Made by a program: the position numbers and the translations under genes
Shown here: piece after piece, positions 1 through 64,000 of the stretch
How positions within the stretch are numbered: position 1 is the stretch's first letter
How the letters are laid out: each line of letters begins with the position of its first letter
Source of the DNA: Escherichia phage vB_EcoM_011D4
Strand: one strand, 5' to 3'
Sequence record: MT478991.1
DNA length: 64,000 nucleotides
The notes under the pieces: generated by a model
Told to the model about the DNA's origin: nothing
The model's input: only the letters and a program-made list of their open reading frames with translations
Databases searched by the model: none

Positions 1-273
1 GGAAGAAACCTTGATCCAGGTCGTCGATTTGGTTCTTATCAAGAAGACGCAATGCAGAGAATTACTGGTAAATTCCCTGTAGCTGACCGCTGGCGCGGTT
101 GGTATGGTGGAGCATTTACTGCACAGCGCGGTCAATGGAGCACGAACTATAAAAACGGTGGTGGTGATGATTGGGGTACTACTGTTAACTTTGACTCAGG
201 AAGATCCGTAAGAACGGCTAACGAGACTCGCGTCAAGAGTCTGGCATTAAACTATATCATAAGGGTGCGCTAA
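1..273 (+). CDS. 12: short tail fibre protein gp12, C-terminal fragment (5' end outside window)
   Basis: Frame is open from nt 1 into listed ORF 52..273; sits directly upstream of wac as in T4 gene order; Gly/Trp-rich C-terminus. Could be gp11 instead. Confidence 0.5.
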   Translation, partial: GRNLDPGRRFGSYQEDAMQRITGKFPVADRWRGWYGGAFTAQRGQWSTNYKNGGGDDWGTTVNFDSGRSVRTANETRVKSLALNYIIRVR

Positions 274-2042
274 TGATTGAACAATTAAACATCCACGAGA
301 TCCCACATGTTGACGGTGTACCAAGCGAAGGACAGCACCGTATTAACTGGATCAAGAATGGCGAATGTTTAAGCGCAGCAACGACACAGACTGGCAATGA
401 CGGGACGCTTAACCGCGCCCCTGTTGCAATTCAAGAAAACGTTGCACGCGTAAACGAAAACGCAAAATCAACCGTCGCTAAAGTTAACGAGGTTGTAACG
501 GCGGTTAACGATATTAAAACAACTTTAGGGGTAATTTCTGACGGAAGTATCATTGATGTGGTTAACCAGACTGTCGCAAAAGTTGAATCCGTCGAAGAGA
601 ACTTAGGAGAAACAGCAAGAACTCTGCAAACAACGGTAGACGCTGTATCAGAACTTAACATCAAGATTGGTGATCGCCCCGCTGCCGATCCTAGCACAAG
701 AACAATCTATGATGACATTTCTTTCATCAAACAAGAAATGGGTTCTTATCCTAACTTTAATATCAATGGTTCCCCTGATGCTGGCAGTTCCGGTTCTGGC
801 ATCAAATACCGAGTTATTCAGAATACCGCAGCATTAAATGACCACGGTCGCCGAATCGTTCAGCTTGAAAACGACTGGCAAGATTCTGACGTAGGCGAGT
901 TAACAAGACAAGTTAACAAAATGCGCAGTGAGATCGGCGACACGTCTCTTGCAACACAAGAAAATGTGTATGTTCGTCTCCGCACCAACGCAAGAAACAT
1001 TGCTAACTTATCAAACGAAGTTCTAGAAGTCAAGAAAGCAATTTTGTTTGATTCAATCCCTGATATCGGGACTAAAGTCACTACGCTGGGAACTAATTAT
1101 GAACGTCTAAACAATGATGTTAATGGTGTAGATTCCGGTATTCGTCCTCGTCTTCTGGCTGTCGAGAATAAGATCGGAACGCCTCAATCGGCTGGAAGCA
1201 TTGATTATCGATTAACCAACACAGAGCGAGAATTTTTAGATCTTAAACAGGTTGTTGGTGTAAGCGGTGCTGACGGTTTGCGCGGTGAAGTTGTTCGACT
1301 TTCCAATGAGATTGGCACTGACAGCGATCGACATACTCTAGCCGGACGTATTAAAGTTGTAGAAAACACTCAGGGTCGGTTAGAAGCAAGCGTACAGGAC
1401 ATGGAACAGCTTGTAGGTGATCGCGAATCAGGTTTGACCGCTGGCGTTATTAAACTATCAAGTGATATCTATGGCGATGATGGTTCAGAAGATCCATTTA
1501 CTCAGAAAGGCGTGATTAAAATCGTCAAAGAGCTACAAACATCTAACGGAAACAAAGTAGATGATGTACCTGATGACGGTTTTCATTATCTGCGTAAGCA
1601 CGGCGAATGGGTGCAAGTTGCATATGCTGCTGGAGCATTTAAAAATACCGCAGATATTACGGTTGAACTTGACGAACAGGATGTTTATAAACCGATTCCG
1701 CTAAACGATATGACCGAAGAAGTTCCTGCGCGTGGAATGGTTAAGAGCGAATCTCTTGTTACGGTTAACGACAAAGGCTTATTCCGTTGTGATTTCCGTT
1801 GTTCTGTAAATGCGGCACATAACGCTACTTTCGTAGTCGGTATTGCTAAAAATGGTCTGATTGTACATGAGGTACGAAATGGTCATTATGGAGCTGATGA
1901 TTTAATTAGCTATTCTACCAGTGCTTTCCTAAATATTGAAAAGGGCGACCGGATCGATATTCGCATTAAGGGCGTATCCGAAGAAGCATTAGCGCAACAG
2001 CTACAAATTAAAGAGTTCCTCTTTGGAATTTCTCCGGTATAA
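273..2042 (+). CDS. wac: fibritin (whisker/neck protein Wac) with foldon-like motif and extra C-terminal domain
   Basis: 589 aa; N-terminus IEQLNIHEIPHVDGVPSEGQHRINWIKNGE matches T4 Wac; long heptad-rich middle; foldon-like DDGFHYLRKHGEWVQV. Confidence 0.9.
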   Translation: MIEQLNIHEIPHVDGVPSEGQHRINWIKNGECLSAATTQTGNDGTLNRAPVAIQENVARVNENAKSTVAKVNEVVTAVNDIKTTLGVISDGSIIDVVNQTVAKVESVEENLGETARTLQTTVDAVSELNIKIGDRPAADPSTRTIYDDISFIKQEMGSYPNFNINGSPDAGSSGSGIKYRVIQNTAALNDHGRRIVQLENDWQDSDVGELTRQVNKMRSEIGDTSLATQENVYVRLRTNARNIANLSNEVLEVKKAILFDSIPDIGTKVTTLGTNYERLNNDVNGVDSGIRPRLLAVENKIGTPQSAGSIDYRLTNTEREFLDLKQVVGVSGADGLRGEVVRLSNEIGTDSDRHTLAGRIKVVENTQGRLEASVQDMEQLVGDRESGLTAGVIKLSSDIYGDDGSEDPFTQKGVIKIVKELQTSNGNKVDDVPDDGFHYLRKHGEWVQVAYAAGAFKNTADITVELDEQDVYKPIPLNDMTEEVPARGMVKSESLVTVNDKGLFRCDFRCSVNAAHNATFVVGIAKNGLIVHEVRNGHYGADDLISYSTSAFLNIEKGDRIDIRIKGVSEEALAQQLQIKEFLFGISPV

Positions 2043-2049
2043 GAAATTA

Positions 2050-2076
2050 AAGGGGCGTTAAGCCCCTTTTTCGTTT
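2050..2076 (+). terminator. rho-independent terminator after wac
   Basis: Hairpin AAGGGGCG-TTAA-GCCCCTT followed by TTTTCGTTT. Confidence 0.65.
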
Positions 2077-2088
2077 ATAGGTGATATT

Positions 2089-3021
2089 ATGTCAGGATAT
2101 GTAACAAATAACCCAAGAGAATTAAAAGACGCTATTCTGCGTCGTTTAGGCGCACCAGTAATTAACGTAGAAGTAACAGAAGACCAGATTTACGATTGTA
2201 TTCAGAGAGCATTAGAACTCTATGGGGAATATCATTTCGATGGTGTGAATAAAGGATATAAAGTATTTCGTGTTAGTGCAGAGCAAGCGCAACACGGGGT
2301 ATTTGATTTAAGCGATTCTGGGGTATTCGCAGTAACTAAAATAATTAGAACAAACGTAGGTAGCGCGGCTACGATGGATGGCACTGCCGTTTATCCGTGG
2401 TTTACTGACTTTCTGTTGGGTTTAGCTGGTGTAAATGGCGGTTTAGGATCTGGATGTAGTAAATTTTATGGTCCAAATGCAATGGGCGGTGATCTAGGAT
2501 ATTTCGAACAGCTTATGAGCTATCGAGCCACTATGCAAAATATGCTTAATCCACTGCCAGACTATTGGTATAATAGCGCAAACGGACAACTTAAGATTAC
2601 AGGAAACTTCCGAGAAGGTGATCTCATTGTTGTTGAATTATATGTTAAAAGCTATGTAGACGTTCCTGATATGATCGGCGCGGTTGCTGGTTATGCTCAT
2701 GCTGGAGGATGTTCTACCGCTGGCGGGATTAGCGCCGTTTATGATAATCCAACTGCTGGTTTAAGCGGGATTGTTGCTGGCATGGGACCGATCAGTGAGA
2801 ACAAGCAGGGCGCATATAATAACCGTTGGGTTAAAGACATGGCAACCGCTTTCACTAAGGAGGTGTGGGGGTCCATCATGGCTAAACATCAAGGTCTGCA
2901 ATTACCCGGCGGTGTCACTGTTGATGGTATCCGAATCATTGAAGAAGCACGCGCCGACATTGAGAAATTGCGACAAGAACTAGAATTATTAGATCCTCCG
3001 TTCGGCATCCTCATGATTTGA
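2089..3021 (+). CDS. 13: neck protein gp13
   Basis: 310 aa, T4 gp13 size and position between wac and gp14. Confidence 0.85.
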
Positions 3022-3057
3022 TTTATTGGGGGAGTATTCCCCCATTTGGAGTAACAT

Positions 3058-3798
3058 ATGTTTAACAACACTCTTTTTGCTCGCCTTGAATCGCAAAAGG
3101 ATTATGAGAATACACGACAAACAGAGATTCTTAATCCTTATGTGAACTTTCACAAATATACAAATACTCAGACGTTAGCCGACGTTATGGTCGCCGAAGC
3201 TATTCAGATGCGAGGTGTAGAATTATATTACATCCCTCGTGAATTTGTCAAACCAGATATGATCTTTGGTGAGGATGTTCAAAGCAAATTTACTAAAGCA
3301 TGGAAATTTGCGGCTTATATTAACTCATTTGATGGGTATGAAGGAGCGGGTAATTTCTTCTCTAGTTTCGGGTATCAAGCTAATGATGAACTAACTTTTA
3401 CGGTTAACCCCAACCTATTCAAGCATCAAGTAGATGATCAAGAGCCAAAATCAGGTGACTTAATTTATATTCCAATGAGTAATGATCTCTTTGAAATTAA
3501 TTACGTCGAGCCATATCAGCCGTTTTTTCAGGCTGGCAAAAATGCCATGCGTAAAATTATTGCAGAGAAATTCGTGTATAGCGGTGAGGAATTGCGACCA
3601 GAATTACAACGCAATGAGGGAATTAATGTTGATGAGTTTGCGGATCTGGATCTTGCACCGATCACTAATCTGGACGGGTTAACAGATATCAACTTAGATC
3701 AGTACAAAGAAGATAAGCAATTCAGAAGCGAAGGACAAGATTTTATTGATCCGTTTGATCCTATTAATGGCACTGGTTCACCTTTTGCTAATTTTTGA
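3058..3798 (+). CDS. 14: neck protein gp14
   Basis: 246 aa, conserved position; start/stop coupling with gp15. Confidence 0.85.
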
Positions 3799-4658
3799 TA
3801 AATACTCATAAACAAGGGGGTCAAATGTTTGGATGGCACTACAATTCGTCACTACGAAGATATATTGTATTGCTGGGTAATTTATTCTCCGGCGTACAAA
3901 TTAAAAGGGTGCGTAGTGACGGTGAGCGGTTTATTAAAGTTCCTATCACCTACGCAAAGAAAGAAAAATTCATGATGAGTCTGGACAAATATAACAATAT
4001 CTCAAGTGAGGAAGACGTAGCAAAGGTAGAAACTATTTTACCTCGTATGTGTCTTTCTTTGATTGATATGACATACGCCCAGAACTTTAAAACCAATATT
4101 GCAAATAAGACAGTACCAAAATATACAGCGGATGGAATCAGGAGCGTAACACAATATAATCCTGTACCATATAAGTTTACTTTCGAGTTAGGGATTTATA
4201 CGCGTAACGAAGATGATATGTTTCAGATAATTGAACAGATTCTTCCTTACTTCCAGCCTCATTTTAACTGTAAGATTAAAGAACTACACGGTAATGATGT
4301 ATGGATTGATCGAGATATTCAGGTCACAATTAGTTCTATTACTCCAGATGAACAGGTAGGCGAAGATAAGTTTTCTCGTCGTCGTCTTGAGTGGACCATT
4401 ATGTTTGAGTTCATCGGGTTTATCTATCCTCCAGCTACCGACGTTAAGGGGGAAATTAGAACGATTTATCTTGATTTTCATGCCAATTCTCGTGAATTGA
4501 ATCCTAGCGGTAATTTTGAATCTGTGGATCACGAGGTCGTTAAACGTGACGTCGAGCAAGAAGAATGGGACGGAACTATCAAAGAATCATATTCTAGTGA
4601 TATTCCAATACCAGTTGCACCGACTCCACCAGGTCCACGTATTGTAAGAGAATTTTAA
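3795..4658 (+). CDS. 15: tail sheath stabiliser / tail completion protein gp15
   Basis: 287 aa; ATGA overlap with gp14; T4 order. Confidence 0.85.
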
Positions 4659-4671
4659 GAGGTAATTTATT

Positions 4672-6992
<2,321 letters not shown>

Positions 6993-7023
6993 CGATAATG
7001 CATAAAAAGATGAGGAAATTCTA

Positions 7024-9024
7024 ATGACTCTATTATCACCGGGTTTCGAAACGAAAGAAACTACTCTCTCCACTACCATTGTGCAATCTGCGACTGGTCG
7101 CGCGGCACTGGTGGGTAAATTCCAATGGGGTCCAGCTTTCCAGATTATTCAAGTAACTAATGAAGTTGAATTAGTTAATAAATTTGGTCAGCCGGATAAT
7201 AACACCGCAGACTATTTCATGAGCGGGGCTAACTTCCTCCAGTACGGTAATGACCTGCGTGTTGTTCGTGTATTGAATAAAGAAAAAGCAAAAAACGCAA
7301 CTGCCCTAGCTGGTAACGTTGAGTTTGAAATCACAAACGAAGGTTCAAACTATGAAGTAGGCGATACCATCAAGATTAAACATAACCGTCAAGATATTGA
7401 AACGGCTGGTAAAGTAACTAAAGTTGATGGTGATGGTAAAGTTAAGGGCGTATTTATCCCAACTGGTAAAATTATCGCTCACGCTAAAGCAATCGGTGTA
7501 TATCCAGAACTTGATGGCGGTTGGACGGCAGAGTTCAATTCTTCGTCAGGTAACGGTAGTGCGGCGCTGTCAGTAACTAAAATTGTTACTGATTCCGGTC
7601 TTCTGTTAACGGATCTGGAAACTTCCCGCGCCAATATCACAAATCAAACTTTCTTGACTAAACTCCAGAAGTATGATATGCCAGCGGTAAGCGCGATCTA
7701 TGCTGGTGAGATTGGCAACTCGCTGGAAGTTGAAATTCTGGCACGTAGTGCGTTTAAGAACACTGCACCGGATCTGACCATGTATCCTTATGGTGGCGAG
7801 CGCACCGCAGCACGCAACCTGATTCCATATGCACCGCAGAATGATAATCAATATGCATTTATTGTTCGTCGCGATGGTGTTGTGGTAGAATCCTATGTAC
7901 TGTCTACTCTGAAAGGGGATAAAGACGTATACGGCAATTCTATCTACATGGACGACTTCTTTGCTCGTGGTTCTAGCCAGTACATCTATGCAACCGCTCA
8001 AGGGTGGGTAGATGGTTTCAGTGGTATTATCTCTCTTGCTGGTGGTGTTTCTGCTAACGAAGCAACGACTGCTGGTGTTGGTGCTGATCCGTTCATCGGT
8101 GCGATGATGCAAGGTTGGGATCTGTTTGCTGAACGAGAATCTATTCACGTAAACCTGTTGATCGCTGGTGCATGTGCTGGCGAAGGCGATGCGTTCTCTA
8201 CCGTACAGAAACATGCTGTTTCCATCGGTGATGAGCGTCAGGATTGCTTAGTAATGGTTTCTCCGCCGCGTAGCACTGTTGTTAATATTCCGGTGACTAC
8301 CGCAATTGATAACCTGATTGCATGGCGCGAAGGTTCAGGAAACTATAATGAAAACAACATGAACATTAATACCACTTACGCTGTTATTGATGGTAACTAC
8401 AAATATCAGTATGACAAATACAACGACGTAAACCGTTGGGTTCCGTTGGCTGCTGATATTGCTGGTTTGTGCGCTCGTACTGATGCTGTATCCCAGCCGT
8501 GGATGAGTCCGGCAGGTTATAACCGTGGTCAGATCATGAACGTGGTTAAACTGGCAATTGAGCCTCGCAAGGCGCACCGCGATCGTCTGTATCAGGCCGC
8601 AATTAACCCGGTAATCGGTGCTGGTGGTGAAGGGTTTATCCTGATGGGTGATAAAACCGCTACGACTGTTCCTAGCCCGTTTGACCGCATTAACGTTCGT
8701 CGTCTGTTTAACATGCTGAAAAAGAATATCGGCGATTCAAGCAAATACAAACTGTTTGAAAACAACGATAACTTTACTCGCGCTTCCTTCCGTATGGAGG
8801 TTTCGCAATATCTCAGCACGATTCGCTCTCTGGGTGGAATTTATGACTTCCGAGTACAATGCGACACCACGAATAACACGCCGGATGTAATTGATCGTAA
8901 CGAATTTGTTGCTAGTATGTTCATCAAACCAGCAAAATCGATCAACTATATCATGCTCAATTTCACTGCTGTTGCAACTGGTTCTGATTTTGACGAAATT
9001 ATCGGTCCAGCTAACCAGGCATAA
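7024..9024 (+). CDS. 18: tail sheath protein gp18
   Basis: 666 aa, matches T4 gp18 in size and position. Confidence 0.95.
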   Translation: MTLLSPGFETKETTLSTTIVQSATGRAALVGKFQWGPAFQIIQVTNEVELVNKFGQPDNNTADYFMSGANFLQYGNDLRVVRVLNKEKAKNATALAGNVEFEITNEGSNYEVGDTIKIKHNRQDIETAGKVTKVDGDGKVKGVFIPTGKIIAHAKAIGVYPELDGGWTAEFNSSSGNGSAALSVTKIVTDSGLLLTDLETSRANITNQTFLTKLQKYDMPAVSAIYAGEIGNSLEVEILARSAFKNTAPDLTMYPYGGERTAARNLIPYAPQNDNQYAFIVRRDGVVVESYVLSTLKGDKDVYGNSIYMDDFFARGSSQYIYATAQGWVDGFSGIISLAGGVSANEATTAGVGADPFIGAMMQGWDLFAERESIHVNLLIAGACAGEGDAFSTVQKHAVSIGDERQDCLVMVSPPRSTVVNIPVTTAIDNLIAWREGSGNYNENNMNINTTYAVIDGNYKYQYDKYNDVNRWVPLAADIAGLCARTDAVSQPWMSPAGYNRGQIMNVVKLAIEPRKAHRDRLYQAAINPVIGAGGEGFILMGDKTATTVPSPFDRINVRRLFNMLKKNIGDSSKYKLFENNDNFTRASFRMEVSQYLSTIRSLGGIYDFRVQCDTTNNTPDVIDRNEFVASMFIKPAKSINYIMLNFTAVATGSDFDEIIGPANQA

Positions 9025-9057
9025 TCAGTAAATTAGCATAGATTAAAAGTTAAATCA

Positions 9058-9078
9058 AGCGGGGAGAAAATCCCCGCT
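9058..9078 (+). terminator. hairpin (weak terminator/attenuator) after gp18
   Basis: AGCGGGGAG-AAAA-TCCCCGCT, poor T-run. Confidence 0.45.
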
Positions 9079-9097
9079 CTATTAAGGAATATCAATT

Positions 9098-9592
9098 ATG
9101 GCACTCGATTTGAATGATATTACACGCGGTTTCGAGTCTGGCGATTTTGCTCGTCCTAACCTGTTTGAAGTTGAGATCCCGTATCTGGGGCAAAACTTTA
9201 AGCTGATGTGTAAGGCTGCGACTGTCCCGGCTGCTACCGTAGAAAAAATTGCTATAGGCTATCAAAACCGTAAAATTAACATCGCTGGCGACCGTGTATA
9301 CGACGACTGGACCATCACTGTATTCAACGATGACGCACACAAGATCCGTGATGCTATCGTTGCATGGAGCGATCAGACACACGGCACTGGTTCGGCGATC
9401 ACTGGTGCAACTCCTGCACAATATAAGAAACAAGCTATTGTTCGTCAACTTAACCGTAACACCGAATCAACTAGCGAAAAAACATTGTACGGTATTTTCC
9501 CTACCAACGTTGGTGAAGTAACCCTCGATTGGGAACAAAACAACGAAGTTGAAACGTTTGAAGTTACTTTTGCTATCGATTGGGTAGAATAA
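9098..9592 (+). CDS. 19: tail tube protein gp19
   Basis: 164 aa, T4 gp19 size and position. Confidence 0.95.
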   Translation: MALDLNDITRGFESGDFARPNLFEVEIPYLGQNFKLMCKAATVPAATVEKIAIGYQNRKINIAGDRVYDDWTITVFNDDAHKIRDAIVAWSDQTHGTGSAITGATPAQYKKQAIVRQLNRNTESTSEKTLYGIFPTNVGEVTLDWEQNNEVETFEVTFAIDWVE

Positions 9593-9604
9593 ATATATTA
9601 TCAT

Positions 9605-9623
9605 GCGGGGAGAAGTTCCCCGC
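9605..9623 (+). terminator. hairpin (weak terminator) after gp19
   Basis: GCGGGGA-GAAGT-TCCCCGC followed by CTAATTT. Confidence 0.45.
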
Positions 9624-9650
9624 CTAATTTCTCCCAATTCGAGGTGAATA

Positions 9651-11216
9651 ATGTTTAGTAGATTAAAAATGCTTGCGCGTTGGGCTGATTTTGACAACGA
9701 CAAATACGAAGAACAAATTAAAGATAAAGCAGAGTCTATCGCCGCACCTAAAAACAATGATGGTGCTACGGAAGTAGAAATTAACGATAATTTACCTGCT
9801 AGCGCGTGGAACTCTCTTACCCAGCAATTTTACAGCACCGACCAGAAAATCAGCACAACTAAGCAATTAGTTAACACATATCGCGGTTTGATGAATAACC
9901 ATGAAGTCGAAAACGCTGTACAAAATATCGTTAACGATGCGATTGTATTTGAAGAAGGTCATGAAGTTGTTTCATTAAATCTTGAGGCGACTGGCTTTAG
10001 TGAATCTGTAAAAGAGCGCATTCATGAAGAATTTAAAGATCTTTTAAACACTATCCAGTTTGATAGGCGCGGTCAGGATATGTTCCGTCGCTGGTATGTC
10101 GATTCGCGTATTTTCTTCCATAAAATCATCGGCAAAAATCCAAAAGATGGTATCGTAGAATTACGCCAGCTTGACCCACGAAATCTTGAATATGTTCGCG
10201 AGATCATTACAGAAGACACACCGGAAGGTAAAATTTATAAAGCAACGAAAGAATATTTCATTTACACTGTAGGCAATAGCTCTTATTGCGCAGGTGGTCA
10301 AGTATTCTCTCCTAACAGTCGCGTTAAAATCCCGCGTAGTGCTATTACATACGCTCACAGCGGCTTGATGGATTGCGATGATAAATATATCATTGGTTAT
10401 TTGCATCGGGCGGTTAAGCCAGCAAACCAGCTTAAATTGTTGGAAGACGCAATGGTCGTTTATCGTATCACGCGTGCACCGGAACGCCGAGTGTTCTTTA
10501 TTGATACCGGAAACATGAACAACCGCAAGGCTGCACAGCACATGAACTCAGTGGCACAGTCTTTTAAAAACCGCGTTGTTTATGATGCATCGACTGGTAA
10601 ACTTAAAAACCAGCAAGCAAATCTATCAATGACAGAGGACTACTGGTTACAGCGTCGAGATGGTAAAGCAATCACCGACGTTACTACTTTACCCGGTGCA
10701 TCCGGTATGAGTGATATCGATGATATTCGCTACTTTAACCGTAAATTGTATGAAGCGTTGCGTGTGCCATTGTCACGCAGCAATCTCTCCGATGCTAATA
10801 TGGTGATCGGTGGTGACGGTTCAGAAATTACTCGCGATGAGTTGGAATTTTCGAAATTCATTAGAACTCTGCAATCACAGTTTTCGGAAGTATTGCGCGA
10901 TCCTCTGAAATATAATCTGATTCTCAAAAATGTAATTACGGAAGACGATTGGGATCGTGAAATAAATAATATCAAGGTGGTTTTCCATCGGGACTCTTAC
11001 TATACAGAAGTTAAAGACGCGGAAATTTTAGAACGTCGAATCGGTCTAATCGAACGTATTACACCTTACATTGGTAAATATTTCTCTAACCAGACAGTGA
11101 TGCGTGACATTCTGAAATATACCGATGACCAGATGGACACCGAGAAGAAACAGATCGAAGAAGAAGCGAACGATCCGCGCTTTAAACAAACTCCCGATGA
11201 AATAGAGGATTTTTAA
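9651..11216 (+). CDS. 20: portal vertex protein gp20
   Basis: 521 aa, T4 gp20 size and position. Confidence 0.95.
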   Translation: MFSRLKMLARWADFDNDKYEEQIKDKAESIAAPKNNDGATEVEINDNLPASAWNSLTQQFYSTDQKISTTKQLVNTYRGLMNNHEVENAVQNIVNDAIVFEEGHEVVSLNLEATGFSESVKERIHEEFKDLLNTIQFDRRGQDMFRRWYVDSRIFFHKIIGKNPKDGIVELRQLDPRNLEYVREIITEDTPEGKIYKATKEYFIYTVGNSSYCAGGQVFSPNSRVKIPRSAITYAHSGLMDCDDKYIIGYLHRAVKPANQLKLLEDAMVVYRITRAPERRVFFIDTGNMNNRKAAQHMNSVAQSFKNRVVYDASTGKLKNQQANLSMTEDYWLQRRDGKAITDVTTLPGASGMSDIDDIRYFNRKLYEALRVPLSRSNLSDANMVIGGDGSEITRDELEFSKFIRTLQSQFSEVLRDPLKYNLILKNVITEDDWDREINNIKVVFHRDSYYTEVKDAEILERRIGLIERITPYIGKYFSNQTVMRDILKYTDDQMDTEKKQIEEEANDPRFKQTPDEIEDF

Positions 11217-11459
11217 ATGAAACAATTTATCGAAGCAATTAAAACTCGCGATCTAACGCTGATCGAAAAAGAATTTGATAAGATCATGGAGGCTAAAAAA
11301 GCCCAGATCATCGAATCCCAGCGTGTCGAAATCGCATCCAGTATCATGATCGAAGGTGAAGAAGAAAAAGACCGCGATGATGAAGAAGATATGGAAGATG
11401 AGGACGACGAAGACGAAGATCGCAAAGACGATAAAAAAGACAAAGAAGACGACGAATAA
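11217..11459 (+). CDS. 67: prohead core protein gp67
   Basis: 80 aa with poly-acidic C-terminus, between gp20 and gp68. Confidence 0.8.
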   Translation: MKQFIEAIKTRDLTLIEKEFDKIMEAKKAQIIESQRVEIASSIMIEGEEEKDRDDEEDMEDEDDEDEDRKDDKKDKEDDE

Positions 11460-11471
11460 TAGGAAGCCAAC

Positions 11472-11879
11472 ATGATTAAAGATTTTACTCCTAAAGCTGA
11501 CTTAGAAACTTTTCTGCCGGAAGCACAGGAAAAATTGGACATGTTGGCTATGTTTGAGTCAGAAGAACTATTGAAAATCGTTGAAGGTATCTCCGAGGAT
11601 GAGCCGGAACTGGCGGTAGCAATGCTGTCTATCATCGACGGAATTACTGTAAATGAAGCAATGGTTAAACATGTAAACGCACGCGGGGAAGTTGCACGTA
11701 AGAAAGATCGCAAAACCCGTGAGCGTAATGCTTACATGACTACTGGCCTAAGCAAAGCTAAACGCCGTCAAATTGCCCGTCGTGCTGCAAAAACCAAACG
11801 TGCAAATCCATCTATCGAACGTCATGCGGAACGTAAGCGCAAAAAAGCAATGCGTAAACGTAAGGCGTTAGGATTATAA
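11472..11879 (+). CDS. 68: prohead core protein gp68
   Basis: 135 aa, basic C-terminus, conserved position. Confidence 0.8.
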   Translation: MIKDFTPKADLETFLPEAQEKLDMLAMFESEELLKIVEGISEDEPELAVAMLSIIDGITVNEAMVKHVNARGEVARKKDRKTRERNAYMTTGLSKAKRRQIARRAAKTKRANPSIERHAERKRKKAMRKRKALGL

Positions 11880-11890
11880 CAGGAAACAAC

Positions 11891-12586
11891 ATGGAAAAGA
11901 ACGAATTACTGATCGAACAATGGGGCGTTCCTTGTGCTCGCGGTAGTTCGTCATTGCTTGAATCATTTGATGATAAGGCTACAGGAAATCTCTATATTCA
12001 AGGGATTTTCCTGCAAGCCGAAACAGTAAACCGCAATAAACGCTGGTATCCTCGCAGTGTTCTAGAAAATGCGGTTACTAAATACATACATGAACAAGTT
12101 GAGACACATCAAGCTCTAGGCGAACTTAATCACCCAACAAGAGCAATGCCAGATCCATCTAATGCTTGCATCATAATTGAAAAATTATGGTGGGAAGGTA
12201 ATAACGTGATGGGTAAAGCCCGTGTTATTGAAGGGGATAAAGGCGCAGGTGATAAACTTGCTGCACTGATTCGCGCTGGCTGGATTCCTGGCGTTTCCTC
12301 CCGTGGGTTGGGTCGGTTGAAAGACTCTGGTCGCGGATACAATATTGTACAGGAAGGTTTTGTGTTGACGGTTGGTGTTGATGTTGTTTGGGGTCCGAGC
12401 GCACCAGATGCGTGGGTAACTCCTGTGGTTGAGTCAACGGATAGCGATTCTAGCGCGTCAGACGCACCAGAAAGCGATAAAACCGAAAAAGTGACTAACC
12501 CTACAGCCCCACAACAAAACATCGTAGAATCGAATAATAGCGCGTTTATGGCGCTCGCAGAAGCGTTATCTAAACGCTATAAATAA
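11891..12586 (+). CDS. 21: prohead core protease gp21
   Basis: 231 aa; conserved position upstream of scaffold gp22. Confidence 0.9.
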   Translation: MEKNELLIEQWGVPCARGSSSLLESFDDKATGNLYIQGIFLQAETVNRNKRWYPRSVLENAVTKYIHEQVETHQALGELNHPTRAMPDPSNACIIIEKLWWEGNNVMGKARVIEGDKGAGDKLAALIRAGWIPGVSSRGLGRLKDSGRGYNIVQEGFVLTVGVDVVWGPSAPDAWVTPVVESTDSDSSASDAPESDKTEKVTNPTAPQQNIVESNNSAFMALAEALSKRYK

Positions 12587-12617
12587 TAACGTCGTTATCA
12601 ACAAGAAGGTTATAACC

Positions 12618-13412
12618 ATGCTTAAAGAAATGCTGCTCGAAGAAGCAAAACAGATCACCGTAGACGTTGCTCTCGATGACCTGTTTGAATCCGTCGAACT
12701 GTCGCCGGAAGTAAAAGAAAATTTTGGTGCTATCTACGCTCAGGCGGTAAAAGCTAATGCTGTTGCTCTGGCAGAAAGCCACATTGAAAAAATCGCCGCT
12801 AAAGCCGATGAACTGGTAGAATCAAAGGTCGAAGAAGCACGCACCGAGATTGAAACCAAACTGTACGAAGATGCAGATAAATTCCTGAATCACTTAGGCG
12901 CTAAATGGCTGGCAGAAAATAAAGAAGCCGTCACCCGTAATATTAAAGCGGATCTGTGTGAATCCCTGATTGGTTCTCTGAAAGATGTTTTCGTTACTCA
13001 CAATGTTGTAGTACCGGAAGAATCTGTAGACGTTGTTGCTGAACTTGACGAAGCACTCAAAGAAGAAAAAGAAAAAACCTCTGAACTCTTTGATGCCAAA
13101 CTGCAACTTGAAAGCGAAATTCGTGGCATGAAGCGCGAACAAGCGATCAATGAAAGCACTCGTGATCTTTCCGATACTCAGAAAGAAAAAGTAACCGCGC
13201 TGATTGAAGGTCTGGAATATAGCGAAACTTTCGATAAGAAATTAACTGCAATTGTCGAAATGGTTGCTAAGAAAGAAGACAAACAAGCGAAGATTGAAGA
13301 ATCACTAAATACTGATGCCGACAAGCTGAATGTTATTGCAGAAAATGTCGAAAAATCAGATAAAAAGGCAACTGTAGATTCCGGCGTATCCCGCTACCTG
13401 AATTTCATCTAA
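12618..13412 (+). CDS. 22: prohead core scaffold protein gp22
   Basis: 264 aa, highly acidic, helical/Glu-Lys rich, directly upstream of gp23. Confidence 0.9.
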   Translation: MLKEMLLEEAKQITVDVALDDLFESVELSPEVKENFGAIYAQAVKANAVALAESHIEKIAAKADELVESKVEEARTEIETKLYEDADKFLNHLGAKWLAENKEAVTRNIKADLCESLIGSLKDVFVTHNVVVPEESVDVVAELDEALKEEKEKTSELFDAKLQLESEIRGMKREQAINESTRDLSDTQKEKVTALIEGLEYSETFDKKLTAIVEMVAKKEDKQAKIEESLNTDADKLNVIAENVEKSDKKATVDSGVSRYLNFI

Positions 13413-13430
13413 TGTAATTCAAATCTACTT

Positions 13431-13438
13431 TATAAATA
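13431..13438 (+). promoter_or_regulatory. T4-type late promoter TATAAATA upstream of gp23
   Basis: Exact TATAAATA about 34 nt upstream of the gp23 ATG. Confidence 0.6.
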
Positions 13439-13471
13439 CTTTAGGTTAACAACAAACAAGGTTTAAAGAAC

Positions 13472-15055
13472 ATGAAAACTACCAAAGAACTGATGGAAAA
13501 ATGGTCCCCGCTGCTGGAGAACGAAAAACTGCCGGAAATCGCAACTGCGTCTAAGCAGAAACTGGTTGCTAAAATTCTGGAATCTCAGGAAGCGGATTTT
13601 GCTGTAGACCCGATCTATAAGGATGAAAAAGTTGTTGAAGCATTCGGTGGCTTTATCGCAGAAGCCGAAGTTGCTGGCGACCACGGTTATGACGCATCTA
13701 ATATCGCGGCTGGTCAGACTACCGGTGCAATCACCAACGTAGGTCCGGCTGTTATCGGTATGGTTCGCCGTGCTATCCCTAACCTGATCGCATTTGATAT
13801 TTGTGGTGTTCAGCCGATGAGCACTCCGACTAGCCAGATCTTTGCAATCCGTTCTGTATACGGTGGCGACCCGCTGGCAAGTAATGCTCGTGAAGCATTC
13901 CATCCGATGTATGCGCCTGATGCTTTCCATAGCTCTCTTGCTGCTAAAGGTGCAACCACAAGCTCTCCGGCTGGTACTCCGTTTAGCAAACTGACTGCTA
14001 GCCAGGCTATCAATACGGGTGATATCGTATATCACGTATTCGAACAGACTGGTATTGCATATCTGCAAAACGTAACATCTGGCACTGTAACTCCTACTCA
14101 GGATGGCGATACCCTCGATGAATGCGTAATGAAACTGATCGAAAAAGGTGATCTGGCAGAAATCGCAGAAGGTATGGCTACTTCCATCGCTGAATTGCAG
14201 CAAGGGTTTAATGGTTCTCAGAATAACCCGTGGAACGAAATGTCAATGCGTATTGACAAACAGGTTGTTGAAGCGAAATCTCGCCAATTGAAAGCCCGTT
14301 ACTCTATCGAAGTTGCGCAGGATCTGCGTGCTGTACACGGTATGGACGCTGACGCTGAACTGAATGCGATCCTGGCTAACGAAGTTCTGCTTGAAATCAA
14401 CCGTGAAATCGTTGATGTAATCAACTTTACCGCTCAGGTTGGTAAAACTGGTATGACTCAGACCGTTGGTTCTAAAGCTGGTGTATTTGACCTGCAAGAC
14501 CCGATCGATACTCGCGGTGCTCGTTGGGCTGGTGAATCCTTCAAATCTCTGATCTACCAGATCGACAAAGAAGCTGCGGAAATCGCTCGTCAGACTGGTC
14601 GCGGTGCTGGTAACTTTATTATCGCTTCCCGTAACGTTGTAAACATTCTGGCTTCTGCTGATCAGGGTATCAGTCTTGCTATGCAGGGTGCTGCACAGGG
14701 TCTGAATACCGACACCACTAAAGCTGTTTTCGCTGGTGTTCTGGCTGGTAAGTACAAAGTATTCATCGACCAGTATGCTCGTCAGGACTACTTCACCGTA
14801 GGTTACAAAGGCGACAACGAAATGGATGCTGGTATCTACTATGCTCCGTATGTTGCTCTGACTCCGCTGCGTGCAACTGATCCGCAGTCTTTCCACCCGG
14901 TTCTGGGCTTCAAGACTCGCTACGGCATCGGTATTAACCCGTTTGCAGACAGCAAATCCCAGGCACCGTCCGCTCGCATCACCTCCGGTATGTTGAGCAA
15001 AGACAGCGTAGGTAAAAACGCATACTTCCGTCGTGTATGGGTTAAAGGTTGCTAA
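13472..15055 (+). CDS. 23: major capsid protein gp23
   Basis: 527 aa; about 70% identical by eye to T4 gp23 (e.g. GPAVIGMVRRAIPNLIAFDICGVQPM, GIYYAPYVALTPLR). Confidence 0.97.
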   Translation: MKTTKELMEKWSPLLENEKLPEIATASKQKLVAKILESQEADFAVDPIYKDEKVVEAFGGFIAEAEVAGDHGYDASNIAAGQTTGAITNVGPAVIGMVRRAIPNLIAFDICGVQPMSTPTSQIFAIRSVYGGDPLASNAREAFHPMYAPDAFHSSLAAKGATTSSPAGTPFSKLTASQAINTGDIVYHVFEQTGIAYLQNVTSGTVTPTQDGDTLDECVMKLIEKGDLAEIAEGMATSIAELQQGFNGSQNNPWNEMSMRIDKQVVEAKSRQLKARYSIEVAQDLRAVHGMDADAELNAILANEVLLEINREIVDVINFTAQVGKTGMTQTVGSKAGVFDLQDPIDTRGARWAGESFKSLIYQIDKEAAEIARQTGRGAGNFIIASRNVVNILASADQGISLAMQGAAQGLNTDTTKAVFAGVLAGKYKVFIDQYARQDYFTVGYKGDNEMDAGIYYAPYVALTPLRATDPQSFHPVLGFKTRYGIGINPFADSKSQAPSARITSGMLSKDSVGKNAYFRRVWVKGC

Positions 15056-15137
15056 TATAAGCCATTCCTGAAAACTCCTGTCGGGTGCAATGCCCGACTT
15101 ATCATAAACCTTATGACAGTGTAAAGTGTTAATTCCA

Positions 15138-15169
15138 AAGGGAAGACTCGAAAGGGTCTTCCCTTTTTG
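15138..15169 (+). terminator. strong rho-independent terminator after gp23
   Basis: 10-bp stem AAGGGAAGAC/GTCTTCCCTT followed by TTTTT; a weaker hairpin precedes it at 15080-15098. Confidence 0.8.
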
Positions 15170-15445
15170 CGTATTATATCAAGTTATAAATAGGGTTGCA
15201 AGCCTATATTCTATTGGGAGCGAAAATAGATACACACAACAAACATTTCCACCAATTTTCGTAGTAACTGCATGACAAAGGGACCAATGAATGAAATGAG
15301 CGTTCATGTTGATATTGGGTCGGATAGATTTGGTAGATATACAGATCTGCCTTGTTATGACATTCCAGCGTGACGCTAGCGGTAATTTTTGGTTTTGGTA
15401 CGCTGTTCCCTGAATTAACCCAAAATTCTCCATAAGGAGGAATGC

Positions 15446-15598
15446 ATGAGTAAGAAAGAAAACAGCTATGTTATGACTCGTAAGGAATACAACGAATTGA
15501 TGTTAGCATTAGCTTATGCAATTATTCGTTCTGATCATGCAATTAATCTGGTAAACAAAGTTAACCGTAGCGTTGATAATGTTTCTAGGAAGAAGTAA
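15446..15598 (+). CDS. small hypothetical protein (50 aa)
   Basis: ATG 7 nt after strong RBS TAAGGAGG; flanked by terminators; not in ORF track (<60 aa). Confidence 0.45.
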   Translation: MSKKENSYVMTRKEYNELMLALAYAIIRSDHAINLVNKVNRSVDNVSRKK

Positions 15599-15608
15599 GT
15601 TTATTTTT

Positions 15609-15636
15609 GGAATCCTTCGGATTCCTTTTTCTTTTT
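15609..15636 (+). terminator. rho-independent terminator
   Basis: GGAATCC-TTCG-GGATTCC followed by TTTTTCTTTTT. Confidence 0.75.
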
Positions 15637-15637
15637 G

Positions 15638-15645
15638 TATAAATA
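15638..15645 (+). promoter_or_regulatory. T4-type late promoter TATAAATA upstream of gp24
   Basis: Exact TATAAATA 38 nt upstream of the ATG at 15683. Confidence 0.6.
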
Positions 15646-15682
15646 TGATATATCCATTAAGGCAAATACAGGATTCATAAAC

Positions 15683-16924
15683 ATGACTCATATTTTTACT
15701 GAACTGTTGCGGGAATCTACTTCCTCAGTAGCTAACCAGACAGCGCGACCGCAACTATTATCATTAACTCGCGCGGTAAACAACCTGATTTTCTCTGATC
15801 TGGTAGCAATCCAGCCAACGGATCAACCAGTATCTGCATTGTACGGCCTACGTTATCTTAATCGTGATGGTCAGATGACTTTCCGAACTGCTACAACCTA
15901 CGGTGGCGCGGCTGGTGATCGCACAGAGATTGAAGAGTTTTCAAAAGAAAAATCTTATGACGAAGGCGCACTGTTCAAATCAGACAATGTTGTATACGAA
16001 GTTGTGACCGCTGGTACAGTCGGTGCAGATGCCGAAACTCCAGAAGCTGCAATCTTTAAAGGCGTAATGACAAACAAAATTCGTTTCTATAGCGATTGTG
16101 CATCGGTAGAATACTTTGAAGATAAAAACACCGAAATTTCGTCTACCTCTATGCAGTTTGATAAATGGCAGGTTAATGTAGGTTCTCGTAAACTGAAAAC
16201 CTCATTCACGACCGAATTAATGCAGGATCTTGAGGCAAGCCAAATCAACTCTGAAAACTCTGTAATTGATCTTCTGGCTACTGTTGCTTCCGAAGAGATC
16301 AACAAAGATATTATTCAGAAGTTGATCACTGTATCATCTCGCTATAAAATTAAAGGGATCACCCCTGATGGCGTACTTTCTCTCGTTAGCGTTCAGGATG
16401 CACCAACACAAGCGCGTGAACTTTACCGCTATGCTTGCGAAATGAGCAATCAAATGTTGCGGACTTCCTCCTTTGCTGGTACATACGTTTTGGCGTCTTC
16501 TCGCGTGGTTGGCCTCCTGCAATCTACCGGTTGGATGGAAGAAACCGACAATGCTCTAAGTGAAGGTCGTCTGCGTTGCGGTCTGGAAGTGTACGCAGAC
16601 ACGACGACACCTTTCGATTATATGCTCGTTGGTTGTAAGCACATGATCGGTGATATGGAGAGTGTAGGTTCTCTGTTCTACTCCCCATATACAGAAGCCG
16701 ACGGCGCTGGCGCGTATAAGAGCGTAATTGACCCTAATAGCTTCCAGCATCATGTAGCTATTATGAATCGTTATTCACTCTCTGTCAACCCATACACATC
16801 AAAAGTTGATCAGGAAGAACACCAGGTCATCAAGGGTGACGATTGGGGTAAAATGGCTGGACGTTCAGAAATGTCCTACATTTTAGGAATCGAACTGCCA
16901 CCGCTTGAGATTGACAACGCTTAA
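15683..16924 (+). CDS. 24: capsid vertex protein gp24
   Basis: Listed ORF begins at a TTG (15635); the ATG at 15683 (MTHIFTELLREST) aligns with the T4 gp24 N-terminus; gp23 paralogue. Confidence 0.93.
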   Translation: MTHIFTELLRESTSSVANQTARPQLLSLTRAVNNLIFSDLVAIQPTDQPVSALYGLRYLNRDGQMTFRTATTYGGAAGDRTEIEEFSKEKSYDEGALFKSDNVVYEVVTAGTVGADAETPEAAIFKGVMTNKIRFYSDCASVEYFEDKNTEISSTSMQFDKWQVNVGSRKLKTSFTTELMQDLEASQINSENSVIDLLATVASEEINKDIIQKLITVSSRYKIKGITPDGVLSLVSVQDAPTQARELYRYACEMSNQMLRTSSFAGTYVLASSRVVGLLQSTGWMEETDNALSEGRLRCGLEVYADTTTPFDYMLVGCKHMIGDMESVGSLFYSPYTEADGAGAYKSVIDPNSFQHHVAIMNRYSLSVNPYTSKVDQEEHQVIKGDDWGKMAGRSEMSYILGIELPPLEIDNA

Positions 16925-17512
16925 CTAAATATCTAACCAAGACAAGTCAGATCCGCCCAAGATTTTTTCGACGGCGGATCTATTTTCTTGATGATATAAG
17001 TTAAAACATGGTATCCCATGTCTACGGGCAACATAAACAGCAATTCGAGTTCCTCCAGAAACAATCCCATTAACTTCTTTCGCCCAAAATAACACACAAT
17101 CTACAGGATCATCAAGTGTCTCACCTAAGACTTGAGCAACATTTCTAGAAAACAGATTTTGCATGTATAACGGTATAGAACGAGGATTATCATAAACGTG
17201 TTCTAATTCATCCATCGCCAGATTTTTTTGTTCTAAGGTTTGCCATGCAATCACATCATGACCGTTATGCTTGTGGTCATAAAACTTCCAATTTGGAATG
17301 AAAATTTTTCTATAATCTGGATCGTAATACTTCATGAAAGCATTGTCCATACCGTAAGCCCCTCCAGAATGCGCTACAACGCGATTTTCTGACAATACCC
17401 TCCCAATGGTACTAGCCATTATCAAAATGTCGCTAGGCGCTTTTCTAGAGCCGATTAAAGCACATCTACGAAGTGGTTTTACTCCAAATAGATCTTGTAA
17501 CTGGTCAAACAT
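16925..17512 (-). CDS. SLOG-superfamily Rossmann-fold protein (DprA/Smf- or DUF2493-like)
   Basis: 195 aa; IGSRKAPSDIL...VVAHSGGAYGMDNAF resembles the DprA/SLOG GSR...SGGA.G.D core. Confidence 0.5.
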   Translation of the reverse strand: MFDQLQDLFGVKPLRRCALIGSRKAPSDILIMASTIGRVLSENRVVAHSGGAYGMDNAFMKYYDPDYRKIFIPNWKFYDHKHNGHDVIAWQTLEQKNLAMDELEHVYDNPRSIPLYMQNLFSRNVAQVLGETLDDPVDCVLFWAKEVNGIVSGGTRIAVYVARRHGIPCFNLYHQENRSAVEKILGGSDLSWLDI

Positions 17513-17666
17513 AATATTTCCTCCATAGAAAGCAATATCATACTACAAGTTAATAACAAATACAAGTATCCGCGTAGCGGAAGCGAGCACAGCGAGCAAT
17601 AAAAACACTTCCAGTAATTGATTAATAAATGTTCGAAACAAATTTTTATTATTCTATAAGATAAGT

Positions 17667-17870
17667 CTTCGTTTTGATCATAATTTAATCATACATGTAA
17701 AAACTACACAAAAGGATATCGCTTCGCGAACTCCTACGGAGTATAACATTTGTGTTACAATATGTAGTGATTAATAATTAACCAAAGATACATTTTCTAT
17801 GTTCTAAAGATCTTTCTTCGTTTTGGTCATAATTTAATCAAACAGTATTAATATTGTGCACATGTAAACT
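17667..17870. repeat. direct repeat pair in 414-bp noncoding region
   Basis: CTTCGTTTTG(A/G)TCATAATTTAATCA at 17667-17691 and 17816-17840, each followed by CATGTAAA(A)CT. Confidence 0.6.
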
Positions 17871-17893
17871 AAAATTATGTTAATAACAGATAC

Positions 17894-17918
17894 AAAAAAG
17901 CCGCCCAGAAGGACGGCT
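17894..17918 (-). terminator. rho-independent terminator (minus strand)
   Basis: Minus strand reads AGCCGTCC-TTCT-GGGCGGCT + TTTTTTG. Confidence 0.7.
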
Positions 17919-17926
17919 AATGTTAA

Positions 17927-18364
17927 TTATTTGTTGATAACGATCTGATTTCGGCGAATGGTAACATTACTCTTAGAGATGATCAGATCATCCGGCACTA
18001 CGTTAGTTTTGTATGGCTGGAAGCGAACAAGCATCTGATTGCGTTTAGACCCTTCCTTAATCTTGATTTCCATCTGGATATTGTTGCCTACGTGAGCAAC
18101 CGCAATTTCACCTTTATTCTCATAGACCCACTTGCTGGTAACGTCTCCAGCAAAAGCCTTAATAACTTGCAATGCTTCGTCATATGCGGTAGAGCTGTGA
18201 ACTTTCAGAAGACCAGCCGTAGCAAGACGGGAGCAGGTGATCGCCGGAGATTGCCAAACATCAACATTAATTTGCTCAATCAGAGTAACACCGCCCTGAT
18301 CAACTGCTTTGAATGCTTCGAACATTGCCTTTTTCATTGCTACGTGGTTTTTACGGAATTTCAT
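17927..18364 (-). CDS. hypothetical protein
   Basis: 145-aa ORF followed by terminator; no recognisable motif. Confidence 0.5.
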   Translation of the reverse strand: MKFRKNHVAMKKAMFEAFKAVDQGGVTLIEQINVDVWQSPAITCSRLATAGLLKVHSSTAYDEALQVIKAFAGDVTSKWVYENKGEIAVAHVGNNIQMEIKIKEGSKRNQMLVRFQPYKTNVVPDDLIISKSNVTIRRNQIVINK

Positions 18365-18410
18365 AATTATTCACCTCTATTGATTAGTTATTCAGAATAT
18401 TAATTACAAA

Positions 18411-18686
18411 TCAGGACATTGCCCGTTTGAATGCGTCCATTATAACAGTGTTATTTGGCTTGTCAACACGTTTTTGAACTTTATTTTTAAATTTTTTGTT
18501 GATGTGGTGTTTACGATAAACAACCTTTTCACGGCTGGCGTAAGCCTCGCGTGCATCTTTTACCATCAACCATGCCTTAGCCGCATCTTGTCCGCTGATC
18601 CCGCCAATCTTCTTAGCAATATCAACAAAATTAAGACCGTGGTCTTCGCGTAGCATGTAAACCATTAACGCTGTTTTCTTGTCCAT
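18411..18686 (-). CDS. hypothetical protein (likely starts at internal Met MDKKTALMV)
   Basis: Internal ATG overlaps the stop of the upstream 65-aa ORF (TGATG coupling); coordinates approximate. Confidence 0.4.
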   Translation of the reverse strand: MDKKTALMVYMLREDHGLNFVDIAKKIGGISGQDAAKAWLMVKDAREAYASREKVVYRKHHINKKFKNKVQKRVDKPNNTVIMDAFKRAMS

Positions 18687-18883
18687 CACTTCGCCCCATT
18701 GACGATTAACAGGATAGTGATCAGTACCGGAAACTGGATCATGACAGTACCAATAAACCGGATAAACGCATTTTCTGACTTCCACACATGACATGCGACT
18801 AGCTGATAGACCATTGTTGCAACCAAAGCCAGAAAATACATCTCGATAGGTGCTTCTTTGATCAATCGTACAATCTCATTCAT
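18686..18883 (-). CDS. small hydrophobic membrane protein
   Basis: 65 aa, two hydrophobic segments. Confidence 0.4.
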   Translation of the reverse strand: MNEIVRLIKEAPIEMYFLALVATMVYQLVACHVWKSENAFIRFIGTVMIQFPVLITILLIVNGAK

Positions 18884-19043
18884 ACTTCACCTCATACATT
18901 CATAAACACAACAACGAATAGGACAGTAACAGTTATTAAAGCCATTTTCAACCCCATATTCATAATATTTTCTTCGCCTCACTATGACAGTAGCATGTCG
19001 ATGCGTGCCATTATAGGCATCTAAATCGCTCTGTCAAGCACTA

Positions 19044-19073
19044 AAAACAAAAAAGCCACCCCGAAGGATGGCT
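19044..19073 (-). terminator. rho-independent terminator after hoc (minus strand)
   Basis: Minus strand AGCCATCC-TTCGG-GGTGGCT + TTTTTGTTTTT. Confidence 0.7.
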
Positions 19074-19084
19074 GATAGATTTCA

Positions 19085-20299
19085 TTAAGCAGGATGCGTT
19101 TCACGAATGCGTAGAACTCGCTCTAACGTATCTCGGTCCAGTTTATGTAACTCTTTGGAATGATACATGAAACCATTGCGAGATTCCATGCAAGTGCAAT
19201 CACTATATTTTTCTTCCGCTGCCGCGATCGTCTCCAGATCTTTGGCGTACTTGCTGGTAGAATAAACTTCTCGGTCACGCCACTCTAACCCAGCCTCATT
19301 GAATTTAACAATCTCGTCAAATACCCACCATCCAATGTAGATAAATGAAGTTTTGCGCCACGGGATCGGGTGTACGTAACGAAACATTTTAACAACTTCA
19401 ATGGAACATTTTCTGCTTGTACTTGCTGCAACTTCTACTGTTTCATCTTCGATCTGTTGATATAGTTTAGCAACACACCAGAATTTGGCTGTGTCATCGT
19501 AAGTAGCACTCTCTTTGAACAGATGACCGTCTGGCATGATAGAAAATCCTTCCAGTGCTTCGCCGTCCTCACTACCGATTAGAGTCGGTGACGGTTGCCC
19601 TTCGCGCTGCAAATACCAGTTATGTTTGATCGTCAATTCAGGCATACCGCTAGAATCGCCTACAATGTCCTCTGATACAACATAATTAAGTAAGATCTCA
19701 TTACCTAGTGCCACGGTCTTTGATTCCACCACATCCTGATCTACGTTCATTGTTGCCAGCATGATTTTAGTCGATGCGCTATTGGCTGAATTTTCCGACT
19801 CACCCCACACTTTTACAGTATACACGCCGTTTTTATCTGCTGTAAATTCTTGGATTGTAATATCCTGTTTTGTGTCTATAACTTCTTCGCCCTTACTCCA
19901 ACTATAATGTAGTTCATAGTTGTCTGCTGGAGTCTTCCCACCCGAAAATTTTACTGTTGCATGTAATTCTACGTCTTTTTGTGATGATACGTAGAAATGC
20001 GGCGGTTCGGTGATGTTTACGATTAATTCCGCTTCTTCCATGAGGAAAACTTCAGATTCTACTGATGCCATCGTATCGGTATCTTGTACCGTGACTTTAT
20101 AGCTACCAGCATTTTCACTTGTTGCGTCTGCTACAGTTAGCGTAGCTGTGTTATTTTCATGCTGTTGGTCGTCTTTTGTCCATGTATATGTCAAATTGCT
20201 GGGTAATGGTTCGTCACCCGTTACAGTCGCCGTTAAGGTGAAACCATCGCCAGCAAGAAAACATCTTTTGTCAGATTTAATTGATACTGTGAAAGCCAT
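19085..20299 (-). CDS. hoc: Hoc, highly immunogenic outer capsid protein (Ig-like repeats)
   Basis: 404 aa; C-terminal YVHPIPWRKTSFIYIGWWVFDEI and ESRNGF match the T4 Hoc capsid-binding tail. Confidence 0.9.
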   Translation of the reverse strand: MAFTVSIKSDKRCFLAGDGFTLTATVTGDEPLPSNLTYTWTKDDQQHENNTATLTVADATSENAGSYKVTVQDTDTMASVESEVFLMEEAELIVNITEPPHFYVSSQKDVELHATVKFSGGKTPADNYELHYSWSKGEEVIDTKQDITIQEFTADKNGVYTVKVWGESENSANSASTKIMLATMNVDQDVVESKTVALGNEILLNYVVSEDIVGDSSGMPELTIKHNWYLQREGQPSPTLIGSEDGEALEGFSIMPDGHLFKESATYDDTAKFWCVAKLYQQIEDETVEVAASTSRKCSIEVVKMFRYVHPIPWRKTSFIYIGWWVFDEIVKFNEAGLEWRDREVYSTSKYAKDLETIAAAEEKYSDCTCMESRNGFMYHSKELHKLDRDTLERVLRIRETHPA

Positions 20300-20468
20300 A
20301 TAAAGCCACTCCCATAGAAAATCCGAATTTAATTAATTGAAATAGTTGATTGTCATCAACCAGATAACCATTGCGAGATTCCAATATATGAGTATTAGAA
20401 TAGTGATGCAACGAGGCCGAAATAGTATCGATCTCGTCTGGGTATTTGTTCTGTTTGATGTAATACAT
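20277..20468 (-). CDS. Hoc C-terminus-like fragment (possible gene remnant)
   Basis: 63 aa; KYPDEIDTISASLHHYS..LESRNGY parallels Hoc C-terminal KYAKDLETIAAAEEKYS..MESRNGF; overlaps hoc start. Confidence 0.35.
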   Translation of the reverse strand: MYYIKQNKYPDEIDTISASLHHYSNTHILESRNGYLVDDNQLFQLIKFGFSMGVALYGFHSIN

Positions 20469-20564
20469 TGATTTTGTTAGACATGTAGTATCCTCTTTTT
20501 AATTGCATAACGGAACTACAATTAAAATTATAACAAATATTTCACAACTTTTATCACCCAAAAA

Positions 20565-21290
20565 TTACTTGAGTGTGTGGAATTGGCTATGTTTAGTCTC
20601 TCGCACCTTGACAGACCCATCGCGTTTGATATAATAGATCAGTGACTTGAGGGTGTCGTGTACATACGCGTGCGGGAAACGCTCTGGATACTTCTTCCAA
20701 TCTGGAGTATTAACGATCCAGTCGAAAATCCACCACGGGCAGGAGTAGTAACCACGACCGCCACCGATCAAGCAAATGGTCGGACGGAAGCCAGTAAGAT
20801 CGCAAAATGAATCAGTGTCATGTGCTGGGGAACGATGCTCTGCTTCGTTAGAGAAAATGTTGGCTACCGGAGATTCCACTTTAACTTCCGGTGCTTCTTC
20901 AACATCTGACTTAACTTCTTCGACCACTGGTTCAACTGCTGGAGATTCTTCTTTTGTTTCTTCAATGACGATCTCAGGTTCTTTCATTGCTTCAACCAGA
21001 GACGGATCAACTTCGTCGAATACCACTTTATCATCTGCGGTGTCTGCTGCCAGAATAAGATCGTTAATACTGGTTCCTTCTGCCGGAGTTTCTTCTTCCA
21101 TTTCGGAAGCCAGTTTAGTTAATTCGGTTTCTACGAACTCGATCATGTTCTCTAGGGATAAAGTCTTTTTGACCTTAATATCAAATTGTTTTGCGTAGTC
21201 AGCTAATTCTGTTTTAGCTGTTTTCTGTGCTTCTTTGTCGTCGGACGCCGCAATAGCGCGGAGTTCTTCGAAATATTCTTTATCAAACAT
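20565..21290 (-). CDS. inh: Inh-like protein (prohead protease inhibitor) with Hoc-like C-terminal domain
   Basis: 241 aa between hoc and uvsW as in T4; acidic middle; C-terminal CPWWIFDWI resembles Hoc IGWWVFDEI. Confidence 0.6.
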   Translation of the reverse strand: MFDKEYFEELRAIAASDDKEAQKTAKTELADYAKQFDIKVKKTLSLENMIEFVETELTKLASEMEEETPAEGTSINDLILAADTADDKVVFDEVDPSLVEAMKEPEIVIEETKEESPAVEPVVEEVKSDVEEAPEVKVESPVANIFSNEAEHRSPAHDTDSFCDLTGFRPTICLIGGGRGYYSCPWWIFDWIVNTPDWKKYPERFPHAYVHDTLKSLIYYIKRDGSVKVRETKHSQFHTLK

Positions 21291-21317
21291 GTTATTCTCC
21301 TGATTGGGGGGTGTTTG

Positions 21318-21325
21318 TATAAATA
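21318..21325 (+). promoter_or_regulatory. T4-type late promoter TATAAATA upstream of uvsW
   Basis: Exact TATAAATA 22 nt upstream of the uvsW ATG. Confidence 0.55.
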
Positions 21326-21346
21326 TTTGTATACTGTATTTATTGA

Positions 21347-22864
21347 GTGAGGCTATTCGCTATGCAAGATATTAAAATTCACTTTCTGAACTACTCCCAT
21401 GTTCAAATTGAATGTAGCGATTCAATTTTATTAGAAATGCGAGATTATTTTAGTTTTGAAGTCGAGGGAGCGCGGTTTCAAAAAAGATTTAAGTATGGTG
21501 GATGGGATGGGCGTATTCGTCTTTTAGATTACAACGGAAAGCTGCCAATCGGCCTAACTAAAACCGTGGGAATCTTCGCTAAAAATATGGGCTATAGCGT
21601 ATGGGTAGATCCTCGCTTATTCGAAAAAGAACAAGTTACAGAAGAAGAAATTACAAAATGGTGTAATGACTTAGAATTATATTCCGGTGCTAACAGGATC
21701 ACCCCGCATTGGTATCAATCAAAGGCCGTCTTTGAAGGTATTCATCATAAACGCCGTATGTTAGTTTTGCCTACGTCCGCTGGTAAATCTGCGATTGCTT
21801 GTATGTTGTCTCGCTGGTACTTAGAGAACTACGAAGGGAAAGTGCTGATCATCGTTCCTACCACGTCGCTAGTGCTGCAAATGCGTGATGACTTTGTTGA
21901 TTATCGCCAGTTTCCTTATGAAGCAATTCATACTATCATGAGCGGTACTAGTAAACACGTAGGTGATCGCCTGATCGTTGTTAGTACGTGGCAATCAGCA
22001 TGTAAACAGCCTCGTGAGTGGTTCCAACAATTCGGGATGGTTATTGTTGACGAATGTCACAAAGCCACTGCTAAAAACCTGCTAAACATCGTTACTGATA
22101 TGGATCATTGCCAATTTAAGATCGGCATGACTGGTTCACCTCGTGACGGGAAAGCTAACATGATGCAGTATGTCGGGCTTTTCGGTGATATTTCTAAGAT
22201 CGTGAGTATTGACCGCCTGATGGAAGAAGGGCAGGTGACAAAACTGAAAATTAACTGTCTTTTCCTTCGTTATACCGATGAGGAATGTAGCGCGGTTAAG
22301 GGTAGAGAATATGCGGAAGAGATCAAGTATATTACGTCTAACCCACGACGAAATAAGTTTGCTTGTAATTTGGCGCTAAAACTCGCTAAGAAGGGCGAAA
22401 ACGTATTCCTTATGTTCCGCAATACTAAGCACGGAAAACTTATGTATGACGCGTTACAGAAGGTACACGACAAGGTTTATTATATTGACGGTGGAGTTAA
22501 GACAGAAGAACGTGATGAATTTAAGAAAATGGCGGAGGGTGACACCGGGATCATTTGTGTTGCGTCTTATGGTGTATTCTCTACTGGTGTTTCAATTAAG
22601 AATTTGCATCATGTTATTTTCGGTCATCCAGTGAAGGAATCAACTATCGTTCGTCAGAGTATCGGTCGTGCATTGCGTAAACATGGTTCGAAAGACATTG
22701 CAACGGTCTGGGATCTTATAGATCATCTGGCGGTGAAGACAAAGAGCAAGAATGCTAAGAAACAGTTTAGCCACCTTAATTATGCTCTTAAACACGCGCT
22801 TGAAAGAATAAAAATTTACAACACCGATCGATTCGAATATGTCACGAAAACAATCGAGATCTAA
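21347..22864 (+). CDS. uvsW: UvsW DNA/RNA helicase
   Basis: 505 aa; SF2 helicase motifs LPTSAGKS, DECH; highly similar to T4 UvsW. Confidence 0.95.
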   Translation: MRLFAMQDIKIHFLNYSHVQIECSDSILLEMRDYFSFEVEGARFQKRFKYGGWDGRIRLLDYNGKLPIGLTKTVGIFAKNMGYSVWVDPRLFEKEQVTEEEITKWCNDLELYSGANRITPHWYQSKAVFEGIHHKRRMLVLPTSAGKSAIACMLSRWYLENYEGKVLIIVPTTSLVLQMRDDFVDYRQFPYEAIHTIMSGTSKHVGDRLIVVSTWQSACKQPREWFQQFGMVIVDECHKATAKNLLNIVTDMDHCQFKIGMTGSPRDGKANMMQYVGLFGDISKIVSIDRLMEEGQVTKLKINCLFLRYTDEECSAVKGREYAEEIKYITSNPRRNKFACNLALKLAKKGENVFLMFRNTKHGKLMYDALQKVHDKVYYIDGGVKTEERDEFKKMAEGDTGIICVASYGVFSTGVSIKNLHHVIFGHPVKESTIVRQSIGRALRKHGSKDIATVWDLIDHLAVKTKSKNAKKQFSHLNYALKHALERIKIYNTDRFEYVTKTIEI

Positions 22865-22869
22865 TAAAT

Positions 22870-22894
22870 AGGGGCTTTAATGCCCCTTTATTCT
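22870..22894 (+). terminator. rho-independent terminator after uvsW
   Basis: GGGGC-TTTAAT-GCCCC + TTTATTCT. Confidence 0.6.
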
Positions 22895-22907
22895 ACGGAG
22901 ATTAAAA

Positions 22908-23144
22908 ATGATTAGCTTTAAACGTTTTTTGGTTGAGGCCGCTATTGACGGTTTCATGCGTAAGATTTATTCTTGTAATACTATCGAGGGATTAAATGAA
23001 CTTGAGGCATATTATGAGAAGCGCAAGAAAGAAACAGAATTGAAACCTGCTGATGATATTTCGATCCGTGATGCCATCGCTGGACGCCGTAAGCAATTGG
23101 AAGCGGACAACGAGCCAGAAGAGGAGCCGGAAGAGGATTTTTAA
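22908..23144 (+). CDS. uvsW.1: UvsW.1-like small protein
   Basis: 78 aa immediately downstream of uvsW, acidic C-terminus. Confidence 0.7.
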   Translation: MISFKRFLVEAAIDGFMRKIYSCNTIEGLNELEAYYEKRKKETELKPADDISIRDAIAGRRKQLEADNEPEEEPEEDF

Positions 23145-23148
23145 GATA

Positions 23149-23174
23149 TAAAAAAGCCCCATCATTGATGGGGC
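23149..23174 (-). terminator. terminator hairpin (minus strand T-run)
   Basis: GCCCCA-TCATTGA-TGGGGC preceded on plus by A6. Confidence 0.6.
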
Positions 23175-23207
23175 AAAATAAACCAATTAAAATCGGTTAT
23201 CAACAAA

Positions 23208-23384
23208 TTACATTAACAGCATTGTTTGCTCTACGAGTTGTTCTTGTTCTTCGCCGTTCGCATCTTCACTAATCGAACGTTCTGTTACTAGCTGTAAGCA
23301 GTAGCCAGTGTGAACAACGCCGTTTTCTGTCTGGACGGCTAACGCATCCTCGACAGGTTGTTTACAACAAATACAGATTTTCAT
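23208..23384 (-). CDS. small Cys-rich protein (58 aa)
   Basis: RBS GGAGG 9 nt upstream of ATG, directly after uvsY stop; CICC...GYC; not in ORF track. Confidence 0.4.
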   Translation of the reverse strand: MKICICCKQPVEDALAVQTENGVVHTGYCLQLVTERSISEDANGEEQEQLVEQTMLLM

Positions 23385-23405
23385 AAAAATTCCTCCTGCA
23401 TGTAT

Positions 23406-23813
23406 TTAGCGACCAGATTCCAGCATACGCAATTCTATAGCATTCTTGATCGCAAAGCCACGAGATTTAACGATATCAAGTGCGCGACCAGCGAAATCCA
23501 TTACCATCTGGTAATATGCAATTTTCGTATCAAGTGGCAAGATCTCGTCGTCTGCTGCCATGACAACTTTCAATTCTGATTTCTCGTACTCTGCGCGACA
23601 CCAGTCATCACTACGGTTAGTATAAAAATCAAGACGATTTTTCATAGCCTTTTTCTTTTTAGCCTCAAGTGCAATCGTCTCTCGCTTCGCCTCGCTGTAA
23701 ATCCTTAACCACTTTGAGTATACTACCGGATTATTCAGCGCCTCCCATTGCAACTTAGTCGCATCGATCTTCATGTCAGCTTCTAATTGTTCTTTCAAAT
23801 CGTTTAGGTCCAT
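23406..23813 (-). CDS. uvsY: UvsY recombination mediator
   Basis: 135 aa; DATKLQWEA, KSRGFAIKN match T4 UvsY. Confidence 0.92.
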   Translation of the reverse strand: MDLNDLKEQLEADMKIDATKLQWEALNNPVVYSKWLRIYSEAKRETIALEAKKKKAMKNRLDFYTNRSDDWCRAEYEKSELKVVMAADDEILPLDTKIAYYQMVMDFAGRALDIVKSRGFAIKNAIELRMLESGR

Positions 23814-23860
23814 AATATCCCCTTATTCACACTAAGACCTATATCATATCACACACAAAA

Positions 23861-24259
23861 TCACTTTGCAAGTCTTATGCGTAGTTGTTCAAGATCATCT
23901 GGGTTATCTATTACTGAAAAGTAGATTGATACTATGATTGAGTTATCGTCGTACTGCGGAGTTACTTCTACTGTCAGGTTTCGGACCCGTGGTTCATAGT
24001 TTCGGATCGCCTCATTAATGTTTTTTGATAAGGTATCCACTGTCAGTGGGTTCATGTTCTCAAACAGTGATTTATTGAGATCGCATCCAAACAGTGGATC
24101 AAATGGACGAGATCCCTTGCGAGTAGTAACGATCAGTAGAATCGAATCCTTAACCGCTTTAATTCCTATGTTCTTTTTAACGTCGTTATTCCATGATCTG
24201 GATATATTGAGATCCAAATCAGTATACATCTGATTAATAGTTGCCATGTTATACCTCAA
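23861..24259 (-). CDS. 25: baseplate wedge protein gp25
   Basis: 132 aa; TTRKGSRPFDPLFGCDL and SVIDNPDDLEQL match T4 gp25. Confidence 0.92.
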   Translation of the reverse strand: MRYNMATINQMYTDLDLNISRSWNNDVKKNIGIKAVKDSILLIVTTRKGSRPFDPLFGCDLNKSLFENMNPLTVDTLSKNINEAIRNYEPRVRNLTVEVTPQYDDNSIIVSIYFSVIDNPDDLEQLRIRLAK

Positions 24260-24885
24260 AGAATTTTAAGGAAACTGGATAGACCTGATAATGAATATAC
24301 ACCAGATTCCCCGCATTCGCATTTGATCGGTACTGCCAGCGTGATTTGATTTCTTGTTAGCTCGTCGATCACTTCTTCCACTTTATCCGTGGTAAGCATA
24401 TCCAGCACGCGGTCAAAGTCCTGTGCGTTCAGGTCGTCTATATTGAATTGCTGATCGCCGATCACGATATATTCGATACATGCAATTACCATCTGCATAA
24501 TATCAACATCTTCTGTAAACTTAGGTTGACGAAACTTGATTTTTACTTGTCCTAAGTCCAGAATATACGGTTCAACTTCTGGTATCTGTGTGCGTGAAAC
24601 ATCAAGAGAATATACTTTCTCTTTATTGCATACACCGCATACCCAAGTAGCATCAATTTTCATCTTATTGAGGCTGTGACACCATAAGAGAAGAAAAATA
24701 TATTCTGCTTCGCATTTCTCTAGCTCTAATGCATTGATCCCCGTACATTCATGTATGATCTCTATAACAACCTCTGACAGCTTGCCAGTCTCTTTTGCTG
24801 CTACCAGTTTTTGAAATTCGCCGAAGGTGAAAGCACGGGCGTGTATCAACTTTTCGCCTAATTGGATCTTGAAAAAGTATTGCAT
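24256..24885 (-). CDS. 26: baseplate hub protein gp26
   Basis: 209 aa, ATGA coupling with gp25, T4 order. Confidence 0.85.
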   Translation of the reverse strand: MQYFFKIQLGEKLIHARAFTFGEFQKLVAAKETGKLSEVVIEIIHECTGINALELEKCEAEYIFLLLWCHSLNKMKIDATWVCGVCNKEKVYSLDVSRTQIPEVEPYILDLGQVKIKFRQPKFTEDVDIMQMVIACIEYIVIGDQQFNIDDLNAQDFDRVLDMLTTDKVEEVIDELTRNQITLAVPIKCECGESGVYSLSGLSSFLKIL

Positions 24886-24927
24886 AATAAAACACCCTTT
24901 ATAAACACATAGAATTATTTAGTATTT

Positions 24928-24935
24928 TATAAATA
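24928..24935 (+). promoter_or_regulatory. T4-type late promoter TATAAATA upstream of gp51
   Basis: Exact TATAAATA 21 nt upstream of the gp51 ATG in the divergent 26/51 intergenic region. Confidence 0.55.
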
Positions 24936-24955
24936 CCCGAAAGGGGGATTATACC

Positions 24956-25726
24956 ATGAATATTATCCGAATAAAACTACCGGAAGGTGTGCAGAGATTT
25001 AAACCATTCACGGTAAAAGATTATAGAGATTTCCTTCTGGTGTCAACTGAAATTAAGATGAATCCAGAAGAAGAACAAACGATTCTTGATGAGCTATTAG
25101 AAGAAATATATCCAGAAGTAGATCCTGCATTTCGTGAATATATTTTCCTGAATGTCTTTACTAGTTCAATTGGTAAAACTAAGATACCGCTTTGTTTTAC
25201 TTGCCCGACTTGCAACAAAGAAAGAAAAATGTTGCTTAACTTACAGATTGAAGCACTAAAACCAATCGTTCTGGAGGCCGCAGGGCTTAAAATAACTTTC
25301 CGGTATGTGAAACCATCAACCGACTATGCAAAAACGTTTCTAGATGCGATAGAGCGTGTATCTGATGGTATTAATGATTATCTATGGACTGAATTACCGG
25401 AAGAAGTTAGAGAACAGGTTATCGATTCAATCTCATTTGCTGAATTTGAAGAAGTTGTTAAGCAGATGCACACGATCAAGATCGAACAAAAGATATCTTG
25501 TTGTGAAAGTCATGATCTAAAATACATAGGTCTTCTTCCATTATTCAAATTGTTGTTGAATCCAGATGAGTTATTCATCTTTTATCGAATAAACCATCTA
25601 TTGGCAAAATCAAATTATTCTATCAGTGATCTTATGGATATGTTACCGATTGAGAGAAACATTGCATTGACACTGGTCGAGAAAGACGTAAAAGAGGCAA
25701 ACAATGCAAAGAACGGGGTTTCCTAA
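24956..25726 (+). CDS. 51: baseplate hub assembly protein gp51
   Basis: 256 aa, T4 position. Confidence 0.85.
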   Translation: MNIIRIKLPEGVQRFKPFTVKDYRDFLLVSTEIKMNPEEEQTILDELLEEIYPEVDPAFREYIFLNVFTSSIGKTKIPLCFTCPTCNKERKMLLNLQIEALKPIVLEAAGLKITFRYVKPSTDYAKTFLDAIERVSDGINDYLWTELPEEVREQVIDSISFAEFEEVVKQMHTIKIEQKISCCESHDLKYIGLLPLFKLLLNPDELFIFYRINHLLAKSNYSISDLMDMLPIERNIALTLVEKDVKEANNAKNGVS

Positions 25727-26813
25727 TGTCTCAATAAAACTTTATCAGGATTATGAGGCGTTTCTAAATCATCGCTTTATAGAGTTGGGTGCTACCTTTG
25801 TTACAATGACTCTGCGTGATTCGATCCGTGGGGTCAATGAAGGATTGTTGCAATTCTATGATAATAAAGCGATGCATACAAAATTAAACGGACGAGAGAT
25901 TATTCAGATTTCGCTATCCACTGCCAACACAGATGAAGTGTTCAACCGAATCTATGGGATCTCTCATAGTAATGTAACTATTGACCAAAAATCTGACAAC
26001 ATTTTAACATTCCAGTTAAAGAGCTATCACGAAACACTAAACCTTAAATTTTCTCGCGCATTGACAAATAACGCTGTTAATAACGTAACCAGTATGATTG
26101 ATGCCATCTATAAGGAAGTTCCTTTATGGAAACCTACTATAAAGGGCGATAACGTTGTTATTCCTCGTTGCCCGTGGGTTAGTACCATAAATGACTATAT
26201 GGATTTTGTTAGGGCATACGGGCAAAGCGTAGAAACCGAGTCTTTCGTGTATTGCTGGGAAGATTTTGATGGTATAACGATCGCTGGACACGATACAATA
26301 TTAAAAAATGAGCCAATACCAGCTATAATCTGTGAGCCTAGACTCATGGGGCAATTTATTGATATGTCGCCTAATCTGATGGTTTTTAATTTCGAGTGGC
26401 AGACTAAGAGCAATGCTAAAGTTAAAAATTCATTTAGCAATGTGACATACACAACTATTGATTTTGTTACTAAGCAGTATAATAAAATTGTTGTTGGTAA
26501 TGGGGATAATATTGCACACTTTGCTCATGGTGGCGCTTATGGTAATTTAACTTATAAGAATGCGTTTTTGGAAGGTTCTAAACTTGCCACAATAGAACAA
26601 TATGATTCATATGCTACCGCCGTGTGTCACGGTAATTTTTCGTTGCGCCCCGGTATGGTTATTCGATTCTTTGATGAGAAACAACAAGCACGCAATGATT
26701 TTATTGTTGACGAAGTTGTGCATGAAATTAGCCGAGAGCAATCATTAACTCACCTGTATATGATCGGTAACAGCGAAGAATTACAGGAAGTCAAATTTGA
26801 AGGTAAGATATAA
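25704..26813 (+). CDS. 27: baseplate hub protein gp27
   Basis: 369 aa, T4 order. Confidence 0.88.
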   Translation: MQRTGFPNVSIKLYQDYEAFLNHRFIELGATFVTMTLRDSIRGVNEGLLQFYDNKAMHTKLNGREIIQISLSTANTDEVFNRIYGISHSNVTIDQKSDNILTFQLKSYHETLNLKFSRALTNNAVNNVTSMIDAIYKEVPLWKPTIKGDNVVIPRCPWVSTINDYMDFVRAYGQSVETESFVYCWEDFDGITIAGHDTILKNEPIPAIICEPRLMGQFIDMSPNLMVFNFEWQTKSNAKVKNSFSNVTYTTIDFVTKQYNKIVVGNGDNIAHFAHGGAYGNLTYKNAFLEGSKLATIEQYDSYATAVCHGNFSLRPGMVIRFFDEKQQARNDFIVDEVVHEISREQSLTHLYMIGNSEELQEVKFEGKI

Positions 26814-27331
26814 TGACAGAAACTAAACCTATGTTAAAATTTGTTGTTCCTGTAAAAAAATTAGAGATAAACGGGAAACATATTAAGATCCCAAAAATGG
26901 GGATTAAGCAACATCGATTATTAAAAGATGTTCGTAGCTGTGATGAAACATTAAAGATTCTTCTTGATTCAATCTGTCCTGGGTTAAACGCTGCCGAGTC
27001 TGAATTGGTTATGCTTAACCTTTGTGCGTTTAATGGTAAGTGTCTGGAAGAAAAAGATGGTCTTAAGCTGTCTGATGTGTATATTTGTACAGAGACCGAA
27101 TTTACTTTAAATGGTAAAGTCTTTAAATTTAAAAATCCAATGTATACTTCTGACCCCATTATCGATGACGCTGATTTCTTGAGTCATCATTATCACGATC
27201 CTAGCGTAGACTTCCATGATTTCCCAGCTTTTATTATGGATTGGGCTACAGGATTAAGAAAAACTATTGCACTGGATACACCGGAAGGTACTATCTATGG
27301 TGGAATTAACATATTGGATCGCCTATCATGA
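26813..27331 (+). CDS. 28: baseplate hub distal subunit gp28
   Basis: 172 aa, T4 order. Confidence 0.8.
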   Translation: MTETKPMLKFVVPVKKLEINGKHIKIPKMGIKQHRLLKDVRSCDETLKILLDSICPGLNAAESELVMLNLCAFNGKCLEEKDGLKLSDVYICTETEFTLNGKVFKFKNPMYTSDPIIDDADFLSHHYHDPSVDFHDFPAFIMDWATGLRKTIALDTPEGTIYGGINILDRLS

Positions 27332-29061
27332 ATGACGCATTAACATCATTTCGCGGGATGCGCAAGGAAGCGGAAGAAAACCCGATTGATAAACTTAACA
27401 AGTTAGATAAACTTGATTCTATTGATAATTTGCAAGCCGCTACCGAATTGGTGGCAGAGACAGTAGAACAAAAATCTAATGAAGTTGTTGGTGCGGTAGA
27501 GGATAACACCGCAGCCAATGAATTGACGGCAGAGAATACCCAATCTACCGCTGGCAATACCCAAAAAACTTATGAAGAATTGCAAAAACTCAATAATTTC
27601 TCTTCTCAGATGAATGAGAAATTACGTGGTTTTGGTGTTATGATGGAACGTAGATTTGGTGTTGTCAGTAAAATGGCTAGCGGTATTGGTGCGATTGAAG
27701 AAGCACTGAAAAAACCGGAACAACCGCAAACAATGCCATCACCTCAGCCAGTTTTGCCTACTGTACCGGAACAGCCTAATAATGACAACTATCAAGGTCT
27801 TCCAAAGAAAAAACCAGATGTTGAGGAACGGAAGAAAAAGAACGCCGCAGATAAGCGTAATGCGGATTCTATGGAAAATCTTCTTAAAGTTGTTCGTGGA
27901 GGATTTAAAGAAACCATAGGCATCTCTAATAAGGTCTTAGGGATGTTATTTAAGATCACCTTGACCGCTATGGCAGAAGCCGCAAAATGGGGCGCTATTT
28001 TGATGGGTATTGTTTTTGCCATCGATACCCTTATGATTCATTTCAGATATTGGAGTGATTTATTCGAAACACAATTCGATGAATTTATGGATAAGGCCGG
28101 AGAATGGGCTGGACCAATTAGTGATATTCTAACAACTATTCGTCAAGTTCGAGATTATTGGTCTAAAGGTGAATATGGAGAATTAATTAAATCGCTGGTT
28201 ATGGGTATTGGTGATGCATTCTATAAAACCTTTATCCAACTTGATCGAATTATCACTACTGGTATTGCTAAAATTCTTCGCATGATCCCTGGTATGGGTG
28301 ATTATGCCGATAAGTTAGAATATGGTGCTTTAAAATCTGCTGTCGCTCAAGGCTATACGCCAAATGAAAGAGAACTCGAATTAATGGATAAGGTCGAGTC
28401 TGAACACGAAGAGGACAAATACGGGGAGCGCACAGGGTGGACCGGAAAAGCCCGTGATATTGGCGAAGCTATTGGGGATTCTATTAAGGATAAAGTTAAC
28501 GAAGGTCTTGTTAGTCTGGGTTGGAGAGATCAAAAGGATGTTGACGCAGAGAAACGACAAGAAGAGTTAAAGCGCGGGGAATACAAGTCTGTTTCTGCTG
28601 AACAACGATCTGCTAGTCGTAAACTTAAAATTAAAAGCGAGGGAGCGATCAATAATATTAATGAAGTTATGGAGAATTTGAGCGGTGACTATGACAAAGA
28701 AAGAATGGGAGAGTTGAAAAAGGATATTGATGTTTACCGTGAGAAAGTTCAAGATCCTACATTAGTTGAAAGTGATCGTTCTCAGTTAGAGCGTCTTATT
28801 GAAAAATTTGATGAGATGTATGCTGATAAAACTAAGGGTGTTGTGCAAACACAGCCAGTTCCGGCAACTGAAACGGAAACAGCAAAACAAGCGGAGCGTA
28901 CTGAACAAATGCAGAAACAAGCTGCAATCCAGCAACAAACGACAAATCAGACCTCAAACGTAAATAATACACAAATTGTAACAAACAATAGAACTATTAA
29001 ACAGGGTGCACCAACAACTAGAATTGATGCCCCCGGTACAATTAATATGGGGAACTTTTAA
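27328..29061 (+). CDS. 29: baseplate hub / tail length determinator gp29
   Basis: 577 aa, T4 order. Confidence 0.88.
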   Translation: MNDALTSFRGMRKEAEENPIDKLNKLDKLDSIDNLQAATELVAETVEQKSNEVVGAVEDNTAANELTAENTQSTAGNTQKTYEELQKLNNFSSQMNEKLRGFGVMMERRFGVVSKMASGIGAIEEALKKPEQPQTMPSPQPVLPTVPEQPNNDNYQGLPKKKPDVEERKKKNAADKRNADSMENLLKVVRGGFKETIGISNKVLGMLFKITLTAMAEAAKWGAILMGIVFAIDTLMIHFRYWSDLFETQFDEFMDKAGEWAGPISDILTTIRQVRDYWSKGEYGELIKSLVMGIGDAFYKTFIQLDRIITTGIAKILRMIPGMGDYADKLEYGALKSAVAQGYTPNERELELMDKVESEHEEDKYGERTGWTGKARDIGEAIGDSIKDKVNEGLVSLGWRDQKDVDAEKRQEELKRGEYKSVSAEQRSASRKLKIKSEGAINNINEVMENLSGDYDKERMGELKKDIDVYREKVQDPTLVESDRSQLERLIEKFDEMYADKTKGVVQTQPVPATETETAKQAERTEQMQKQAAIQQQTTNQTSNVNNTQIVTNNRTIKQGAPTTRIDAPGTINMGNF

Positions 29062-30119
29062 TGAAAATTAGTGTTATCAATGATGCCGTTGATAGCTTTA
29101 AAGCGGGGGTTAAAACCTCCGCTGGTTTTACCTCAAAAAATAAAGGGAAAACATTAACCGCTCAATTCCCCGCTGAACGTGCTAGCGGTAATGATGCTAG
29201 CGGTTATTATATCAACGACTTATATAATAATGGTCTGTTATTCACTGCATACGATTATACATCTCGTACTACTGGATCGTTGCGTGATTTCAGGAAAAAG
29301 AAAAATGTTGCTAGCGGTTTTGGCGGTAGCGTTAATATCGCTGGTTTTGATTTAAATTTGGGTGGGAGAAATGCTGCATTTGACCGAGAGGCAATTGCTA
29401 ATATTCTTCTTCCTCGTAGTCAATCTGACGTTGACGCTGCTAGCCATAAGTTTAATGATGTTGGTGAATCTGTCATTTCTCGCGGCGGTGGTACTTTAGG
29501 CGGTGCTCTTTCTAATATGGCATCTACTGCCGTTTTTGGTGGTATCGAAAGTATTACTGGTGGATACCTTGCCGATCACGGTGAACAGATTTATAATACT
29601 GCGCGAAGCATGTATGCGGGTGCTGACGCACGAACTAAAAACTACGTATGGCATCTAACCCCACGTAGTATTGAAGACCTTCGCAATATTCTGATCATAT
29701 ACGAAACGTTTTTAGAATTGTCTTATGGTTCTAGTGGTATTTCCAGCACCGCAAAAGAATTAAAAGCGGAAGTTGATGCGTGGTATAAAAAAACACTATT
29801 GAGAAAATCCACCCCAGAGGAAGCGAAGAGAAATGATACTCTGTTTGAAGGGATCACCGATTTTCTATCAAACGCAATTACTGTATCTAACCCGACAATA
29901 TGGATGATCTCTAACTTCGGTAAGCGTACATCGTTTGAAGGGCGTAGCGATGCATTTGGTCCCGCTCAGATCTCAAGTGTACGTCTGGACAAGTCGCCTG
30001 ATGGTAAGTTTAATGGCCTTGCTATTTCTCCTAACTTGCCGAGTACCTTTGTTCTGGAAGTATCATTTAGAGAGATCTTGACACTTTCCCGTGGTACTAT
30101 ATTTGGGAGTGCGGCATAA
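29061..30119 (+). CDS. 48: baseplate tail-tube junction protein gp48
   Basis: 352 aa, T4 order. Confidence 0.88.
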   Translation: MKISVINDAVDSFKAGVKTSAGFTSKNKGKTLTAQFPAERASGNDASGYYINDLYNNGLLFTAYDYTSRTTGSLRDFRKKKNVASGFGGSVNIAGFDLNLGGRNAAFDREAIANILLPRSQSDVDAASHKFNDVGESVISRGGGTLGGALSNMASTAVFGGIESITGGYLADHGEQIYNTARSMYAGADARTKNYVWHLTPRSIEDLRNILIIYETFLELSYGSSGISSTAKELKAEVDAWYKKTLLRKSTPEEAKRNDTLFEGITDFLSNAITVSNPTIWMISNFGKRTSFEGRSDAFGPAQISSVRLDKSPDGKFNGLAISPNLPSTFVLEVSFREILTLSRGTIFGSAA

Positions 30120-31051
30120 TGTTTGATTTAAATGACTTTAACGAACAAGCCGCTAACCTTGACTTTCAGCGATCTAACTTATTCAGCGTGGCATTTGCCA
30201 CCACTCCAAGTAATAAGACACAAGCGATCCTAGAAAGTATGGGCGGTGCGGTATATGATATTATACCAAATGCATTAAATGACTATTTCGGGATTACTCG
30301 TGGTGATTATACTGACGCATTAACAAATCTTGCTGTACAGGGTGTTAGGCGTGCTGTTGATTCATCCGGTGTCAAAAAGTATCTTTTAGGTGCAATGTCA
30401 TCCCGCGTAGTTCAATCTCTTCTGGGGCAATTTGATGTTGGTACGTATGCGCTTGACTGGTTCAATATGGCATATAAGACAAGCGGTCTTCTGGTGTATG
30501 CTGTTAAGGTTCCAGAAAACAGATTGAATTATGAAATGGACCGTAACCACAATGCGCCAAACATTCGAATTACCGGACGTGATTTTGATCCGCTTGTATT
30601 GAGCTTTAGAATGGACTCTAGCGCATCAAACTATAGAGCAATGCAGGATTGGGTTAACTCAGTAGAAGACCCCGTTACAGGGCTTCGTGCGCTTCCTGTT
30701 GACGTTGAAGCAGATATTCAGGTCAACTTACATAACCGAATGGGAGTTCCTCACACGATCATGATGTTTAATGGTTGTGTTCCTGTTGGTGTGAGTGCAC
30801 CGGAATTAAACTATGAAAACAACAACGAAATCACAACATTCGATGTTACTTTCGCATATCGTTCTATGCAAACTGGTGCTGTAGGAGAGCAAGCCGCGCG
30901 AGAATGGATTGAGGATAAGGCAATAAACGCAATAACAAACACGTTCGGCAATAATTTACTTGATAGTGGGTTATCTGCTGCTGGTAATGCTTTATCGCGT
31001 CTAAATGGCGTTGGTGGGCGTGTGGTGAATACTGTCACTAACTGGTTCTGA
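30119..31051 (+). CDS. 54: baseplate tail-tube initiator gp54
   Basis: 310 aa, gp19-like, T4 order. Confidence 0.88.
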   Translation: MFDLNDFNEQAANLDFQRSNLFSVAFATTPSNKTQAILESMGGAVYDIIPNALNDYFGITRGDYTDALTNLAVQGVRRAVDSSGVKKYLLGAMSSRVVQSLLGQFDVGTYALDWFNMAYKTSGLLVYAVKVPENRLNYEMDRNHNAPNIRITGRDFDPLVLSFRMDSSASNYRAMQDWVNSVEDPVTGLRALPVDVEADIQVNLHNRMGVPHTIMMFNGCVPVGVSAPELNYENNNEITTFDVTFAYRSMQTGAVGEQAAREWIEDKAINAITNTFGNNLLDSGLSAAGNALSRLNGVGGRVVNTVTNWF

Positions 31052-31060
31052 TAAGCGAAA

Positions 31061-31088
31061 GGCGGGGATAATCCCCGCCTTTTTATTT
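31061..31088 (+). terminator. rho-independent terminator ending the baseplate operon
   Basis: GGCGGGGA-TAA-TCCCCGCC + TTTTTATTT. Confidence 0.8.
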
Positions 31089-31598
31089 GATTAAATCATC
31101 ACATTGTTTGCGTAGTTTATAGCGATACTGTTTTGATTGTAGCAATTGAAGTTTTTCATAATCCCCTTCCTCATATGCAGCCGAAAGATCATCTTGATAT
31201 GCTGCTTCCGTCCCGATTACACATACTCCAAATTTTCTACGACGGTCGGCATCTTCCATTGCTTTGCGATTCATTTCTTCAATTGAATTTTCATGACCAT
31301 AATAATATTCGTAAATGCGTTTCTTCTCTGCTTCTTTATCTGCCTTAATCTTTGCGATCTGTTCTGCTGATTCCGGTTGACGACCTAAACGCTGTAATGA
31401 GGCGTCTTTCTTTTCAAGGTAGTCAATAACGCAATCTTCAACGCTATTAAATGGAAAACGTGACTCTTTCTGCCATCGTTCACATGACCGTACAAACTCG
31501 TGTGTATTCTTAGATGCAAGTGCCAGATCATGCACAGCGCACCCATTAAGCATAGCCACTAAAGCCGCAGCAAGACCAATCAGTTTAATCATTTTCAT
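31083..31598 (-). CDS. putative lipoprotein
   Basis: 171 aa; N-terminal signal peptide with Cys (LAAALVAMLNGC). Confidence 0.5.
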   Translation of the reverse strand: MKMIKLIGLAAALVAMLNGCAVHDLALASKNTHEFVRSCERWQKESRFPFNSVEDCVIDYLEKKDASLQRLGRQPESAEQIAKIKADKEAEKKRIYEYYYGHENSIEEMNRKAMEDADRRRKFGVCVIGTEAAYQDDLSAAYEEGDYEKLQLLQSKQYRYKLRKQCDDLIK

Positions 31599-32419
31599 TT
31601 AGTCACCTCACCGAAAATTGTAAATTGTCTACGATTCTCATCACCGAAAGATTCTACTACGTCGTTTACCTTGACGCAAGTCCCGCGCGGTAAAATTACT
31701 TCACATTCGCAAGGATTCCATGCAATTGACCCAACAACAAAACCTTTATGATCTTTTACGTCAATTACCCACGATACATTACAAGAATGTTGCATCTTTC
31801 CGGTCATGGATTCATATCGATTCTCACAATAAAGGCTAGTGCTGTTTGATAGCCAGCCTCCAAAGATGATCGGTGTCATGCTGGTTGACACAAAGTTTTT
31901 AAAGGTAAATTCCTTATCTTCAATAATACGCTCTATTGTCTGAATGTCAAGATGTTGACCGCGATAAAGAGTACCGTTTAACTTTTCGGTTTTATCCATG
32001 ACGCAATCCATCAAATCAACAATCTCTGATATCTCATCGGTCATGTCTTCTTCCCCTAAGAGAGCACCATTTACCCATTCGTATTGTTCAGACACATAAT
32101 CACAGATTGCATTATATTCTGCTGGGGTTATGTTGTTATGTTTGTAATGTTTGAATACATTATCTCCAAAGTCTTCGGAGTGTACTTCATACATCACATT
32201 AATGATTTTCTTGACAAATCCATAATCTTGTGTCTCACGCTCAAGGAAGCGGATAACCTTCACATAATCATCAAAGTTAATCTGATCGCTGATCATCTCA
32301 GTGATCATGTAACCATTAATCCCCTCAATGTCATATGTTTCGATGTAATTATCCATACGTTCCATCATTGATTCGCGTGATTCTTCTGAAAGACGAAAAT
32401 CCTGTAATTTCTTGAACAT
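31595..32419 (-). CDS. ADP-ribosyltransferase, Alt/Mod-family paralogue
   Basis: 274 aa; R-S-E triad TLYRGQ, FVSTS, CECEVILPRG parallels the Alt C-terminus. Confidence 0.7.
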   Translation of the reverse strand: MFKKLQDFRLSEESRESMMERMDNYIETYDIEGINGYMITEMISDQINFDDYVKVIRFLERETQDYGFVKKIINVMYEVHSEDFGDNVFKHYKHNNITPAEYNAICDYVSEQYEWVNGALLGEEDMTDEISEIVDLMDCVMDKTEKLNGTLYRGQHLDIQTIERIIEDKEFTFKNFVSTSMTPIIFGGWLSNSTSLYCENRYESMTGKMQHSCNVSWVIDVKDHKGFVVGSIAWNPCECEVILPRGTCVKVNDVVESFGDENRRQFTIFGEVTK

Positions 32420-32451
32420 TTTAAGCCTCCCATATAACAGAAAACGGGGCT

Positions 32452-32480
32452 AGTATAAAACTAGTCCCCGTTTGAGTCAA
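32452..32480 (-). promoter_or_regulatory. sigma70-type early promoter inside a stem-loop
   Basis: Minus strand TTGACT-N17-TATACT; hairpin CGGGGACTAG..CTAGCCCCG spans the -10; also ends alt. Confidence 0.6.
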
Positions 32481-32497
32481 CCATTATTTCTTAAAAA

Positions 32498-34549
32498 TTA
32501 CATTTTAAATTTATCTGGCATTGCGTCTACAGATACCAGATCAGCGATAAGCTGACGTAGAGTTGCCTTATCTGCTTTCTTACGTTCGGTTTTAGCTTCG
32601 CTAATGAAGCTGGAGAAAGACAGGTCAGAAGCAGGTTTAACAACACCTTCACGGATGAATGCATCACCGTCCGCGATCATCTCGCCAGATTCTTGTAATG
32701 CTGCCAGTTCATTTTTGTTCATAATATGTGCCTCAATGTAATAAGTTTCTTGTGAATCCGTCGATGCCGTAGCACGAGTTACCGTATCAAAGGATAACAC
32801 AACACCGCGAGGAAGTAAAATCTCGCATTCTTTGTAAGCAAATGCTTTGTTACCTACTGGCAAGACAGGGATGTTTTCCGCGCCAGCAATGGAGAAAGCA
32901 ACATTAGCGCCACCTTCACCGCGAGAGCCAGCCATAGAATCAACACCAGCAACGGCACTAGCCACGTTTGCATTCCAGCCGCCAAAAATGTTAGGTGCAA
33001 GGGAAGTGCTCACATAGTTTTTAAAGTAAAACGCTTTTTGCTTACGTGCAGTTTCCCACATTTGCGACCGGAAGTCCATACCACGATACAGAATAGTACC
33101 CGGATCAAGTTTAACTCCATAGTTGGAGAAGGCATTATCCAGTGCATCACACATCTTGACCAATTCTTCTGGATCTGCGATGCCTTCAAACTCTTCCAGC
33201 TTACGGTCGGTTAGGAAGTTGTTCATATTGATGTATGCTGCATCGGCATATTCGCTCAACACAAAACCTTCCGCGCCAGGCAGATCAAGATCAATATCTG
33301 CCATCATTTCACCCATGTTGCTAGCAATTGCTTCAAACATACCGGAAGCAACATTACGTAGGGCATCGGTTTTAATCTGGGTGATATGACTACGCAACAT
33401 TTCAGCTTTTACATCTGCTGGCATAGACTGGTCTACTCGATCCATTGCCAGAGCGGTGATCTTGTTTTCGAATACTTCCTCGCTCATGATTTCTTTTAAG
33501 CGTTTGATTGATGCTGCGATAACTTCCGCAGACAACGGATCATATTGATCCTGAACTTTTACCAGTTCGCTTACTGCGTATTTTGCATCGGCTTCGCTTT
33601 CAAAAATAGTACGCATGAAACCATAGCGAGTGATAATATCACTTGTCCAGTCATTCAGAGAACGGGCGGTTGAACGTTCTAAGGCTTGACGATCAATCAG
33701 AGTATTAAACTGTTTCTTAGGTTCGGCTTCGGTGATATCTTCTTCCGGTTTAAGATTAATTTTTTCTGGATGATTCACATAGTCGCTGTTATAGGTCGCT
33801 TGAGTTTTCAGCATTTCTTCTTTAGTCAAACGAGATTTAGCCGCTACGCGTTGTTCCGCTTCCGCGTTTCGTTCTTCTTCTGACACAAGACTAGCCGCAT
33901 ACGCCTCATCTTTAGTCAGAGATTCACCAGTAGCCTTAGATACCCAGCGATCACCTAAATCACTTTCTACTTTAGTGAACAAGGATTCATCAAGTTTAAT
34001 CCCTTTAATCTTATCAATCGCCATACCGCGACGCTTGACAACAACTAAAGCGATCTTTTTGCTGGTCATTACTTCCTGCTGGAATACTTCAAACTTCGGT
34101 GTACGACGCACCAAACGCTCTATAACGCGCTTAACCAGTTCGGTCTTACCTTTCATGCGGGATACGTTAAAACGGAACATAACAGCGTCTAACTGCGCTT
34201 TACGGGCTGTTTCCATAACCACATCAAAAGCACTTGCCATAACTGCAATCGGGTTATCGCCTAGACCATTTTTAAGCTGTACAATACGACCGCTTTTGTT
34301 CATTTCGCACAGTACAACATGTGCGGTCTTGTCACCCATACGAATGATTTTAGGTGTTTTGTTGGTGAAGTTACAAAGACGGACAATCACATCTTTATCG
34401 CGTGTCTGTACTGCAAAAAGCTGTTTAGGATTCTGCTTAGGCTTTAAGCACTGTACCGGGGCAATACTACCAAAGTTTTCTTCCTCTTCCGTCAACAGCC
34501 ATTTCTCGAAAGATTCAATCATTAGATCGTCGATTTCTAAGTTAAACAT
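32498..34549 (-). CDS. alt: Alt ADP-ribosyltransferase (head-packaged)
   Basis: 683 aa; C-terminal ART motifs YRG, STS, ECE; downstream of gp54 as in T4. Confidence 0.88.
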   Translation of the reverse strand: MFNLEIDDLMIESFEKWLLTEEEENFGSIAPVQCLKPKQNPKQLFAVQTRDKDVIVRLCNFTNKTPKIIRMGDKTAHVVLCEMNKSGRIVQLKNGLGDNPIAVMASAFDVVMETARKAQLDAVMFRFNVSRMKGKTELVKRVIERLVRRTPKFEVFQQEVMTSKKIALVVVKRRGMAIDKIKGIKLDESLFTKVESDLGDRWVSKATGESLTKDEAYAASLVSEEERNAEAEQRVAAKSRLTKEEMLKTQATYNSDYVNHPEKINLKPEEDITEAEPKKQFNTLIDRQALERSTARSLNDWTSDIITRYGFMRTIFESEADAKYAVSELVKVQDQYDPLSAEVIAASIKRLKEIMSEEVFENKITALAMDRVDQSMPADVKAEMLRSHITQIKTDALRNVASGMFEAIASNMGEMMADIDLDLPGAEGFVLSEYADAAYINMNNFLTDRKLEEFEGIADPEELVKMCDALDNAFSNYGVKLDPGTILYRGMDFRSQMWETARKQKAFYFKNYVSTSLAPNIFGGWNANVASAVAGVDSMAGSRGEGGANVAFSIAGAENIPVLPVGNKAFAYKECEILLPRGVVLSFDTVTRATASTDSQETYYIEAHIMNKNELAALQESGEMIADGDAFIREGVVKPASDLSFSSFISEAKTERKKADKATLRQLIADLVSVDAMPDKFKM

Positions 34550-34589
34550 TTTATATCCTCTAGTTGATAACCTATAAACCTATATTTAT

Positions 34590-34611
34590 GAAAACGGGGC
34601 TTAACGCCCCA
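34590..34611 (-). terminator. terminator hairpin (minus strand)
   Basis: Minus strand GGGGCGTTAAGCCCC + GTTTT. Confidence 0.6.
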
Positions 34612-34615
34612 TTTA

Positions 34616-34828
34616 TTATAATGCACCATCGAGCAATTGCTCTAAGGTGTATCCTGAATAGTCTTTTTCAATCAGGATATATTTTCCTACTCGTTTAATA
34701 CAACCACGCATTTCAACGTATTCTGCGTAGTTGATGGTACGAGTTGTTCCATCTTCCAGTAATGCAGTACCGATTTCGTTAATGCGGTCATAAGTTACGT
34801 CGGTAATGATGATTTCGATGTTAGCCAT
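34616..34828 (-). CDS. hypothetical early protein
   Basis: 70 aa behind consensus early promoter and conserved leader. Confidence 0.5.
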   Translation of the reverse strand: MANIEIIITDVTYDRINEIGTALLEDGTTRTINYAEYVEMRGCIKRVGKYILIEKDYSGYTLEQLLDGAL

Positions 34829-34864
34829 TTGATACTCCTTAGTAGTTCGTTTCGGTATGGGTGT

Positions 34865-34893
34865 ATTATGATATACACCCTCTGTTATGTCAA
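34865..34893 (-). promoter_or_regulatory. sigma70-type early promoter
   Basis: Minus strand TTGACA-N17-CATAAT then ACACCCATACCGAAACGA leader. Confidence 0.6.
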
Positions 34894-34899
34894 CAACTT

Positions 34900-35079
34900 T
34901 TAGAACATTTTTGAAATTAATTCTGCTTTGATTTCGCAGAGAACATCTAAAGATTTCTCGTCACCTGCTTTTGCGGCTTCTGCTTGCATTTTTGAAATGG
35001 CTTCAATGTCAGTGCAATTATAAGCCGCTTGAACTTTAGCGATTGCGATGATTGCCGATTCGATGGTTAATTGTTTCAT
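34900..35079 (-). CDS. hypothetical early protein (59 aa)
   Basis: ATG after AGGAGAATCAAAC leader; not in ORF track. Confidence 0.45.
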   Translation of the reverse strand: MKQLTIESAIIAIAKVQAAYNCTDIEAISKMQAEAAKAGDEKSLDVLCEIKAELISKMF

Positions 35080-35111
35080 GTTTGATTCTCCTTTCGTTTC
35101 GGTATGGGTGT

Positions 35112-35140
35112 ATTATAGGGGATCGATGATCCCCTGTCAA
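35112..35140 (-). promoter_or_regulatory. early promoter with palindromic spacer (PeSL-like)
   Basis: Minus strand TTGACA-GGGGATCATCGATCCCC-TATAAT. Confidence 0.7.
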
Positions 35141-35148
35141 CAAATTTT

Positions 35149-35667
35149 TTAGTTATTTTTTAATTGCTCATCTTGCAATAGGGCAATCACATGCTGGCGA
35201 TGTTCTTCCGATTGAGGCACACCGAAAAAGTTTGTTTTGTAGAAATACTCTAATCGGTCTTCTCGTGTGCTCTCTTCCATCATGATCGCGGGTAGTCCGA
35301 GATTTCGGAAACGTCGCTTTTCTGCTGGCGTAAAATCACTGTAATACAACATAGAATCATCATTACAAGCAATGCTAAACTCATCCTTCATAAAGGAGAA
35401 TATTGCGTTTAAACGCTGTTTACCGTCCACGATTTCGATCTCATAGCGAGAGCCATCATCAATCTTAGCCATTGCGATAGCACCAACCGGAAAATCATTA
35501 ATCAGGTTTTCGATAAACATACGTTTGTTTTCGGTGTCCCATACTAAAGGACGCTGATAATCTGGGTTCATGTTGATATAGCCATCTTCTAACCATGCAT
35601 CATAAACAGAGATGACAAAGTTTTTAGTATTGGTATAGTAACGGCGTTTAGGCGTTAAACGGTTCAT
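35149..35667 (-). CDS. DUF262 / ParB-like nuclease-domain protein
   Basis: DYQRPLVWD...FPVGAI...IVDGKQRLNAI matches the DUF262 signature; start taken at MNRL with RBS AGGAGA. Confidence 0.65.
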   Translation of the reverse strand: MNRLTPKRRYYTNTKNFVISVYDAWLEDGYINMNPDYQRPLVWDTENKRMFIENLINDFPVGAIAMAKIDDGSRYEIEIVDGKQRLNAIFSFMKDEFSIACNDDSMLYYSDFTPAEKRRFRNLGLPAIMMEESTREDRLEYFYKTNFFGVPQSEEHRQHVIALLQDEQLKNN

Positions 35668-35668
35668 G

Positions 35669-35998
35669 TTATAGTCTCCTGAATGGATCATCACGTAAAT
35701 CAATATCTTTTAAGAACTCATCCCATGAATGGCGGATGTTGTTCTTAATTCTCCAGATAAGAGCAGGGATTGAACGCTCTCCCATCTGGAAGTATGGATC
35801 ATATGATCCGTATGCCCAATATGCTACTACAATTCCACAATCAGCGCAATAGTATTCTATTTCACTTGCTGGCGACCAAAGTCCATCAATATGATCGGTG
35901 ATCTTGCTTTCGATGTTATGGCTATGACAATCAGGGCAACGGATGCAATGACCTTGTTTATCGTAATTTGACGTTAGCGAATACTTAAACAATCTCAT
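35669..35998 (-). CDS. zinc-ribbon protein
   Basis: 109 aa; CIRCPDC...CADC; start/stop coupled with flanking genes. Confidence 0.5.
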   Translation of the reverse strand: MRLFKYSLTSNYDKQGHCIRCPDCHSHNIESKITDHIDGLWSPASEIEYYCADCGIVVAYWAYGSYDPYFQMGERSIPALIWRIKNNIRHSWDEFLKDIDLRDDPFRRL

Positions 35999-36714
35999 TA
36001 TAGATCCTTATTTGCTTCAAATACTGCCTTTGCGAATCCTCGCGGGGTAAGTGACCTTATAGTCTTTGTTTTCGTTCCTTTCCCGCCTAGCTTAGAATGC
36101 TGTTTACTGTACCCTTTATTAATCTGCAACGGTTTCTTTTCTGGCATTATAAAGCCTTGTCCGGTCCATAAGCAAGTCTTTTTCGGGTACATATCACGGG
36201 CGGCAATATACTCAGGAAACGTAGGATGCTTATCATCTTCCGGCAAATAACCGCCATATTCCCACGGATGGAACATGTAATCAGGCTTACGCCACATGCT
36301 AGAGATAACGCTTACAGGATTCTCTATCATGTAGGGAACTCCGAGCCATTCACCCAAATAAGCGGTTATTTTAGCTGCCCGTACATCATGAACTTGAATC
36401 AATGGTCCTTGTTCTCGTTTCTTTCGTTCAAAGTGCGCAGCGCCACTAACAGCTAAATTGGTGCACGGTGGGAATGCAAAGATAATATCCGGTTTCCCCC
36501 ATTCAAGGTCCATTGCTCTTTCCAGCCAGTTCAAATCAATCCAGGTGTTTACATAGGTAATGTTTGGATGTTCAAATCTGGTATTATACTTTTTGTATGT
36601 ACCGTGGTCGGCGTCATCCGCATTAAAGCAGACTACCTTATGACCTGCTTTAGCCCATTCTAGCCCCATTATCCCCGATCCGTCAAAGTTGCAGAATATT
36701 AATTTTTGTTTCAT
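35998..36714 (-). CDS. compact DNA (cytosine-5)-methyltransferase-like protein
   Basis: 238 aa; motif I FDGSG, motif IV FAFPPCTNLAVSG (Pro-Cys), motif VI MIENP, motif IX RSLTPRGF. Confidence 0.6.
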   Translation of the reverse strand: MKQKLIFCNFDGSGIMGLEWAKAGHKVVCFNADDADHGTYKKYNTRFEHPNITYVNTWIDLNWLERAMDLEWGKPDIIFAFPPCTNLAVSGAAHFERKKREQGPLIQVHDVRAAKITAYLGEWLGVPYMIENPVSVISSMWRKPDYMFHPWEYGGYLPEDDKHPTFPEYIAARDMYPKKTCLWTGQGFIMPEKKPLQINKGYSKQHSKLGGKGTKTKTIRSLTPRGFAKAVFEANKDL

Positions 36715-36956
36715 ATACGACCCTTTAACCCAGCACAGATTTTAGTCGGTTCTTTACCGTGCCACATTAAGTAAATTCCGTTAATGCGTCCTTGTTTTGT
36801 ATATGATTCTTTTCTGATCTTCTTATAGTGTCGTGCTTCCTCCGCCGATTGTTTAGAATGTCGGTCATAAAGGAAGAGGAACAAAGGCCAACCATTAGCG
36901 ACCTTAATGCAGTTATTCAAAAATTCCTTATTTCGTTTAATTAATTTTCTTTTCAC
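36711..36956 (-). CDS. hypothetical basic protein
   Basis: 81 aa; ATGA coupling on both sides. Confidence 0.5.
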   Translation of the reverse strand: MKRKLIKRNKEFLNNCIKVANGWPLFLFLYDRHSKQSAEEARHYKKIRKESYTKQGRINGIYLMWHGKEPTKICAGLKGRI

Positions 36957-37204
36957 GCTGCCCCCATTGGTTTGATAGTAACCGAATCTAAAAGACCTTT
37001 GTTAGCCAGTTCGCGGCAAGTTTTCAGATCCGCAACTTCCCAGCCAGCCGCAATCAGGTTATCAATGAGGCTGTTAGCAACTTCTTCGCTCATGAAAGAG
37101 CACTGTTTGCCGATGGTGTAGCGCACACGCTGTAATTTCAGTTTACGGAAGCCTTTAACGTTCAGGTCTTTAGCGATTTTCTTTGCGGTTTCGATGTTAG
37201 CCAT
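36953..37204 (-). CDS. hypothetical protein (first gene of operon)
   Basis: 83 aa directly behind promoter. Confidence 0.5.
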   Translation of the reverse strand: MANIETAKKIAKDLNVKGFRKLKLQRVRYTIGKQCSFMSEEVANSLIDNLIAAGWEVADLKTCRELANKGLLDSVTIKPMGAA

Positions 37205-37244
37205 TGTTTGATTCTCCTAAGTGGTATCTCGTCTTGATGGTTGT

Positions 37245-37273
37245 ATTGTAGGGGAGTTATCCTCCCCTGTCAA
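37245..37273 (-). promoter_or_regulatory. early promoter with palindromic spacer (PeSL-like)
   Basis: Minus strand TTGACA-GGGGAGGATAACTCCCC-TACAAT. Confidence 0.65.
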
Positions 37274-37287
37274 CACTTTTTATAAAA

Positions 37288-37455
37288 TTATTTGTTAATT
37301 TCTGGTGCGTTGCTAGGATAGTAACCTTCTTTAACTCCGAGGTATTTCGCAACCATCCCTACAATCTTCTGTGCTACTACAATGTCAAATTTCAGATAAT
37401 CTTCACCGTAGGTTTCAATGATATATGCTTCACATGCTGCTTTAGTCTCGAACAT
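37288..37455 (-). CDS. hypothetical protein, paralogue of 40544..40711 (copy 1)
   Basis: 55 aa MFETKAACEAYIIETYGEDYLKFDIVVAQKI.GMVAKYLGVKEGYYPSNAPEINK; not in ORF track. Confidence 0.5.
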   Translation of the reverse strand: MFETKAACEAYIIETYGEDYLKFDIVVAQKIVGMVAKYLGVKEGYYPSNAPEINK

Positions 37456-37488
37456 TTTGATTCTCCTATTTCGTTTCGGTATGTGTGC

Positions 37489-37517
37489 ATTATAGGGGAT
37501 CTCCCGATCCCCGTCAA
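37489..37517 (-). promoter_or_regulatory. early promoter with palindromic spacer (PeSL-like)
   Basis: Minus strand TTGACG-GGGATCGGGAGATCCCC-TATAAT. Confidence 0.65.
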
Positions 37518-37530
37518 CAACTTTTTTAAA

Positions 37531-37812
37531 TTATTCGTGATTAGTTTCGATGTTGTGCATTTTGCACCAGTTCAGCCAATCGCCAAGATCTTGATAGTTG
37601 ATGCTTTTATCTGCTGCCATCGTTTTTGTCTTGATACCCATATGTGCGTTATGAGTAAGCATTTTTACAGTGAACTCGATTTTATCGCCTTTAGCTTTAA
37701 CATCAACCAGTTTGGTCCACTGGCTACCAGCGCCGCGAATGTTCATACCAACGATGTTTCCGATGTATGCTTCTTTGTTTTTCAGGATTTCGGTTGCTTT
37801 GATGAATTTCAT
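37531..37812 (-). CDS. hypothetical early protein
   Basis: 93-aa ORF behind consensus promoter/leader. Confidence 0.5.
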   Translation of the reverse strand: MKFIKATEILKNKEAYIGNIVGMNIRGAGSQWTKLVDVKAKGDKIEFTVKMLTHNAHMGIKTKTMAADKSINYQDLGDWLNWCKMHNIETNHE

Positions 37813-37845
37813 TTTTGATTCTCCAGTTCGTTTCGGTATGGGTGT

Positions 37846-37874
37846 ATTATGCTATGTTCTTACTTTGGTGTCAA
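37846..37874 (-). promoter_or_regulatory. sigma70-type early promoter
   Basis: Minus strand TTGACA-N17-CATAAT. Confidence 0.6.
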
Positions 37875-37881
37875 CAACTTT

Positions 37882-38151
37882 TTAGATATTTTCAGAAATA
37901 AATTTTAAAACTTGACGTAAATGTTTCTCATCTTTGATAGTCGCCGGAAGTTCTTCTTTTACTTCCTGTGCAAGATAGATATTTCCGTTCCAAGTGAAAG
38001 ATCCGTCTTCGTTTACGAGATAGCTGAACATCCACTCGCAATCATTTTCGATTTCATATACACACAGAAGGGTGTAATCGTTAAAGCTATTGATTTCAAG
38101 GTCGAAGCCGTGACGTTTTGCAAAGTTGGTAGTGGTTTTAGTCAGTGCCAT
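37882..38151 (-). CDS. hypothetical early protein
   Basis: 89-aa ORF behind consensus promoter/leader. Confidence 0.5.
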   Translation of the reverse strand: MALTKTTTNFAKRHGFDLEINSFNDYTLLCVYEIENDCEWMFSYLVNEDGSFTWNGNIYLAQEVKEELPATIKDEKHLRQVLKFISENI

Positions 38152-38191
38152 TGTTTGATTCTCCTAAGTGGTATCTCGTTTCGATGGGTGT

Positions 38192-38220
38192 ATTATGCTA
38201 TAGGCGTGTTCTGGTGTCAA
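38192..38220 (-). promoter_or_regulatory. sigma70-type early promoter
   Basis: Minus strand TTGACA-N17-CATAAT. Confidence 0.6.
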
Positions 38221-38279
38221 TTCTTTTTTTAAAAAATTTTATGCAATAAAAAAGCCGACGCTAAGGTCGGCTAATAAAA

Positions 38280-38588
38280 TCATTTAGACAAATAATCATT
38301 CTGTGCAATCCGGTCGGCGTATGCTGGTGTTACGTCAATCGCAATCACTTTAACGCGTGCTTTCTTGCGACCTGGGTTTTCTCGTAACCAGTGCTCATGA
38401 CCGTGCACATTTTTATACTTTGATGCTTCTTCGAAGGTACGGATCGGACCTGGGTAATCAGCGTAAAGGATCTCTAGATCTTCGGTGATGTAAAAATATA
38501 CATCGTAATTGCTGTTCTCTAGCTTAAGCAGAGACTTTCGGAACATTGGGAGATTTTCGCGGGTAAATTCAAAGATATTATCTTTCAT
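38280..38588 (-). CDS. HxHW-family small protein (paralogue A)
   Basis: Start at internal MKDNIF with RBS GAGGA; motifs YFYITEDLEIL, HGHEHW, VIAIDV. Confidence 0.5.
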   Translation of the reverse strand: MKDNIFEFTRENLPMFRKSLLKLENSNYDVYFYITEDLEILYADYPGPIRTFEEASKYKNVHGHEHWLRENPGRKKARVKVIAIDVTPAYADRIAQNDYLSK

Positions 38589-38611
38589 AGTATTATCCTC
38601 AATAGTTGGAT

Positions 38612-38633
38612 GAAAAGGGGGCTTAACGCCCCA
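38612..38633 (-). terminator. intercistronic terminator-like hairpin
   Basis: Minus strand GGGGCGTTAAGCCCCC + TTTT. Confidence 0.5.
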
Positions 38634-38637
38634 TATA

Positions 38638-38925
38638 TTAAAACAGTCCTTCCTGTACACCGTAATAGAGTTCGTCGCTGATAATTTCATTAATGCGACG
38701 GTGTGCATATTCCTGATTTGCGAAGTTGTCAGCAAGTTCTACTTTAGTTTCTCCGTCATGAGTCCATTTAGTGATAACTTTACCATCTGCAAATTTGAAG
38801 TTGAACTCTTTAGCTACCGCATCGCGTACCAGACGTGCAAACTTATTGTTGCGGATTGCATTGTCGGTTTCGTGTGCAGCGTGAGCGAATTTGTTAACTT
38901 TCAGAGTGATAGTAATGTATGCCAT
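38638..38925 (-). CDS. hypothetical protein, paralogue of 41912..42223
   Basis: 95 aa; shared NAI.IR..R.A.AKEFN.K segment. Confidence 0.5.
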   Translation of the reverse strand: MAYITITLKVNKFAHAAHETDNAIRNNKFARLVRDAVAKEFNFKFADGKVITKWTHDGETKVELADNFANQEYAHRRINEIISDELYYGVQEGLF

Positions 38926-38971
38926 AATTTGATTCTCCTAGTTAGAAAGTGTATCTCGTTTCGATGGGTGT

Positions 38972-39000
38972 ATTATGCTATACACCCGACCTCATGTCAA
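38972..39000 (-). promoter_or_regulatory. early promoter with stem-loop over the -10 (PeSL-like)
   Basis: Minus strand TTGACA-N17-CATAAT; GGGTGTAT..ATACACCC inverted repeat. Confidence 0.6.
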
Positions 39001-39006
39001 CACTTT

Positions 39007-39285
39007 TTATAAAATAATTTTTTGATATTTTTCTATGATGTTTGTGTAGGTCACATCAACCGCTAGCACCGTTGCTTCGAATCCACCGTCTAGCCAATGG
39101 CTATGATCTCTTTCATCAAAGAAGCCGAGGCCAATACGAAGACCATCCTTAAACTCTGCGCGTACATTTAGATCATCATCGATAAACAGATAAAACCATG
39201 AATTTTTACTAGGATTGATGATACAACCTTTCAGATTAGGGAGAATATCACGACTAAGAATAAACTTATCACCTACTTTGAACAT
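39007..39285 (-). CDS. HxHW-family small protein (paralogue B)
   Basis: Start at MFKVGDKF; FYLFIDDDLNV, HSHW, VLAVDV. Confidence 0.5.
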   Translation of the reverse strand: MFKVGDKFILSRDILPNLKGCIINPSKNSWFYLFIDDDLNVRAEFKDGLRIGLGFFDERDHSHWLDGGFEATVLAVDVTYTNIIEKYQKIIL

Positions 39286-39299
39286 AATATTTTCCTCAC

Positions 39300-39608
39300 T
39301 TATAAAGTTTGACCGTTGTTTTTCGCGTAATGCTGAATGCGTGCTTGATCTGCTTCCGCTGGTGATAGATTCCATGCGATCACTACAACTTCTGACGCAT
39401 CATGATCATTATCACTTACCCAATGATTGTGATTCATACAGTTATTTGCTATCGCGTGAGAAAATGATTTCATCACTGGAGACGTATAATCATAGTAACG
39501 GATTTTCAGATTTTCATCAACGTACAAATAGATCGTATAAGGTTTATATTCAGTAACCAGTAACAGACAGTTACGCAATTCTGGGAAAATCTTTTTAGTT
39601 AATTTCAT
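39300..39608 (-). CDS. HxHW-family small protein (paralogue C)
   Basis: 102 aa; YLYVDENLKI, HNHW, VVVIAW. Confidence 0.5.
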   Translation of the reverse strand: MKLTKKIFPELRNCLLLVTEYKPYTIYLYVDENLKIRYYDYTSPVMKSFSHAIANNCMNHNHWVSDNDHDASEVVVIAWNLSPAEADQARIQHYAKNNGQTL

Positions 39609-39810
39609 ATTCTAGTTCTCCGTAATACACAGTAATCCATTTTTCTTCATACTTTGTATCTTTCCAGCACACAATCCCGTTTACTGTGCAATCTTTGGAA
39701 TTGACGAATGATTCATATTGTTCTGCATCTTCCATCATTGCATGAGCGGTCTTTTCATCGAATATATCGCAGATCGCTTTATATGCTCGATAATCTTTAA
39801 ATTTGCTCAT
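39595..39810 (-). CDS. hypothetical protein, tandem paralogue 1 (MSKFKDYRAY)
   Basis: Listed ORF starts at a TTG; ATG at 39810; about 50% identical to the next gene. Confidence 0.45.
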   Translation of the reverse strand: MSKFKDYRAYKAICDIFDEKTAHAMMEDAEQYESFVNSKDCTVNGIVCWKDTKYEEKWITVYYGELEYEIN

Positions 39811-39812
39811 AA

Positions 39813-40028
39813 TTAACACCAATCAAGAGTTTTTGAGAAAACCTCTATCCATTGTTGAGTATATGCGGTTTCTTTCCATGACACAATACCAGTCGAATAA
39901 TGGTTTTTGTTTCCAGAAAAGGACGGGCATTTTGATGCATCTTCCATCATCTTTTCGGCGAACTCTGGTGCGTATACTCGCAAAATCTGTTGATATGCTT
40001 TGTATTCTTTAAATTTGCTCATAATCAT
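39813..40028 (-). CDS. hypothetical protein, tandem paralogue 2 (MIMSKFKEYKAY)
   Basis: 71 aa; shares MSKFK.Y.AY, MMEDA, GIV.WK.T.Y with the neighbour. Confidence 0.45.
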   Translation of the reverse strand: MIMSKFKEYKAYQQILRVYAPEFAEKMMEDASKCPSFSGNKNHYSTGIVSWKETAYTQQWIEVFSKTLDWC

Positions 40029-40287
40029 TCACTACCTTATCAGCTTCTTTTGTTGTTTTTACATCAACTGCGATAACTCGTAAAGGTTCGTCATGGTTCC
40101 ACCAGTGGTCATGAATATCGGCTTGTGATTTATCACCAAAGGAATCACGAATATCATTTTTACATTTATAGCTAATGTGACCGTCATAGTCAACATAAAG
40201 GTAATTATCGAAAATCGGCGTTTTTAAGATCATACCGAAAAATCTTTCTTTGTGTGTCTTATCCAGCGTTGCAGTAATTCGCATCAT
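40009..40287 (-). CDS. HxHW-family small protein (paralogue D)
   Basis: 92 aa; YLYVDYDGHISY, HDHWW, VIAVDV. Confidence 0.5.
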   Translation of the reverse strand: MMRITATLDKTHKERFFGMILKTPIFDNYLYVDYDGHISYKCKNDIRDSFGDKSQADIHDHWWNHDEPLRVIAVDVKTTKEADKVVNDYEQI

Positions 40288-40299
40288 AATATATTCCTC

Positions 40300-40479
40300 T
40301 TAGAAAGGGATGGTCATTTCTTGAGCTTGTACATTCTCGTTAGGATTAAACTTCATCCAACCGATATTGTCTACCAGCATATGCACATTTTTATCATATC
40401 CTACGTGGGTAGTCAATACTGTATGTGCTTTACCTTCAATGATGAGTTCCATGTACTTCTGAACTTCGATAGCTTTCAT
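40300..40479 (-). CDS. hypothetical early protein (59 aa)
   Basis: ATG after GGAGAATCAAA leader; not in ORF track. Confidence 0.4.
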   Translation of the reverse strand: MKAIEVQKYMELIIEGKAHTVLTTHVGYDKNVHMLVDNIGWMKFNPNENVQAQEMTIPF

Positions 40480-40511
40480 TTTGATTCTCCGTTTGTTGTC
40501 TTTATGGGAGT

Positions 40512-40540
40512 ATCTTACTACTCCCTTTAATCATTGTCAA
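40512..40540 (-). promoter_or_regulatory. early promoter with stem-loop (PeSL-like)
   Basis: Minus strand TTGACA then GGGAGTAGTAAGATACTCCC hairpin; -10 approximate (TAAGAT). Confidence 0.5.
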
Positions 40541-40543
40541 CTA

Positions 40544-40711
40544 TTATTTGTTAATTTCTGGTGCGTTGCTTGGATAGTAACCTTCTTTAACACCCAGATA
40601 TTTTGCAACCATTCCGGTGATCTTCTGTGCTACTACGATATCGAATTTCAGGTAGTCTTCACCGTGGTTTGCTACAATGTATGCTTCGCATTCTGCTTTA
40701 GTCTGGAACAT
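40544..40711 (-). CDS. hypothetical protein, paralogue of 37288..37455 (copy 2)
   Basis: Starts at internal Met MFQTKAECEAY of listed ORF 40544..40747; near-identical C-terminus to copy 1. Confidence 0.5.
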   Translation of the reverse strand: MFQTKAECEAYIVANHGEDYLKFDIVVAQKITGMVAKYLGVKEGYYPSNAPEINK

Positions 40712-40745
40712 TTTTGATTCTCCTATATCTCGTTGGTATGTGTGC

Positions 40746-40774
40746 ATTATAGGGGATCACAGATCCCCTGTCAA
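40746..40774 (-). promoter_or_regulatory. early promoter with palindromic spacer (PeSL-like)
   Basis: Minus strand TTGACA-GGGGATCTGTGATCCCC-TATAAT. Confidence 0.7.
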
Positions 40775-40779
40775 CAACT

Positions 40780-41073
40780 TTATAATGCTTTATATGCGTA
40801 TTTCATAAATTTGTCTGCCACTTCATTGGCATGTTCAGATTCTACGCCTGATTCGAGAACAATAGCTAGGTCGGTTTCGTCATTCCCGCCGTACCAATGA
40901 TTTGATGTTCGATTTTTTTCAATTGGAAATTGGTCACTTTTATCTGTGCGACAAAATACATCTAAATGCTCGTCTATGTAAAAGATCCAATCCTCATAAA
41001 GAATAACGGTATTAGCCAGATTTTTATTGCCTTCAACGAAAGGTTCAGCTACAAATAGCTTAGTTTGTTCCAT
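40780..41073 (-). CDS. HxHW-family-like small protein (paralogue F, divergent)
   Basis: Start at MEQTKLF with RBS GAGGA; IFYIDEHLDVF, NHWY. Confidence 0.4.
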   Translation of the reverse strand: MEQTKLFVAEPFVEGNKNLANTVILYEDWIFYIDEHLDVFCRTDKSDQFPIEKNRTSNHWYGGNDETDLAIVLESGVESEHANEVADKFMKYAYKAL

Positions 41074-41089
41074 AGTAATTTCCTCAAAA

Positions 41090-41281
41090 TTATACAGCTT
41101 CGTAAACTTCCCAATGTCCAACACCAGCACGCTTAACGAAAAGGTTTTCTTTGATGTTATTCATAAACGTCTGGATGGATTTAATGCGGTTGGAAGGTTT
41201 CCAGTCTTCGTTAGCATTGCGGCGATACATTATAACATTACCAGATCGCTTATATTCAGCAACCATTTTAAGACCACACAT
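41090..41281 (-). CDS. hypothetical protein
   Basis: 63 aa, RBS GAGGA; preceded by GGGAG..CTCCC hairpin. Confidence 0.4.
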   Translation of the reverse strand: MCGLKMVAEYKRSGNVIMYRRNANEDWKPSNRIKSIQTFMNNIKENLFVKRAGVGHWEVYEAV

Positions 41282-41337
41282 AATATTATCCTCAATTTGT
41301 GGGAGAGTATTACCCTCCCAATTATTGTTATACTACA

Positions 41338-41640
41338 TTACGCAAAATGGCGTGTCAATGCTTCTTTTGCTGTTCCGCTAAGATTCTCGATCTCTCCTGG
41401 CATAACATCAACCGCCAGAACTTCTACAACATCCTCTGATCCTAACCAGTGAGTATGACCTTTGTAGAACTTGATATCCCATTTAACGCTATCGCTAGCC
41501 CACCACACATCACCGTCGATAAAGTTGATGTAAAGCACACTACGCCACATTGAATTAATTACTTTCAATACTGCGCCTTTCATCTCTTCCACGGTATGGT
41601 CTTCCATTTTGAAGACCTCACCTACCTGAACTTTTGCCAT
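41338..41640 (-). CDS. HxHW-family small protein (paralogue E)
   Basis: 100 aa; YINFIDGDVWW, HTHW, VLAVDV. Confidence 0.5.
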   Translation of the reverse strand: MAKVQVGEVFKMEDHTVEEMKGAVLKVINSMWRSVLYINFIDGDVWWASDSVKWDIKFYKGHTHWLGSEDVVEVLAVDVMPGEIENLSGTAKEALTRHFA

Positions 41641-41657
41641 TTAGTCACCTCTCTTTA

Positions 41658-41837
41658 TTACATAACAATCACGCCAGCCGTTGAAAGTTGATGTTTCAAC
41701 TGAGCATTTTCTGCTACCGTCAAATCAATGATTTCTTGTGACGCTGCAATCATATAGCCATTGGTGATATTGTTTTGCATCAGTTCAATGGTTTCTTCGT
41801 TGTAGCGGATTTTAGCGATGATTTCGTTGAAGTTCAT
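41658..41837 (-). CDS. hypothetical early protein (59 aa)
   Basis: ATG after GGAGAATCAAT leader; not in ORF track. Confidence 0.4.
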   Translation of the reverse strand: MNFNEIIAKIRYNEETIELMQNNITNGYMIAASQEIIDLTVAENAQLKHQLSTAGVIVM

Positions 41838-41871
41838 AATTGATTCTCCTAGTTCGTTTCGGTATGTGTGT

Positions 41872-41901
41872 ATTATAGGGGAGTTTAACCTCCCCTGTCA
41901 A
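41872..41901 (-). promoter_or_regulatory. early promoter with palindromic spacer (PeSL-like)
   Basis: Minus strand TTGACA-GGGGAGGTTAAACTCCCC-TATAAT. Confidence 0.65.
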
Positions 41902-41911
41902 CAACTTTTTT

Positions 41912-42223
41912 TTAAAGTTTTTCCATGATAACGGTCATAATTACATCTTCTGCGCGAGCGGTCAGATTATCAGCGTCAGCATGTGGGCGGTTGGTTGTTA
42001 CAGAGATAACACCGTTGCGCACTGGTTTGATATTGATATCAAGATGATCCGCGAAACGTTCGCCAGTTACAGAATGAATTTTGGTGTTAAATTCTTTTGC
42101 CAGTGCCTTGCGAACTTCACGAATCAGGATAGCGTTTTTCAGTTGGTTCTCTGCGCTCATGGTCTTCTGGGTGTTCATGGTTCCGTCGAAGTCAATCATT
42201 GGCAGCGTTACGATGTATTTCAT
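41912..42223 (-). CDS. hypothetical protein, paralogue of 38638..38925
   Basis: 103 aa; shared NAI.IR..R.A.AKEFN.K segment. Confidence 0.5.
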   Translation of the reverse strand: MKYIVTLPMIDFDGTMNTQKTMSAENQLKNAILIREVRKALAKEFNTKIHSVTGERFADHLDINIKPVRNGVISVTTNRPHADADNLTARAEDVIMTVIMEKL

Positions 42224-42268
42224 TTTTTATTCTCCGTTTAAGAAAGTGTGTTTCGTTTTGATGTGTGT

Positions 42269-42297
42269 AGTATAGGGGATCGGTGATCCCCTGTCAA
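42269..42297 (-). promoter_or_regulatory. early promoter with palindromic spacer (PeSL-like)
   Basis: Minus strand TTGACA-GGGGATCACCGATCCCC-TATACT. Confidence 0.65.
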
Positions 42298-42310
42298 CAA
42301 CTTTTTTGAA

Positions 42311-42655
42311 TTATTTTTTCATGAGCTTAATTGCTTCTTCCATAGCCAACACATTTCGATAGTTAGGGTATCGTGTTAGATCGTCATACATTCGCTTAAG
42401 GGTGGAAACTTCCTCAAACTCTGGGTTTTCTAGATACAGTTGAACAAATTGTTTCTCTACCATCTCTGCTTTTAGCTTGTCTGCTTGTTCCTGTTCATAT
42501 GATTTAGTTGGACCCAACACCAACAAAATGATAAAGGTGATCAACGGGCTAATGATCAATGATAGGATAACATAACCGATAACGCTACGGTTTAAACGGC
42601 TTGCATACATGCCTACCAGGAAAACAAAAAGGATATAGATAAACAGAAAGAACAT
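42311..42655 (-). CDS. small membrane protein (two N-terminal TM helices)
   Basis: 114 aa; hydrophobic MFFLFIYILFVFLVGMY and VILSLIISPLITFIILLVLG. Confidence 0.55.
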   Translation of the reverse strand: MFFLFIYILFVFLVGMYASRLNRSVIGYVILSLIISPLITFIILLVLGPTKSYEQEQADKLKAEMVEKQFVQLYLENPEFEEVSTLKRMYDDLTRYPNYRNVLAMEEAIKLMKK

Positions 42656-42662
42656 ATAATGG

Positions 42663-43136
42663 CTACTCCTTATTTTCGCGCTCGTACTTTTCGAAATAAA
42701 ATTCTACTGGCTGGTCATGAATTGACAGCAAGCCAAAGCGTTTAGCCGCTCGCAATCCCATATTGCGCTGAATGTACTTCTGGAAGTTCTCGCGTATACA
42801 CTTACGCCAGTATTCTAAGCCCATACAACTTTTATAAAGATTGCATTGCACACACGCCGGATTCATGTTATCAAGTATATCATGTTCCGGTTTATGCATT
42901 CCTACAACCTTATACTTCCACGATCCATCATCATTACGGGCAATTCGTCCATTTTCATCATAGACTACCTTTGAGCGTCGCAATACTGGTTTGATGTGGT
43001 CTGCGTGCCAGCGATCCCCTAGTTCCTCGCCACAATAGGCACAACGTCCACCATATTTCATTTTCAGGATCTGGCGTTGCTCTTTCTTTGACAATTTTTT
43101 AGGTTTAGGGGCTTTCGCCCCTTCATTATCACACAT
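42663..43136 (-). CDS. HNH endonuclease (putative freestanding homing endonuclease)
   Basis: 157 aa; CAYCGEELGDRWHADHIKP...HDILDNMNPACVQCN; start overlaps ligase stop by 8 nt. Confidence 0.7.
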   Translation of the reverse strand: MCDNEGAKAPKPKKLSKKEQRQILKMKYGGRCAYCGEELGDRWHADHIKPVLRRSKVVYDENGRIARNDDGSWKYKVVGMHKPEHDILDNMNPACVQCNLYKSCMGLEYWRKCIRENFQKYIQRNMGLRAAKRFGLLSIHDQPVEFYFEKYERENKE

Positions 43137-44631
43137 CGAATACCTCTTTTACTGTATTTGCAGTGGTCTTGTCGTAGCGAATACGTTTGATGATTGGGAG
43201 AAATAAAGAGAACTCCGGTTCATCTTCTTTACGTGATTTGCTGCGGATATACCCGTTGCATGTCATCTCAATGACTTTTCCAATCAGGTTATGACGGTCA
43301 GCCCATAACATTTCTCGGTCGAGTTCATTTCGACGATCGAACGGAATTACACGTTCAATACCAACATCATCTTTTTCGGTTGTGGTGTCTGTCAATCCCG
43401 ATCCGGTGTTAGTCGTCATTCGTCCGCACGCACTACGGACAGTAAAACCGCCTACCTTATTGGGGTCTTTACTATGCGGATATACATCAACAATTTCCGC
43501 GTCGAAGTCAATCACTTCTTTAAATTTAACCTGATCTTTACTACGGCGATCTTCAAATACACCATGTAAATTTTTAAGGATAATACCTTCTAAGCCCATG
43601 TTTACATAACGATGATATACTTCGCGAGCTTCATCGATATTGTTAACTACAGTGTTTTCGATGATCTGAACACGAGGATCGTTAAGTTCTTCAACAATCT
43701 GTTTTAGTTCTTCGAATCGATCTTTATATTGCTTCGTTGCCTTCTCGTTTCCATAATACACATCACGGTCGATAACATCCCAGACAGTGTAAACAATACA
43801 TTGGGCTTCTTCTTTTGGAATAGTTCCTTTAAGTGATTTGTTGAGGATACCATTTCCGGTCTGACGATCTGCAACAACGGATTGTTTCACTGCTTCCGCT
43901 ACTGGCGTTAATGGCATTTCCTCTTCTTCAAATATCCATGACAGAGTACCATCATAAACGCTTTCAACGAAGTTCTGCGCTGGTGTTTGCGAAAGGGTAG
44001 GCATATATACCAATTCGCCATCTAGAACAATTCCACGGCCTCGTAGACGCTCTAAAACCGCAAACAAATCATCAAGTCCTTGATAGGTATTACCTGAGCG
44101 GGTATAGATTGCTAATGTTTCCCCGTCAATATCAGCCATACCACGAGCGCCATCGCTTTTAAGTTGTGCATACGCCGGATACTTGATATTAGCAATAGTC
44201 TTATCAGAACATGACGATGCAAGGTGGCACGGCTGCTGGGGGATCAGTTTCTTCCATACCTTGTTTGCAGTGGTAGCTGAACAGCCGCATTCCAGATCAC
44301 GATTCAGGACCATCATTGCAACTTTAGCATCATCCTCTGACAAGCAAGTCAGAGTATCGGTAACTAGCTGTATTGCTGCATTACCAGTTACTTGACGCGT
44401 GGCAAGTTTATTTTTAAAGACCTGTAATGCACCGGATAAAGACAATACAGACGAATAGCGAGATGGTTTATCGTATTTCTTTACGCCAAACGTAACCTGT
44501 TTGCAATATGCCAGATAAAAGCATTCTTTCAGCGTTTCATTGCTTGCAGATTCTTTCAGGATCTTTTCTTTCAGCGATGTTTTGTCGGTTGCTGCAAGCT
44601 GATTAATGATATTAAGAATTGACATTTTCAC
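43129..44631 (-). CDS. 30: ATP-dependent DNA ligase gp30
   Basis: 500 aa; KSDGARG adenylation motif, LDGELVY, EGIILKN; similar to T4 ligase throughout. Confidence 0.95.
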   Translation of the reverse strand: MKMSILNIINQLAATDKTSLKEKILKESASNETLKECFYLAYCKQVTFGVKKYDKPSRYSSVLSLSGALQVFKNKLATRQVTGNAAIQLVTDTLTCLSEDDAKVAMMVLNRDLECGCSATTANKVWKKLIPQQPCHLASSCSDKTIANIKYPAYAQLKSDGARGMADIDGETLAIYTRSGNTYQGLDDLFAVLERLRGRGIVLDGELVYMPTLSQTPAQNFVESVYDGTLSWIFEEEEMPLTPVAEAVKQSVVADRQTGNGILNKSLKGTIPKEEAQCIVYTVWDVIDRDVYYGNEKATKQYKDRFEELKQIVEELNDPRVQIIENTVVNNIDEAREVYHRYVNMGLEGIILKNLHGVFEDRRSKDQVKFKEVIDFDAEIVDVYPHSKDPNKVGGFTVRSACGRMTTNTGSGLTDTTTEKDDVGIERVIPFDRRNELDREMLWADRHNLIGKVIEMTCNGYIRSKSRKEDEPEFSLFLPIIKRIRYDKTTANTVKEVFDV

Positions 44632-45091
44632 CTCGTTTTGTTAAACGTTCACGAATATCATTGAGGATACTACAAAATTCCGATTCAGTCAATATAGTCT
44701 TTAACGGATCAGTTCCACCTATACTATGACGTAATTTCTTATTTCCGGTAGAGAGTAATGCTTTACAAAATTCTGGGTTATTCTGTGCCATCGTAACAAA
44801 TGCCAGATGTACCAGTCTGTAATAATGCTCACTCATTCGATGAATCGGGCGACCCTGAAAATATAACATGTGATTCTCAATCTTTTCAGTTCTTCCGGTT
44901 CTTTTTGCTTTGCCGCCGTGCATCAAAAAGATTTCTCTTTGTCTCTGAGGGTTCTTAAATCTTAGCCCCTGTAAAAATCCTTCTGTGCTGTTAATATCGC
45001 AACCAAATAGACGGAATGGTCTTTTATTGAAATTACTCAATTCACCCGATGGATAAGGTCCACCCGCATAGATATCAATTTCAGAAGTCAT
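44612..45091 (-). CDS. NADAR-domain (YbiA-like, DUF1768) protein
   Basis: 159 aa; GELSNFNKRPF...NSTEGFLQGLRF...GGKAKRTGR...LLSTG match NADAR conserved blocks. Confidence 0.65.
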   Translation of the reverse strand: MTSEIDIYAGGPYPSGELSNFNKRPFRLFGCDINSTEGFLQGLRFKNPQRQREIFLMHGGKAKRTGRTEKIENHMLYFQGRPIHRMSEHYYRLVHLAFVTMAQNNPEFCKALLSTGNKKLRHSIGGTDPLKTILTESEFCSILNDIRERLTKRGENVNS

Positions 45092-45245
45092 TGAAACTAA
45101 TCTCGCTAATCAGAGAGAACGGATCATAATCGTCATTAGGAATATCGATAGTAATCGAATGAGGATTTACCCATACACCAAACTGGTCTTCTTCGGTGAA
45201 TACTTCGGTATGGATTTCGTGGATGTTTACATTCATAGTTTTCAT
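45081..45245 (-). CDS. small hypothetical protein (54 aa)
   Basis: RBS AAGGAA upstream of ATG; overlaps NADAR start by 11 nt; not in ORF track. Confidence 0.35.
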   Translation of the reverse strand: MKTMNVNIHEIHTEVFTEEDQFGVWVNPHSITIDIPNDDYDPFSLISEISFNDF

Positions 45246-45289
45246 AATAAAATTCCTTAATAATCAATAACTTACAAAATCATATAGCC

Positions 45290-45316
45290 AAAATATAGGC
45301 GGGATTATTTCCCGCC
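45290..45316 (-). terminator. terminator hairpin after gp31 (minus strand)
   Basis: Minus strand GGCGGGAAATAATCCCGCC + TATATTTT. Confidence 0.5.
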
Positions 45317-45327
45317 GTTTAAAATCA

Positions 45328-45651
45328 TTAACCGTAAACTACCACAATATTCTGTTTGTGCGTTACAGTCCATTTCAGGTCGATCTCTTCTTCCTTCTTA
45401 ACGCCGTTAATAACGTCTGGATGAGGAACTTTATTCATCTTGCCATGTGGCAGTAGAACAGTTTTACCCAGCAATTCTTTATCTACCGTTTCACCAATAT
45501 CAATAATCTTACCTACCAGCGGAATCTCACCCATAGTGCGCTTTTGCTCAATAATGATCCCCATAGAGCTTTTTACTTCGGTCCCTGCGCTTTCTGCTTT
45601 AGCTTCGATAATTACATAATCACCAAGTGCTTTAGGAGTTTTAACGGTCAT
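45328..45651 (-). CDS. 31: co-chaperonin GroES homologue gp31
   Basis: 107 aa GroES-like fold pattern (GDYVIIEAK...GKIIDIG); T4 position next to cd. Confidence 0.8.
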   Translation of the reverse strand: MTVKTPKALGDYVIIEAKAESAGTEVKSSMGIIIEQKRTMGEIPLVGKIIDIGETVDKELLGKTVLLPHGKMNKVPHPDVINGVKKEEEIDLKWTVTHKQNIVVVYG

Positions 45652-45692
45652 AATTTTATTACCTCTTCAAATCAATACAGTTTAATGATGAA

Positions 45693-46013
45693 TTATTTAT
45701 AAATTTCGACGATCTGCTCTGGAGTCAGCCCGTCTACATTAATCAGACTATCAAGCCCAAAACTACGGAAACCTTCAACTGCAATTTCATATACTGGCAA
45801 AGATGTTTCTGATTCTTTACGCGGTTTTTCAACATTCGGAACTAACCACTTTTCGTATGTTTCAAACGGCATCAGTGCCGGATCTCGCGTGGCGATCATC
45901 TCACGGACAGTACCATCTTTCTTAGTAAACTGCAAAGAGTGAGTACCGACCGAAAACATTTTCTTTAGTGCTTCACGAAGTGCGATATTATCAACTTGTT
46001 CAGTCATTATCAA
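45693..46013 (-). CDS. hypothetical protein
   Basis: 106-aa ORF between cd and gp31. Confidence 0.5.
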   Translation of the reverse strand: MIMTEQVDNIALREALKKMFSVGTHSLQFTKKDGTVREMIATRDPALMPFETYEKWLVPNVEKPRKESETSLPVYEIAVEGFRSFGLDSLINVDGLTPEQIVEIYK

Positions 46014-46506
46014 TACCCTTCAAATCAGTCAATAATGCTTTTGGAATACGCGTGATCGTAATATCTGCATTATTCAGAATATCAGCCCAATCACGCCCAC
46101 CATTTCGATCATATGTGTCGCAATAGTATAAATGTTTAATTCCACTGTTTGCAATTGCTTTAGCGCAATCTGGACACGGTGAAGCAGTACACCACATACT
46201 AGCGCCTTCAATCGATACACCGCTACGGGCAGCAAACAAAATAGCATTTAATTCAGCATGGATCTCGTTTTTCTGTGACCATGCACTATGCTCTGGTCGT
46301 TTTTCTGGGATCATTTTGCCGTCATCATCCAGCCAACCGTTTTTATGTGCATGACAGCTACAATTTACTTGCCCTGCTGGAGTTCCGTTAAATCCAGTAG
46401 AAATGATTCGCCCGTCTTTTTCGATCAGTGCGCCTACCTTCCACGAAACACATTTAGAGTTCTTTGCGATCAGATAGGCGATCTGCATGTAAGTTTGTGA
46501 CAACAT
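46000..46506 (-). CDS. cd: dCMP deaminase
   Basis: 168 aa; zinc motifs HAELNA and PCPDC. Confidence 0.9.
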   Translation of the reverse strand: MLSQTYMQIAYLIAKNSKCVSWKVGALIEKDGRIISTGFNGTPAGQVNCSCHAHKNGWLDDDGKMIPEKRPEHSAWSQKNEIHAELNAILFAARSGVSIEGASMWCTASPCPDCAKAIANSGIKHLYYCDTYDRNGGRDWADILNNADITITRIPKALLTDLKGIDND

Positions 46507-46527
46507 AATATAATCCTCACATATTAA

Positions 46528-46731
46528 TTAACCGTATACGCGAAAGTATTCTACTGATCCGTCGCTATACTGTTTTACATTGAATGTATTCACACCATGA
46601 TTATTTCTCATGATGACATATAAACTACGACGTTCATCGCTAAACGGCATAACTGGCGCGGGTTCAATATCAACACTAAAACCACGTTTAGCAAGTGCTT
46701 CGCCTAATTGCTTGATTTTATCGGTAAACAT
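46528..46731 (-). CDS. hypothetical protein
   Basis: 67-aa ORF. Confidence 0.45.
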   Translation of the reverse strand: MFTDKIKQLGEALAKRGFSVDIEPAPVMPFSDERRSLYVIMRNNHGVNTFNVKQYSDGSVEYFRVYG

Positions 46732-47609
46732 TAAAAGTCTCCGTAGTTAACCTGAAAACATTCTACACCAATTGAGCGGTACATGTCAACCACTTGATCA
46801 CGATCATCTACTGCCAACACAACATGATAACGCGGTGCAATTTCAGTGAAGAAAATCTCTTTCTTCACTTCATGATCAGGACGACGATCATTAGTTTCAC
46901 GTTGAAAGTGATCACTCGGTTCAATACCCTGTTCACGCAACCATTGCAGAGTATCTTCTTCGCAAACATCCTCACGCCCTGAGCATGTAATGATACGATA
47001 GCCATTATCACGATACAGTTTAAGCATTTCGATCACTTGCGGACGTGGTTTATCTTCTTTGACCTTTGTCCAGTCAAACGGATGACGACCGCCCTTATCC
47101 GCTAATGTTCCATCAATATCAAAGATCACTGCCTTCGGCAGCATGGTATTCGGTTTGTATACTTCTTGACCCATATATTCCTGCATCAGATAAAATTGGT
47201 TACGCAAATGAGAAAGTGGAATTGCTTTCTCACCGCGATAGAAATTACGTTTCTTTAGTGTCTCAAATGATTCATTGAACACTTGTTCAGTATACACCGC
47301 GTTAAATTCTTTTGCAAGTTCTTTGTAGAATACACGATGTTTTTCTTTCAGGTTGGTATCAGAGATAATGATACTCAATCCGCGTGATAGAGTCTCGCGA
47401 GCAATCATTCTCTGAATAGACTCTACCAGCTTTTCCTTTTCCTTAGTATATTTGTATTTCAAAGGTGAGTCAACACCAAACAACATAAGACGAAGATCAT
47501 CACGATTCACATTACGATAATTACTAAACCGTTTACACGTTTCCATAGCCCATGTAGTTTTACCGGACCCAGAACAACCAACGGTTAAAATCACTTCACA
47601 TTTCGGCAT
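46731..47609 (-). CDS. pseT: polynucleotide 5'-kinase/3'-phosphatase PseT
   Basis: 292 aa; P-loop GCSGSGKTT plus HAD motif DIDGTL; similar to T4 Pnk. Confidence 0.93.
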   Translation of the reverse strand: MPKCEVILTVGCSGSGKTTWAMETCKRFSNYRNVNRDDLRLMLFGVDSPLKYKYTKEKEKLVESIQRMIARETLSRGLSIIISDTNLKEKHRVFYKELAKEFNAVYTEQVFNESFETLKKRNFYRGEKAIPLSHLRNQFYLMQEYMGQEVYKPNTMLPKAVIFDIDGTLADKGGRHPFDWTKVKEDKPRPQVIEMLKLYRDNGYRIITCSGREDVCEEDTLQWLREQGIEPSDHFQRETNDRRPDHEVKKEIFFTEIAPRYHVVLAVDDRDQVVDMYRSIGVECFQVNYGDF

Positions 47610-48061
47610 TATTTCTCCTTCGGTTTACACCGTTCCTCATTGAGTTCTTTGCGATAATAACACATGATCAACTTACTTTCAAGTGTATATCTCTTAATAT
47701 CAGCCAACCAGACTCTAAATTTTTGGGAGTCCTCCCACGACATAGAAACTCTAGGCTTACCGTCTATTGTATCCACTTTCAGGTTAACGTCAACTTTTTC
47801 TATTGGTGTTGGTAGTGGAGGATGTAATTTCGGTTCCTGTGAATAATGGTCCATTGTACACGAAGAAAGCGCAAATACAATAGGTACAGCAAAAACATGG
47901 ATTATGGCGGTCTGGAAATTCTTATGTGCTTTCTTAAACATCCAATGTATTACGAAAATTGAAAACACCATCAGGATAATAATGCTTGCACCTATCCCCA
48001 GATAATCAACCAGATTAAAATTGCTTATCTGCTCTTGCGTAGGCAACATTTCTATGCTCAT
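47609..48061 (-). CDS. putative o-spanin-like lipoprotein / membrane protein
   Basis: 150 aa; hydrophobic N-terminus, LSSC lipobox-like site, Pro-rich periplasmic part; adjacent to pseT like T4 pseT.2. Confidence 0.45.
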   Translation of the reverse strand: MSIEMLPTQEQISNFNLVDYLGIGASIIILMVFSIFVIHWMFKKAHKNFQTAIIHVFAVPIVFALSSCTMDHYSQEPKLHPPLPTPIEKVDVNLKVDTIDGKPRVSMSWEDSQKFRVWLADIKRYTLESKLIMCYYRKELNEERCKPKEK

Positions 48062-48381
48062 TTAGTAGCCTCCTTTAATTCTTCGGTAAACTCCTTAAAT
48101 GAGTCATTAAGCTGTTTCTCTACCAACTTGGGTTTTTGTGCTACTACATAGCCTCGTGTAGCGTCTTTCATTGCTTTGTTTTGTTCTTCGGCAAACTTAG
48201 TTCTTATTCCGTACATCTCCTTTTGTAGTGAGTCTACAATCTTCATCTTCTCATCGGTCTTTTTCTTATACTCTGTAAATTCCTGATTCAGTCGATCTAC
48301 CTCCTTTTTATTTTCCCACCACATATTGCCACCTACCCCCAACAACACAGATATGATAACAATGTATATCAGCTTTGACAT
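48058..48381 (-). CDS. putative i-spanin
   Basis: Start at MSKLIYIVIISVLLGV (one N-terminal TM) then charged helical domain; T4 pseT.3 position. Confidence 0.5.
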   Translation of the reverse strand: MSKLIYIVIISVLLGVGGNMWWENKKEVDRLNQEFTEYKKKTDEKMKIVDSLQKEMYGIRTKFAEEQNKAMKDATRGYVVAQKPKLVEKQLNDSFKEFTEELKEATK

Positions 48382-48395
48382 ATTACCCCCAACGA

Positions 48396-48420
48396 CAAAA
48401 GGCGGGGAACTAGCCCCGCT
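48396..48420 (-). terminator. terminator hairpin after rnlA (minus strand)
   Basis: Minus strand GCGGGGCTAGTTCCCCGC + TTTT. Confidence 0.5.
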
Positions 48421-48425
48421 TATTA

Positions 48426-49595
48426 TTACCAATCAATCTTATCAGCCGGAATCAGTTTCTTATAATTCCGTAGATAGTAAGTTTTCATTGAATCCAGAAT
48501 ACGGTCATAATCAAGACCATCAAATGCAATCATCAGACACATGAAAATATATGCTTGTGCATCACCATGTTTACGTGATTCGATAGTCGCATTTGATGCA
48601 TATGTCTTTCTGTCTTCTCCCGCGTGTGCGTTATAAAATTCTGTTGCTGTCGTGAAGGCATTGCGAAGAATAGACCTGAATGCTTCCTCGAATAGCTCGA
48701 TTCGTTCCAGTGCTTCCGGTTCGCCTTCATATGCAGCACGCAAATCATCGGTTTCGCTTTCTACGACATAGTAGATCAGGTTATTAGGAAACATCGATGT
48801 GTTTTTAATGTTATGCACACCAATATACCATTCACTCTTCACCTTGAACATTTGACCGTCTTTAGTGCGTGCAACAATTCCTTCGATACCTTCTGCGGTC
48901 CGAACTTCATCAAGAATATTGCTAAACCGCGCTGAATCAACTTGTAACGCATTTACCAGATGAGGACGTAGGATTGCATCAGCGAATAGTATTTGATGCG
49001 GTACATACTCTCCTGTGACGTTATGGCGTACATTCAGAAGTGTTAGCGACGGTTCAGAATATTCTACAACAATTCGGTTGCTTGGTGCTGTATATTCAAA
49101 GTTGAAAGTATAATCAGACCCAATATCAGAGATCTTAGCGCGTAGATCTGCATACTTCTCTGAATACAGAAGACCGTTTGCTCTCTCTGCCTGGCTTGAG
49201 TACAAGGCCGCTTTAGACTTCAACTGAACATAGCCGTTATCAATGTATGTGCTTACTAGACTACCGTCCATTTTGTCCATGACCATTTCCACATCTTCCG
49301 GCTTAAAGCGAGCGCGATCATTCTCACCCAAATTAAAAAACTTCTCCATAGGACGAGATGCGATGCGGACCGGACGACCTTTATCGTCAATTTCAAACAT
49401 GATCCCGCGACACTCTAACGCATCTGGTTTATTCCACATTTCCGGTTTGCTCAAGTACAGATAACTAAAAATGCGCATACGGGTTTGCATCGCCGTAATT
49501 TCATCTTTGTAATAGAACGTATCAGATCCGTCACATAGTGCCATAAGATTTTTGAACAATGCTAAAACTTTTTTGTTGTTTTCTTTTGTTGACAT
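48426..49595 (-). CDS. rnlA: RNA ligase 1
   Basis: 389 aa; lysine-adenylation motif MDKMDGSL; PDALECRGIMFE and RIASRPMEKFFNL match T4 RnlA. Confidence 0.92.
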   Translation of the reverse strand: MSTKENNKKVLALFKNLMALCDGSDTFYYKDEITAMQTRMRIFSYLYLSKPEMWNKPDALECRGIMFEIDDKGRPVRIASRPMEKFFNLGENDRARFKPEDVEMVMDKMDGSLVSTYIDNGYVQLKSKAALYSSQAERANGLLYSEKYADLRAKISDIGSDYTFNFEYTAPSNRIVVEYSEPSLTLLNVRHNVTGEYVPHQILFADAILRPHLVNALQVDSARFSNILDEVRTAEGIEGIVARTKDGQMFKVKSEWYIGVHNIKNTSMFPNNLIYYVVESETDDLRAAYEGEPEALERIELFEEAFRSILRNAFTTATEFYNAHAGEDRKTYASNATIESRKHGDAQAYIFMCLMIAFDGLDYDRILDSMKTYYLRNYKKLIPADKIDW

Positions 49596-49992
49596 AATTT
49601 GTGTTCCATTCTGGTTTAAATTTGGTGATCAAAACAGGTTCTTCGATATCGGCAGTGCTTATAATATCCTTACCCGTTGGATTCTCGATGTACAACTCAA
49701 AGCACTGGCGGTAATAGAATGTTACTGTCTTACCTTCCTCTAGCGCCTTATGAATATTCTTACTCTTTCGAGTATCCGCCGTTGGTGTTTGTCTGTTAAT
49801 GCTCGTCCGGTAATAATTGATCCGCTTTCTGAGATTAACAGTCTGACCAATGTATACCAGTTCACCATCAACCGCAATAGCGTAAAGAACATTTAAACGG
49901 TTCTTCTGAGGCGGTAAAATCACATCACCATCTTTACACTCTAAACATGAATATTTAACGAATCCATAGTTTTCTATTAGCTCATTAATCAT
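49531..49992 (-). CDS. denA: endonuclease II (GIY-YIG)
   Basis: 153 aa; NVLYAIAVDGELVYIGQTVNLRKRINYYRTSINR nearly identical to the T4 DenA core. Confidence 0.9.
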   Translation of the reverse strand: MINELIENYGFVKYSCLECKDGDVILPPQKNRLNVLYAIAVDGELVYIGQTVNLRKRINYYRTSINRQTPTADTRKSKNIHKALEEGKTVTFYYRQCFELYIENPTGKDIISTADIEEPVLITKFKPEWNTNYVNKRKQQKSFSIVQKSYGTM

Positions 49993-50017
49993 TATCCTTT
50001 CCTCACGTCACAACAAA

Positions 50018-50035
50018 GGCGGGATTTCTCCCGCC
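50018..50035 (-). terminator. terminator-like hairpin (minus strand)
   Basis: Minus strand GGCGGGAGAAATCCCGCC + TTTGTT. Confidence 0.45.
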
Positions 50036-50042
50036 CACCTTA

Positions 50043-50441
50043 TTAACTTTCCAGAATATCGCGAGCTTCGTTACGCTCCTTGATGATTTTCAGGATAAAT
50101 TCCAGTTTTTCTTTGTTCAGTGTCCCGTTTTCCATTGCCTCTTTGACGGTGAACACTCCGCCACCTTGCCCGTATACAGTGACAGTGATTTCACCTAACA
50201 TCGTGGTATGAAAACCGCCAATTTTCGGTGATTCGAAAGAAACAATTACCTCGCGAACAGTATTACCGTCGTTGATTTCTGAGAGGGTAATGTCGTTTTT
50301 GTAGGCGGTTGCTTTAACCATACGGATCAGCATAGTCTGATCTGGGGAGATGGTCATTTTGTCCATTGCATGTTGCAATGCAGCGTAACCGAAAACTTTA
50401 ACGAAGTCCAGAACATCTTTGCGAGTTTGAAATTTAATCAT
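50043..50441 (-). CDS. hypothetical early protein
   Basis: 132-aa ORF behind promoter/leader. Confidence 0.5.
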   Translation of the reverse strand: MIKFQTRKDVLDFVKVFGYAALQHAMDKMTISPDQTMLIRMVKATAYKNDITLSEINDGNTVREVIVSFESPKIGGFHTTMLGEITVTVYGQGGGVFTVKEAMENGTLNKEKLEFILKIIKERNEARDILES

Positions 50442-50474
50442 CTTGATACTCCTTAGTTGTTTTGGTATGGGAGT

Positions 50475-50503
50475 ATCTTACTACTCCCGTGATATACTGT
50501 CAA
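50475..50503 (-). promoter_or_regulatory. early promoter with stem-loop (PeSL-like)
   Basis: Minus strand TTGACA then the same GGGAGTAGTAAGATACTCCC hairpin as at 40505. Confidence 0.5.
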
Positions 50504-50511
50504 CTGCTTTT

Positions 50512-50661
50512 TTATGCAACCGCAAACATCAACATTTGAACATTCTTGGCTGTATGGCTTTCAAAGTTCTGACATTCTTTGATAATGTCCTCTACTTTCT
50601 CGCCGGAGATCTCCGCGTAAGTTTCGATTGCCATTTTCAGTACCGCGTCAAAGTTGTTCAT
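50512..50661 (-). CDS. small hypothetical protein (49 aa)
   Basis: ATG after GGAGAATCAAA leader; not in ORF track. Confidence 0.35.
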   Translation of the reverse strand: MNNFDAVLKMAIETYAEISGEKVEDIIKECQNFESHTAKNVQMLMFAVA

Positions 50662-50699
50662 TTGATTCTCCTTAAAGTGTATTTCGTTTCGATGGGGGT

Positions 50700-50728
50700 A
50701 TATTACTACCCCCGTTTCATGCTGTCAA
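50700..50728 (-). promoter_or_regulatory. early promoter with stem-loop (PeSL-like)
   Basis: Minus strand TTGACA; GGGGGTA..TACCCCC hairpin covers the -10 region. Confidence 0.45.
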
Positions 50729-50947
50729 CTACTTTTTAATGACAAGTTCAAATTTTGCTACTTTGCGTCCGCGTTTATTGAAAGCCACCCACGGACGGTT
50801 TTCAATGTAGAACAACTCTTCACCTATAATGAATACTGGCTGATTGTAAAGGCGACCCATCAGGTCACGCTGGCGAATGGTAGTAGATTCGTATACTTCG
50901 CCTACTACAAAGTGTTTGCTGATAGAGTCGGTGCAAGTAAATTTCAT
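50729..50947 (-). CDS. hypothetical early protein
   Basis: Start at internal MKFTCTD after GGAGAATCAAA leader. Confidence 0.45.
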   Translation of the reverse strand: MKFTCTDSISKHFVVGEVYESTTIRQRDLMGRLYNQPVFIIGEELFYIENRPWVAFNKRGRKVAKFELVIKK

Positions 50948-50980
50948 TTTGATTCTCCTTTGTTTCGTTTCGATGGGAGT

Positions 50981-51009
50981 ATTATGCAATACTCCCTAAT
51001 GTGTGTCAA
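50981..51009 (-). promoter_or_regulatory. early promoter with stem-loop (PeSL-like)
   Basis: Minus strand TTGACA-N17-CATAAT; GGGAGTATT..AATACTCCC hairpin spans the -10. Confidence 0.6.
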
Positions 51010-51173
51010 CTGCCTTTTTGAAAGTTTTCTGCTTTTCTTAGGTGAAATTTCGAGGAATAAAAATTAAAGTCTTCCTCTTTCACGATACTAATTGACGTTG
51101 CAAGGTTTTCGTCCCAATGGTTGATGATATAGAGATTTCCTTCCGCTCTAAAATACCAACGTTGTTCTTTCAT
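51006..51173 (-). CDS. small hypothetical protein (55 aa)
   Basis: RBS GAGGTG 3 nt before ATG; not in ORF track. Confidence 0.35.
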   Translation of the reverse strand: MKEQRWYFRAEGNLYIINHWDENLATSISIVKEEDFNFYSSKFHLRKAENFQKGS

Positions 51174-51182
51174 GTTCACCTC

Positions 51183-51350
51183 TTAGCTAAACCAGATTTT
51201 ACCATCGTTAGATACTTCGCAGATCAGGCGATTGCGCCATGTGCAGAAGTAAACACGTCCGAATTTACCTTCACCTGCATCGTGCTCGAAAGTAACGCCT
51301 TTGTTTTTCTTAGCCATGTTGCAAGCCTGACGATAAGTTAAAGTTTTCAT
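51183..51350 (-). CDS. small hypothetical protein (55 aa)
   Basis: ATG after GGAGAATCAAA leader; not in ORF track. Confidence 0.4.
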   Translation of the reverse strand: MKTLTYRQACNMAKKNKGVTFEHDAGEGKFGRVYFCTWRNRLICEVSNDGKIWFS

Positions 51351-51383
51351 TTGATTCTCCTTAAAGTGTGTTTCGATGTGCGT

Positions 51384-51412
51384 ATTATGCTATGACAAGA
51401 TCCGATTGTCAA
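51384..51412 (-). promoter_or_regulatory. sigma70-type early promoter
   Basis: Minus strand TTGACA-N17-CATAAT. Confidence 0.6.
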
Positions 51413-51459
51413 CAGCCAATAACAAAAAAGTCGCCACTATGGGCGACTTTGAACAAACA

Positions 51460-51936
51460 TTAATCATGACCGTGATTTGCAATATCCGCTCGCGTCTTAT
51501 CTTTGTGATTTCCTACGTCAAAGACACGATAACCATTTTCACGCAAAACTTTAATCACTTCTGGGTTATCCTCAAAGACTCCGACAACTTCATCTTTATC
51601 AAAGGATTTAATTACCTCTAATTTGATGTGATAGTCTTTACGGGAATCGGTACGGCCTCTCATAAAGATTTTATCAAAACACACCCCGTTAGAAATTAAC
51701 CAATCAATTGTTTCCATGTAAGCATGTGAACTTCGTCCGGTGAGGATGTAAATCAAATGCCCGTTGTCGGAAAGAGCATTAATAACACGAATTACATCGT
51801 AAATGGGGGAATCTCCCCCACATGCCTTGTTATATTCGACCCATGACTCGACTTTATCAAGATTTTCGGTTGGCATCTTTGCTAGTCGATGTGTTGGATC
51901 TGTGATCGTAAAATCTAAATCGACAAAATATATCAT
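51460..51936 (-). CDS. HAD-superfamily phosphatase-like protein
   Basis: 158 aa; motif I FVDLDFT, motif II ILTGR, Lys and acidic motifs downstream; ATGA coupling to nrdB. Confidence 0.55.
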   Translation of the reverse strand: MIYFVDLDFTITDPTHRLAKMPTENLDKVESWVEYNKACGGDSPIYDVIRVINALSDNGHLIYILTGRSSHAYMETIDWLISNGVCFDKIFMRGRTDSRKDYHIKLEVIKSFDKDEVVGVFEDNPEVIKVLRENGYRVFDVGNHKDKTRADIANHGHD

Positions 51937-53093
51937 AGATATTTCCCGAATCGGTTGTAGTCATTGTCTGTTAAATCGGTATTAACCTGAGATACCAGAT
52001 ACATAATCTCTACTTCCTGCGCTGCATTCTGTACTTCGTCAGAGTTCAACCATTTACGCATCCACGGTAACGGATGACGACGAACACTAAACGGGCTTTT
52101 CAGTCCGGCAGCACGCATACGGGAATCTGCCAGGTATTCTACATAGGTTTTCAGAATTTCCGGTGACAGGTTAGGAATTGCCCCCATTGCGAATAGGTGG
52201 TCTACCCATTCTTTTTCTTGCTCGACAACATCCAGAAAGATTTTCGTTGCTTCGCCTTCAAGTTCTTCCGCAATCTGTTTCCACTCATCACCATCAACCC
52301 CCGTTTGCCATTGACGAATAATGTATTGTGTGCCTTTTAAGTGAAGTTGTTCATCACGCGCAATAAATTTCATGATCTTCGCGTTACCTTCCAGTAAACC
52401 ACGTTCGGCAAAGCTGAAAGTACATGCAAATGACACATAAAAACGAATTGCTTCCAGTGCATTTACGCAGTGTGCACACAGATAAATCGAAGCCATCAGA
52501 TCTCGTTTTGTGTCTTCAAAAAATCTTCTTGCATCATCTAATGCTGTCTGATCGTCTCGTTCTTCCCAATAGCGGAGTTCTTCTTTTGCATTCTCATACT
52601 TACGAATCCAATAAAGAACATCATCATAATATTGCCCGATAGATTCCGCTCGCTTCATGATAGCAGGGTTATCGATGATCTGGTCGAACTCACTAGCCGG
52701 ATCAATGAAACAGTTACGCATAATGTGTGTATAGCTTCGGCTATGAATCGTTTCGCTGAATGTCCATGTTTGCAACCATGTATCGAGAGTTGGATCAGAT
52801 ACAATTGGACCAAATGCTGCGGACGGTGCGCGACCTTGAATAGAATCAAGTAATGTCTGATACTTCAAGTTTTCAGTAAAGAAACGCTTTTCAACGTCAC
52901 CCATATTAAGATATTGAATGCGGTCGGTTGCAAGTGAAATTTCTTCGGGGCGCCAGAAAAATGACAATTGCTTTTCGATCAGTTCTTCAAATACTTGATG
53001 ACGCTGAATATCATAGCGAGCGATACCCAACCCACTACCCAGAAACATTGGTTCGTTCATAATATCAACATGTTCGCGGTTAAATACGCTCAT
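51933..53093 (-). CDS. nrdB: ribonucleotide reductase small subunit NrdB
   Basis: 386 aa; di-iron/tyrosyl radical R2 fold; T4 NrdB-like. Confidence 0.93.
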   Translation of the reverse strand: MSVFNREHVDIMNEPMFLGSGLGIARYDIQRHQVFEELIEKQLSFFWRPEEISLATDRIQYLNMGDVEKRFFTENLKYQTLLDSIQGRAPSAAFGPIVSDPTLDTWLQTWTFSETIHSRSYTHIMRNCFIDPASEFDQIIDNPAIMKRAESIGQYYDDVLYWIRKYENAKEELRYWEERDDQTALDDARRFFEDTKRDLMASIYLCAHCVNALEAIRFYVSFACTFSFAERGLLEGNAKIMKFIARDEQLHLKGTQYIIRQWQTGVDGDEWKQIAEELEGEATKIFLDVVEQEKEWVDHLFAMGAIPNLSPEILKTYVEYLADSRMRAAGLKSPFSVRRHPLPWMRKWLNSDEVQNAAQEVEIMYLVSQVNTDLTDNDYNRFGKYL

Positions 53094-53108
53094 TAATTCA
53101 CCTCACTA

Positions 53109-53276
53109 TCACTTTTTAACACAAAAGAACTTAGTATTTCTGTTAACTTCGCTATCCTGCTGCAATTCCTGCACAGCTTCAAAACAATTTTGATGTGATG
53201 AAAACTCTACGCTGGTAACAGTTCCTTTATTATATGATCCTACGCTAACGGAAAGCAATAACCATAATGTAGCCAT
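53109..53276 (-). CDS. small signal-peptide-like protein, tandem paralogue 1
   Basis: 55 aa MATLWLLLSVSVGS...; TAATG coupling; not in ORF track. Confidence 0.4.
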   Translation of the reverse strand: MATLWLLLSVSVGSYNKGTVTSVEFSSHQNCFEAVQELQQDSEVNRNTKFFCVKK

Positions 53277-53449
53277 TAGTTCACCTTTTGTTTTTCAACG
53301 CAATATAGATTCATAAAGCGTTTATTGTCTTCACGGATAATCTCGCGAGCTTTAACGCAATCCTGCTTTGTGGAAAATTCAATGCTTGACATATTTCCGT
53401 AATTATACATTGAATTGCTTATTGCAATCAATAACCATACAGTAGCCAT
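53276..53449 (-). CDS. small signal-peptide-like protein, tandem paralogue 2
   Basis: 57 aa MATVWLLIAISNS...; coupled to neighbours. Confidence 0.4.
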   Translation of the reverse strand: MATVWLLIAISNSMYNYGNMSSIEFSTKQDCVKAREIIREDNKRFMNLYCVEKQKVN

Positions 53450-53616
53450 TATCCGACAACCTCAAAACATTTATCATCAGGAAGAATAGCCCATTCTACG
53501 CCGTATTCATCCTTAACGTAGTAGCAAGTCCCATCATGTCGAGCATCATATTCATCACCGACAACAAAGCTATCAGCTAGTTCAAAATCTACAGCAACAC
53601 ATTTTAATTTGGTCAT
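53449..53616 (-). CDS. small hypothetical protein
   Basis: Start at internal MTKLKCVAV with RBS GAGGA; listed ORF start would overlap the promoter. Confidence 0.4.
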   Translation of the reverse strand: MTKLKCVAVDFELADSFVVGDEYDARHDGTCYYVKDEYGVEWAILPDDKCFEVVG

Positions 53617-53647
53617 AATAAAATCCTCACTTGTTTTTGATGGTTGT

Positions 53648-53676
53648 ATTATAGCGGGGATTTCTCCCCGCGTCAA
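53648..53676 (-). promoter_or_regulatory. early promoter with palindromic spacer (PeSL-like)
   Basis: Minus strand TTGACG-CGGGGAGAAATCCCCGC-TATAAT. Confidence 0.65.
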
Positions 53677-53684
53677 CACTTATT

Positions 53685-55928
53685 TTACAGCTTGCAAGAT
53701 GAGCACTCGCTAGCGTCTTCCGTACCATCAGCACCATCACGCACGTTAGCGTAATACAGGGTTTTCAGACCGTAATATTGAGCAAACAGCATATCATCTA
53801 ACACATCAGCAATATCGACTTTACCAGTCTTATAAGTGCTTGGATCATAGGATGTATTGGAACTAATCGCCTGATCTACAAACTTCTGCATGATCGCTGC
53901 CAGTGTCAGATAGGGCTTGTTACCTTTCTTGATCAGTGTCCAAAGCAGGTCAATAACATCAGCATTATTCTCTACGTTCGGAATAACCTGATTAAATTGC
54001 CCTTCTTTCGATCCTTTAACCGATACAATCCCGCGAGGCGGTTCAATACCATTTGTGCTGTTAGACACCTGAGAGGACGACTCACAAGGCATCAGCGCCG
54101 ACAGTGTACTGTTACGAATGCCATATTTTTTCAGGTCTTCGCGCAGTTCTTCCCAATCCATCTCATACACCGGATCAACCAGTTCATCTACTGTCTTTTT
54201 GTACCAGTCGATAGGAAGTTCACCGCGACCATAGCGTGTTTCGTGCATCAGTTCGCAAGCACCCTTCTCTTTAGCCAGTCGCACACTAGCCTTAATCAGA
54301 GCATATTGCAAGCGTTCAAACGTTTTATGCGTAAACTCGTTAGCGTCTTCATATGTGAAGAAATTATCTGCTAGATATGATGCAAAGTTAGTAACACCAA
54401 CACCCAGAGAGCGACGTTTTTTGGCTGTCAGAGCTTGTTCTACAGGATAATCCTGATAATCTAACAGGTTGTCAAGTGCACGCACCATAACCATAGCAAT
54501 GCGTTCTACTTCTTCCATATTTTCGATATCGAAATTACCTAAAACATATGCTGCCAAAGTACATAGGCTAATTTCTGAATCATCCCGACCCATCGGTTTA
54601 GTAGGCAGTGCAATTTCACAACACAGGTTAGATTGTTTAATCGGTGCTACATTACGAATAAACGCCCCATGATTGTTCATGTTGTCTGTGAACGTTGGGT
54701 AGATTCGACCAGTGTTAAAACGTTCAATTGCCACCGCTAAAAACAGGTCTTCGGCTTTAACACGAGTTTTACGAACACTCGGATCTTTTTCCAGTTTTTC
54801 GTAAAGCTGGCGGAAACCTTCCTCATCTCGGAAGTACAGATCCCACAACAAGCCACCCGCAACATCTGGACTAAACAGAGTAATGTAATCCCGTTTAAGG
54901 AATCGCTCTACCATCAGGTTATTAATCTGTACGCCGTAATCAAGATGACGAATGCGGTTATCTTCCACCCCCTTATTGTTCTTCAACACAATCAGACTTT
55001 CAAACTCTAAATGCCACATTGGGTAATAGAGAGTCGCCGCCCCGCCACGAATACCGCCTTGTGAGCATGACTTAACGGCAGTCTGAAAATGTTTCCAGAA
55101 TGGGATAACGCCAGTATGACGAACTTCACCATGCCCGATCTTAGATCCTTCCGCGCGAATCATACCAGCATTGATACCGATACCAGCACGCTTACTAATA
55201 TACTTGATGATTGCATTTGCTGTTTCGTTGATGCCCTGCAATGAGTCATCACTTTCAATAACCACACACGAACTAAATTGTCGTGTCGGGGTACGCACAC
55301 CCGCCATAATCGGAGTAGGCAGAGAGATTTGCTTATTCGCAACAGCATTATAAAAATCAATCACATGTTCAAGTCGATTTTCTGTCTCTTCTTGATGCAA
55401 GCACATACCGATCAGCATATACGCAAATTGCGGTGTTTCAATGATTTTCTTAGTGCTGCGATCCTGAACAAGATATTTCTCTTTTAACTGCATCGCACCA
55501 GCGTAGGTCATTTTAAAATCAAGTTTATGATCGATGAATTTCTCCAGATATTCCACTTCTTCGCGGGAATACTTTTGCAGAATTTCGCGATCATATTTTC
55601 CGGTTGCAATATTACGCTCAATATGGCTATAAAAATCAATCGGTTGGAATTGACCGTATACTGATTTACGAAGCGCGAACATTGCAAGGTTACTTGCTAC
55701 ATATTGATAATCAGGTGTTTCTACAGTAATGTTATCTGCGGCGACCTTAATCAATACTTTCTGGATATCATTGGTAGACATACCTTCTGTCAGAAGTGGT
55801 TCAACCATATCAAACAATTCATATGGATCAACGTTATGACCTTCGGCTGCCGCTTCCAGAATTTTCATTACTTTTTCTTTTTCAAACGGAACAGTCAGAC
55901 CGGAAGACTTAACAACATTTTTAATCAT
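53685..55928 (-). CDS. nrdA: ribonucleotide reductase large subunit NrdA
   Basis: 747 aa; N-terminal ATP-cone, C-terminal redox Cys pair CSSCKL; class Ia RNR. Confidence 0.95.
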   Translation of the reverse strand: MIKNVVKSSGLTVPFEKEKVMKILEAAAEGHNVDPYELFDMVEPLLTEGMSTNDIQKVLIKVAADNITVETPDYQYVASNLAMFALRKSVYGQFQPIDFYSHIERNIATGKYDREILQKYSREEVEYLEKFIDHKLDFKMTYAGAMQLKEKYLVQDRSTKKIIETPQFAYMLIGMCLHQEETENRLEHVIDFYNAVANKQISLPTPIMAGVRTPTRQFSSCVVIESDDSLQGINETANAIIKYISKRAGIGINAGMIRAEGSKIGHGEVRHTGVIPFWKHFQTAVKSCSQGGIRGGAATLYYPMWHLEFESLIVLKNNKGVEDNRIRHLDYGVQINNLMVERFLKRDYITLFSPDVAGGLLWDLYFRDEEGFRQLYEKLEKDPSVRKTRVKAEDLFLAVAIERFNTGRIYPTFTDNMNNHGAFIRNVAPIKQSNLCCEIALPTKPMGRDDSEISLCTLAAYVLGNFDIENMEEVERIAMVMVRALDNLLDYQDYPVEQALTAKKRRSLGVGVTNFASYLADNFFTYEDANEFTHKTFERLQYALIKASVRLAKEKGACELMHETRYGRGELPIDWYKKTVDELVDPVYEMDWEELREDLKKYGIRNSTLSALMPCESSSQVSNSTNGIEPPRGIVSVKGSKEGQFNQVIPNVENNADVIDLLWTLIKKGNKPYLTLAAIMQKFVDQAISSNTSYDPSTYKTGKVDIADVLDDMLFAQYYGLKTLYYANVRDGADGTEDASECSSCKL

Positions 55929-55975
55929 ATTACCTCACTTCATATTTTAGCAGGAACAAGTTTATCCTCCATATT

Positions 55976-55991
55976 GGGGGCTTTCGCCCCC
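55976..55991. repeat. hairpin GGGGGC-TTTC-GCCCCC, copy 1 of a direct repeat flanking the methyltransferase gene
   Basis: TGGGGGCTTTCGCCCCC(C)TTTGTT also at 56775-56796; core GGGGCTTTCGCCCC also at 43108-43121. Confidence 0.6.
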
Positions 55992-55996
55992 CTTTG

Positions 55997-56386
55997 TTAC
56001 AAGTCTAACGTATTTTGATGTATTCTGTCAACGGCAATTTGATAATATTTTTCGTCTTTCTCTATGCCGACAAAATTTCGATTTAAGTTTCGACACGCAA
56101 CACCAGTTGTTCCACTTCCCATAGTAAAATCCAGAACAGTTTCCCCCTCGTTGGTGTAAGTTTTTATCAGATATTCCATTAACTCTACTGGTTTCTGTGT
56201 TGGGTGCAATCCTCTTTCTTTACATCGACCGGAATAACTTACAATAGATTCTGGGCATTTGGTATCGTATGTTTTATTATTATAGCTTTGGTTTGTGACT
56301 AAAGGGATCGCCCCACTTTCATTTTTGTTGCTTCCTTTTTTAATTGGCTTGTCTCTTTTCGTCATTTGCGGATAATAAAGTGGCAT
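55997..56386 (-). CDS. DNA methyltransferase (N6-A/N4-C, beta class), C-terminal part after frameshift
   Basis: 129 aa; HPTQKPVEL and AdoMet motif FTMGSGTTG. Confidence 0.6.
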   Translation of the reverse strand: MPLYYPQMTKRDKPIKKGSNKNESGAIPLVTNQSYNNKTYDTKCPESIVSYSGRCKERGLHPTQKPVELMEYLIKTYTNEGETVLDFTMGSGTTGVACRNLNRNFVGIEKDEKYYQIAVDRIHQNTLDL

Positions 56387-56754
56387 TTTCCAGTTCTTGA
56401 AAATATGATAACATCTTCATGAATTTTTAACGGTTGTCGTTTTGCTTGAACAAAATTTGCCGCAAATTTTTTATCCCACACCCAAGAATAACAGAATCCG
56501 TTCATATTACTATGAATTAATGCCGTTGTGAATGGTTGAGACGCGGTCATGACAATGGCATTTTTAGGTTTAATTATTCTATTAATCGCCGCCCACATTT
56601 CAGTAAATGGTATAACACTATCCCATTTACACGCTGTTGTTCCATATGGAGGATCACAAAGAATTAAATCTACGCTTTCCGTTTCAATTTCTTTCATCAG
56701 TTCCAGACAATCCCCGTTCATCAACCAGATTTTGTCAGTTCTAACGTCATTCAT
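56362..56754 (-). CDS. DNA methyltransferase (N6-A/N4-C, beta class), N-terminal part before frameshift
   Basis: 130 aa; catalytic DPPY; overlaps the C-terminal ORF by 25 nt in another frame. Confidence 0.6.
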   Translation of the reverse strand: MNDVRTDKIWLMNGDCLELMKEIETESVDLILCDPPYGTTACKWDSVIPFTEMWAAINRIIKPKNAIVMTASQPFTTALIHSNMNGFCYSWVWDKKFAANFVQAKRQPLKIHEDVIIFSRTGKCHFIIRK

Positions 56755-56775
56755 GATATACTATTCCTCATAAAT

Positions 56776-56791
56776 GGGGGCTTTCGCCCCC
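56776..56791. repeat. hairpin GGGGGC-TTTC-GCCCCC, copy 2
   Basis: Identical to copy at 55976-55991. Confidence 0.6.
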
Positions 56792-56796
56792 TTTGT

Positions 56797-58029
56797 TTAT
56801 ACTGCCATTTGAGCGGTGATCGCTGGATGGCTTTGATAGTTGTGGATTTTAAAGTCTTTCGGAGTCTTTGTCAATACCTCATCTAAAGATTTAAATTCCG
56901 GCAACTCAATTGTTGGTTTATCAAACGGAACACGGCTTAACTGTTCCATAACTTGATCAAAATGGTTTTTGTAAATGTGAGTATCTCCACCAGAGAAAAT
57001 CAGTTCTCCTACCTCAAGATCACACATTTTCGCTATGATGTGAGTTAACAGCGCATAGCTGGCAACATTAAAGGGCAAGCCCAAAAAGCTGTCTACGCTT
57101 CGCTGAAACCACATACAAGATAGTTTACCTTCATTGACGTAGAATTGCACGAAAGGATGACATACACCTAATACAGCATTATGTGTTCCTTGTACGTTCC
57201 ATGCGTCAATGATAATACGTCTATTATACGGATCATTCTTGATTAAGTCAATCACGTTTTGTAACTGGTCTTCCCAAATCTTCGGGCGATAGACATATTC
57301 TTCATCGTCTTTAGTGCTTGATGTGTCTACGTCCATACTAACAAAGATCGTGGTATCCGGTGCTATAATATCCCCACCCAGATAATCACTATCAAGCAGA
57401 TAACCGAAATAACCATCATCTACCCATTCCTGGAATCCCCACAAGCAATATGCATCATTAACAAAATTAGATTGGGTCTTCCAGTGATCTGCTACTAAGA
57501 ATTGATTATATTCAGAATCAAACTCTTCATAACGCATACCACGCCAGATAGCACATAAACGGTCTTCTGTTTCATTGGTTGGCGTAAAGTCTTCTACCCA
57601 CGGGTGTTTAAATGTATGTGTATATTTGCTATTAACGCGCTTAATTTTGATTTCACCATGTGGATGAATCGGTTTGCGTCGCCACGCCATACCATACATA
57701 TTGCCGACATTATAACCATTGAATCGCAAAGGATTCTTTTCTTTCATATCAAGACAGTTACCGCGCCAAATGTCAAAGGCTTCTTCGTCAAACTTACCGC
57801 GTGTAATTTCCTGTAAGCGACGGCGGTCAAGTGATCCTTCCATAAACCATAGCAACTCGCCAATTACAGAGGCTGTAGCCATCTTTTTAGTAGTCAGTAA
57901 GGGGAAACCCTTGCTTAAATCAATTCGCATCTCTGCACCGAATTTAGAGAGCGTACCGACCCCCGTGCGGTCTTCACGAGGCCAGCCATTATCAAGAACA
58001 TCACGCAACAGTTTCAAATATTCTTTCAT
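56797..58029 (-). CDS. td: thymidylate synthase with ~125-aa internal insertion
   Basis: 410 aa; ThyA motifs DRTGVGT, ELLWF, catalytic GVCHPFVQFYV, GLPFNVASYALL; extra segment between MYGMAWRR and DQLQNVIDLIKNDPYNRR. Confidence 0.85.
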   Translation of the reverse strand: MKEYLKLLRDVLDNGWPREDRTGVGTLSKFGAEMRIDLSKGFPLLTTKKMATASVIGELLWFMEGSLDRRRLQEITRGKFDEEAFDIWRGNCLDMKEKNPLRFNGYNVGNMYGMAWRRKPIHPHGEIKIKRVNSKYTHTFKHPWVEDFTPTNETEDRLCAIWRGMRYEEFDSEYNQFLVADHWKTQSNFVNDAYCLWGFQEWVDDGYFGYLLDSDYLGGDIIAPDTTIFVSMDVDTSSTKDDEEYVYRPKIWEDQLQNVIDLIKNDPYNRRIIIDAWNVQGTHNAVLGVCHPFVQFYVNEGKLSCMWFQRSVDSFLGLPFNVASYALLTHIIAKMCDLEVGELIFSGGDTHIYKNHFDQVMEQLSRVPFDKPTIELPEFKSLDEVLTKTPKDFKIHNYQSHPAITAQMAV

Positions 58030-58270
58030 CCCACTTCACCTTTTTCTTGTTCATTGCTTTCTTACGCAGTTTTGCTACTGTCTCATCAATATCGATAAAG
58101 ACAACACCCGGATCGAATACAGTAACAGGTCTTGAAATATCGCTATTTTCCTGTACCGGAAGCCATGATGCTTCCGCTTCAACATAGGCATATTGTAAGC
58201 CGTAATAATCTACGGCTACTGCGTAGTTTTCACTGGTAGCCGACCATAGTTGAATAATGGTGATTTTCAT
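58001..58270 (-). CDS. hypothetical protein
   Basis: Start at internal MKITIIQLW; TAATG coupling to upstream mini-ORF. Confidence 0.4.
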   Translation of the reverse strand: MKITIIQLWSATSENYAVAVDYYGLQYAYVEAEASWLPVQENSDISRPVTVFDPGVVFIDIDETVAKLRKKAMNKKKVKWDERIFETVA

Positions 58271-58362
58271 TATTGTTCCCTTCCGCAATGTAAACACCGA
58301 CCACCAGCAAACATCAAAGATTCACCACAATGTTTGCACTCATAATCTGTCAGAATTTTCAT
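58270..58362 (-). CDS. 30-aa zinc-ribbon mini-protein
   Basis: MKILTDYECKHCGESLMFAGGRCLHCGREQ; squeezed between frd stop and next start. Confidence 0.3.
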   Translation of the reverse strand: MKILTDYECKHCGESLMFAGGRCLHCGREQ

Positions 58363-58363
58363 G

Positions 58364-58963
58364 TTACGCCTTCTTACGTTCTAAAATTTGTTCGCTGATC
58401 AGGTAATCATCAAGGAAGTAATTATGTTCTTCTTTTGTTACAAAGTCAAAATATAATTCCTGAATCATTTCCTTAGAGATACCAACATCATATTCAAACG
58501 GATCGTTGATTCCTGAACGTTGAACATACGTTAACACAATACGGTCCGCAAAGTCAACTGCTTTTTCAATCAGGGAAGGTCCACCGATAACGCTTACCAT
58601 ACCTTGCAATTTCTCTATGACTTCCAATAAATCCTTCAAACCACCATCATTAGTAATCGCGGTATACACATCAGGCTGTTCGCCGTTTTTTGCTTTCGGT
58701 GCTGGCTTACTGGTATCGGTACTAACAACCACATTCACACGACCTTCCAGTGCTTTAGGAAGACTTTCAAAGGTATTACGTCCCATTACTACCGCCGCAA
58801 GATCAACATCTCCCATAGTGCGCATTTTAAAGTTTTCCATATCTTTTTTGATTGGACGACCCCACGGTAAGCCGCCTTTAAAACCAAACGCCCAATTTTC
58901 ATCCGACATTTTAGTGTCACCAATCGCAAATACACATTGAATCATAATATAATCTCCTGTCAA
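58364..58963 (-). CDS. frd: dihydrofolate reductase
   Basis: 199 aa; GGLPWGRPIKKDMENFK and VIGGPSLIEKA match the DHFR fold; T4 frd position. Confidence 0.9.
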   Translation of the reverse strand: MTGDYIMIQCVFAIGDTKMSDENWAFGFKGGLPWGRPIKKDMENFKMRTMGDVDLAAVVMGRNTFESLPKALEGRVNVVVSTDTSKPAPKAKNGEQPDVYTAITNDGGLKDLLEVIEKLQGMVSVIGGPSLIEKAVDFADRIVLTYVQRSGINDPFEYDVGISKEMIQELYFDFVTKEEHNYFLDDYLISEQILERKKA

Positions 58964-59289
58964 ATCAGTTTAAAGAAGTTTTCGTTTACATTTTCTTCGG
59001 TGATTGCTGTCTTAAATTCTTGACCGTTATCCGGTGTGATGAAATAACGGTCAGAATAATCACGAAAACGTTTTAAGTGAGATACCCCAACATTAACACC
59101 ATTTTCCCAAAAACGAAAGGTAATCATTTTTGGTTCATATCGATAGTCGCTGGTTAACACAGTACCATCACCGCGACGGGCTTCATAAACCGTAATACAT
59201 TCACGATTAGCGGCTTTAAGGCATTCTTCAATAGTGCCACACGAGATAATACTTACTTTTTCATCTACGATTTGCTCTACAGTCCACAT
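58960..59289 (-). CDS. hypothetical protein
   Basis: 109-aa ORF behind early promoter, ATGA-coupled to frd. Confidence 0.5.
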   Translation of the reverse strand: MWTVEQIVDEKVSIISCGTIEECLKAANRECITVYEARRGDGTVLTSDYRYEPKMITFRFWENGVNVGVSHLKRFRDYSDRYFITPDNGQEFKTAITEENVNENFFKLI

Positions 59290-59320
59290 AATATAATCCT
59301 CTCTTCGTTTCGATGTTTGT

Positions 59321-59348
59321 ATTATACATCATCTGTATTCGGTGTCAA
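59321..59348 (-). promoter_or_regulatory. sigma70-type early promoter
   Basis: Minus strand TTGACA-N16-TATAAT. Confidence 0.55.
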
Positions 59349-59674
59349 CCTTTTTGTTCCATGAAAAGCGGTGCTGTTTCTTCTTTCAGTTTAATAACTA
59401 GCGCGGAAACTTCATCAAGAAAATCTTTTTCCATATGAGCAAGCATTGATTTAGAATCTTTGATGACTTTCAAAGAATATTCACTTAGATCTCCTTTTCC
59501 TAACAATAATGCAGGATACACACTATGTGGGATCTCGATTTCATGATATTCGCTCATAGTATAATATTTGTGAATTTTTAAATCTATATTTCTTCGTTGT
59601 ACGTCTACCTCAGCAATGACATACAGAAGTTCGATTTTATCACTTTTCTGGGAAAGGGTAGCATTCAAAAACAT
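59345..59674 (-). CDS. hypothetical protein
   Basis: 109-aa ORF behind early promoter. Confidence 0.5.
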   Translation of the reverse strand: MFLNATLSQKSDKIELLYVIAEVDVQRRNIDLKIHKYYTMSEYHEIEIPHSVYPALLLGKGDLSEYSLKVIKDSKSMLAHMEKDFLDEVSALVIKLKEETAPLFMEQKG

Positions 59675-59703
59675 TGTTAATCCTCCGTTGTTTCGATGAG
59701 CGC

Positions 59704-59731
59704 ATTATACATTACCACATCAGCATGTCAA
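59704..59731 (-). promoter_or_regulatory. sigma70-type early promoter
   Basis: Minus strand TTGACA-N16-TATAAT. Confidence 0.55.
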
Positions 59732-59758
59732 CACCTTTTTCATAAAATTTTAGGCAAT

Positions 59759-59783
59759 AAAAAAGCCTCCCCGAAGGGAGGCT
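59759..59783 (-). terminator. rho-independent terminator after gene 32 (minus strand)
   Basis: Minus strand AGCCTCCC-TTCG-GGGAGGCT + TTTTTTAT. Confidence 0.8.
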
Positions 59784-59793
59784 GTAAAATTCA

Positions 59794-60741
59794 TTAGAGA
59801 TTCAGAAGAGAATCAAGGTCATCCAGATCCGAAGCGGAGGAAGTACCGCCACCCAGGTCCAGAGATGCCATCAGGTCATCAGCGGAAGAACTCGACGCGG
59901 TGATAGCTGAGGTAGTACCAGCGTCGAATGCATTCATCTGAGCATCGAAATCATCAAGCTGGCTGTTAATCGCTGCCGCAGCACTGGAAGCCGCAGCACC
60001 AGCTACCATAGACACGCCCATAGTTTTCTTAAATTTGGTTTCCAGTTCATCAAACGGTTTAAACTGGCTAGGTGCTACAATCTCACCCAGATCAACCATG
60101 TTTTCCATCAGATATTTCTGATATGCTTCGTCTTCAATTTTCGGAAGCTGTGATTGCTGCATGAAACGAGAATCATCATAGTTCTGGTGTTTATCAACCT
60201 TCTTAGCTTTCAGGAGGAAGTTAGCGCCAGAGAACACACAAGTTACATCGACCGGAACTTCGCCCATATCGGTATTCACGTTCACCATTGCAACGATCTT
60301 ATCATAAATTTTCTGACCGAAGCGGAATTTGAATACCTTACCTTCGTTTTCTGGTGCTTGAGGATCTTTCAGTACCAGAATATTTGCGTAGTAAGACGCT
60401 TTACGTTTAATCAGTTGCCATTCGGTTTTATCGGTATTGTACAGATCTTTTTCGTTAATATATTTGCACACCGGGCAAGAATCAAAATCACCGTGGGTGC
60501 TGGAGCAGTTTTCCCAATACCATTTTCCATTAACTTTGAAGGAATGGTTTACCAGTTTCACAATCGGCAGACCGTCTTCTGTCTTAGACGGCAGGAAGCG
60601 AATCAGGGCTTCACCGTTACCCGCTGCATCAGTCTTAATCTTCCACTCTTTCGGATCTTCTTTGGAAAAACCGTTGCCACCTTTCAGTGCGGCCAGTTGA
60701 GCTTGCAGTTTGGAGCTATCTTGACGTTTAAACATATTCAC
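59794..60741 (-). CDS. 32: single-stranded DNA-binding protein gp32
   Basis: 315 aa; zinc site [18 protein letters not shown], acidic Ser/Asp-rich C-terminus; about 65% identical to T4 gp32 by eye. Confidence 0.95.
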
Positions 60742-60788
60742 TATTCCTTCTTTTGATTAATTTACTAGACTATTATACAGATTTAAAT

Positions 60789-61382
60789 TTACTTGTCAAA
60801 TACTTTATTAATTATATCTAACAACTTTGGTTTTCTATTTTCAAATTCTAACATTTCTTCGGGAGAAATATCAACTACTTCTGTTTTATGAAAGAAATCA
60901 GGATCTATTGCATCGGCAACAAAATTTCTAGCTAACGCAGCGGCCTTTTCGTAATCATAAAGACCTAGATACAAAAGTTTCCCTCTATCAACCTGAATAC
61001 ATGCTTTATATTTACCATCTCGTTTATAAAAACTTACTCCGATATACTCAGACGTCTTACCTTTTTGCTTTCCAACATTTCTTGAGTTTTGTTGGTCAGT
61101 CGCATCTCTCAAGTTTTCAATCCGATTATCGGTTATAACTCGGTTTACATGGTCAACACATTTTGGCATATATCCATGATGCATGAAGAAAATTATTCTA
61201 TGCTCTTTGTGCAATCGACCATCAAACTTAACTACTCTATATCCAATTCTTGGATTTACATAGCCCGCTCTAGATCCGACTTTATGCTTTCGGTTTGTCG
61301 ATATCTTGCGAATCAGCTTACCGTTATCATATTTAAAGAGTTCATGACAACGAGCATACAATTCAGGATCATATGTTTTCAC
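60789..61382 (-). CDS. HNH homing endonuclease with AP2-type DNA-binding domain
   Basis: 197 aa; HNH core HKEHRIIFFMHHG...VDHVNRVITDNRIENL; AP2-like YIGVSFYKRDGKYKA; inserted between 32 and 59. Confidence 0.75.
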   Translation of the reverse strand: MKTYDPELYARCHELFKYDNGKLIRKISTNRKHKVGSRAGYVNPRIGYRVVKFDGRLHKEHRIIFFMHHGYMPKCVDHVNRVITDNRIENLRDATDQQNSRNVGKQKGKTSEYIGVSFYKRDGKYKACIQVDRGKLLYLGLYDYEKAAALARNFVADAIDPDFFHKTEVVDISPEEMLEFENRKPKLLDIINKVFDK

Positions 61383-62046
61383 CTTTTAACCTCGATATTT
61401 CTTTACACTCTTTAACTACTTTAACAAATAATGTTCTTGCTTTTGCGGCGTCAATAACAAGTAGTTTCTTGTACGCCTTCATTTTAACACTATAAGTTTG
61501 CCAAATCAAGTCTTTGGCTACCTTGTCGTGTTCGTCGATTATATTTAGAAAGCTATCTAACAACATAAACGACTCAAACGATATAATCCGATTTTGCAGT
61601 AGTTTAAAGATACCGCTAGTTTCGGTTGCGGGATTGTATGTAATTAGCTCTTTAAGAGTAACCCCGCGTTTCTCTGAGAAGTATACAAGACTTTTAATGT
61701 CATCGTCAAATCGTGTTGCAGCATCAGTGATCTTACCGATATACTCCATGTAAAATCCGTATGCGTCAACATCAGTGATTTCACCTACCCATGCATCGGT
61801 ATTGGCTACCAGATTGCTTAGGAATAGGAAGTATAATTCTCTTAGATTGTACTTTTCCGCTAATTTCGCGAAATAATACTTATCTCTGCGTTTATTGAAT
61901 GCGGCATCAGACAACCGCATCCTCCAATTGTATTTTACGCAATCATAACGCCCGTTCATGTGAGCTTTCATCATGCAATATAACATATACACAGATTTAG
62001 CATTAATTCGCATATCTGGATCTGGAGGAAGACGGTTTCTGATCAT
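61369..62046 (-). CDS. 59: helicase loader gp59
   Basis: 225 aa; KSVYMLYCMMKAHMNGRYDCVKYNWRMRLSDAAFNKRRDKYYF closely matches T4 gp59. Confidence 0.93.
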   Translation of the reverse strand: MIRNRLPPDPDMRINAKSVYMLYCMMKAHMNGRYDCVKYNWRMRLSDAAFNKRRDKYYFAKLAEKYNLRELYFLFLSNLVANTDAWVGEITDVDAYGFYMEYIGKITDAATRFDDDIKSLVYFSEKRGVTLKELITYNPATETSGIFKLLQNRIISFESFMLLDSFLNIIDEHDKVAKDLIWQTYSVKMKAYKKLLVIDAAKARTLFVKVVKECKEISRLKGENI

Positions 62047-62055
62047 ACATACCCC

Positions 62056-62325
62056 TTAAATATCGAGAGTGTTGGTCGGTTCGTCGATCACTCCCTTCCT
62101 GAGCGTTCTATTTACTATACATTCTTGTGTGATCTTGTCAATAATGGACACCGGAATATATTTCTGATAGTGACCATATTCGATAGAGTTTTCCTCTACA
62201 AACTGCGTTGTCGCTTCAAGATAAGTCAATCCCTCTTCAACAACCAGTTTTTCGATTGCAAGACCGTTTGCTGTTTTGTTCGCGGCTTTTACCGCATGTT
62301 CATTAAGCATTGAACACCCGATCAT
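62056..62325 (-). CDS. 33: late transcription co-activator gp33
   Basis: 89 aa; YLEATTQFVEENSI..KYIP matches T4 gp33; T4 order 59-33-dsbA. Confidence 0.8.
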   Translation of the reverse strand: MIGCSMLNEHAVKAANKTANGLAIEKLVVEEGLTYLEATTQFVEENSIEYGHYQKYIPVSIIDKITQECIVNRTLRKGVIDEPTNTLDI

Positions 62326-62578
62326 AGAGTTCTACTGCTTCGTCGCGTTCTGCTTCGAAGGTTTCGCGCTGTTGCTGGTGATACAGTTTAAACAGAATGC
62401 CCCACATTTTACCATCGACGCCTAATTCTTCTTTAGCACGCTGTTTGATCTCTTTGATCTTATCGCCGTATGCTTCTTGAATGGTTTTCTGATCGCTGGC
62501 TTCTTTAATCAGTTGTGCCAGGGTATTTCCGTGTACATTTTCATCGAATACTACTTTTTCTTTTTTCTGTTCAGTCAT
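62303..62578 (-). CDS. dsbA: double-stranded DNA-binding protein DsbA
   Basis: 91 aa; IKEASD, RAKEELGVDGKM, ELYDRVF match T4 DsbA. Confidence 0.85.
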   Translation of the reverse strand: MTEQKKEKVVFDENVHGNTLAQLIKEASDQKTIQEAYGDKIKEIKQRAKEELGVDGKMWGILFKLYHQQQRETFEAERDEAVELYDRVFNA

Positions 62579-62583
62579 AATAT

Positions 62584-63180
62584 TTAACCCTCTTTCGTCA
62601 TTAATTGAAAACCACGTTCAGCTTTTGAAATTTCGCTAGGACTTAAATCGTCACCAACATATTCTAGCATCATTTCTCGGATAATGTCAAGTGCTTTTTC
62701 ATCACCTGATTTTAACTCGAACTCAAGTTCATAGTGAGCATCTCCCATTACTTCGCCGACTTTGCAATAATAGAAAGTGTCTTTGCACATTTCCACTATA
62801 GCACCCTCAAGGTCAATTGTCAATGACTTGCGGTATGTCATTACTTGCAATAAAGGAACGATAAGGTCGGAGTTTACGCCTAGACTATCAACATAATGAT
62901 AGAAATCATCCATTGTTGAAAAAGTAATTTCTTCTCGGTTGAAGAGTCCAGATTCACTATCACCTATTTTGACCATGATCAATGATCTATTAACGTCAAG
63001 TCGAGCATAAATTCCTTTTCGACGCAGTGCATGATCTTCGGTATCATAATAAAATTCGTGTTTTAGAGTGTTAGCACGATCTACTAGATTGTACCCGTCA
63101 TACATTGCTACCCACAAATCACAGATTGTTTCGACGCCAATTTGTGAGTGTGCATAGTATTTTAATTCAAGTTCTTTCAT
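62584..63180 (-). CDS. CYTH-domain protein (triphosphate tunnel metalloenzyme-like)
   Basis: 198 aa; N-terminal ELELKY (ExExK), HEFYYDTEDHALRRKGIYARLD, C-terminal YELEFELK acidic strands typical of CYTH. Confidence 0.6.
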   Translation of the reverse strand: MKELELKYYAHSQIGVETICDLWVAMYDGYNLVDRANTLKHEFYYDTEDHALRRKGIYARLDVNRSLIMVKIGDSESGLFNREEITFSTMDDFYHYVDSLGVNSDLIVPLLQVMTYRKSLTIDLEGAIVEMCKDTFYYCKVGEVMGDAHYELEFELKSGDEKALDIIREMMLEYVGDDLSPSEISKAERGFQLMTKEG

Positions 63181-63190
63181 ATGTCAACCC

Positions 63191-64000
63191 TTAGAACTCA
63201 CCAATTTTCTGCAACATTTTAACTAACGCATTTGTTACAAAATAGTTATAAATTTTACCGCGTGGTGCTGGTTTAGATTTTTCCCATGCTAACAAAATTT
63301 CATACTCAATGTTATCAGGAATAAATTCAAAATCAATAAGTTCGCGGTTTTCGTCAAAGCGTCGTGCTTCTTCCTCTGTCATCAAAGACTTTGGATCTTC
63401 GGCATCGAAAATTTGCTCTAACCATTTGGTTGCAATTGGTTTAGCTCGTTCACCTTCCAGTCGTGAGATAATGAAATCACTACGGCACTTGATAGAAGCT
63501 ACACCGTCTTTTGCGTCGCCCTTAACACATTTTACCATAAGGTCTTTGTAAGGGCTACCATATTTGCATTTCTTCCATGCTTTCTGTACTGGCGCCCACT
63601 GTTTCACGTTTTTGTATTTGTGCAACTGTGTGTAGTCACCATCACCGGAGTTGATCAGCACCTGGCGACCTTCTACAGAAAACTTTTTAGTTAACACAGC
63701 GATTATATCATCTGCTTCAACTTTGTCAACCTTAATAACGTGATAAGGCATGTTCTCTTTAAACTCTTCGGTGATCTTATTGATCGCAGCAAAGATCATC
63801 TCCCAATCACGCGGATCTGCGTCTCGTTTTTCCTTACGGTTGCGTTTATAGTAAGATGCGATATCACGTCGCCAGTAACCTTTGCTTGAATCAAAGGCAA
63901 GTACCGTAATTGGGTATTGCTCTTTGAATTTTGTCATATTATAACGCATGGTGTCAAGGATAAGATGACGGATCATGCCTTCATTAATAGGATCTTCCGG
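63191..64000 (-). CDS. rnh: RNase H / 5'-3' exonuclease (FEN), 5' end outside window
   Basis: MIRHLIL...GYWRRD...EADDIIAVL...INSGDGDYTQLHKY match T4 RNase H; frame stays open to the window edge. Confidence 0.9.
   Translation of the reverse strand, partial: PEDPINEGMIRHLILDTMRYNMTKFKEQYPITVLAFDSSKGYWRRDIASYYKRNRKEKRDADPRDWEMIFAAINKITEEFKENMPYHVIKVDKVEADDIIAVLTKKFSVEGRQVLINSGDGDYTQLHKYKNVKQWAPVQKAWKKCKYGSPYKDLMVKCVKGDAKDGVASIKCRSDFIISRLEGERAKPIATKWLEQIFDAEDPKSLMTEEEARRFDENRELIDFEFIPDNIEYEILLAWEKSKPAPRGKIYNYFVTNALVKMLQKIGEF

What the first reader, a model, noticed from the sequence alone, without database searches (positions are those of the whole stretch)
35149..37273. Five-gene early operon pairing a compact C5-methyltransferase-like enzyme with a stand-alone DUF262 protein
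One palindrome-containing promoter (37245-37273) drives five translationally coupled genes (ATGA/TAA-ATG overlaps at each junction): 83 aa, 81 aa, a 238-aa protein with cytosine-5 methyltransferase motifs (FDGSG, FPPC, ENP, RSLTPRGF) but a very short target-recognition region, a CxxC...CxxC zinc ribbon, and a 172-aa protein carrying the DUF262 signature (DYQRPLVW, IVDGKQRL). DUF262 is the domain found at the N-terminus of GmrSD/BrxU/SspE-type modification-sensing defence nucleases. A phage-borne methyltransferase fold together with a nuclease-less DUF262 and a zinc ribbon is not a canonical T4 module, and it sits in the fast-evolving early region where anti-defence and DNA-modification genes accumulate. 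It could be a DNA modification system, a decoy for DUF262-based host defences, or a self/non-self discrimination module.
Basis: partly seen in the sequence, partly recalled or inferred. Interest (0 to 1): 0.8.

Follow-up and report, generated by a model that had tools for sequence, protein, structure and literature searches.

The report
Phage methyltransferase paired with ParB-like protein
A known but uncharacterised early gene block of RB49-like coliphages pairs a stripped-down cytosine methyltransferase with a stripped-down ParB/DUF262 nucleotide-binding protein. That kind of pairing recurs with unrelated methyltransferases in other phages and bacteria, so the two may work together on DNA methylation.

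Summary
**Observation: confirmed.**
- The window is a Krischvirus (RB49-like). The block 35149-37273 (minus strand) is RB49 ORFs 190, 189.1, 189, 188 and 187.
- It is five tightly packed genes between two known PeSL promoter/terminator cassettes.

**The two informative proteins**
- The 238-aa protein has a C5-cytosine methyltransferase fold with motifs I, IV and VI conserved and almost no target-recognition domain. Its Pfam PF00145 score is below threshold.
- The 172-aa protein is a complete DUF262 core (QRxxxW, DGxQR, FxxxN; ParB N-domain fold). It has no DNA-binding domain and no nuclease.

**Linkage**
- All five genes occur together only in Krischvirus. Each family otherwise has its own distribution, and one variant contig lacks the 81-aa gene.
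- At superfamily level the pairing is not random. Short DUF262 genes lie within 1.3 kb of unrelated DNA methyltransferases in 10 further viral loci, against 1 in the outer flanks, which hold 3.2 times more sequence.
- Bacterial DUF262 relatives are often encoded directly after methyltransferases.
- Recent papers show that ParB-like proteins activate phage DNA-modifying enzymes.

**Reading and counter-evidence**
- Best reading (confidence about 0.4): sparse DNA methylation assisted or read by the DUF262 core.
- Against it, Krischvirus TB34 DNA shows no detectable modified nucleosides.
- However, the TB34 assembly differs from its sister phage only at CCSGG centres, which may be a trace of modification.

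**Verdict:** new variant of a known kind, moderate interest.

The parts
37245..37273 (-). Upstream PeSL cassette. It is a sigma-70-type early promoter (-35 TTGACA at 37273-37268, -10 TACAAT at 37250-37245). The 17-nt spacer holds the stem-loop GGGGAGGATAACTCCCC.
   Evidence: The PeSL class is described for RB49/phi1 in PMC2839356.
36953..37204 (-). 83-aa protein (RB49p190), function unknown. It is restricted to Krischvirus.
   Evidence: phrog_14908, E = 5e-59. tblastn finds it in 56 records, all Krischvirus, at 95% identity or more. Weak PADLOC hit to RT_UG35 positions 722-785, E = 2.6e-5.
36711..36956 (-). 81-aa protein (RB49p189.1) with a GTG start overlapping the upstream stop codon. It is an optional and fast-diverging gene.
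   Evidence: phrog_7065. tblastn finds 172 records, including T5-like, Dhakavirus and Karamvirus phages; only 48 Krischvirus records exceed 80% identity, at 88-95%. The gene is precisely absent from IMGVR_UViG_3300045988_033703.
35998..36714 (-). 238-aa minimal C5-cytosine methyltransferase-family enzyme (RB49p189, phrog_757). Motif I is FDGSG, motif IV is FPPC with the Cys84 nucleophile, motif VI is ENP, and RSLTPRG resembles motif IX. The target-recognition domain is almost absent.
35669..35998 (-). 109-aa CxxC...CxxC zinc-ribbon protein (RB49p188, phrog_2993). Its start is coupled to the methyltransferase stop codon (TAATG).
   Evidence: Pfam Zn_Ribbon_TF, sub-threshold, E = 5.6e-4. tblastn finds 292 records, including Queuovirinae and Felixounavirus.
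35149..35667 (-). 172-aa stand-alone DUF262 core (RB49p187). It has a ParB/Srx N-domain fold. Motifs are QRxxxW (Q38-W43), DGKQR (81-85) and FxxxN (F142-N146), followed by the invariant GVPQSEEH. It has no ParBDB DNA-binding domain and no DUF1524/HNH nuclease.
   Evidence: AlphaFold2 model pLDDT 93.2. Foldseek hits to ParB, Noc, PadC, KorB and BrxU. Motif definitions are from PMC12065111.
35112..35140 (-). Downstream PeSL cassette. It is a consensus TTGACA/TATAAT promoter with the stem-loop GGGGATCATCGATCCCC. It ends the five-gene unit and drives the next small gene.

Best explanation
The block is one early transcription unit of a Krischvirus, bounded by two PeSL promoter/terminator cassettes.

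**The functional core, as I read it**
- A minimal orphan C5-cytosine methyltransferase. The catalytic fold and motifs are intact and there is almost no target-recognition domain.
- A minimal DUF262 protein. It is only the ParB-fold nucleotide-binding core, with no DNA-binding or nuclease domain.

**Proposed mechanism**
- Most likely the methyltransferase places sparse 5-methylcytosine marks on DNA early in infection, as an anti-restriction or epigenetic measure. One candidate site is CCSGG.
- The DUF262 core acts with it on DNA as an NTP-dependent accessory, either as an activator/loader or as a reader of the mark.
- This would parallel stand-alone ParB-like proteins that activate phage thymine dioxygenases on double-stranded DNA. 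It would also parallel the ParB-methyltransferase fusions common in phages.
- The 83-aa, 81-aa and zinc-ribbon genes are separately shuffled accessory genes whose roles are unknown.

**Shown versus inferred**
- Shown: gene structure, folds, motif conservation, the PeSL boundaries, gene distributions, and the enrichment of methyltransferases next to DUF262 genes.
- Inferred: that the enzyme methylates DNA, its site, and any physical or functional cooperation with the DUF262 protein.
For: **Fold and motifs**
- The SAM-binding and catalytic residues are invariant in 28 homologues at 57-64% identity.
- More than 7,300 clusters exist; the 120 best listed are all 219-259 aa, so compactness is a family trait.
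- In other phages the family sits in replication/early modules. In 19 of 78 loci it lies beside a phage Dam methylase.

**DUF262**
- It scores above the Pfam cut-off and all three defining motifs are invariant.
- The model has pLDDT 93 and matches ParB/Noc/PadC/KorB/BrxU N-domains.

**Linkage**
- The genes are translationally coupled in one PeSL-bounded unit.
- MTase, Zn ribbon and DUF262 stay together in all 56 Krischvirus records. They also stay together in the variant contig that lost the 81-aa gene and has a replaced 5' half of p83.
- Among 80 viral loci around short DUF262 genes, DNA methyltransferases of at least 6 unrelated families lie within 1.3 kb in 12 loci. These are phrog_757, phrog_954, Dam D12, PF00145, phrog_799, phrog_6263 and EcoRI-like. 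Only 1 lies in the outer 1.3-6 kb zone, which holds 3.2 times more sequence.
- In bacterial genomes, DUF262 relatives retrieved with this family's motifs often directly follow genuine MTases with a 4-bp overlap: C5, D12 and N6_Mtase types.

**Literature precedents**
- A stand-alone ParB lacking a DNA-binding domain is required by a phage T-dioxygenase on dsDNA (PMC13229309).
- ParB-CTPase folds fused to DNA MTases are enriched in phages (PMC12704722).
- ParBc genes neighbour phage CmoX (PMC12783734).

**Possible trace of activity**
- In the first 50 kb, the TB34 assembly differs from Illumina-sequenced SAP by only 8 substitutions.
- All 8 are CCSGG to CCWGG at the central base, affecting 8 of 17 CCSGG sites. 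At six of the eight sites Sanger RB49 agrees with SAP, and the window does at five. Three are radical amino-acid changes in capsid or fibritin genes.
- They occur alongside homopolymer errors in TB34.
Against: - TB34 carries an operon identical to SAP's. HPLC/MS found no detectable modified nucleosides, and its DNA was not cut by BrxU, which cleaves 5mC DNA (PMC13390438). Only sparse or conditional methylation remains possible.
- The methyltransferase family does not generally need a DUF262 partner. None of 78 non-Krischvirus loci has a DUF262 or ParB-like gene within 5 kb.
- Of the 78 non-Krischvirus short-DUF262 loci, 68 have no detected methyltransferase within 1.3 kb.
- In Krischvirus the two genes are separated by the zinc-ribbon gene.
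- No enzyme of this family has a published activity or specificity that I could find.
- The BASEL study found no simple link between phage MTase genes and restriction resistance in Drexlerviridae.
- The CCSGG signal rests on an unverified assumption that TB34 was assembled from modification-sensitive long reads.
- No complex prediction could be run.
Confidence: 0.4

Rival explanations
1. There is no functional coupling. The five genes are independent accessory genes brought next to each other by PeSL-mediated modular shuffling. The methyltransferase is a stand-alone orphan anti-restriction enzyme, as in the many other phages that carry it. The DUF262 protein has an unrelated and unknown role.
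For: - The five families have different distributions in the phage collection: 1581, 326, 292, 172 and 56 records.
- None of 78 + 78 non-Krischvirus loci share the pair.
- The 81-aa gene is exactly deleted in one contig, and the 5' half of p83 is replaced there.
- PeSLs are documented recombination cassettes in this very region of RB49/phi1 (PMC2839356).
- GC content is uniform across the block.
Against: - Unrelated methyltransferases are enriched within 1.3 kb of DUF262 genes in viral loci: 14 MTase ORFs in 203 kb against 1 in 659 kb.
- MTase-DUF262 pairs with 4-bp overlaps occur in bacteria.
- The MTase, Zn-ribbon and DUF262 trio is invariant even where the upstream genes vary.
- The trio is translationally coupled.
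Confidence: 0.3
2. The pair is a disarmed restriction module, or a decoy. Bacterial MTase + DUF262 pairs act as restriction-modification-like defences, and GmrSD/BrxU/SspE/Menshen use DUF262 as the DNA-modification sensor. The phage keeps a methyltransferase to protect its DNA. It also keeps a nuclease-less DUF262 core that poisons host DUF262 nucleases, for example by forming dead hetero-oligomers or by occupying the sensed DNA.
For: - The protein is the DUF262 core only.
- Its best PADLOC matches are defence proteins: NsnA (E = 6e-20), PD-T4-2_A (E = 5e-12) and REase_II (E = 1e-7).
- Bacterial relatives sit directly after methyltransferases.
- A nuclease-less GmrS1 is an obligatory partner of GmrSD2 in ECOR17, so DUF262 proteins do work as hetero-assemblies (PMC12373910).
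- BrxU cuts 5mC DNA, so a methylating phage would need such protection.
- Adjacency to many unrelated MTase families fits a link to methylation itself rather than to one enzyme.
Against: - No anti-defence activity is reported for any short DUF262.
- All three NTP-binding motifs and an extra GVPQSEEH motif are invariant across 33 diverse members. That argues for an enzymatic or switch function rather than a passive mimic.
- The known GmrSD inhibitors (Ip1-3) are unrelated injected proteins.
- Krischvirus DNA is reported as unmodified cytosine in TB34, so GmrSD-type enzymes are not an obvious threat.
Confidence: 0.15
3. The methyltransferase-like enzyme does not make ordinary site-specific 5mC in DNA. 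It could act on RNA or nucleotides. Alternatively it could be a low-specificity first step of a post-replicative cytosine hypermodification pathway.
For: - There is almost no target-recognition domain, yet the replacing segment (residues about 145-217) is highly conserved across phages of different hosts. That is unlike the diversifying specificity domains of restriction-evading enzymes (my inference).
- No 5mC was detected in TB34.
- Krischviruses encode no tRNAs.
- SAP is reported as carrying glucosyl-hydroxymethyl-dC by an unknown pathway.
Against: - The closest folds are DNA enzymes.
- The family sits beside phage Dam methylases and replication genes.
- TB34 and SAP have identical operons but opposite reported modification states.
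- The authors who looked found no dioxygenase or glycosyltransferase in Krischvirus.
- FPPC and the invariant C-terminal Asn do not match the CmoX signature.
Confidence: 0.1

Closest known systems
ParB-dependent phage thymine dioxygenases (5mYOX176/ParB176; PMC13229309)
   Same: A phage post-replicative DNA base-modifying enzyme is encoded with a separate small ParB-fold protein. That protein lacks an obvious DNA-binding domain and is needed for activity on double-stranded DNA.
   Different: The enzyme there is a 2OG/Fe dioxygenase, not a methyltransferase. The partner is a canonical ParB N-domain plus a C-terminal dimerisation domain, not a DUF262. Dependence is shown experimentally there and is only inferred here.
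ParB-CTPase-fold / ParBc fusions and neighbours of phage DNA methyltransferases (PMC12704722; CmoX loci in PMC12783734)
   Same: A ParB-superfamily NTP-binding module is associated with DNA methyltransferases, enriched in phages and prophages, with function unknown.
   Different: Those are PF02195-type domains, usually fused to N6/N4 or Methyltransf_23 enzymes. Here the module is a separate DUF262-type (PF03235) gene next to a C5-type enzyme. The ParB survey does not mention DUF262.
GmrSD / BrxU / SspE and Menshen NsnA (DUF262-based defence proteins)
   Same: Same DUF262 domain with the QRxxxW, DGxQR and FxxxN motifs. In those systems it is an NTPase that senses modified DNA.
   Different: The phage protein stops after the DUF262 core. 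It has no ParBDB DNA-binding domain, no DUF1524/HNH nuclease and no NsnB/NsnC partners. It is phage-encoded and expressed early, not a host defence.
Bacterial MTase-DUF262 gene pairs (seen here in loci L180-L250; cf. PADLOC REase_II PDLC03418)
   Same: A methyltransferase gene is followed on the same strand by a DUF262 gene, with C5 as well as N6 enzymes.
   Different: Bacterial partners are full size: MTases of 350-880 aa with recognition domains, and DUF262 proteins of 345-640 aa. They overlap directly by 4 bp. In the phage both are minimal and a zinc-ribbon gene lies between them.
DNMT3A/3B with DNMT3L (eukaryotic compact C5-MTases)
   Same: This is the best structural match. It is a C5-MTase catalytic domain with a very small target-recognition region. 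From my own knowledge, it depends on oligomerisation and an accessory protein for efficient DNA methylation.
   Different: Sequence identity is only 17%. The accessory protein there is an inactive MTase paralogue, not a ParB fold. There is no evolutionary link.
PeSL cassettes of RB49/phi1 (PMC2839356, PMC4122927)
   Same: The flanking palindromic promoters are members of this published class: a strong sigma-70-like promoter plus a stem-loop terminator in hyperplastic regions.
   Different: Nothing differs. This part of the finding is already known.

Membership tests
DUF262 / GmrSD_N (PF03235) | Profile score above the curated cut-off | tested here: met
   72.7 bits against a cut-off of 33.2, E = 5.9e-20.
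DUF262 / GmrSD_N (PF03235) | Three motifs: QRxxxW, DGxQR and FxxxN (PMC12065111) | tested here: met
   Y37-Q38-R39..W43, D81-G82-K83-Q84-R85 and F142..N146 are all invariant in 33 family members.
DUF262 / GmrSD_N (PF03235) | ParB/Srx N-domain fold | tested here: met
   The AlphaFold2 model has pLDDT 93.2. Foldseek best hits are ParB, Noc, PadC, KorB and BrxU, with E down to 4e-4 and TM 0.4-0.5.
GmrSD-type Type IV restriction enzyme | C-terminal DUF1524/HNH nuclease domain | tested here: not met
   The protein ends about 25 residues after motif III. Pfam and PADLOC find no second domain.
Menshen NsnA | ParBDB DNA-binding domain after DUF262, plus NsnB ATPase and NsnC effector genes | tested here: not met
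   The match to NsnA covers only profile positions 48-187 of 385. The neighbouring genes are a Zn-ribbon gene and a PeSL, with no ATPase or effector.
C5-cytosine DNA methyltransferase (PF00145) | Profile score above the curated cut-off | tested here: not met
   15.7 bits against a cut-off of 22, residues 10-100 only. HMM searches against PDB sequences gave no hit.
C5-cytosine DNA methyltransferase (PF00145) | Catalytic motifs: I (FxGxG), IV (PC with Cys nucleophile) and VI (ENV) | tested here: met
   F10-x-G12-S-G14, P82-P83-C84 and E131-N132-P133 are invariant in 28 homologues.
C5-cytosine DNA methyltransferase (PF00145) | C5-MTase catalytic-domain fold | tested here: met
C5-cytosine DNA methyltransferase (PF00145) | Separate target-recognition domain between motifs VIII and IX | tested here: not met
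   The whole protein is 238 aa. About 70 conserved residues replace the usual domain of 100 aa or more. All 120 best homologues are 219-259 aa.
C5-cytosine DNA methyltransferase (PF00145) | Formation of 5-methylcytosine in DNA | not testable with these tools
   The only relevant data are indirect. No modified nucleoside was detected in TB34. Against that, there are CCSGG-specific discrepancies in the TB34 assembly.
CmoX DNA cytosine C5-carboxymethyltransferase | SPPC motif, and Arg in place of the motif X Asn (R350) | tested here: not met
   Motif IV is (A/G)(F/W/Y)PPC, never SPPC. The only invariant C-terminal polar residue is N235. The equivalence of N235 to HhaI N304 could not be verified; hhalign aligned only motif IV.
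CmoX DNA cytosine C5-carboxymethyltransferase | Phage-encoded CmoA and CmoY neighbours | tested here: not met
   No such genes lie within the operon or its flanks.
PeSL regulatory cassette | Near-consensus sigma-70 promoter with a G-tract/C-tract stem-loop between or over the hexamers, in intergenic position, repeated in the hyperplastic region | tested here: met
   Definition from PMC2839356.
ParB-dependent DNA-modification module | Activity of the modifying enzyme depends on the ParB-fold protein | not testable with these tools
   Only gene-neighbourhood enrichment is available.

The most novel reading that the evidence does not exclude
The TRD-less C5-methyltransferase and the DNA-binding-domain-less DUF262 form a new kind of methylation machine. 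The ParB-fold NTP switch would load or clamp the enzyme on DNA and so substitute for a target-recognition domain. The result would be broad-context or processive cytosine methylation. That activity would be the missing first step of the unexplained post-replicative cytosine hypermodification reported for Krischvirus SAP. It would also be the 'broadly acting C5-cytosine methyltransferase' that PMC13229309 says has not yet been identified.
Probability: 0.05. Interest if true: 0.85.

Novelty: new variant of a known kind. Interest (0 to 1): 0.5.

Why it matters
- If the DUF262 core works with the methyltransferase, the newly recognised principle that phages use ParB-fold proteins to control DNA base modification would extend to the DUF262 branch and to C5-methyltransferases.
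- It would give a function to two very large families of unknown role: more than 7,300 clusters of 230-aa phage 'methylases' and about 2,900 clusters matching the short-DUF262 profile.
- It would also explain why DUF262, known mainly as the sensor of modification-dependent nucleases, is so often encoded next to methyltransferases.
- Practically, a minimal C5-methyltransferase whose targeting is supplied in trans would be a useful enzyme.
- The Krischvirus modification puzzle (TB34 versus SAP) would gain a concrete candidate locus.
- If the genes prove independent, the block is an ordinary example of PeSL-driven accessory-gene shuffling.

Tried and rejected
- **Sequence searches against solved structures.** A single sequence and a 29-sequence profile gave nothing for the methyltransferase-like protein and only noise for DUF262.
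- **Motif X equivalence.** hhalign of the family profile against E. coli Dcm aligned only motif IV, so the equivalence (SAM versus Cx-SAM use) stays open.
- **NCBIfam.** It gave no usable hit for any of the five proteins.
- **Conserved partner of the short DUF262.** Neighbour clustering gave only lineage-specific neighbours: Ead/Ea22, DUF551, Rad52 and integrase in lambdoid prophages, and NUDIX in T4-like phages.
- **Zinc-ribbon ORFs next to DUF262.** They are not enriched: 17 in the inner zone against 44 in the outer zone, similar per kb. I dropped the idea of a general Zn-ribbon partner.
- **ELT3, ELT4 and FL04 'two-piece' hits.** These looked like insertions in the operon but are joined PeSL repeats.
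- **SAP versus TB34.** I compared them hoping for a causal difference. Within the operon they are identical. The only local change is an extra 79-bp PeSL. The 'SNPs' are probably artefacts.
- **OZ035808 'Krischvirus RB49'.** It is not a re-sequencing of RB49 (1.5% divergent), so it could not serve as a platform control.
- **Scan of IMG/VR for the portal-gene CCNGG site.** It returned one contig only.
- **Literature searches.** Searches for an assayed member of the methyltransferase family, or for a phage DUF262 anti-defence protein, found none. The paper describing TB34 sequencing (PMC10537673) is not held.
- **Bacterial-genome scan.** It returned mostly long DUF262 proteins. It therefore supports a superfamily-level association, not a replication for the short form.


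Full report
**1. What is there**

The window is a Krischvirus, an RB49-like T4-type coliphage. Megablast of 35000-37400 finds 56 phage genomes covering at least 80% of the query at 95-99% identity, including RB49, phi1, JSE, GEC-3S, TB34 and SAP.

The block corresponds to RB49p190, p189.1, p189, p188 and p187, just upstream of two small ORFs and the alt gene. All five ORFs are on the minus strand at the stated coordinates.

- Gene junctions are GTGA (the 81-aa gene starts with GTG), ATGA, TAATG and TAA-C-ATG.
- The promoter at 37273-37245 has TTGACA and TACAAT hexamers with a GGGGAG/CTCCCC palindrome in the 17-nt spacer.
- A second, consensus copy (35140-35112) begins 9 nt after the DUF262 stop codon.
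- The pattern TTGACAGGGG(N6-12)CCCCTA occurs 5 times in the window against 0 expected.

These are the published PeSL cassettes of RB49/phi1. They are strong sigma-70-like early promoters whose stem-loops terminate upstream transcription, and they mediate modular shuffling in hyperplastic regions (PMC2839356). The five genes form one PeSL-to-PeSL unit. GC content is uniform.

**2. The methyltransferase-like protein**

Pfam PF00145 matches only residues 10-100, at 15.7 bits and below the cut-off of 22. phrog_757 'DNA methyltransferase' matches end to end at E = 8e-91.

The family is very large. More than 7,300 clusters at 90% identity were found, and the 120 best listed are all 219-259 aa. It occurs in 1,581 phage records, including Kagunavirus, rV5-like, Webervirus and other Drexlerviridae, and Dhillonvirus.

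In 28 homologues at 57-64% identity the following are invariant:
- F10/G12/S13/G14 (motif I).
- P82-P83-C84-T85 (motif IV, with the nucleophile).
- E131-N132-P133 (motif VI).
- W141-R142.
- R220-S-L-T-P-R225-G226 (motif IX-like).
- N235.

The roughly 70 residues that replace the target-recognition domain are themselves strongly conserved. The protein does not carry the CmoX signature. Motif IV is FPPC rather than SPPC, and an invariant C-terminal Asn stands where CmoX would have Arg. However, I could not verify the motif X alignment.

In other phages the gene lies in early/replication modules. It sits beside a phage Dam methylase in 19 loci, and elsewhere beside SNF2 or DUF3987 helicase genes or NinG. 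No ParB-like neighbour was found.

**3. The DUF262 protein**

Pfam GmrSD_N is significant at 72.7 bits. The three defining motifs are all invariant. So is an additional C-terminal GVPQSEEH motif.

The model has pLDDT 93.2. It matches the nucleotide-binding N-domains of ParB, Noc, PadC, KorB and BrxU.

The protein ends about 25 residues after motif III. It therefore lacks the ParBDB DNA-binding domain and any nuclease.

It belongs to a family of stand-alone proteins of 160-190 aa, with forms of 260-295 aa that appear to carry N-terminal extensions (P0127 does). The family profile matches about 2,900 clusters. It occurs in 326 phage records, including Slopekvirus, other T4-like phages of Citrobacter and Cronobacter, Henunavirus and ST64B-like prophages.

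**4. Are the five genes a unit?**

Within Krischvirus, largely yes. All 56 genomes carry p83, the methyltransferase, the zinc ribbon and DUF262.

Outside the genus, no.
- p83 is genus-specific.
- p81 occurs in T5-like, Dhakavirus and Karamvirus phages. It is present at more than 80% identity in only 48 Krischvirus records and is more diverged than its neighbours.
- The zinc ribbon occurs in Queuovirinae and Felixounavirus.

In IMG/VR I examined 80 loci centred on short DUF262 genes and 80 centred on the methyltransferase family. The Krischvirus combination appears only in the two Krischvirus contigs.

One of those contigs, IMGVR_UViG_3300045988_033703, lacks the 81-aa gene exactly. The deletion joins the similar MK(R/Q)KLI-coding starts of p81 and of the methyltransferase. 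That contig also has a different 5' half of p83 and no PeSL there, while methyltransferase, Zn ribbon and DUF262 remain intact. The stable core is thus the downstream trio.

**5. A superfamily-level association**

I screened all ORFs in the 80 DUF262-centred viral loci with a position-neutral motif filter. I verified candidates with Pfam and PHROGs, and then searched all ORFs with the verified enzymes.

DNA methyltransferases lie within 1.3 kb of the DUF262 gene in 12 loci:

| Loci | Lineage | Methyltransferase |
|---|---|---|
| L005, L006 | Krischvirus | phrog_757 |
| L010 | lambdoid prophage | phrog_954 |
| L011 | lambdoid prophage | Dam D12, plus a PF00145 C5 enzyme |
| L027, L030, L036, L037, L039 | Henunavirus-like (cf. 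Erwinia phage pEp_SNUABM_01) | phrog_799 |
| L031 | - | phrog_6263 |
| L061, L068 | - | EcoRI-like adenine methylases overlapping the start of a longer DUF262 gene |

- L068 additionally carries a ParB_N-N6_N4 fusion.
- Only one methyltransferase (L083) lies in the 1.3-6 kb outer zone, although that zone holds 3.2 times more sequence (203 kb against 659 kb).
- Counting lineages rather than loci gives 6-7 inner events against 1 outer. By my binomial estimate, under a uniform placement model, that split has a probability of about 1e-3.

In bacterial genomes, DUF262 relatives retrieved with this family's motifs are mostly 345-640 aa.
- About 20 of 80 directly follow a candidate methyltransferase.
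- All eight candidates that I checked were confirmed: four C5 (PF00145), three D12 and one N6_Mtase with an S domain.

MTase-DUF262 adjacency is therefore a widespread architecture. Krischvirus carries a version in which both partners are minimal.

**6. Literature context**

- A stand-alone ParB-like protein without a DNA-binding domain is required by one subclass of phage thymine dioxygenases on double-stranded DNA. [quoted passage not shown]
- ParB-CTPase folds fused to DNA methyltransferases are enriched in phages (PMC12704722).
- ParBc genes are frequent near phage CmoX (PMC12783734).
- DUF262 is regarded as the NTPase sensor of modified DNA in GmrSD, BrxU, SspE and Menshen (PMC12065111).
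- A nuclease-less GmrS1 is an obligatory partner of GmrSD2 in ECOR17 (PMC12373910).
- I found no paper that assays a member of either phage family.

**7. Evidence on activity**

Against bulk modification:
- Krischvirus TB34 has the same operon. Within the operon it is identical to its sister SAP.
- HPLC/MS shows only canonical nucleosides in TB34, and its DNA is not digested by BrxU (PMC13390438).
- A frequent-site enzyme acting on virion DNA is therefore excluded for TB34.
- About 70 CCSGG sites per genome would give roughly 0.2% of cytosines by my estimate. That could escape detection.

An indirect hint of sparse modification, from the first 50 kb of TB34 versus SAP:
- The only substitutions are 8 changes, all CCSGG (SAP) to CCWGG (TB34) at the central base. 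They affect 8 of 17 CCSGG sites.
- At six of these sites Sanger-sequenced RB49 agrees with Illumina-sequenced SAP, and the window does at five. At one site RB49 and the window carry the CCWGG allele, and at one they carry neither.
- Three changes would be P>L or G>R in gp23, fibritin and gp24.
- The remaining differences are mostly 1-bp homopolymer-length differences. At every site that could be compared, TB34 alone disagrees with RB49, SAP and the window, and two of them split uvsW and inh in TB34.
- Sources.

Motif-restricted miscalls combined with homopolymer errors are what modification-sensitive long-read assemblies produce. From my own knowledge, E. coli K-12 has no CCSGG methylase. I therefore flag CCSGG (or CCNGG) as a candidate target of the phage enzyme.

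This is inference. The sequencing platform of TB34 could not be checked. Real mutations or a polishing artefact are not excluded.

Both CCSGG (14 observed, 40.6 ± 7.2 expected) and CCWGG (23 observed, 51.8 ± 7.7 expected) are under-represented in the window.

**8. Interpretation**

I rank four readings.

| Reading | Confidence |
|---|---|
| (a) The methyltransferase makes sparse DNA 5mC, and the DUF262 core is its NTP-dependent accessory or reader | 0.4 |
| (b) No coupling: independent accessory genes juxtaposed by PeSL shuffling | 0.3 |
| (c) A disarmed restriction module or decoy against host DUF262 nucleases | 0.15 |
| (d) A non-canonical substrate or a hypermodification first step | 0.1 |

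- Reading (a) is favoured by the neighbourhood enrichment across unrelated methyltransferase families, by the experimental ParB precedent, and by the complementary 'missing parts' of both proteins.
- It is weakened because most members of each family occur without the other, and by the TB34 chemistry.

**9. Verdict**

The features are real, but the block is a long-sequenced, genus-conserved and partly annotated locus. Its promoter type is already described.

What is new here:
- Definition of both proteins as minimal versions of their folds.
- Evidence that DUF262 genes, in phages as in bacteria, are preferentially neighbours of methyltransferases.
- A testable candidate site.

I classify it as a new variant of a known kind (a ParB-fold partner of a phage DNA-modifying enzyme), with moderate interest.

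Noticed in passing
L167 (SAP, OZ034687.1 1-50000) versus L168 (TB34, OX001802.1 1-50000); equivalent window sites include 2907, 7041, 10694, 14898 and 26651: All 8 substitutions between these two phages (reported as 99.96% identical) are CCSGG to CCWGG at the central base in TB34, affecting 8 of 17 CCSGG sites. Three are radical amino-acid changes. The remaining differences are mostly 1-bp homopolymer-length differences, and at every comparable site TB34 alone disagrees with RB49, SAP and the window. The published SNP comparison of the pair was probably looking at assembly artefacts. The motif specificity may betray a base modification in TB34 DNA.
   Followed up: partly
L003 582-660 (SAP 39625-39703); the insertion point corresponds to window ~35080: SAP carries an extra 79-bp PeSL copy (GGGGGATCGGTGATCCCCC stem) between the DUF262 stop codon and the next small gene. 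It is the only difference from TB34 in or next to the operon, and it accounts for 79 of the 112-bp genome length difference.
   Followed up: partly
L086 4300-5100 / L005 (IMGVR_UViG_3300045988_033703), aligned to window 36600-37400: This Krischvirus-like contig lacks the 81-aa gene exactly. The deletion lies between the similar MK(R/Q)KLI-coding starts of p81 and the methyltransferase. The 5' half of p83 and the upstream PeSL are replaced by unrelated sequence.
   Followed up: yes
window 36711-36956: The 81-aa gene is much more diverged among Krischvirus genomes (88-95% protein identity) than its neighbours (97-100%). The differences between ELT3 and the window within the five-gene block cluster in it.
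   Followed up: partly
window 36953-37204: The genus-specific 83-aa protein gives a weak PADLOC match to the C-terminal region (positions 722-785 of 938) of the UG35 defence reverse transcriptase, E = 2.6e-5.
   Followed up: no
whole window: CCSGG (14 observed, 40.6 ± 7.2 expected) and CCWGG (23 observed, 51.8 ± 7.7 expected) are both about 2.5-fold under-represented. By simple base-composition expectation, CCGG is not (115 against about 102).
   Followed up: partly
window 37456-37530, between the 55-aa ORF (37288-37455) and the 93-aa ORF (37531-37812): RB49 ORF192, the PeSL-flanked ORFan used as the model for PeSL mini-circles, is absent here, as it is in ELT3 and, per PMC2839356, in phi1. 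A single PeSL takes its place.
   Followed up: partly
L180-L250 (bacterial genome loci), e.g. L181 3934-7296 and L185 4843-7026: Many bacterial DUF262 proteins of 345-640 aa are encoded with a 4-bp overlap directly after C5, Dam-like or N6 methyltransferases. This is a two-gene restriction-modification-like architecture. Many of the 345-385-aa DUF262 ORFs also contain a D/NPPY tetrapeptide of unknown meaning.
   Followed up: partly
L014-L025, L034 (T4-like phages of Klebsiella, Citrobacter and Cronobacter), 0.4-1.2 kb downstream of the DUF262 gene: A conserved 58-64-aa protein with a DnaJ-type CxxCxGxG...CxxCxGxG zinc finger follows the short DUF262 gene in this lineage. NUDIX genes are also frequent neighbours.
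   Followed up: no
PMC13390438 (SAP versus TB34 chemistry): SAP is reported as fully glucosyl-hydroxymethyl-dC modified although Krischvirus lacks the known pathway genes. It assembled cleanly from a Nextera (PCR-based) Illumina library and was the DNA least cut by BrxU. A mixed lysate with a Tequatrovirus seems worth excluding.
   Followed up: no

What the first reader, a model, noticed from the sequence alone, without database searches (positions are those of the whole stretch)
37288..40774. Duplicated gene-plus-promoter cassette about 3.2 kb apart
The 55-aa gene at 37288-37455 and the one at 40544-40711 encode near-identical proteins (MFETKAACEAYIIETYGEDYLKFDIVVAQKIVGMVAKYLGVKEGYYPSNAPEINK versus MFQTKAECEAYIVANHGEDYLKFDIVVAQKITGMVAKYLGVKEGYYPSNAPEINK). 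Similarity continues through the leader and into the upstream promoter with its GGGGATC..GATCCCC palindrome (37489-37517 versus 40746-40774), roughly 85% identical over about 230 bp by eye. This looks like a recent duplication of a complete promoter-gene module.
Basis: seen in the sequence. Interest (0 to 1): 0.5.

Follow-up and report, generated by a model that had tools for sequence, protein, structure and literature searches.

The report
Old paralog pair in PeSL cassettes
Two copies of a tiny early phage gene of unknown function, each behind one of the phage's many near-identical promoter/stem-loop cassettes (PeSLs, described in 2010), are an old duplication shared by the whole RB49-like phage genus and not a recent event, so the finding is real but ordinary.

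Summary
Two 55-aa ORFs on the minus strand (37288-37455 and 40544-40711) share 143/168 nt and 48/55 aa. Each is preceded by a TTGAC-N17-TATAAT promoter with a GGGGATC..GATCCCC hairpin in the spacer.

The window is a Krischvirus (RB49/phi1/JSE-like T4-type coliphage). The copies are orthologs of RB49 ORF191 and ORF205. The upstream elements are PeSLs (promoter-early stem-loops; Arbiol et al. 2010). That paper cloned PeSL206/205, the element upstream of copy B in RB49, and found it a strong promoter. It also found ORF191 in an excised mini-circle.

The interpretation needs two corrections.
- **The duplication is not recent.** Synonymous divergence between the copies is near saturation (dS 0.84-1.05), against 0.03-0.06 between orthologs in most comparisons. 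Nearly all of about 58 Krischvirus genomes carry both copies.
- **The promoter similarity is mostly generic.** It is 90-91% between A and B, against 79-90% to PeSLs of unrelated neighbouring genes. Similarity specific to this pair is essentially the coding sequence.

The repeats do recombine. Phage Cognac has a chimeric single copy and lacks the 3.26-kb interval. Brandy, JK32 and MIZ4 lack copy A, and the Brandy and MIZ4 junctions are chimeric PeSLs. The protein's function is unknown. This is a known system of low novelty.

The parts
37288..37455 (-). Copy A: 55-aa early ORFan, ortholog of RB49 ORF191 / phi1 ORF191 (PHROG 8009, function unknown)
   Evidence: ORF and translation. It is 96-100% aa identical to ORF191 orthologs. 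PHROG 8009 matches at E = 1.7e-37 and there is no Pfam hit.
37456..37488 (-). Leader of copy A, carrying the Shine-Dalgarno sequence (GCACACATACCGAAACGAAATAGGAGAATCAAA). The A-type leader travels with the gene across phages.
37489..37517 (-). PeSL core of copy A: -35 TTGACG (37512-37517), -10 TATAAT (37489-37494), and the stem-loop GGGGATC-GGGA-GATCCCC (37495-37512) in the spacer
   Evidence: Promoter scans score 11/12. The hairpin centroid is -13.9 kcal/mol. It matches the PeSL subclass with the stem between -35 and -10. The site is a recombination junction in Brandy, MIZ4, RB49 and JSE.
40544..40711 (-). Copy B: 55-aa early ORFan, ortholog of RB49 ORF205 / phi1 ORF205
   Evidence: The protein is identical to RB49 ORF205.
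40712..40745 (-). Leader of copy B, carrying the Shine-Dalgarno sequence (GCACACATACCAACGAGATATAGGAGAATCAAAA)
40746..40774 (-). PeSL core of copy B (equivalent to RB49 PeSL206/205): -35 TTGACA (40769-40774), -10 TATAAT (40746-40751), and the stem-loop GGGGATC-TGT-GATCCCC (40752-40768)
   Evidence: The promoter match is 12/12 and the hairpin is supported. The element differs from the RB49 sequence by one loop base. RB49 PeSL206/205 drove about 13,000 Miller units of lacZ in Arbiol 2010.
37245..37273 (-). PeSL immediately downstream of copy A (promoter of the ORF190 homolog). It marks the 3' boundary of cassette A.
   Evidence: hairpin -19.4 kcal/mol. Its leader forms the 3' half of the chimeric junction in Brandy.
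40512..40540 (-). PeSL-like promoter immediately downstream of copy B (promoter of the ORF204 homolog), of a different subclass with the stem overlapping the -10. It marks the 3' boundary of cassette B.
37518..40543 (-). Interval between the copies: 10 small early ORFans (homologs of phi1 ORF193, 194 and 197-204). In phage Cognac this interval and one cassette copy are missing.
   Evidence: ORFs and synteny with phi1. All are PHROGs of unknown function with no Pfam hit. The Cognac collinearity break is shown.

Best explanation
The window is the hyperplastic early-gene region of a Krischvirus, an RB49-like T4-type coliphage. The two 55-aa genes are an old paralog pair, RB49 ORF191 and ORF205.

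Each gene sits in a PeSL cassette. A PeSL is a dispersed intergenic element of about 75 nt made of:
- an AT-rich stretch;
- a consensus sigma-70 -35/-10 promoter;
- a GGGG...CCCC hairpin, here in the 17-nt spacer;
- a conserved leader with a strong Shine-Dalgarno sequence.

Host RNA polymerase transcribes each cassette immediately after infection. The hairpin is thought to attenuate read-through from the cassette upstream.

One copy arose from the other, or both from a common source, long before the sampled Krischvirus genomes diverged. The route was most likely PeSL-PeSL homologous recombination, meaning mini-circle excision and reintegration (inferred). Both copies have since been kept under strong purifying selection. 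The PeSLs around them are continually exchanged and homogenised with the other PeSLs of the region. That explains why the promoters look co-duplicated.

The two cassettes are also about 240-bp direct repeats that occasionally recombine, with gene-conversion patches and one natural 3.26-kb deletion. The protein is a small acidic early ORFan of unknown function. It is probably a non-essential host-interaction accessory factor (inferred only from its early promoter and its loss in some genomes).
For: **Identity of the phage and genes.** The region is 93-97.5% identical to Krischvirus genomes. A and B correspond to RB49p191 and RB49p205.

**PeSL anatomy.**
- Ten promoter matches of 11-12/12 lie on the minus strand in 34.5-42.5 kb. 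Nine of them lie in the gaps between genes, and the TTGACA at 41901 overlaps the stop codon of the gene upstream.
- They share leader motifs and hairpins.
- They fit the published description.

**Published experiments.** PeSL206/205 is a very strong promoter. ORFs 191-194 were recovered as an encapsidated mini-circle formed by crossover between PeSLs, between the -10 and the ATG.

**Age and selection.** dS between A and B is 0.84-1.05 with omega 0.05-0.08. Orthologs show dS 0.03-0.06. Nearly every Krischvirus has two copies.

**Generic promoter similarity.** Stem-loop variants swap between the A and B promoters in different phages.

**Recombination products.**
- Cognac's single gene has a B-type promoter and leader, an A-type 5' CDS, a B-like patch at nt 114-141 and an A-type 3' flank. 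Collinearity jumps from window 40543 to 37524.
- Brandy lacks only A, and its junction is an A-type stem fused to the ORF190 leader. JK32 and UPWr_E1 show the same gene order, but their junctions were not read.
- MIZ4 lacks A through ORF186 and has a chimeric PeSL at the junction.
- Brandy's B carries an A-like tract at about nt 51-75.
Against: - The direction and mechanism of the original duplication cannot be reconstructed. The PeSL downstream of B and the one downstream of A are unrelated subclasses, so no intact footprint of a mini-circle insertion remains.
- Outside homologs are slightly closer to A than to B: P0003 is 85% against 78%, and swi2 is 76% against 67%. Two separate acquisitions therefore cannot be excluded.
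- Terminator activity has not been shown for these two hairpins. Neither is followed by a U-run, so the terminator scan did not call them.
- The single-copy genomes are database assemblies. I could not check the reads.
- Nothing here tests the protein's function.
Confidence: 0.8

Rival explanations
1. Recent intragenomic duplication of a complete promoter-gene module.
For: - The two copies are each other's best match in the genome at 87% aa.
- Promoter and leader are 90-91% identical.
- In this particular phage both promoters share a G right after the -10.
Against: - dS is 0.84-1.05, which is 15-30 times the ortholog divergence.
- Both copies sit at conserved loci in RB49, phi1, JSE and about 50 other genomes.
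- The promoter identity is barely above that to PeSLs of unrelated genes.
- The shared G is absent from copy A of RB49, phi1 and JSE.
Confidence: 0.03
2. The genes are xenologs and not paralogs. Two already-diverged homologs were captured independently from different donor phages by PeSL-mediated integration into the same hyperplastic region.
For: - The gene family moves between unrelated phages. Homologs of 72-74% aa identity occur in Swiduovirus and Skatevirus siphophages, and a 42% homolog in Sashavirus. Each sits in a small divergent moron next to terL.
- An 85% A-like homolog (P0003) lies on an unrelated contig directly after an ORF194 homolog and has no PeSL.
- Outside homologs are closer to A than to B.
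- The PeSL model explicitly allows such insertions.
Against: - A-B identity (87% aa) is still higher than the identity of either copy to any outside homolog.
- A and B share the C-terminal APEINK tail. Among outside homologs only P0003 has it (as APEIN), and the siphophage proteins lack it.
- B's extra distance from outgroups fits faster change at a few sites (residues 3, 13-16 and 32).
- With 55 residues the tree cannot be resolved.
Confidence: 0.15
3. The similarity reflects ongoing concerted evolution. The copies are much older still and are kept alike by frequent gene conversion.
For: Mosaic tracts are visible: an A-like tract in Brandy's B, a B-like tract in Cognac's chimera, a single B-type site in JSE's A, and a nearly identical last 45 nt of the CDS.
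Against: - The 25 fixed A/B differences are stably inherited across the four two-copy genomes examined. The A and B alleles form two clean groups, with 162-167 of 168 nt identical within a type and 141-151 between types.
- Conversion is therefore sporadic and does not dominate.
Confidence: 0.1

Closest known systems
PeSL (promoter-early stem-loop) + ORFan cassettes of phages RB49/phi1 (Arbiol, Comeau, Kutateladze, Adamia & Krisch 2010, PMC2839356; Comeau et al. 2014, PMC4122927)
   Same: - It is the same phage genus and the same loci, ORF191 and ORF205.
- It has the same composite element: AT-rich tract, sigma-70 consensus promoter, GGGG..CCCC stem between -35 and -10, Shine-Dalgarno sequence and ATG.
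- It shows the same association with insertions and deletions.
- PeSL206/205 and the ORF191-194 mini-circle were studied experimentally in that paper.
   Different: Nothing differs in kind. In my term searches of the two papers I found no statement that ORF191 and ORF205 are paralogs. The natural recombinants seen here (Cognac, Brandy/JK32/UPWr_E1, MIZ4/5) are in genomes whose accession numbers indicate deposition after those papers. That dating is my inference.
Morons of lambdoid phages and siphophages (Hendrix et al. 2000)
   Same: Both are a single small accessory gene with its own promoter. The siphophage homologs of this gene sit in just such a divergently transcribed 2-3 gene insert next to terL.
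   Different: Morons are not bounded by a conserved repeated linker sequence. Here the repeated PeSL is itself the recombination substrate.
Integron gene cassettes
   Same: Both involve promoter-associated shuffling of small ORFs through circular intermediates at repeated sites. Arbiol et al. draw this analogy themselves.
   Different: There is no integrase and no attC/attI sites. Recombination presumably uses the general T4-type homologous recombination machinery, and each cassette carries its own promoter.

Membership tests
PeSL cassette (Arbiol et al. 2010) | Sigma-70 consensus -35 and -10 hexamers with a spacer of about 17 nt | tested here: met
   A is TTGACG-17-TATAAT (11/12) and B is TTGACA-17-TATAAT (12/12).
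PeSL cassette (Arbiol et al. 2010) | AT-rich tract upstream of -35 that contains the stop codon of the upstream gene | tested here: met
   A has ...CACGAATAATTTAAAAAAGTTG and B has ...TATAAAGCATTATAAAGTTG. The upstream ORFs end at 37531 and 40780.
PeSL cassette (Arbiol et al. 2010) | Stable G/C-rich stem-loop (polyG...polyC) in one of five positions relative to the promoter, most commonly between -35 and -10 | tested here: met
   The stems are 7-8 bp (GGGGATC/GATCCCC) and lie in the spacer. Centroid energies are -13.9 and -12.7 kcal/mol, z about -2.2.
PeSL cassette (Arbiol et al. 2010) | Shine-Dalgarno sequence and start codon of a downstream ORFan at the 3' end, located in a hyperplastic region | tested here: met
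   TAGGAGAATCAAA(A)ATG. All neighbouring genes are PHROGs of unknown function. The region lies between alt and DNA ligase, as in RB49 and phi1.
PeSL cassette (Arbiol et al. 2010) | Strong early promoter activity | not testable with these tools
   Published for RB49 PeSL206/205 (about 13,000 Miller units). The window's element differs from it by one loop base. The promoter of copy A was not tested in the paper.
PeSL cassette (Arbiol et al. 2010) | Terminator/attenuator activity of the stem-loop | not testable with these tools
   Shown in the paper only for PeSL211/210. Neither hairpin here is followed by a U-run, and the terminator scan did not call them.
PeSL cassette (Arbiol et al. 2010) | Acts as a site of homologous exchange, with indel junctions falling inside PeSLs | tested here: met
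   Chimeric PeSLs sit at the Brandy and MIZ4 junctions. Cognac's crossover lies between the leader and the ATG. The RB49 and JSE insertions lie at the PeSL upstream of A.
Recent segmental duplication | Near-identity at synonymous sites and lineage-restricted presence of the second copy | tested here: not met
   dS is 0.84-1.05. Both copies are present across the genus.
Recent segmental duplication | Flanking non-coding similarity specific to the pair | tested here: not met
   Promoter and leader identity between A and B is 90%/91%, against up to 90%/88% to PeSLs of unrelated genes.
PHROG 8009 (protein family, unknown function) | Full-length match to the family profile | tested here: met
   E = 1.7e-37 and 1.2e-38 over positions 1-55 of 55. 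There is no Pfam hit and no PDB hit.

The most novel reading that the evidence does not exclude
The two homologous cassettes may work as about 240-bp direct-repeat handles. These would make the whole 3.26-kb block of ten early ORFans between them excisable and transferable as one composite PeSL mini-circle. The Cognac genome would be the chromosome left behind after such an excision. On this reading the conserved paralog pair is retained partly because it mobilises the block. A second speculative reading is that the A and B isoforms differ at residues 3, 7, 13-16 and 32 because they have specialised on different host targets.
Probability: 0.15. Interest if true: 0.35.

Novelty: already known. 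Interest (0 to 1): 0.15.

Why it matters
The finding changes little. It re-identifies, from raw sequence, a published system (PeSL cassettes) at loci that were themselves used in the original experiments.

The modest added value is comparative:
- Newer Krischvirus genomes provide natural recombinants (Cognac, Brandy/JK32/UPWr_E1, MIZ4/5). The three junctions I read (Cognac, Brandy, MIZ4) fall inside the PeSLs or cassettes, as the 2010 mini-circle model predicts.
- The ORF191/ORF205 pair shows that a duplicated cassette can persist under purifying selection for a long time.

The case also gives a general caution for scanning. Where a dispersed regulatory repeat precedes many genes, similarity of promoters is not evidence that promoter and gene were duplicated together.

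Tried and rejected
**Function of the 55-aa protein.**
- Pfam gave no hit and PDB sequence profiles gave none.
- PHROG 8009 carries no function.
- The word-indexed homolog search found 5 clusters.
- The exhaustive HMM search of 1.84 billion representatives found 9 hits. About 5 are real small homologs. P0009 proved to be a TPR-type repeat protein matching 'AYPANHPEIA', a spurious hit. P0010-P0012 show the same multi-stretch pattern and are probably spurious too.
- The AlphaFold2 model on the 6-sequence alignment had mean pLDDT 55.7 and pTM 0.37. That is too poor for a fold search, so none was run.

**Other searches.**
- Rfam found no family in 34-43 kb.
- A literature search for the RB49 and phi1 locus tags and accessions returned nothing.

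**Readings considered and rejected.**
- The 67-aa extended ORF for copy B: its ATG lies within the -10 region and has no Shine-Dalgarno sequence.
- The palindrome as an operator specific to this gene pair: the same stem precedes unrelated genes.
- A third copy elsewhere: tblastn showed at most 2 places in every listed record.

**Footprint of the original insertion.** I looked for one by comparing the PeSLs downstream of A and B. They belong to different subclasses, so there is no trace.


Full report
**1. The observation**

The minus strand carries two 55-aa ORFs at 37288-37455 (copy A) and 40544-40711 (copy B).
- They share 143/168 nt (85.1%) and 48/55 residues.
- Of the 22 differing codons, 15 are synonymous and 7 nonsynonymous.
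- An all-against-all blastp of the window's minus-strand ORFs gives E = 3e-34 for the pair, the strongest paralogy in the window.

The stated palindrome coordinates are precisely the -35 to -10 spans of two near-perfect sigma-70 promoters:
- A is TTGACG-17-TATAAT at 37517-37489.
- B is TTGACA-17-TATAAT at 40774-40746.

Each has a 7-8 bp GGGGATC/GATCCCC hairpin filling the spacer, with centroid energies of -13.9 and -12.7 kcal/mol. Core promoters are 26/29 identical and leaders 31/34. Similarity ends at the stop codon and just upstream of AAAGTTGTTGAC.

**2. What the region is**

The 4.2 kb around the finding is 93-97.5% identical to 58 phage records, all Krischvirus (RB49, phi1, JSE, ECD7 and others). 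Krischvirus is the RB49-like genus of T4-type coliphages.

In RB49 the two genes are annotated as RB49p191 and RB49p205, and in phi1 as ORF191 and ORF205. RB49 ORF205 is identical in protein to the window's copy B. RB49 ORF191 differs from copy A at two residues.

The region lies between the alt ADP-ribosyltransferase genes and DNA ligase. It consists of small ORFs of unknown function, all on one strand. The nine I scanned, apart from the methyltransferase, have no Pfam match and fall in PHROGs of unknown function.

**3. The upstream element is a PeSL, a dispersed repeat**

Arbiol et al. 2010 (PMC2839356) described about 50 'promoter-early stem-loop' (PeSL) motifs in each of RB49 and phi1. A PeSL consists of:
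- an AT-rich tract holding the upstream stop codon;
- a sigma-70 consensus promoter;
- a GGGG...CCCC stem-loop, most often between -35 and -10 or overlapping the -10;
- a Shine-Dalgarno sequence and the start codon of an ORFan.

The window fits this description. In 34.5-42.5 kb there are ten minus-strand promoter matches of 11-12/12. Nine lie in the gaps between genes, and the TTGACA at 41901 overlaps the stop codon of the gene upstream. They share leader motifs such as ATACCGAAACGAA and GGAGAATCAAA.

The very same GGGGATC..GATCCCC stem precedes unrelated genes at 35112-35140 and 42269-42297.

Promoter-plus-leader identity compares as follows:

| Comparison | Core | Leader |
|---|---|---|
| A vs B | 90% | 91% |
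| A vs PeSL of gene 34900-35079 | 86% | 88% |
| A vs PeSL of gene 41658-41837 | 80% | 88% |
| B vs PeSL of gene 34900-35079 | 90% | 79% |

Over the whole element of about 75 nt, A-B identity is 88%, against 86% and 84% for A's next-best partners.

Across phages the stem-loop variants (loops GGGA, ACC, GGT, TGT) are distributed without regard to whether the gene behind them is A or B. For example, JSE copy A carries the stem found before phi1 and MIZ4 copy B. The G after TATAAT that A and B share in this window is absent from copy A of RB49, phi1 and JSE.

Only the leader is stably linked to its gene. The promoter resemblance is therefore family resemblance among PeSLs. It is not evidence that promoter and gene were copied together.

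**4. Age of the duplication**

| Comparison | dS | dN | omega |
|---|---|---|---|
| A vs B (window, RB49, phi1, JSE) | 0.84-1.05 | 0.05-0.06 | 0.05-0.08 |
| Same copy in different phages | 0.03-0.06 (0.24 for Brandy's B) | | |

The A and B alleles form two clean groups: 162-167 of 168 nt are identical within a type and 141-151 between types.

tblastn finds two places in nearly every Krischvirus record. It finds one place in Cognac, MIZ4, MIZ5, UPWr_E1, Brandy and JK32.

The duplication therefore predates the radiation of the sampled genus, and both copies are maintained by purifying selection. 'Recent' is not supported.

**5. The repeats are recombinationally active**

Collinearity blastn, junction sequences and gene order in the annotations show several outcomes.

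a. **Cognac** runs collinear with the window down to copy B (40543). It then continues from 37524, so 3.26 kb holding ten genes and one cassette copy is missing. Its single gene is a mosaic:
   - B-type upstream flank, promoter and leader;
   - A-type CDS from the start codon;
   - a B-like patch at about nt 114-141;
   - A-type 3' flank.

b. **Brandy** lacks only copy A. Its junction, between the ORF193 and ORF190 homologs, is a chimeric PeSL. It joins the A-type stem GGGGATCGGGAGATCCCC to the leader of the ORF190 homolog. That is what excision by crossover between the two flanking PeSLs would leave. JK32 and UPWr_E1 show the same gene order in their annotations, but I did not read their junctions.

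c. **MIZ4** lacks copy A through the ORF186 homolog, again with a chimeric PeSL at the junction. MIZ5 also has a single B-type copy at the same position, but I did not fetch its locus.

d. **RB49 and JSE** each have an insertion at the PeSL immediately upstream of A. RB49 carries ORF192 (477 nt) and JSE carries an ORF of 312 nt. I did not align the two inserts, and they differ in length.

e. **Brandy's copy B** carries an A-like tract at about nt 51-75, which indicates gene conversion.

These natural products match the published experiments. [quoted passage not shown] ORF192 is the paper's paradigm of a PeSL-flanked indel.

PeSL206/205, the promoter of copy B in RB49, was cloned in front of lacZ. 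It gave about 13,000 Miller units. Most clones had acquired -35 or -10 mutations, which indicates a very strong promoter.

**6. Origin**

The gene family is tiny.
- The word-indexed search found 5 clusters in 5.8 billion proteins.
- The exhaustive profile search of 1.84 billion representatives found about 5 genuine clusters.

The family is nevertheless mobile.
- Homologs of 72-74% aa identity occur in Swiduovirus and Skatevirus siphophages, and a 42% homolog in Sashavirus.
- Each sits in a small divergently transcribed insert next to the large terminase gene.
- Each has its own sigma-70-like promoter without the PeSL stem.
- Each is followed by a conserved 68-70-aa gene.

An 85% A-like homolog (P0003) lies on an unrelated metagenomic contig. 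It comes directly after a homolog of ORF194 (41% aa) with no PeSL between them.

Outside homologs are somewhat closer to A than to B. This is compatible with A being the older resident and B a faster-evolving derived copy. It is also compatible with two separate captures. The 55-residue alignment cannot decide. I rate intragenomic duplication as more likely because A-B identity exceeds that to any outgroup, and because both share the APEINK tail that the siphophage homologs lack (P0003 has APEIN).

**7. How it works**

Shown here or in the literature:
- Each cassette has a consensus early promoter and a strong ribosome-binding site.
- The B promoter is experimentally very strong.
- The cassettes and their PeSLs are substrates for homologous exchange that deletes, inserts or converts DNA.

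Inferred:
- The hairpin attenuates read-through from the upstream cassette. This was shown only for PeSL211/210, and neither hairpin here has a U-tract.
- The original duplication went through a PeSL mini-circle or an unequal exchange.

Unknown:
- What the 6.2-kDa acidic protein does (pI 4.9 for A and 5.6 for B). It has no Pfam or PDB relatives, and the AlphaFold model was unreliable at pLDDT 55.7.
- Copy A is dispensable in at least five sequenced phages, which suggests a non-essential accessory role. No listed Krischvirus lacks both copies.

**8. Verdict**

The feature is real and the observation accurate. The system is already published for these very loci, so novelty and interest are low.

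Noticed in passing
window 38280-38591, 39007-39285, 39300-39608, 40009-40287, 41338-41640 (all minus strand): A multi-member paralog family of ORFans of about 90-100 aa sharing a C-terminal 'HW...(V/L)(I/L)A(I/V)DV' motif. Pairwise identity is 25-34% and two members fall in PHROG 9345. Gene duplication is therefore common in this hyperplastic region, and the A/B pair is just the least diverged case.
   Followed up: partly
window 39595-39810 / 39813-40028 and 53109-53276 / 53276-53449 (minus strand): Two tandem pairs of small paralogous ORFs, at 43% and 40% aa identity. Within each pair there is no PeSL between the members.
   Followed up: no
window 37518-37530 (the PeSL upstream of copy A); L001:4384-4920; L009:6570-6930: This single intergenic PeSL is an insertion hot spot. 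RB49 has ORF192 (477 nt) there and JSE has an ORF of 312 nt, while the window and phi1 have nothing. I did not align the two inserts. Five further genomes have deletions that start at this site.
   Followed up: partly
window 34870-35080 (gene 34900-35079, ORF186 homolog): This is another single-gene PeSL cassette with presence/absence polymorphism. It is missing in Cognac according to the collinearity blastn. It also appears to be absent from the JK32 annotation.
   Followed up: partly
window 38173-38271: A classical intrinsic-terminator-like hairpin with a T-run lies at 38253-38272. It is the only one in this gene string. At this site RB49, MIZ4 and Brandy carry about 400 extra bases (ORF195/196), and the flanking 100 bp aligns to both sides of the indel.
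   Followed up: no
window 37495-37512, 40752-40768, 35117-35134, 42274-42291; gene 35998-36714: One PeSL subtype has two GATC sites in its stem, inside the promoter spacer. A phage DNA methyltransferase gene (PHROG 757, no Pfam hit) lies in the same region. I did not examine whether methylation of these sites affects promoter or hairpin function.
   Followed up: no
L006:4001-4358, L008:3001-3358, L007:2992-3386: In three siphophage genera the homolog of the 55-aa gene is always followed by a conserved 68-70-aa gene (MPTNYMPRCLREIPK...). The two form a divergently transcribed moron beside the large terminase gene. I saw no homolog of that partner gene in the window, though I did not search for it formally.
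   Followed up: no
L012:4723-5165: On an unrelated metagenomic contig (Logan SRR5584643) an ORF194 homolog (41% aa) directly abuts an A-like homolog (85% aa). This echoes the ORF191-194 mini-circle of RB49 and hints that the two genes travel together.
   Followed up: partly
window 31595-32419 and 32498-34549 (minus strand): These are two Alt-like ADP-ribosyltransferase paralogs, 37% identical over 109 aa, as annotated in RB49 (ORF183/184).
   Followed up: no

Follow-up and report, generated by a model that had tools for sequence, protein, structure and literature searches.

Six paralogous small proteins with an H-W signature in the hyperplastic region HPR3 of a Krischvirus phage

Comparison with described phage loci and proteins

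The closest described systems are the PeSL-flanked ORFan cassettes found in the hyperplastic regions of phages RB49 and phi1 (Arbiol et al. 2010, PMC2839356; Comeau et al. 2014, PMC4122927), and for the ORFans of these regions a role in adaptation or in host interaction has been proposed (PMC2839356, PMC4122927). As defined by Arbiol et al. (2010), a PeSL cassette is intergenic, lies in the hyperplastic region (HPR), and comprises sigma70 -35 and -10 boxes, an AT-rich upstream tract, a GC-rich stem-loop and a conserved 5' UTR. The locus analysed here lies in this very region, corresponding to phi1 ORF197-ORF208 of the ORF189-ORF212 cluster, and resembles these cassettes in its sigma70 promoters with stem-loops, its small ORFs of unknown function and its recombinational plasticity. 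However, PMC2839356 and PMC4122927 handled the ORFs as unrelated ORFans, the word "paralog" occurring 0 times, whereas six of them form one superfamily here; these two papers and the Krischvirus papers make no mention of these ORFs, their paralogy or their function. Unlike genes within PeSL cassettes, none of the six is directly flanked by a PeSL on both sides.

With regard to T4, the loci of internal proteins (IPs) and the early "host-takeover" genes of T-even phages are comparable as variable loci of small accessory genes with promoter/stem-loop elements. T4 internal proteins carry an N-terminal capsid-targeting sequence ending in (L/I)xE, which is cut by the prohead protease. They share no sequence similarity with the six proteins, and their promoters are of the T4 type, whereas those found here are of the sigma70 type. 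An internal-protein identity was rejected, since the six lack a conserved capsid-targeting N-terminus or LxE site and their N-termini differ from one another; the FVAE of p5 (gene names are given below) aligns with beta1 of the predicted fold, and VAE is replaced by VTY in the p5-clade homologue P0090. Anti-defence members do occur in T4 IP loci, for example IPI*, which acts against GmrSD (PMC2839356).

The immunity protein of Tas1, PA14_01140 (PDB 6ox6_B), is also among the nearest known systems. The DUF2829 family (Tad2, AcrIIA7; PDB 9eib, 8kbi) was rejected at the sequence level, with a profile-profile probability of 0.1% and an E value of 0.43 for an hhalign profile built from three real Tad2 sequences and one DUF2829-like sequence, the latter having served as query for retrieving the Tad2/AcrIIA7 sequences from the PDB. 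The hallmark motifs of DUF2829, GWNGKG and DxLAEDW, are missing from the six proteins, which have no Pfam match at E<=10. A KOW/Spt5-like SH3 name, given to a p2 orthologue by one source, is without profile support.

Gene layout and early promoters of the locus

The window, that is, the whole stretch of 64,000 nucleotides analysed, belongs to a Krischvirus (RB49-like T4-type coliphage) and is 97% identical to phage ELT4. About 58 Krischvirus records of the phage collection match it. The six family genes are located within hyperplastic region HPR3, with gene 30 (ligase)/HNH on one side and alt on the other. They are listed here with two genes of another small family:

p1, 38280..38588, minus strand: 102 aa; HEHW and VIAIDV; orthologue of phi1 ORF197; phrog_9345 (PHROG E 2e-49)
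p2, 39007..39285, minus strand: 92 aa; HSHW and VLAVDV; phi1 ORF199; phrog_17255
p3, 39300..39608, minus strand: 102 aa; HNHW and VIAWNL; phi1 ORF200; phrog_9345
p4, 40009..40287, minus strand: 92 aa; HDHWW and VIAVDV; phi1 ORF203; phrog_15972
p5, 40780..41073, minus strand: 97 aa; SNHW and VLESGV; phi1 ORF206; phrog_15965
p6, 41338..41640, minus strand: 100 aa; HTHW and VLAVDV; phi1 ORF208; phrog_16486
B2, 39595-39810, minus strand: about 70 aa, phrog_8471; immediately upstream of p3
B1, 39813-40022, minus strand: about 70 aa, phrog_8471; paralogue of B2 (43% identical)

All six ORFs claimed in the initial annotation are real and have exactly these coordinates (stop codon included); each starts with ATG, is preceded by a GAGG/GGAG-type Shine-Dalgarno (SD) site, and agrees with a CDS annotated in ELT4. 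The encoded proteins (92-102 aa) are soluble and neutral to acidic (pI 4.5-6.8), p5 being both the most divergent and the most acidic (pI 4.5). Their description as a tandem array holds insofar as six paralogues are gathered in one region, but not as strict tandem order, because 11 other small ORFs interleave with the six genes; only p3 and p2 are direct neighbours. The start of p3 and the stop of B2 overlap by 14 nt. Further duplicated small ORFs are present nearby, namely g55a/g55b and B1/B2. A likeness of g95 and g103 noticed by eye was dropped, having no BLASTP significance, and no Rfam match was found in the region.

Sites at 42297, 41901, 40774, 39000, 38220, 37874, 37517 and 37273 match 11-12 of the 12 sigma70 consensus positions, and five of them (42297, 41901, 40774, 37517 and 37273) have a stem-loop within the spacer. 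The features that define a PeSL cassette are found in the window. Those next to the family genes are the following:

41872..41901, minus strand: PeSL early promoter, TTGACA-18-TATAAT, 12/12 consensus positions, repeat families D2 and D5; spacer stem-loop GGGGAG..CTCCCC
40746..40774, minus strand: PeSL early promoter, TTGACA-17-TATAAT, stem-loop GGGGATC..GATCCCC; corresponds to phi1 PeSL206/205
38972..39000, minus strand: PeSL-type early promoter, TTGACA-17-CATAAT, 11/12 match, repeat family D1
38253..38272, minus strand: terminator-like GC hairpin with T-run, directly 3' of p1; the annotation of phage G2248 includes its counterpart

Judging from the positions of promoters and terminator, the PeSL at 41872..41901 probably drives g59b-p6-g63-p5, that at 40746..40774 g55b-g59a-p4-B1-B2-p3-p2, and the PeSL-type promoter at 38972..39000 g95-p1. 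In a lacZ fusion, phi1 PeSL206/205 was strong, with approximately 13,000 Miller units (PMC2839356). All six genes are second or later downstream of a PeSL, and none (0/6) is first. Their designation as early genes agrees with the sigma70-consensus PeSL early promoters upstream, from which the timing is deduced.

An ancient family with a predicted common fold

Judged by their sequences, the six genes are true and ancient paralogues constituting one previously undefined protein family. The paralogy initially proposed is borne out by leave-one-orthogroup-out HMMs, in which each omitted protein was the best non-training match among the 578 ORFs of the window (E values of 1.3e-13 for p1, 3.3e-9 for p2, 1.3e-15 for p3, 4.4e-9 for p4, 2.8e-4 for p5 and 1.7e-8 for p6, compared with E>=0.1 for the next window ORF), and by hhalign comparison of orthogroup profiles, in which 15 of 15 pairs were colinear (E 9e-13 to 2e-3; 1e-6 for p1-p5). 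No seventh member was found among the 578 six-frame ORFs of the window.

We delimit this HxHW superfamily by colinear motifs in proteins of roughly 90-105 aa: a hydrophobic strand (F/L)Y(I/V)(D/T/N), then, after about 25-30 residues, x-H-W, and 5-14 residues further V(I/L)(A/E)x(D/N/G)(V/L). All six proteins conform to it. The composite three-motif pattern matches exactly these six among the 578 ORFs, and the expression H.HW alone occurs in five of the 578 six-frame ORFs (50,874 aa), all five being family members. The positional equivalence of the three motifs, set beforehand as a refutable claim, holds in MAFFT alignments. His66 and Trp67 (p1 numbering) are invariant in alignments of 50 and of 23 sequences, while His64, the first His of HxHW, is kept in at least 90% of homologues; the invariant residues persist across family sequences about 20% identical. 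For P0089, a natural two-domain family protein, MAFFT spread the single-domain rows over both halves, and that alignment was not used. The signature as first described needs some amendment: five of the proteins have HxHW, but p5 has SNHW and the "paired His" are not universal; likewise, V(I/L)A(I/V)DV is found in p1, p2, p4 and p6, whereas p3 (VIAWNL) and p5 (VLESGV) depart from it.

AlphaFold2 (AF2) models of p1 (pLDDT 80.7) and p2 (pLDDT 89.8, pTM 0.85) display a common order of elements, beta-alpha-beta-beta-beta-alpha-alpha-beta-alpha, and BFVD models of other family members superpose with TM scores of 0.66-0.77, so that the models support a shared predicted alpha/beta fold across the family. 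No recognisable fold match for the family was obtained.

Searches of Pfam, NCBIfam, PADLOC and PDB sequences with the six proteins returned nothing meaningful: no match in Pfam at the threshold given above, zero among the anti-phage defence components of PADLOC, and only matches far below cut-off in NCBIfam. The absence of a match to any known structural or housekeeping phage family in profile, PDB or PHROG comparisons is in line with the first reading of the locus. The six are spread over phrogs 9345, 17255, 15972, 15965 and 16486, all of "unknown function" (E about 1e-49 to 1e-63), with weak cross-matches of p2 and p4 to phrog_9345 (E 4e-4 and 2e-3). Uniting these five PHROGs, including p5 and p6, in one family is new. 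The family is rare, with 22 clusters among 1.84 billion representatives, and among cultured phages it is confined to Krischvirus, being absent from all other T4-type genera. Single-protein scans of IMG/VR with the distant members P0089 and P0104 found nothing, and a second word-indexed search with a broader alignment gave no additional lineages. The long repeat proteins P0095 and P0103 (E 9e-13 and 3e-5 in an exhaustive search; 7 and 5 stretches) were dismissed as artefacts, because they also collect numerous unrelated weak Pfam matches by summation, none of the stretches being significant individually.

Allele replacement, selection and candidate functions

The same six slots in the same order are found in seven related genomes (L001, L004, L007-L011), of which six are complete or near-complete with all six genes; the exception is L004, where a second p3-like copy occupies the p2 slot. 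A more distant phage already has lineages resembling p3, p4, p5 and p6. Copy number is six in Krischvirus, seven in some genomes, and two in a relative with 72% ligase identity, while a second divergent phage has at least five domains on one 2.1-kb contig. The family originated by old duplications. Of the "local expansion with rapid divergence" suggested initially, the paralogue expansion is retained, but the fixed slots and the lineages of the distant phage contradict a recent date.

Between related phages, dN/dS lies around 0.1-0.3, with a range of 0.03 to 0.5, also at dS of 0.5-2, and the genes are therefore under purifying selection; no sign of positive selection appears in dN/dS. Every genome examined has intact ORFs preceded by SD sites. 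Among HPR genes, five of the six family members are less than 90% identical to one or more relatives, compared with two of 17 others (Fisher p=0.003). Since high divergence is accompanied by locally very high dS, alleles have been replaced by recombination, which does not accord with simple rapid evolution in place. Five of the six thus swap alleles by recombination far more often than neighbouring genes.

Our preferred reading, to which we give a probability of roughly 40%, is that the six are early, non-essential accessory proteins binding host components, for host interaction or counter-defence; the counter-defence role itself is suggested by context. Produced during the opening minutes of infection, they would act by stoichiometric binding of host targets, most plausibly anti-phage defence components or other targets of takeover. 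The common core with its invariant H-W patch (usually HxHW, with conserved acidic residues near) would form a shared interaction or ligand site, and the specificity of each paralogue would come from its variable surfaces. Formation of homo- or hetero-oligomers is suggested by natural fusions: P0089 has two family domains, and a 260-aa ORF of a divergent relative (L003) is an in-frame B-B-p3-like fusion whose domain order equals the gene order of the window, although both stem from short metagenomic contigs and are possible assembly or gene-calling artefacts. Phages such as RB49 are reported to be without the hmC-glucose DNA-modification pathway of T-even phages.

HPR ORFans account for a large part of T4-type phage genomes and are almost entirely uncharacterised, and Krischvirus phages are widely isolated for therapy and biocontrol. 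Six unknowns are reduced to a single tractable target, since one structure, and one set of mutations aimed at the H-W patch, would do for every member, and the locus is a defined one for mapping determinants of host range or defence evasion by deletion. The family adds a possible new fold and a clear example of allele swapping that is focused on a single gene family within a PeSL region. If the counter-defence role is true, it would represent a new inhibitor class; otherwise, it is an ordinary lineage-specific ORFan family. A bolder version, which we consider improbable, is that the six paralogues and their fused or adjacent phrog_8471 partners are a hetero-oligomeric battery of early inhibitors with a new fold, each module directed against a different host defence or factor via the H-W-centred site; the locus would then be a modular counter-defence system with several targets, its parts exchangeable by recombination, and peculiar to RB49-like phages.

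Somewhat less probable still are phage-internal regulators, for example SH3/KOW-like RNA or protein binders modulating phage transcription, translation or replication. That every Krischvirus genome examined retains the six slots would fit them too, but there is no Pfam KOW match even at E<=10, the neutral to acidic proteins are atypical of nucleic-acid binders, allele swapping is unusual among core regulators, and the family is absent from the other T4-type genera, which places it outside the conserved T4 machinery.

Two readings centred on the motif itself appear unlikely. Tad2 and Acb-type sponges sequester nucleotide-type second messengers, and oligomers of the present family might do likewise in a pocket formed by H-x-H-W and acidic residues. 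The other, raised in the initial annotation, is a metal-binding protein or mini-enzyme in which the HxH pair and conserved Asp/Glu hold a divalent metal. The frequency of HxHW and of its first His in the family, the conserved acidic residues of YIDED and AxDV, and an acidic residue usually 4-6 positions past the motif are consistent with it; but such a site is weakly supported because the first His is not invariant, being replaced by Ser or Asp in p5 and in several p5 orthologues, and its loss is not correlated with that of the AxDV Asp. The family has zero conserved Cys and matches no cupin, amidohydrolase, metallo-beta-lactamase or other metal-binding family.

Functionless or selfish cargo, carried along and amplified through PeSL-mediated recombination and mini-circles, is very improbable: the site is the very region of demonstrated PeSL mini-circles and ORFan shuffling (PMC2839356), and nearby small ORFs (g55a/g55b, B1/B2) are duplicated too, but the selection data (dN/dS 0.03-0.5 even at dS 0.5-2) largely refute it, as do the intact ORFs with their SD sites, a folded domain predicted with high confidence and residues invariant at about 20% sequence identity.

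The p1-p6 protein family

The six ORFs proposed in the initial annotation (p1 to p6) are all present, each with an ATG and a Shine-Dalgarno sequence, and coincide with annotated CDS in phages ELT4, phi1, MIZ6, JK32, Skers and G2248; all six phi1 equivalents are annotated 'hypothetical protein'.

Family members and their phi1 equivalents
38280-38588, minus strand, p1 (ORF197)
39007-39285, minus strand, p2 (ORF199)
39300-39608, minus strand, p3 (ORF200)
40009-40287, minus strand, p4 (ORF203)
40780-41073, minus strand, p5 (ORF206)
41338-41640, minus strand, p6 (ORF208)

They had been described as a tandem array, but the array is not a strict tandem: 11 other small ORFs are interleaved, and only p3 and p2 abut. 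The three motifs said to be shared, namely the (Y/F)Y(I/V)(D/T)E..L strand, HxHW and V(I/L)A(I/V)DV, stand in register in a multiple alignment and are positionally equivalent, with two reservations: p5 lacks the first His of HxHW, and p3 and p5 deviate at the third motif. H66 and W67 (p1 numbering) are invariant in the alignments, and H64 and, in a 50-sequence alignment, V81 are at least 90% conserved. Of the 578 ORFs in the window's six frames, five contain H.HW, each of them a family member, and a composite pattern search of the window ORFs matched exactly p1-p6. With leave-one-orthogroup-out HMMs, the omitted member was the best non-training match (E 1e-15 to 3e-4, noise at E≥0.1), and HMM-HMM comparison found all 15 orthogroup profile pairs colinear (E 9e-13 to 2e-3). 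Even p5, the weakest member, matches p1 in hhalign (E 1e-6, 91% probability). Pattern rarity, leave-one-out recovery and profile colinearity together exclude chance resemblance.

No match to p1-p6 was found in Pfam, NCBIfam or PADLOC, nor to PDB sequences. In PHROGs, they fall into five groups (9345 for p1 and p3, 17255, 15972, 15965 and 16486), with function not assigned there, and only p2 and p4 give weak cross-matches to 9345. When 1.84 billion cluster representatives were scanned exhaustively with HMMER, 22 clusters matched; two of these, long repeat proteins, were dismissed as artefacts of summed weak matches. A tblastn search of cultured phages with distant members found nothing outside Krischvirus, and superfamily relatives elsewhere were not detectable in the databases searched. 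The proteins (92-102 aa) are computed to be soluble, with a pI of 4.5-6.8. AlphaFold2 models of p1 (pLDDT 80.7, pTM 0.78) and p2 (pLDDT 89.8, pTM 0.85) have in common the order beta-alpha-beta-beta-beta-alpha-alpha-beta-alpha, in which the short third helix begins with HxHW and the last strand is formed by V(I/L)AxDV; this predicted fold is consistent and has no significant PDB match.

Genomic setting and early promoters

Across the 4 kb around p1-p6, 58 phage records match at 93-97% identity. Almost all bear the names of Escherichia or Shigella phages in the genus Krischvirus (RB49/phi1/JSE/ECD7 group, T4-type myoviruses), and ELT4 comes closest (97.3%). Window genes between ~31 and 64 kb are encoded on the minus strand. 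The region is flanked on one side by ligase and HNH genes and, on the other, by C5-MTase-like and GmrSD_N-domain genes and two Alt/Mod-type ADP-ribosyltransferases.

Features around the family
35149-35703, minus strand, phage-encoded 184-aa GmrSD_N (DUF262) domain protein (E 7e-20)
35998-36714, minus strand, C5-MTase-like protein (238 aa), annotated in relatives as DNA methyltransferase
38253-38272, terminator-like hairpin after g95-p1
39595-39810 (B2) and 39813-40022 (B1), minus strand, paralogous phrog_8471 proteins of ~70 aa each, 43% identical, immediately upstream of p3 and overlapping it
42311-42655, minus strand, ORF of 114 aa whose N-terminus is strongly hydrophobic (MFFLFIYILFVFLVGMY...)
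42663-43136, HNH endonuclease
43129-44631, minus strand, DNA ligase (gene 30)

The phi1 counterpart, the ORF189-ORF212 cluster, is among the hyperplastic regions that Arbiol et al. 2010 studied (PMC2839356); in it, mini-circles of PeSLs (sigma70-type early promoter plus stem-loop) were demonstrated around ORF191-194 and ORF210. Both the region and the biology of its PeSLs are already known, and its individual ORFs are annotated as hypothetical only; the PeSL papers (PMC2839356, PMC4122927) do not mention paralogy among them. The superfamily definition, the possibly new fold and the allele-swapping behaviour are new but incremental.

Between 37.2 and 42.3 kb, the minus strand has eight sigma70 promoters close to consensus, all with an A-rich tract upstream and a conserved leader that ends in GGAGAATCAAA-ATG. 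Five of them (42297, 41901, 40774, 37517 and 37273) have a GGGGATC..GATCCCC-type spacer hairpin, and the eight are PeSLs by the definition of PMC2839356. None of the six family members is directly downstream of a PeSL; the genes probably belong to operons g59b-p6-g63-p5 from PeSL(41901), g55b-g59a-p4-B1-B2-p3-p2 from PeSL(40774) and g95-p1 from PeSL(39000), where gNN denotes other small ORFs. When fused to lacZ, PeSL206/205, which corresponds in phi1 to the 40774 element, reached ~13,000 Miller units, and most of its clones picked up promoter-down mutations (PMC2839356). Given these upstream promoters and the activity in phi1, the predicted early expression of p1-p6 is well grounded. The family is a real, conserved, lineage-restricted superfamily, located in a PeSL hyperplastic region behind early promoters.

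With regard to other ORFs, g55a (37288-37455) and g55b (40544-40711), both on the minus strand with an upstream PeSL, share 87% protein identity and a 172-nt stretch 85% identical in DNA, reflecting recent duplication or gene conversion within one region. The 42311-42655 ORF is present only in G2248 among the seven compared genomes and is therefore a variable cassette adjoining the HNH gene.

Copies in relatives and allele replacement

The six members occur in identical order in all seven related loci compared, from ELT4 (L001), phi1 (L007), MIZ6 (L008), JK32 (L009), Skers (L010), G2248 (L011) and a 169-kb metagenomic contig (L004), the latter carrying a second p3-like copy in the p2 slot. The family had been credited with rapid divergence, which does not apply in the sense of rapid evolution in place. 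Pairwise Nei-Gojobori omega against the seven relatives is 0.03-0.5 for p1-p6, typically 0.1-0.3 (ligase, 0.02-0.09), whereas dS reaches 0.5-2.5 for p2, p4 and p5 against ~0.1 in neighbouring genes; for p3 in L004, dN is 0.39 and dS not estimable. The lowest amino-acid identities to relatives are 72% (p5), 58% (p4), 55% (p3) and 25% (p2 slot), compared with 97-100% for most neighbours. Identity below 90% to at least one relative concerns five of six members versus 2 of 17 other compared genes (Fisher p=0.003), B2 being one of the two. Low omega with locally high dS amid such conserved neighbours indicates that each allele is under purifying selection and that diverged alleles are exchanged by recombination.

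Divergent phages already hold family members, so the duplications are old. A more distant T4-like phage (L012, ENA ERZ27235406 k119_4708, region 7100-10950), whose ligase is 72% identical and whose ligase-alt synteny is the same, has two only, both p5-like. Its ligase-alt hyperplastic region is shorter, with g93-, g83-, g95-, B-, g89- and g59b-like homologues; together with the p5-like members, these indicate that the whole ORFan set, beyond the family, predates the genus. On a short contig from another divergent phage (L002), four of the six ORFs within 2.1 kb contain family domains, five in all; among them are P0089, a natural fusion of two domains, and p6-, p4- and p3-like copies. On a further short contig of this phage (L003), a 260-aa ORF (318-1100) consists of two domains of phrog_8471 type joined to one that is p3-like, in exactly the order of the window genes B1-B2-p3, where the genes overlap by 14 nt; it may represent a Rosetta-stone link or an artefact of assembly or gene calling.

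Some relatives, namely G2248 (L011 5115-5381), JSE (C4MZ33) and L004 (7918-8184), have an additional ORF of 88 aa immediately upstream of p6; it is absent from the window, where it would fall between 41640 and 41658. With IIYVTEDD, GNGHL replacing HxHW, and VHLLAHSV, it aligns colinearly with the family (hhalign E 0.002; Foldseek probability 1.0, E 0.019) and looks like a degenerate seventh member.

Possible functions

We tentatively propose, with a probability of about 0.4, that p1-p6 are early accessory proteins, which would be made early and then bind host targets, counter-defence or host takeover being the most plausible role. This reading draws on their timing and neighbourhood (DNA methyltransferase, ADP-ribosyltransferases, GmrSD_N protein), the small size and acidity of the proteins, their multi-paralogue architecture, the allele swapping focused on this family and the published view that ORFans of hyperplastic regions are adaptive. 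The fusions seen in the divergent phage suggest oligomeric action. A regulator acting within the phage itself is unlikely, and a sponge for signal molecules quite improbable. Little probability likewise attaches to a mini-enzyme or to the metal site suggested in the initial annotation from the paired His: the pair is found in five of six members, but the first His is S or D in the p5 clade, without a compensating pattern. That the genes are junk cargo is scarcely credible.

As for the neighbours, the GmrSD_N domain is more familiar as part of type IV restriction enzymes of the host, and the 35149-35703 gene keeps the same position in relatives. The 35998-36714 protein has no Pfam match at E<0.001 and displays, by eye, C5-cytosine-MTase-like motifs (FxGxG, PPC, ENP). 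The gene may bear on the modification pathway behind a difference described in PMC13390438: Krischvirus SAP has glucosylated methyl-dC, whereas in TB34, which is nearly identical to it (99.96%), the cytosines are canonical.
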